Assembly (NCBI GenBank): GCA_005222975.1
Contig: NJBI01000070.1
Span: 1 to 14,588, forward strand
Reading direction: 5' to 3'
Origin: Promethearchaeota archaeon Loki_b31
GTDB taxonomy: Archaea > Asgardarchaeota > Lokiarchaeia > Sigyniarchaeales > SOKP01
DNA length: 14,588 nucleotides
The translations under genes and the position numbers were made by a program. This document shows positions 1 to 14,588 of the stretch, in pieces (the first letter of the stretch is position 1; each line of letters opens with the position of its first letter). A model generated the notes under the pieces. The model did no database searches and was not told the origin of the DNA. It was given only the letters and a program-made list of their open reading frames with translations.

Positions 1-50
1 TCGGCAGAGATCTTCACGATTTCTTTTTTGACGCGTCTAGTAAAGTCCAT
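1..50 (-). CDS. 5' end of a probable gene running off the left edge (MDFTRRVKKEIVKISA...)
   Basis: ATG at 50 on the minus strand, open to the window edge and divergent from the AOR gene. Only 16 codons are visible. Confidence 0.4.
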   Translation of the reverse strand, partial: MDFTRRVKKEIVKISA

Positions 51-207
51 GAATTTAAAAGCGCCAAACTTTGTTATAATAAGCTGTAATATCTACGTGA
101 TACCATTAAACGAAAACTTTTTTTTTTCCCCATCCATACACAAAGTATAGGAATTAATCAATTAATTTGGAAGTAAAGATAAAATAATTTCGAATTTTAT
201 TTTACTT

Positions 208-1947
208 ATGAAAAATGTAAATTTTTTTTACATTGTAAGAATCGATGTTAGTTCAAACAAGATTATTTACGAAGAAATAACTAGGGATTCAAAATATCTT
301 CTTTTAGGAGGTCGTGGATTGACATCTCAAATTGTTCACGACGAAATTCCACCGAATTGCGACCCGCTTGGACCAGAAAACAAGCTTATTATAGCAAATG
401 GCTCACTTACTGGAAGTCCATTCCCAAATTCTGCTCGTACATCTGCAGGGAGTAAAAGTCCTTTAACCAATGGTATTAAAGAAGCTAATGTCGGAGGTAG
501 AGGTGCCATGATGCTCGCTAGGCATGGAATAAGGGCGTTAGCGTTGCAAAATAATTCTCCAGAACTAAAAATCGTTTTAATTACTGATGATGGAATTAAA
601 TTACTACAAGGCAACGAATATAAAGGATTAGGAAATTATGAGCTTCATCGAAGATTGAGAGAAAAATACGGAGAAAATGTAGGTATTTACTCCATTGGAC
701 CAGCAGGTGAATTTATGATGAAAGCTGCTACTATTGCAGCTAATGATTTAGAAGGCTATCCTAGCAGGCACGCCGCACGTGGAGGTCTAGGGGCGGTAAT
801 GGGTTCTAAAGGAATTAAAGCTATAGTAATTAAACCCACAAAAGAATCTAAAGTTAAAGTTCACGATTTAAAAAAATTTAGGGAAACTTCAACTCCGTTC
901 GCAAAAAATTTGGCAAAAACTAAAGAAGTTTTTTCTACCTTTGGAACGCCTTTAATGATGAGAGCAATGAGCGAATATCGAGGAATTCCTACTAAAAACT
1001 TTCGCATGGGTTCTTTTGATAAAATTGCAAATATTACTGGAGAAAAACTCCACGAGCTTATAATGGCTCGAGGGGGAAAAAATCGATTGGCATGTTCTCC
1101 TAACTGCGTAATAAAATGCTCTAATTTAATTGTGGATGAAGATGGTAATCACTTAACTTCTAGTCTTGAATACGAGACAATGGCGCTAAATGGCTCTAAT
1201 TTAATGATTGACGATCTAGATAGCTTGGCTAAAATTGATCGTTTATGCGACGATAATGGTATTGACACGATCGAATTTGGTGGTACTGTAGGAGTTGCTA
1301 TGGATTGTGGAAAAATTGAATGGGGCAACGATCAAAAAGTGTTTGAAATTTTGGATAAAGAAATAAGGAACAACACGGAGTTGGGAAAACTGTATGGAAA
1401 TGGCGTTAAAAATATTGGTGAGAAATTAAACGCAAAAAGAGTTCCTCAAGTAAAAGGGCAAGGTATTTCTGGTTATGACCCAAGAGTGTTTAAGGGAATG
1501 GGGGTAACGTTCGCTACTTCTCCGCAGGGCGCCGACCACACTTCTGGAGCAGCAATAGCGGGTAGAGTTGCAAGCCAAAATAAAAATTACGGTGAATTAA
1601 TTGAAAACAAAGGCAAATTTGACTTGTCGTATGAATTGCAAATTTATACCGTAGTTATGGATTCAATGGGATGCTGCTATTTTATTGGCCCCAGTTACGA
1701 AAACATGGAACTTATCGCTCATGCGATTAATGCTATGTACAATCTTAATTTAACGAGAGACGATGTAATCGAAATTGGAAAAAATATACTAAAAATAGAA
1801 ATTAAATTTAACGAAAAAGCAGGCATTACACAAGACATGAATGATGTCCCACAGTTTTTCAGAGATGAACCTTCAATACCATCCAATATTAAATACAGCT
1901 TTCCTAAAGAAGAATTGAAATCATTCTGGGATAAATTGAGAGAATAA
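208..1947 (+). CDS. aor: Aldehyde:ferredoxin oxidoreductase family protein (W/Mo-pterin, 4Fe-4S)
   Basis: 579 aa with AOR-family motifs LGGRGL, DPLGPENKLI, KSPLT, IGPAGE, AARGGLGAVMGSKGIKAI, Cys cluster CSPNCVIKC, LEYET, CDDNGIDTI, YDPR and DSMGCCYF. Confidence 0.95.
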   Translation: MKNVNFFYIVRIDVSSNKIIYEEITRDSKYLLLGGRGLTSQIVHDEIPPNCDPLGPENKLIIANGSLTGSPFPNSARTSAGSKSPLTNGIKEANVGGRGAMMLARHGIRALALQNNSPELKIVLITDDGIKLLQGNEYKGLGNYELHRRLREKYGENVGIYSIGPAGEFMMKAATIAANDLEGYPSRHAARGGLGAVMGSKGIKAIVIKPTKESKVKVHDLKKFRETSTPFAKNLAKTKEVFSTFGTPLMMRAMSEYRGIPTKNFRMGSFDKIANITGEKLHELIMARGGKNRLACSPNCVIKCSNLIVDEDGNHLTSSLEYETMALNGSNLMIDDLDSLAKIDRLCDDNGIDTIEFGGTVGVAMDCGKIEWGNDQKVFEILDKEIRNNTELGKLYGNGVKNIGEKLNAKRVPQVKGQGISGYDPRVFKGMGVTFATSPQGADHTSGAAIAGRVASQNKNYGELIENKGKFDLSYELQIYTVVMDSMGCCYFIGPSYENMELIAHAINAMYNLNLTRDDVIEIGKNILKIEIKFNEKAGITQDMNDVPQFFRDEPSIPSNIKYSFPKEELKSFWDKLRE

Positions 1948-1950
1948 TTC

Positions 1951-1957
1951 TTTTTTT
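1951..1957 (+). terminator. Oligo-T tract, possible archaeal terminator of aor
   Basis: T run just after the aor TAA, between convergent genes. Weak evidence in AT-rich DNA. Confidence 0.35.
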
Positions 1958-2507
1958 AAATATAGTTTAGTAAACCTTTTTTTTTCATACTTAATTCCGC
2001 TATGATTATTAACATAATCCCTATAAGAACAAGGAGCAATGGAAACAAGATAAGTACAAGAATGTTATGCAAAACAAAATTGGTAAGCCATAAAATAAAA
2101 ATTAAAATACAATAACCTGTACCACTAAAAATGAAAATTATCTTCTTTTTTTTATAAATTGAAAGCGAAAAGTGCCAACAAATAGTTAGCAAAAGATTAG
2201 AACTAACGATTAAAACAAATTTAATCATTAAAAACGAATTAAAAAAAATAGTTACAATAATGAGACTTATAACTATCGTTGATATTGTAAATAAGAATTT
2301 CAATGAATTTTTAGTAATAAAATCTAGTTCCAACTTTATTAAAATACTTAGAATTAAAGGAGGCACATTAATTAGAATCAAGATTAGATATAAGATCAAA
2401 TTGTTTAGAATAAAAAAATTAAAAATTATTAACAAAGTAAGACTTATGAAAATTAATGTAGTACCAGTAAGTCGGCAAATCCCTTCTTTTTTCCCTTGAA
2501 TACTCAT
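1956..2507 (-). CDS. Hypothetical multi-pass membrane protein (about 6 TM segments)
   Basis: 183 aa of repeated hydrophobic stretches separated by Lys-rich loops. It fills the gap between aor and the next gene. No family recognised. Confidence 0.75.
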   Translation of the reverse strand: MSIQGKKEGICRLTGTTLIFISLTLLIIFNFFILNNLILYLILILINVPPLILSILIKLELDFITKNSLKFLFTISTIVISLIIVTIFFNSFLMIKFVLIVSSNLLLTICWHFSLSIYKKKKIIFIFSGTGYCILIFILWLTNFVLHNILVLILFPLLLVLIGIMLIIIAELSMKKKGLLNYI

Positions 2508-2688
2508 ATTTTTATTAATTTTATTAACAATAAAAATTCTCCAATTAACTTTCTGAAGTTTCTTTTAAACTCTAATAAATTATACACTTAAATAGAAAAA
2601 AAAGTATTTTGAATTAATACTATAATATTTGAATTCTTATTCAAATAAATCAAAAATAATTAATAATTACAGCAACGTGCTATAAATC

Positions 2689-4059
2689 TTGAATGAAAAA
2701 AACGTTTTAAAAGAATTGGAAGATATTGTTGGGAAAGATTTTGCTTCGAATCGTTCGGAAGATTTATATATTTACTCCCAAGATCCGGGAGCATCAGTTC
2801 CCCGCCCTGCAGACTTTGTAGTAATGCCAAATACACCTAAGGAAGTCCAAGAAATAATAAAACTAGCAAATCGAGAAAAGGTTCCAATAGTTCCGATGGG
2901 TGGTGGTTTAACGTTAAGTGGGCTTGTAATTCCCGTAAAAGGAGGCATAGTTATGGATATGAAACGCATGAATAAAATATTAGAAGTTAACGAATTAAGT
3001 CGGTTTGCCCTTGTAGAAGCAGGAGTAACTTCAGGACAACTTTTAGCGTACTTAAATGAAAATCATCCAAGGCTACAACCACCAATTCCAGATGCACCTC
3101 CTTCAGTTACAATTGCCGGGAACGCGTTAATTCATGGATCTGGTTATTTGTCCCAAAAATTCGGAGATCACGGTGCTATGATTAATGGATTAGAAGTTGT
3201 ACTCCCTGATGGAGAATTATATAAATTAGGCTCTTGTGCGGTTTCAGATTATTGGTTTACGAGAGGTCCCATTCCAGATTTTATTGGTTTGTTTATTAGC
3301 TCATTTGGTACTATAGGTATTATTACAAAACTCTCTATTAAACTATTTCCCAAACCTAAGATGAGAGATATAGTATTTGGCTTATGTAAAGAACCGAATG
3401 TACTCCCAGAATTAATTTCAAACATAACATTTACGGATGTAGCCGAAGATATTTTACTAGGGATTCAAGATAAACCCGATTGGATGAAAGGCTACACATT
3501 TATTATCGTTTATATCACTGGTGAAACAGAAGAAGAATTAAATAATAAAAGAAAAATTCTTAAGAAAATGTATCGCAAAGGAAAATCTAGGTACATGAAA
3601 GTTCCAAAAAGAATTGAAGATATATTTCTCGAAAAACCACAATTTGCTGCGAAAGCGGCAGACTTTAGGAAGGGAGGTGGCTTTGAATATGTTGGGGCCT
3701 TCATACCGCTTCAATTAATCCCTGAAATAATTCAAATTGGTACAGATATTTCTTTAAAACACGGAATCGTTCCCACTTTGGGCGCTAGACTTATAGGACA
3801 AGGTCACGCTGCGATGTTTTTTATTTCGTATTCTTTTAACCGCGCAGATCCGAAAGATATGAAAAACGCGCGAGAGGCATTACACGAAACAAATAAAGCT
3901 GTGCTTGAAATTGGAGGAATTCCGTGGAAAGCAGAAGTAGCAGGACAACAACTAATACTAGAAAAGATGGATCCTAATTATAAGAAACTGCTAAAAAGCA
4001 TTAAAAATCTATTAGACCCAAATGGGATTATGAATCCAGGAAATTGGGATGTTAAATAA
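2689..4059 (+). CDS. FAD-binding oxidoreductase, VAO/PCMH (GlcD-like) superfamily
   Basis: TTG start. Motifs PADFVVMP, IVPMGGGLTLSG, GGIVMDMKRMNKILEV, VEAGV, TIAGN, GLEVVLPDG, GTIGIITKL and C-terminal LDPNGIMNPG. Confidence 0.92.
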   Translation: MNEKNVLKELEDIVGKDFASNRSEDLYIYSQDPGASVPRPADFVVMPNTPKEVQEIIKLANREKVPIVPMGGGLTLSGLVIPVKGGIVMDMKRMNKILEVNELSRFALVEAGVTSGQLLAYLNENHPRLQPPIPDAPPSVTIAGNALIHGSGYLSQKFGDHGAMINGLEVVLPDGELYKLGSCAVSDYWFTRGPIPDFIGLFISSFGTIGIITKLSIKLFPKPKMRDIVFGLCKEPNVLPELISNITFTDVAEDILLGIQDKPDWMKGYTFIIVYITGETEEELNNKRKILKKMYRKGKSRYMKVPKRIEDIFLEKPQFAAKAADFRKGGGFEYVGAFIPLQLIPEIIQIGTDISLKHGIVPTLGARLIGQGHAAMFFISYSFNRADPKDMKNAREALHETNKAVLEIGGIPWKAEVAGQQLILEKMDPNYKKLLKSIKNLLDPNGIMNPGNWDVK

Positions 4060-5241
4060 ATGACTTTAAAAATTGAACAAGATTGGAAAGATATAGTTCA
4101 TAGGTGTTTCAGATGTGGTTATTGTAAATTTACCTACGATTATTCTGATTTTAATTGTCCTAGCTATAAAAAGTTCCGATTTGAGACTTATTCCACAGGT
4201 GGAAGGTTGTGGCTAATTTACGGTTTGATTAGTGGTGAAATCTCGTGGAGTCAAGGTGTAGCCAATGTACTTTACGCGTGTTCTACTTGCGGAAATTGTT
4301 CTGAAAATTGTAGGTTTGATAAATTTAACGATCTTCTGGTAGACATTATAGAAGCTGCTCGGGCAGTAGCAGTAGAAAAAGGATTTTGTCCAGAGAACCA
4401 AAAGGCTTTAATTGAACGCATAGAGAACCCTGAGATGTACAATCCATATGGCGAACAAAATTCTAATAACGAAGATTTAAAGAAAGAATACGATTTACCA
4501 GATAAAGCAGAATGGGTTTATTTTATCGGATGTACATCTAATTATCGTCAAAAAAATTTAAGAGACGCTACTTTGAGATTCTTGAAGAAAGCTAATATCG
4601 ATTTTACTTTGGTGGATGAACATTGTTGCTGTAGCCCGGTAATGCGAACTGGTCAAATTAATTCTGTTAAAGACTTTATTAATTATAATATTGCTCAAAT
4701 AAACAATGCGGGCGCCTCAAAAGTCATCACATCATGTGCGGGTTGTTACCGTACACTAAAAAAGGATTGGTTAAAATACGGTGCTGATTACGATTTTCAG
4801 ATATATCACACAGTAGAATTAGTTAAAGAGCTATTAGACGAAGGAAAATTAAAGTTTAAATCAGAATATAACAAAACAGTAACTTATCACGACCCCTGCC
4901 ACCTTGGAAGACATATGGATATCTACGAAGTTCCAAGAGATGTGTACAAACAAATTCCAGGAATTAAACTTGTAGAAATGAAAAGAAATCGAGAAAACGC
5001 TTGGTGTTGCGGCGCTGGAGGTGGCGTAAAAATAGGTTATCCCGAGTGGTCAGTTGAGATTTCAAAGGAAAGGCTTAAGGAGGCAAAAACGACGGGAGCA
5101 TCCGTTATATCGTCAGTATGTCCCTTTTGTAGGACGAATTTGAGCGATGCAAACGATAAATTTGATATGAATTTTGAAGTTATCGATTTGATTGAGATAA
5201 TAGATAAATTAGACTTCGAAATTACTGATACCAAACATTAA
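4060..5241 (+). CDS. Fe-S oxidoreductase with two 4Fe-4S motifs and two CCG domains (GlcF/HdrD-like)
   Basis: CFRCGYC...CP and CSTCGNCSENC; CCG domain 1 GC..HCCCSP..SCAGC; CCG domain 2 YHDPCHLGR..CCGAGGG..VCPFC. The ATG directly follows the upstream TAA. Confidence 0.93.
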   Translation: MTLKIEQDWKDIVHRCFRCGYCKFTYDYSDFNCPSYKKFRFETYSTGGRLWLIYGLISGEISWSQGVANVLYACSTCGNCSENCRFDKFNDLLVDIIEAARAVAVEKGFCPENQKALIERIENPEMYNPYGEQNSNNEDLKKEYDLPDKAEWVYFIGCTSNYRQKNLRDATLRFLKKANIDFTLVDEHCCCSPVMRTGQINSVKDFINYNIAQINNAGASKVITSCAGCYRTLKKDWLKYGADYDFQIYHTVELVKELLDEGKLKFKSEYNKTVTYHDPCHLGRHMDIYEVPRDVYKQIPGIKLVEMKRNRENAWCCGAGGGVKIGYPEWSVEISKERLKEAKTTGASVISSVCPFCRTNLSDANDKFDMNFEVIDLIEIIDKLDFEITDTKH

Positions 5242-5323
5242 TTAAAAGAATTTATTACCTCTTTTTGTTTTAAAATTATTATTAGTTTTAAAAGTAAATA
5301 ATTAATTTGTAGATGTGATTGAA

Positions 5324-6190
5324 ATGAGGTTAGGTGCGCACATGAGCGTTACAGGAGGTAAGTATATGGCTCTTGAAAGGGGAAAAGAGCTTGGGTGCCA
5401 ATCAATTCAAGTATTTATAAGAAGTGTGCGCTCTTGGTCGGCAAAACCTTTAGATAAAAAAGATATTGAAGATTTTCTTAAGACAAAGGAAGAATTAAAA
5501 GAAGAAATTTGGCCTATAATTAGTCACAATAGTTATCTAATAAATTTAGCAAGTATCGATAAAGAAAAATTGGAAAAATCTTATAATGCTATGCTAGATG
5601 AGCTTATTAAAGCTGATCAACTCGATATCGAATACGAAAACATGCATCCTGGAGTCATTCCTATAAGCGATAATAATGAAATTTCCAAAAAAGAAGCGCT
5701 AATTCAGATGGCTAATCAATTAAACAAATTAATAGATGAAACTAAGGGCTCTAAGGTTCAAATTCTGTTAGAAACTACCGCTGGGCAAGGTAAGGGTTTA
5801 GGCAATAAATTTCATCACTTAGCTACGATTATTGATAAAATTAAAGATAAAAATAGAATTGGAGTTTGTTTTGATACGGCCCATTCATTTGCAGCAGGCT
5901 ACGACTTTACTACTAAGAAAAAATATGACGAAATGTGGACTGAGTTTGACGATATTATTGGATTGAAGTATTTATTTGCTTTTCATTTGAACGACACTGA
6001 AAAAGATTTAGGTTCTAGGGTTGATCGTCATACTCACATAGGACAAGGAAAAATCGGCAAGGAACCCTTTGGATTCTTGTTAAATGATGATAGATTTAGA
6101 GATCATCCGGGAATTATAGAGACTCCAAAAGGTAAAGATATGAAAGAAGATATAATGAATTTAAAAATTCTTAGATCTTTAATAAAGTAA
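5324..6190 (+). CDS. nfo: Endonuclease IV (AP endonuclease family 2)
   Basis: LGAHMS, HNSYLINLAS, HPG, LLETTAGQG, GVCFDTAHSFAAGY, HLND, DRHTHIGQG, IETP, i.e. the Zn-ligand motifs. ATG at 5324 (MRLGAH) preferred over the GTG at 5315. Confidence 0.96.
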   Translation: MRLGAHMSVTGGKYMALERGKELGCQSIQVFIRSVRSWSAKPLDKKDIEDFLKTKEELKEEIWPIISHNSYLINLASIDKEKLEKSYNAMLDELIKADQLDIEYENMHPGVIPISDNNEISKKEALIQMANQLNKLIDETKGSKVQILLETTAGQGKGLGNKFHHLATIIDKIKDKNRIGVCFDTAHSFAAGYDFTTKKKYDEMWTEFDDIIGLKYLFAFHLNDTEKDLGSRVDRHTHIGQGKIGKEPFGFLLNDDRFRDHPGIIETPKGKDMKEDIMNLKILRSLIK

Positions 6191-6221
6191 AATATTATAT
6201 CTTTCATTTTATTTTTGTATA

Positions 6222-6710
6222 TTATAATCCTATCCAATTGTTTAATGGATTATTTATAATAGGGCCTAAAGATTGAAAAGAAGCATGTTTAAAGTGTGCA
6301 TCACAAGTATATAAAATATCAACTTCTTTATAAAGTGGTAAAACACAAAGATAATCCCAAATATGTATTCCACTTTGTTTACTAAGATTTATTGCTTGTT
6401 CTATATCTTTAAAAGTAATATGATACCAATCCATAAATTTTCCTTGTAATAATTGAAAACAATATGTTTGTACAAATTCATGCGGCAATCTCATCCCTCG
6501 AAATCCTAAAACATGGTATATTTCACACAATTGGTGGTATGTCATTGAGATTCTATCTTCGTTAATTTTTTGCTTTATAAATTCGCTAGATTGTTTATGA
6601 AGTTCAAATGCTTTTTCAAAATCTGAGTTATTAACGAATTTAGAATTATCTGGAACCTTTTGGGCAAAAATCCATAGTTCTGTATCAATGAAAATTTTGA
6701 TATTAACCAC
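6222..6710 (-). CDS. vapC: PIN-domain ribonuclease toxin (VapC-like)
   Basis: Acidic PIN tetrad pattern IFIDT...LCEIY...IWDY...YTCDAHF. It overlaps the end of the upstream small gene. Start uncertain (GTG 6710, or ATG 6728 as in the ORF track). Confidence 0.85.
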   Translation of the reverse strand: MVNIKIFIDTELWIFAQKVPDNSKFVNNSDFEKAFELHKQSSEFIKQKINEDRISMTYHQLCEIYHVLGFRGMRLPHEFVQTYCFQLLQGKFMDWYHITFKDIEQAINLSKQSGIHIWDYLCVLPLYKEVDILYTCDAHFKHASFQSLGPIINNPLNNWIGL

Positions 6711-6981
6711 CAATATCATTATATTCATATTCCTTGAAATCCTCAGGTTGCGCTCCAGAAAATTTTCGTTCCAATATCATAAGAAAATTTTTCCTATCTT
6801 TTTCAACTTCTGATAAAAAAGGCGAGGATTTTACTTCAATTGATTCATTTTTCTTTAAAAGATGTACAATCGCATCTTCTAAGGTAACTCTCTTACCTAA
6901 TCTTTTAGCTAGTTCACCTACTACACGATGTAAACTTTCTAAAGTCTTTCTCGTAACTTTAATTGTTGTATTTTTACTCAT
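6703..6981 (-). CDS. Putative antitoxin (VapB-like, RHH-type N-terminus)
   Basis: 92 aa. N-terminal TTIKV strand followed by two helices (..TLEDAIVHLL) and an acidic tail. Lies directly upstream of and overlapping the PIN gene. Confidence 0.75.
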   Translation of the reverse strand: MSKNTTIKVTRKTLESLHRVVGELAKRLGKRVTLEDAIVHLLKKNESIEVKSSPFLSEVEKDRKNFLMILERKFSGAQPEDFKEYEYNDIGG

Positions 6982-7356
6982 ATAATATTAGAAGTATACA
7001 AAGTATAAAAAATATACCATTAAAATTCTATAATTATAGGTAAAATACTTTTAAAGAATCTTGCAACTCTTAGATCATTGATAAAATAATTCATTAAATA
7101 AAATTAATTCTGTAATATATTTCGAAGGTATTGGAGTTGTTCTCTTTATAATAGGATTGGTACTTCTAAAACTCTCGCGAAAATAGAAATTACATAAAGA
7201 ATTTTCAGTGGATCTTTTAAATTTTTTACCTTTTCATATTCATCATGAAATTCGACAGGAAAGGGGGATCTACTAGTTACTAAATATTTGCATTAGATGA
7301 AATTGGTCCCTACTGTTTCTTTCACGAGTAGAAGACAAGGGTATCTTTTTTTAGAA

Positions 7357-7703
7357 TTATTTCCAACTCTTCGCGAGTCCTAAATATAGCAAAAATATTC
7401 CTGATATTAATAACAACAAAATCGCCCACCAAAATATATACCACCACAGATACATATATAGGAATCCCACAATTAAGGAAAGAATTCCAAAAATTTTTGA
7501 TAGACGTTCATACGCTTTTTGCTTAATAAGATTAAGCAATCCACAAATAATATCTAACACACCTAACAAGAAAAATAAGAAGAAAAAAGGAAATATTACA
7601 AACATCCAAGCCCTGATATCATAGGGACTAATACGAGAAAAAAAATTAATAGTAAAATCAGACCACTACCAATAAAAGTTGTACCTATTATATGATATTT
7701 CAT
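7357..7703 (-). pseudogene. Small membrane protein, frameshifted at a T8 tract (about 115 aa, about 4 TM if repaired)
   Basis: ATG at 7703 gives MKYHIIGTTFIGSGLILLLIFF. Adding one T in the homopolymer at 7638-7645 joins it in frame to the 82-aa ORF at 7357-7605. Confidence 0.6.
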
Positions 7704-7923
7704 AAATAATAAGTCTTCAGATTGAGAATTTAAACTTTTTTGTCAAAAAAGTAGCGTTTATTTTAAATTTGATTTTACTGTATTTTTGTTACGCTCTTTT
7801 ACAAAAAATTATGATTAAAAAAAGAGGATTTTTGGGCTCTATGAAAATGATGGGTAAAATGCTTTTAAAGAAGCAAATTTAAAGCTACATGCTTAAATTA
7901 AACTTTTTTTTTTACTTTTTAAA

Positions 7924-8322
7924 TTAATCAAGAACGTTAAACCATACAGGACTTTTATCACTAACCAGACCATTATAATTAACTGTGAGTTCCTCTCCTT
8001 CTTTAATCTCTTTAATAGCAGAGAACTCTATTGCTTTTTCTTTGTAATCATATAAATATTTTATGTTAGGTTCATAAGAGTGATTAATGAATTGAGATAT
8101 ACTGAGCGTTATAGCATTTTCAAATCCTGGTTTGTGCTTGGGATCTTTCCAAATATAGCAATAATCATAAAGGACAGTTTTTTTAATTTTCTTATAATCC
8201 TTGTTGGGAATTAAAATTACATTTGCTACATCAATTATAGTATTCTTTTTAATATCTTTCTTAGCAAACGCGCCCTTTCCTTTCCCTTTTGAGATATATC
8301 TTATCTTAATATATTCATTCAT
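7924..8322 (-). CDS. Stand-alone SET-domain protein-lysine methyltransferase
   Basis: SET motifs GKGKGAFAKKDI, FINHSYEPN and AIKEIKEGEELTVNY. No post-SET Cys. ATG at 8322, alternative GTG at 8331. Confidence 0.92.
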   Translation of the reverse strand: MNEYIKIRYISKGKGKGAFAKKDIKKNTIIDVANVILIPNKDYKKIKKTVLYDYCYIWKDPKHKPGFENAITLSISQFINHSYEPNIKYLYDYKEKAIEFSAIKEIKEGEELTVNYNGLVSDKSPVWFNVLD

Positions 8323-8340
8323 AAAATACACTAATAAAAT

Positions 8341-8928
8341 TTATTCAATCGAAGCATGACGTTTATCGATATCTTTTTCTGTGACTCCCAATAATTCCAT
8401 TAATGTGGCTCCAATTGAATCTAATACGGTTAGCGTTGAGATGTCGAATAGAGTTGTGTAAGGTGCTAAAGTTTTTTGTGAAACAGCCATATCTTTACTT
8501 TTCCCATCAACTTTAATTATTAAATCCGATAATTTTCCTATAGTACTCTCTGGATTATTTGTTAGTAAAGCAATTTTCCCTCCTATGTCCTTTGCTTTTC
8601 GCGCTATAGCGACGGGAGAGGTGGTTTCACCGCTTCCACTTATTAAAATAAGTAAGTCTTCTTTACTATAACGATGAGTAATCGCATCTGAGACAAAACA
8701 GGAATTAACCCCTAAATGCATTAATCTTTGAGCAAAACAACGCCCTATAAAGCCAGACCGCCCGGCCCCATAAACAAAAATCGTTCCATCGTTAGAATTA
8801 ACTTGAGTAATCAAATCAATTAATTTTAAAACATGTGTAGTGTTAATTGTTTTAGAATTTTTTATAATCTGATTTGCTATTTCAAGAATTGTATTTAAAA
8901 ACCTTTCGTGACTTTTCTCGTAATTCAT
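8341..8928 (-). CDS. hxlB: 6-phospho-3-hexuloisomerase (SIS domain, PHI)
   Basis: IFVYGAGRSG, FAQRLMHLG, ISGSGET, LAPYTTLFD and C-terminal RHASIE. Start moved to ATG 8928, which has an RBS and removes the overlap with the upstream gene. Confidence 0.9.
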   Translation of the reverse strand: MNYEKSHERFLNTILEIANQIIKNSKTINTTHVLKLIDLITQVNSNDGTIFVYGAGRSGFIGRCFAQRLMHLGVNSCFVSDAITHRYSKEDLLILISGSGETTSPVAIARKAKDIGGKIALLTNNPESTIGKLSDLIIKVDGKSKDMAVSQKTLAPYTTLFDISTLTVLDSIGATLMELLGVTEKDIDKRHASIE

Positions 8929-8932
8929 ATTT

Positions 8933-8939
8933 TCACCCC
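8933..8939 (-). promoter_or_regulatory. Shine-Dalgarno-like site GGGGTGA for hxlB
   Basis: GGGGTGA lies 4 nt upstream of ATG 8928 on the minus strand. Confidence 0.7.
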
Positions 8940-8948
8940 ACTTTATTC

Positions 8949-10211
8949 TCATTTCGTAGATTCTGGACGTACACATCTTCTCCATTGATCTACGCTCTCT
9001 TTAGGTCCCAAACCTATTAGTAAATCACCTTCTTCAAATATTAAATCTGATTTGAAGCTATATATCCATTTGTCTTTTCTTTTTAGAGCAATTATATGGA
9101 ACCCTCGTTTATATCGTTGATCTTGTAATTCGTCGTAGGTTTTGTTTTTAAAGTAAGAATCTGCTGATAATGTTTCTCGAACTACTATCTCAGATGTTTC
9201 TTCAATTGCTTTCTGAATAATTACATGTGGTTCAAACCCTTTTAAGATGTTTTCAGCTAAATGAGCCGCAGCATCAGCTATTAATTCGCATGAAAAAACT
9301 ATACGCATAATTCCCGTCAGATCTCTTGGACTATCAACTAAATGCGCAAAATCTAGAAGATTCTTCTCGAAATTTATATTAAGTCCGTCCATTAAGGCTT
9401 CCATTTCGATTACATCTTCTGCTAATTCATAGCTATTAAAGAACAATGATGCGAGTGCCAATTCTATCATTGTTTCAGAGATGTCTGTTATTAATACATA
9501 ATCTCTTTTAAGTTCTTGAATTTCCTCAAATATTTCAGGGTTTTTGAGATCGAATTCAGGTTCCTTTCCTTCCTCATCAATTTGAAAAGAGATTTCTTCC
9601 TCATCAAGAGTTATTTTCTTCAACTCTTTAATCGGTTCAAGCTCGCCTTTAATAATTAAGATATCTCCTTTCTCAATTATGTTATTCTTATCAAACAACC
9701 AATCATCGCTTCTTTTTATTGCAATTAAGTCGACTCCATACTGAGATCTAAAATGCACATCTTGACGGTTCATTCCTATGAGTTTGCAATCCTCTTTGAC
9801 ACATATTTTTACTATTGGTTCAGGAACTTCGTCCCAAAAGAGTTGCGTGAAGTCAGATATATCGCTATTTATATAAACAACGCGAGCTATATCCGCAAGA
9901 GCGTCCGAAACTTTGTCAATTGAATAACCCATTACAACAATTGGCTCTAATCTCTTGGCTTCTTTAAACCCCCCAGTTTGTGTTTGAGTAATTTGTAAAT
10001 TCAACAGAAAAGTTAACTCGTGTATTCGCTTTTCAATTTTAGTAGTTTCGTCTGCTATCTCTTTACTACCAAATTTAATCGCACTATAGGCGAGGTCAAA
10101 CATTAGATCAATTTTTTGTTTCATCTCTCTCAATATATCTTTTAGAGATATAGGTTGGTATTGAAATACCTTCTTCTTTCTTTTTTCATGCGGTTTAATT
10201 GAATTTCTCAC
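8949..10211 (-). CDS. PhoU + TrkA_C (RCK_C) protein, internally duplicated
   Basis: GTG start. Two repeats: MFDLAYSA..IAIKRSDDWLF..IIEKGDILIIKG and MIELALAS..IALKRKDKWIY..FEEGDLLIGLG. Confidence 0.85.
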   Translation of the reverse strand: MRNSIKPHEKRKKKVFQYQPISLKDILREMKQKIDLMFDLAYSAIKFGSKEIADETTKIEKRIHELTFLLNLQITQTQTGGFKEAKRLEPIVVMGYSIDKVSDALADIARVVYINSDISDFTQLFWDEVPEPIVKICVKEDCKLIGMNRQDVHFRSQYGVDLIAIKRSDDWLFDKNNIIEKGDILIIKGELEPIKELKKITLDEEEISFQIDEEGKEPEFDLKNPEIFEEIQELKRDYVLITDISETMIELALASLFFNSYELAEDVIEMEALMDGLNINFEKNLLDFAHLVDSPRDLTGIMRIVFSCELIADAAAHLAENILKGFEPHVIIQKAIEETSEIVVRETLSADSYFKNKTYDELQDQRYKRGFHIIALKRKDKWIYSFKSDLIFEEGDLLIGLGPKESVDQWRRCVRPESTK

Positions 10212-10227
10212 TCTCGTTTTTAGGTAT

Positions 10228-10779
10228 TTAAATAAATATATGTATAAAAATTATAATAAACATAGGCGTTAGAAAATCTGCTAAAGATGTAACCATGGGA
10301 ATTAAAAAATTATTGGGATCTTTACCCTTCTTAAATATGAATATAGAACTAATAAATAATAACACAAACATCAAGCCAAAAAGAATCAAAATAGTAATAA
10401 TTATAATAGATATTATCAACAACGGATTAACGATTTCTATTCCAGTTGCACTTCCAAATAAGTATCCTAAGCTTATTAATGCAACTAGGCTTAATAAAAT
10501 TGTTATAAGTAACCCATAAAAATCTTGCTTTAATCTATCAGAAACTTGTATTTTTGGAGATATGGTACCTAAATATAGGTGTGAAGTAAGACGCGAAATT
10601 AAAACCGTCGAAATATCACCAATTAAAGAATTTAAAGAAGGTAAAACTAACAAAATGATTGGAAAAGTATACAAAATCTCTTTATTATTGGATAAAAGCG
10701 TGCCTGAAAAGAGCCCCATTATAGAACTAATAATTACGATTATTATAGATTCTTTAAAGATCTTTTTAAAGTAATCCAA
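10228..10779 (-). CDS. MgtE/SLC41-type divalent cation transporter membrane domain (half 2)
   Basis: TTG start, 5 TM segments, motifs PSLNSLIGD and DPNNFLIPMVTSLAD. Confidence 0.88.
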   Translation of the reverse strand: MDYFKKIFKESIIIVIISSIMGLFSGTLLSNNKEILYTFPIILLVLPSLNSLIGDISTVLISRLTSHLYLGTISPKIQVSDRLKQDFYGLLITILLSLVALISLGYLFGSATGIEIVNPLLIISIIIITILILFGLMFVLLFISSIFIFKKGKDPNNFLIPMVTSLADFLTPMFIIIFIHIFI

Positions 10780-10781
10780 AA

Positions 10782-11336
10782 TTACGGCACCCCCAGCAAA
10801 ATAATTGCTAAATAGAAGCTTATAACCGTAAGAAAATCATCAATGGCTGTCATTATAGGATTAACAATGTTATTTGGGTCTAAACCGCGTTTAAACGCGA
10901 AGAGATTTAAGGCAGTAGAACAAGGAATTGAAACTGTTAATGTCAATAGAATAGAAATTATTGGTATAACAATTAACAAACCAATATGAAAAATAAAGAG
11001 TTTAATTAATAAGAGATTTAAAAAAATACTTAGAATTCCAATTGCGATAGCAGTTATTAAGGCTAGCGTATAGGTTGCTAGTACATTTTCAAACCATGAT
11101 TTTAAGTTAAACTCTCCAATAATTAAATCTCTCGATGTCCTTGCTATAAAAGGTCCGCTTAAATTTCCCCTTAGCGAAAGCAAAGCAGGTATAATTAGAA
11201 TAAGTATTAGAAAGCTCTCAAAAGAGACTATTAAAATAGAAAGAACGATTCCCGCGAAAATATCTCCCACAATCGAAACCATCTCAGATGGAAAAGTCTC
11301 TTTAACGATTTTACCTTTTGTATCTCGAGCTTCCAT
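10782..11336 (-). CDS. MgtE/SLC41-type divalent cation transporter membrane domain (half 1)
   Basis: 5 TM segments, motifs PALLSLRGN (PX6GN) and GLDPNNIVNPIMTAIDD. The true start may be 11383 (see findings). Confidence 0.88.
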   Translation of the reverse strand: MEARDTKGKIVKETFPSEMVSIVGDIFAGIVLSILIVSFESFLILILIIPALLSLRGNLSGPFIARTSRDLIIGEFNLKSWFENVLATYTLALITAIAIGILSIFLNLLLIKLFIFHIGLLIVIPIISILLTLTVSIPCSTALNLFAFKRGLDPNNIVNPIMTAIDDFLTVISFYLAIILLGVP

Positions 11337-11622
11337 ATGTCATCATCGTCGTCAGATGAATTAAAGGATAAATTTTCGTTCATATTCTTAATAATTAATT
11401 AAGATTCGAAAACATTTAAAATTTTTAGAATGGAATATGAAAACATATTTTAACTTAAATTTACTCATATTTTTTTTACCATTTAATACAGCAAAGTTAC
11501 AATACTGGTGCGATTGTCTCACTATCGACGATCACATTTAAATGTTTTGTCATAAGAAAAAGTATTTACCATAATTATTAATAAAAAAATGTTAACTCAA
11601 TGTTTTGCTAAATTAATTCCAA

Positions 11623-13125
11623 CTAATTTGGGTCGATGGCATTAAGGGCATACTCAATTTCTTTCTTTACTTTCCAATCGTCGTCCCATAGTAATTTAGC
11701 TAACCATTTTAAAGCTTCTTTATCTCCTATTTGACCTAAAGTTTTTGCCGCAGCAATCCGCATCTTAGCGTCTTTGTCTTTTAATAGCGTTACAAAGGGA
11801 GTTATATCGCTAATATTTTCTAGTTTTCCTAACGACATAGCTACCCAACTTCGAATAAATATATCTTTATCTTCCATTAATCCAATTAAAGATTCGGTTG
11901 ACTTATCATCATTAATTTTAATTAAAAGTTTAACTGCTGCTCTTCTTGTCTTCCAATTTAAATCGTTAGTTAACTTTTTTGCGCCTTCAATTACCTTTTC
12001 GCTCCCAAACCTTGATAGCGCTTCAATTGCTGCGTCCCTTACCTTACTATCATCATCACTTAATAAATCAAAAAGTGCGTTGATTAAATTTTCATCACCA
12101 ATTTCTACGATAACTCTTGCGCTTAAACTCCTAATTTTCCATTCTTTCGCTTTCAAACCCTCGATAATTTGAGTTGGAATCGTATCTTTATAAATATTTA
12201 AAATTGCTTTATACGCTAACCTTCTCAATTTCGCATCTTTACTGTTGAAAACTCTCACGAGATAGTAAATAGAACTTTTGTCTTCCAATAAACTCAACAA
12301 TTTTATCGCTTCTCTTCTAGAAATAATATTTCGGCCGTTTAATAATTCGTAGATTTTATTGTATGGAGGAGGTTGATTTGAAAGAATTGAGAACAAAGTT
12401 CGAACAGATAACTTTCGAATTTCAGGATTTTTTTCTTTGAAAAATTTTACTAAATGAGGAATAGACTTTTTACTTTTTATAGTGCTTAAAGCTTTGATTG
12501 CTGATTTTTTTACGCGTAAATCTTCGTCGCTTAAAGCGTTCAGAATAAACTTTGCGTCTTTTAATTGAATTAATTTTTCTAATCCTTTGATTGAATTCTT
12601 ACGAATTAATGGGTCTTCGTGTGTTATTAATTCTTTTAATCTCTCAATGCACTCTCCACTGCCAATCTTTCCTAATATGTATGGGATTGATCTTTTAACA
12701 TGAATATTTCCTTTGTTTATATAATCGAATATTATATCTAAGGCCCCTTCTTTCCCAATCCTTATAATAGAAGCAAGAACGGCATCTTTAATCTCTAAAG
12801 AGGGATTTTGGAGCATATTTAACAAAGGAATTAAGGCTATGGACATTTTTGCTCTTCCTAAAGCTATCACAGATGCTTTTTTTGACTCAATATTATTGTC
12901 TGTAAGAGCTTTGATTAGTAATTGGATGGAAATGTCGTTTATGTTTTTCCCGGCAACATCGATTATTTTTTTTCTTACTTTTCCATCGCTTTCGCTTTTA
13001 TACTGAGATAATAGAAATTCTAGTCCTCCATTTTCAAAATGCAGAGCCACTGCTTCGATTAATTGTATTTTTTTTAGGGGAACTGTCTCTTTTAGGTATG
13101 AATTTTTAAGTTCTTGAAAACTCAT
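11623..13125 (-). CDS. HEAT/PBS-lyase-like repeat protein
   Basis: Many repeats of about 31 aa of the form L.D.D..VR..A..AL..I. ATG 13125 is supported by AGGAG at 13135-13139 and by the start of the paralogous mini-ORF at 14232. Confidence 0.92.
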   Translation of the reverse strand: MSFQELKNSYLKETVPLKKIQLIEAVALHFENGGLEFLLSQYKSESDGKVRKKIIDVAGKNINDISIQLLIKALTDNNIESKKASVIALGRAKMSIALIPLLNMLQNPSLEIKDAVLASIIRIGKEGALDIIFDYINKGNIHVKRSIPYILGKIGSGECIERLKELITHEDPLIRKNSIKGLEKLIQLKDAKFILNALSDEDLRVKKSAIKALSTIKSKKSIPHLVKFFKEKNPEIRKLSVRTLFSILSNQPPPYNKIYELLNGRNIISRREAIKLLSLLEDKSSIYYLVRVFNSKDAKLRRLAYKAILNIYKDTIPTQIIEGLKAKEWKIRSLSARVIVEIGDENLINALFDLLSDDDSKVRDAAIEALSRFGSEKVIEGAKKLTNDLNWKTRRAAVKLLIKINDDKSTESLIGLMEDKDIFIRSWVAMSLGKLENISDITPFVTLLKDKDAKMRIAAAKTLGQIGDKEALKWLAKLLWDDDWKVKKEIEYALNAIDPN

Positions 13126-13286
13126 AAATAGCAACTCCTAGTAAGTTTAACTAAAGTTTAACGATTTAGATAAAAATGTCTAAATGGATTATAGGTTATG
13201 GCTTTTTAATATTAATGAAATAGAAAAGTTTATTCAATCTTCAAGTATAATAAATAAATTCAAATTTTTCTTTATTATTATTATCT

Positions 13287-13997
13287 ATGAAATTCGTTCC
13301 GTATGAATCAAGAATCAAAGCTGGAGAAATATTAGCTGATTTTATTTTAGAGAACGATACAACACGATACAACCGCATAAACAAAAAGCCTGACAGTTTT
13401 ATATCGTTTGCTATACCAAACGGTGGCGTTCCTGTAGTTGAAGGATTTTGCCGTAAATTAAAAATAAATTACGATTTAATAATTGTTCGAAAAATTAAAA
13501 TTCCGTATAATACCGAAGCAGGATTTGGCTCAGTTACACCAGATGGAACCGTTTTAATAAATAATGATTTGTTGTATCAATTAAACCTTTCAGAGAAACA
13601 AGTTGAGAATGCAATCGAAATAACAAAAAAAGAAATCAAAGAACGCTTAGTGTTTTACAAGAAGAATTTCGACTTAGAAGAAACTTATCAGAATCTGATT
13701 AAAAATAAAATCGTATTTATGATTGACGATGGATTAGCCTCCGGTTTTACGATGCTAGCAGCTATTAAAATGGTAAAAAAATACGATCCTAAAGAGATCG
13801 TTATAAGCGTTCCTACGGCTCCGCTACACACGATTCAACGCATCCAAAATGCAGAAGTTAAAACTTTTTGTCCAAATATAAGAAACACGAGGTGGTTTGC
13901 AGTTGCTGACGCTTATAAACATTGGTATGACATACCCGAAATTGAAGTAATTAATTACTTAAATAAATCAAATTTTTACATCAACAACTTTGATTAG
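13287..13997 (+). CDS. Type I phosphoribosyltransferase (COG1926-like)
   Basis: YESRIKAG, AIPNGGVPV, VRKIKIPYNTEAGFGSV, PRPP-binding loop MIDDGLASGFTM, AVADAY. Confidence 0.93.
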   Translation: MKFVPYESRIKAGEILADFILENDTTRYNRINKKPDSFISFAIPNGGVPVVEGFCRKLKINYDLIIVRKIKIPYNTEAGFGSVTPDGTVLINNDLLYQLNLSEKQVENAIEITKKEIKERLVFYKKNFDLEETYQNLIKNKIVFMIDDGLASGFTMLAAIKMVKKYDPKEIVISVPTAPLHTIQRIQNAEVKTFCPNIRNTRWFAVADAYKHWYDIPEIEVINYLNKSNFYINNFD

Positions 13998-14103
13998 GGA
14001 ATTATACTAATTTCTTTAAGGATGAAAGTTATTAGATTTTTTTAAATTCATCAACTTAAGCACTATAAAAGAAAAGTAAAAAAAATAAAGATTTATGAGC
14101 TGA

Positions 14104-14232
14104 TCAATTGAAAAAGAATGTTTGCGTGTGGTATATAGAATTGGTCAAATTACTAATTGAATTAATCATATCCACTTTATTTTCTGGAACAGTTACTTTA
14201 AGATAAGAGTACTTAAATTCTTGAAATCCCAT
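14104..14232 (-). pseudogene. 42-aa truncated paralog of the HEAT protein N-terminus (remnant or microprotein)
   Basis: MGFQEFKYSYLKVTVPENKVDMINSI... versus MSFQELKNSYLKETVPLKKIQLIEAV; 12 of the first 16 residues are identical. ATG 14232, TGA 14104. Confidence 0.85.
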
Positions 14233-14376
14233 TTTTCTAATCTTTCATCTTTTCTTTTCAATAAAAAAAACCTTTAACTATAGAATCAAGTTTCTATTTT
14301 TATTTTTAAGTAAATGGAAAGATAGAAAATGTAAATATTAAAATTTAATTCTTTCAAATTATATTGACTTTAGAGC

Positions 14377-14508
14377 ATGAAATTTATTCCTTATGAGTCT
14401 AGATTCAAAGCAGGTGATTTTTTAGCTGAATTTGTTATAAAACATAATTCTGTTATAAAGAAAATTATAAACAATAAAATTGAAAAAGTCTTTTTAATAC
14501 TAATTTAA
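14377..14508 (+). pseudogene. 43-aa truncated paralog of the phosphoribosyltransferase N-terminus (remnant or microprotein)
   Basis: MKFIPYESRFKAGDFLAEFV... versus MKFVPYESRIKAGEILADFI; 14 of the first 20 residues are identical. ATG 14377, TAA 14508. Confidence 0.88.
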
Positions 14509-14588
14509 TAATTCTTTTTTACATTGAAAAATTAAAACGAATGTGAAAAGAATAAAAAATAAAAATATTATAATCCTTTTCTTATTTT

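Follow-up and report, generated by a model that had tools for sequence, protein, structure and literature searches.

Divergent HEAT and phosphoribosyltransferase mini-ORFs in a Promethearchaeota genome are probable stubs at the edge of a gene block from another lineage of the genus

Two short divergent ORFs lie near the end of a 14,588-bp stretch of DNA (the window), which is the entire contig C47 of a 3.5-Mb genome (92% complete, 6% contamination) belonging to lineage A, one of two lineages (A and B) of a Promethearchaeota genus. These mini-ORFs are very probably non-functional stubs at the edge of a lineage-B block that was recombined into the lineage-A chromosome beside the resident copies of the same genes. 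The block contains the start of a HEAT-repeat gene, a divergent promoter, the start of a phosphoribosyltransferase (PRTase) gene, an intact metallophosphoesterase gene and the 5' part of an ABC-type permease gene. Because the contig ends at 14588, 46 bases into the phosphoesterase gene, the right end of the block is not seen in this genome. The event is of a known kind, and this new example is unusually well resolved for an Asgard archaeon; its value lies in offering inter-species gene transfer among Asgard archaea with an empty site, a filled site, base-level junctions and decaying alleles in public data. No paper on this locus was found in the literature.

Table 1 Features of the window that bear on the origin of the mini-ORFs
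Feature	Position	Strand	Basis
Resident HEAT-repeat gene, lineage A, 500 aa	11623..13125	-	Pfam HEAT_2 E 4e-66; 92-95% nt to G017
Resident type I phosphoribosyltransferase gene, lineage A, 236 aa, intact	13287..13997	+	Pfam PF00156 E 7e-12
T8 tract, 8 bases past stop of 88-aa gene	14078..14085	-	Present in empty allele L067
Orphan 3' end of conserved 88-aa gene, 17 codons + stop, cut by insertion	14093..14146	-	C-terminus of 88-aa protein in 13 relatives
Mini-HEAT ORF	14104..14232	-	HEAT-B codons 1-29 (14146-14232) + 13 out-of-frame codons of 88-aa gene
Left junction, 2-nt microhomology	14145..14146	.	HEAT-B codon 29/30 joined to 88-aa gene codon 71/72
Lineage-B divergent spacer, 144 bp	14233..14376	.	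Alignable to B spacers
Mini-PRT ORF	14377..14508	+	PRTase-B codons 1-40 (14377-14496) + 3 codons + stop from phosphoesterase leader
Internal deletion junction, 7-nt microhomology	14490..14496	+	Common to G051 PRTase and Hel_238 upstream region
Metallophosphoesterase upstream region, T6 included	14497..14542	+	Aligns to same region in Hel_238, G023
Metallophosphoesterase, first 15 codons of ~461-464 aa	14543..14588	+	Full gene in L066, L072; PF00149 E 2e-14

A first-pass annotation had described the mini-ORFs as a miniature copy of the neighbouring divergent HEAT/PRTase pair, and its measurements were reproduced: both ORFs are in place, with 42 aa for mini-HEAT and 43 aa for mini-PRT (Table 1), the divergent spacers measure 144 bp in the mini pair and 161 bp in the resident pair, and the T tracts (T8 on the minus strand, and T6 at 14515-14520) are present. 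Codon comparison likewise returned 12 identical residues of 16 between mini-HEAT and the N-terminus of the window's own HEAT protein and 14 of 20 between mini-PRT and the own PRTase, six in each case through synonymous codons. In a genome-wide tblastn search the best other match of each mini-ORF was the neighbouring gene, the full PRTase matching 14377-14478 with an E value of 3e-5, and the similarity is above chance. Homology to lineage-B alleles, absent from that annotation, extends to HEAT codon 29 and PRTase codon 40. The same annotation regarded the tail of the contig as apparently non-coding, which proved incorrect, as it holds the 3' end of an 88-aa gene and the start of the phosphoesterase gene. 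Mini-PRT has been called as a gene on five contigs, which shows only its acceptance by gene callers, and mini-HEAT is on record nowhere as a called gene. An Rfam scan of 13000-14588 gave no score near the gathering threshold, and a promoter/terminator scan returned chance-level counts with a bacterial model that is uninformative for an archaeon.

The lineage of the host was assigned from rpoB, which is 98% identical to that of G017 and 95% to that of G005 (lineage A), compared with 82-85% to G043, G004 and G051 (lineage B). The segment from ~14145 to 14496, spacer included, is 84-87% identical at the nucleotide level to the region where the intact HEAT and PRTase genes start in G051, G056, G011 and G004, whereas its matches to the window's own pair cover only 63 and 57 bases. 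Over mini-HEAT codons 1-29, 25 of 29 residues are identical to the HEAT protein of G004 versus 14 of 29 to the own HEAT protein, and over mini-PRT codons 1-40, 31 of 40 residues are shared with the PRTase of G051 and equally with that of G004. The mini-pair spacer has the same length (144) as those of G051, G011 and G056, with 143 in G004, and is alignable to all four; no alignment with the lineage-A spacer was possible. In a tree built on eight rows and 207 columns, the stubs group with the B alleles, and a topology that unites stub and own A gene is rejected (p-AU 3.8e-5). By these alignments and the tree test the stubs are shown to be foreign (xenologous) DNA from another lineage of the genus, with 87% as the closest B match and the exact donor not found among the loci compared. 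An ancient tandem duplication of the window's own pair, trimmed later, would place the same layout beside the resident genes, but it is refuted, at an extremely low remaining probability, since the copy is not sister to the resident gene in the tree test, both stubs and spacer are of B type, and the 99.9% identity of the empty site described below marks the gain as recent. One of two readings proposed earlier, the relic of a long-diverged second copy of the locus trimmed from both ends, is thus right about a relic trimmed at both ends and wrong about a second copy arisen in this genome, since the stubs are B-type.

The site without the insertion was found in a same-species assembly, GCA_030602275.1 (contig L067), which is 99.9% identical to window positions 3287-14146 and encodes a PRTase protein identical to the resident one. 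It departs from the window exactly at 14146 into an intact 88-aa gene, followed by genes for a proline-rich protein, a deacetylase and actin. Empty and filled alleles are shown to coexist in one species, and the near-identity of the empty site indicates that the stubs were gained recently. The 88-aa gene is convergent with the PRTase gene and conserved across the genus; its orphan end in the window matches residues 72-88 of the protein at 100% in tblastn. Mini-HEAT is thus a chimera of 29 HEAT codons and 13 wrong-frame codons of the 88-aa gene. Both its stop and the T8 tract already exist in the empty allele, and T8 likely serves the 88-aa gene as terminator and does not belong to mini-HEAT. 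Near-equal lengths, stops and T8, previously counted as features of the mini-ORFs, are hence derived from flanking DNA. Since read-through by chance runs for a median of 10 codons in this genome, the tails of 13 and 3 codons, like the totals of 42 and 43, call for no explanation.

On the right side, an internal deletion has taken PRTase-B from codon 41 up to the phosphoesterase leader, and the last three codons of mini-PRT, its stop and the T6 tract derive from the phosphoesterase upstream region. The contig end had also been considered as the end of a minus-strand gene, a candidate that was rejected in favour of the start of the plus-strand phosphoesterase gene; its start codon at 14543 is GTG in this assembly and ATG in all other carriers read. 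Past the window, contigs L072 and L066 continue through the phosphoesterase gene, 86-92% identical at the nucleotide level to the B genomes Hel_238 and G043, into the 5' part of a B-type permease gene (ABC-type); there, a 4-nt microhomology marks the switch to an A-type PRTase gene, of which the 3' half follows. The B block measures ~2.8 kb in L072; L066 is without a further 900 bp of the permease and then carries ABC genes of the A type, together with the 88-aa gene in intact form and the proline-rich gene. The left flank of L066 is mostly 90-95% identical to the window (86-98% per bin), with 99-100% from ~13250 to ~14250. In L066, the 3' fragment of a PRTase gene that follows the phosphoesterase was examined as the possible rest of PRTase-B and rejected, being 88-95% identical to A and 72-74% to B. 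At the right junction of L072 (2034-3230), the reading frame passes from ~320 B-permease codons into the C-terminal half of the PRTase, PRPP motif included, to give a permease-PRTase chimera open over 399+ aa; L066 has lost the permease part. Searches of this genome's assembly recovered neither the remainder of the block nor the genes downstream of it, those for the proline-rich protein, deacetylase, actin orthologue and topoisomerase.

Part of the stretch is present in twenty public runs from seven studies. A contig from run X5 crosses the left junction over 14084-14241 with zero differences, another from run X2 does so over 14117-14407 at a depth of 358 with 30 letters on the short side, and a contig from run X1 crosses the right junction from 14378 to past the contig end. 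The identical joined form was read in independent JGI, ENA and Logan contigs (L045, L046, L066, L068, L069, L072 and L073); a search of the GTDB genome contigs with the junction patterns gave no Asgard match. An assembly chimera of co-occurring A and B organisms, a concern raised with the first description of the mini-ORFs, could draw on the nearby contig end, the genome contamination of 6% and the presence of both lineages in the same samples. It is nevertheless refuted, with practically negligible probability left to it, as both junctions are internal to contigs of several studies and assemblers, and an assembly graph cannot be joined through microhomologies as short as 2 and 7 nt.

All three junctions are microhomology-only joins (2, 7 and 4 nt). 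The joins probably arose by homology-facilitated illegitimate recombination (HFIR) in at least two rounds, with a homologous anchor in the syntenic flank and an illegitimate join at the other end. In L066 the left side would be a homologous crossover and the right side an illegitimate join, through which the 3' half of the resident PRTase gene may have been pushed downstream. We infer how the events followed one another and how the block ends on the right in this genome. HFIR has been described for Acinetobacter, Streptococcus and Pseudomonas and was proposed for the T6SS effector-immunity arrays of Vibrio cholerae (PMC5361080). In keeping with HFIR as defined there, one end here would lie in syntenic homologous DNA and the other is a non-homologous join, resident gene ends are displaced as orphans, and successive rounds would build a mosaic. 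The present case differs in that the host is an Asgard archaeon and that donor and recipient differ by 15-18% in rpoB, and the anchor is seen as the 99-100% tract in L066, a carrier, the right end of this genome being unassembled. No DprA or ComEC was found above cut-off in this 92%-complete genome. The case as a whole suggests that homology-anchored illegitimate recombination remodels the locus. A site-specific integrative element that entered the 3' end of the 88-aa gene and duplicated that end would explain why L066 has the last ~82 bp of the gene (95% identical) at both ends of a ~7.6-kb stretch. It is highly improbable, however, because no integrase or transposase is among the called genes of the block and no tRNA is present, the repeat in L066 is the only sign of att sites or a target duplication, and the contents are orthologues of local chromosomal genes, starting with a broken HEAT gene.

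Under the recombination reading, spread of the block may have been driven by the phosphoesterase gene or have hitch-hiked with it. This gene now appears directly behind the PRTase-B promoter as the only intact gene of the block, and is likely the selected cargo; any peptides made from the retained ATGs would be by-products. Truncated pseudogene fragments are known from variable loci of prokaryotic genomes, and the stubs resemble them in that 5' ends are kept, stops are met by chance, and strains differ by frameshifts and additional deletions. They differ in that two divergent 5' stubs lie together with the look of a miniature gene pair, both having survived because the piece is centred on the shared promoter region.

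The synonymous differences between the mini-ORFs and their neighbours had been taken as a mark of protein-level selection on the copy. The excess is real, and was acquired while the genes were full length, not by the mini-ORFs. Over the alignment windows used earlier, comparison with the own A genes gave the stubs a pN/pS of 0.19, and five intact B pairs came out at 0.19-0.29, so that the signal is silent on the short form, any intact B allele showing the same. As a caution of wider use, when synonymous changes predominate between a stub and the gene beside it, the excess may date from a time when both were full genes in different species. Values of stub versus B (0.39-0.61) overlap those of B versus B (0.33-0.49), a comparison that neither shows relaxation on the stub branch nor speaks against it. 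Among carriers, mini-PRT has four substitutions (I4N, H23F, E36K and L42Q) and one +G frameshift, which shortens it to 13 aa (L068 and run X7), versus one silent change; this points against purifying selection on the short ORF, with counts that are small and come in part from low-depth contigs. No variation was seen in mini-HEAT among the six other carriers read; as carriers are ~99% identical over the whole block, this sameness reflects recency.

The second reading proposed earlier was a functional cassette, in which microproteins or decoys made from a second bidirectional promoter regulate the full-length HEAT protein and PRTase. Both ATGs and the native B spacer are retained, mini-HEAT is identical among the carriers as noted, and the joined form is abundant in some sediments, as evidenced by the depth in X2. 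Relatives carry full-length genes (G051, G004, G011 and G056) or nothing at the site (L067), however, and stop positions are not conserved, truncation falling at codon 11 in G043, at codon 40 here and within the spacer in G002, G008 and G047. The mini-ORFs are moreover absent from the 99.9% identical assembly and were not found in the 41 other genomes of the genus searched, their tails are chance read-through, mini-PRT is frameshifted in two carriers, and the synonymous signal equals that of intact genes. This reading is accordingly very unlikely. As microproteins the stubs are of no importance; they are very probably commonplace remnants of gene transfer. Single-domain microproteins acting as dominant-negative decoys are known mainly from plants and animals. 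The stubs are like them in being short N-terminal copies with their own start codons, and differ in that they have no conservation across species, no sign of selection after truncation and no interaction domain identified, and null alleles exist.

A related alternative accepts the same origin, with mini-PRT kept in cis as a leader ORF that tunes phosphoesterase expression from the PRTase promoter. The mini-PRT stop lies 34 bases before the phosphoesterase start, and in G043 an independent event has placed PRTase codons 1-11 in frame with that gene. In Hel_238, by contrast, the phosphoesterase follows the same spacer with no PRTase stub, frameshifted carriers exist, and a contig of run X5 skips 14351-14508 (the letters between are not known), which leaves this alternative improbable. 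Putative recruitment in a broader sense, where stubs that began as debris would since have had the mini-PRT leader or one peptide co-opted to control the phosphoesterase or the resident PRTase, is hardly more probable. If true, an Asgard archaeon would here show the birth of a microprotein at an early stage, through truncation of a gene from another species.

The stubs of the transferred block are one more outcome of turnover at a hotspot, as the interval from HEAT to the 88-aa gene differs in almost every genome of the genus compared. The PRTase gene is intact in G017, G011, G051 and G056, is lost with a break within the spacer in G002, G008, G047 and G014, and is followed by ABC genes in G004. 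It is absent before the phosphoesterase gene in Hel_238. In G043 the PRTase gene is cut at codon 11 and continues in frame as the phosphoesterase (L061:10027-11442), an independent deletion that put the same phosphoesterase, found in three of the 41 other genomes of the genus, behind the same promoter, so that capture of the PRTase promoter happened twice.

Further irregularities were observed at this locus and elsewhere in the window. G007 has two PRTase copies 7.5 kb apart in the hotspot (C18 30385-31062 and 37870-38565; L042), one with two internal stops. G004 carries the HEAT-proximal part of the B spacer a second time, at 79%, in front of another gene (L036:13740-13841), possibly a repeat promoting deletions here. 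Window positions 6191-7107 hold a two-gene module (6222-6728 and 6703-6981) that is absent from G017 and has no Pfam match, and which we take to resemble a PIN toxin-antitoxin pair. Positions 7050-7107 align at 90-93% with the 3'-terminal part of the gene for endonuclease IV in G017 and G002; the alignment suggests that 6191-7107 is a second insertion with a displaced gene end.

The 88-aa protein has no match in Pfam, NCBIfam or PDB and no confident match in the Atlas. Its gene (L067:10807-11073, minus strand) has one fixed start codon, 7 bases after a conserved AGGTG, which is ATT in 10, TTG in three, ATG in three and ATC in one of 17 distinct upstream sequences; the conserved non-AUG start may mark an autoregulated gene. 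The proline-rich protein (233 aa; L067:11328-12029) has a conserved C-terminal helix, and its gene lies two genes upstream of actin (PF00022; L067:12921-14036) in all loci read. Its C-terminus has a possible resemblance to actin binders of the VASP/WH2 type.
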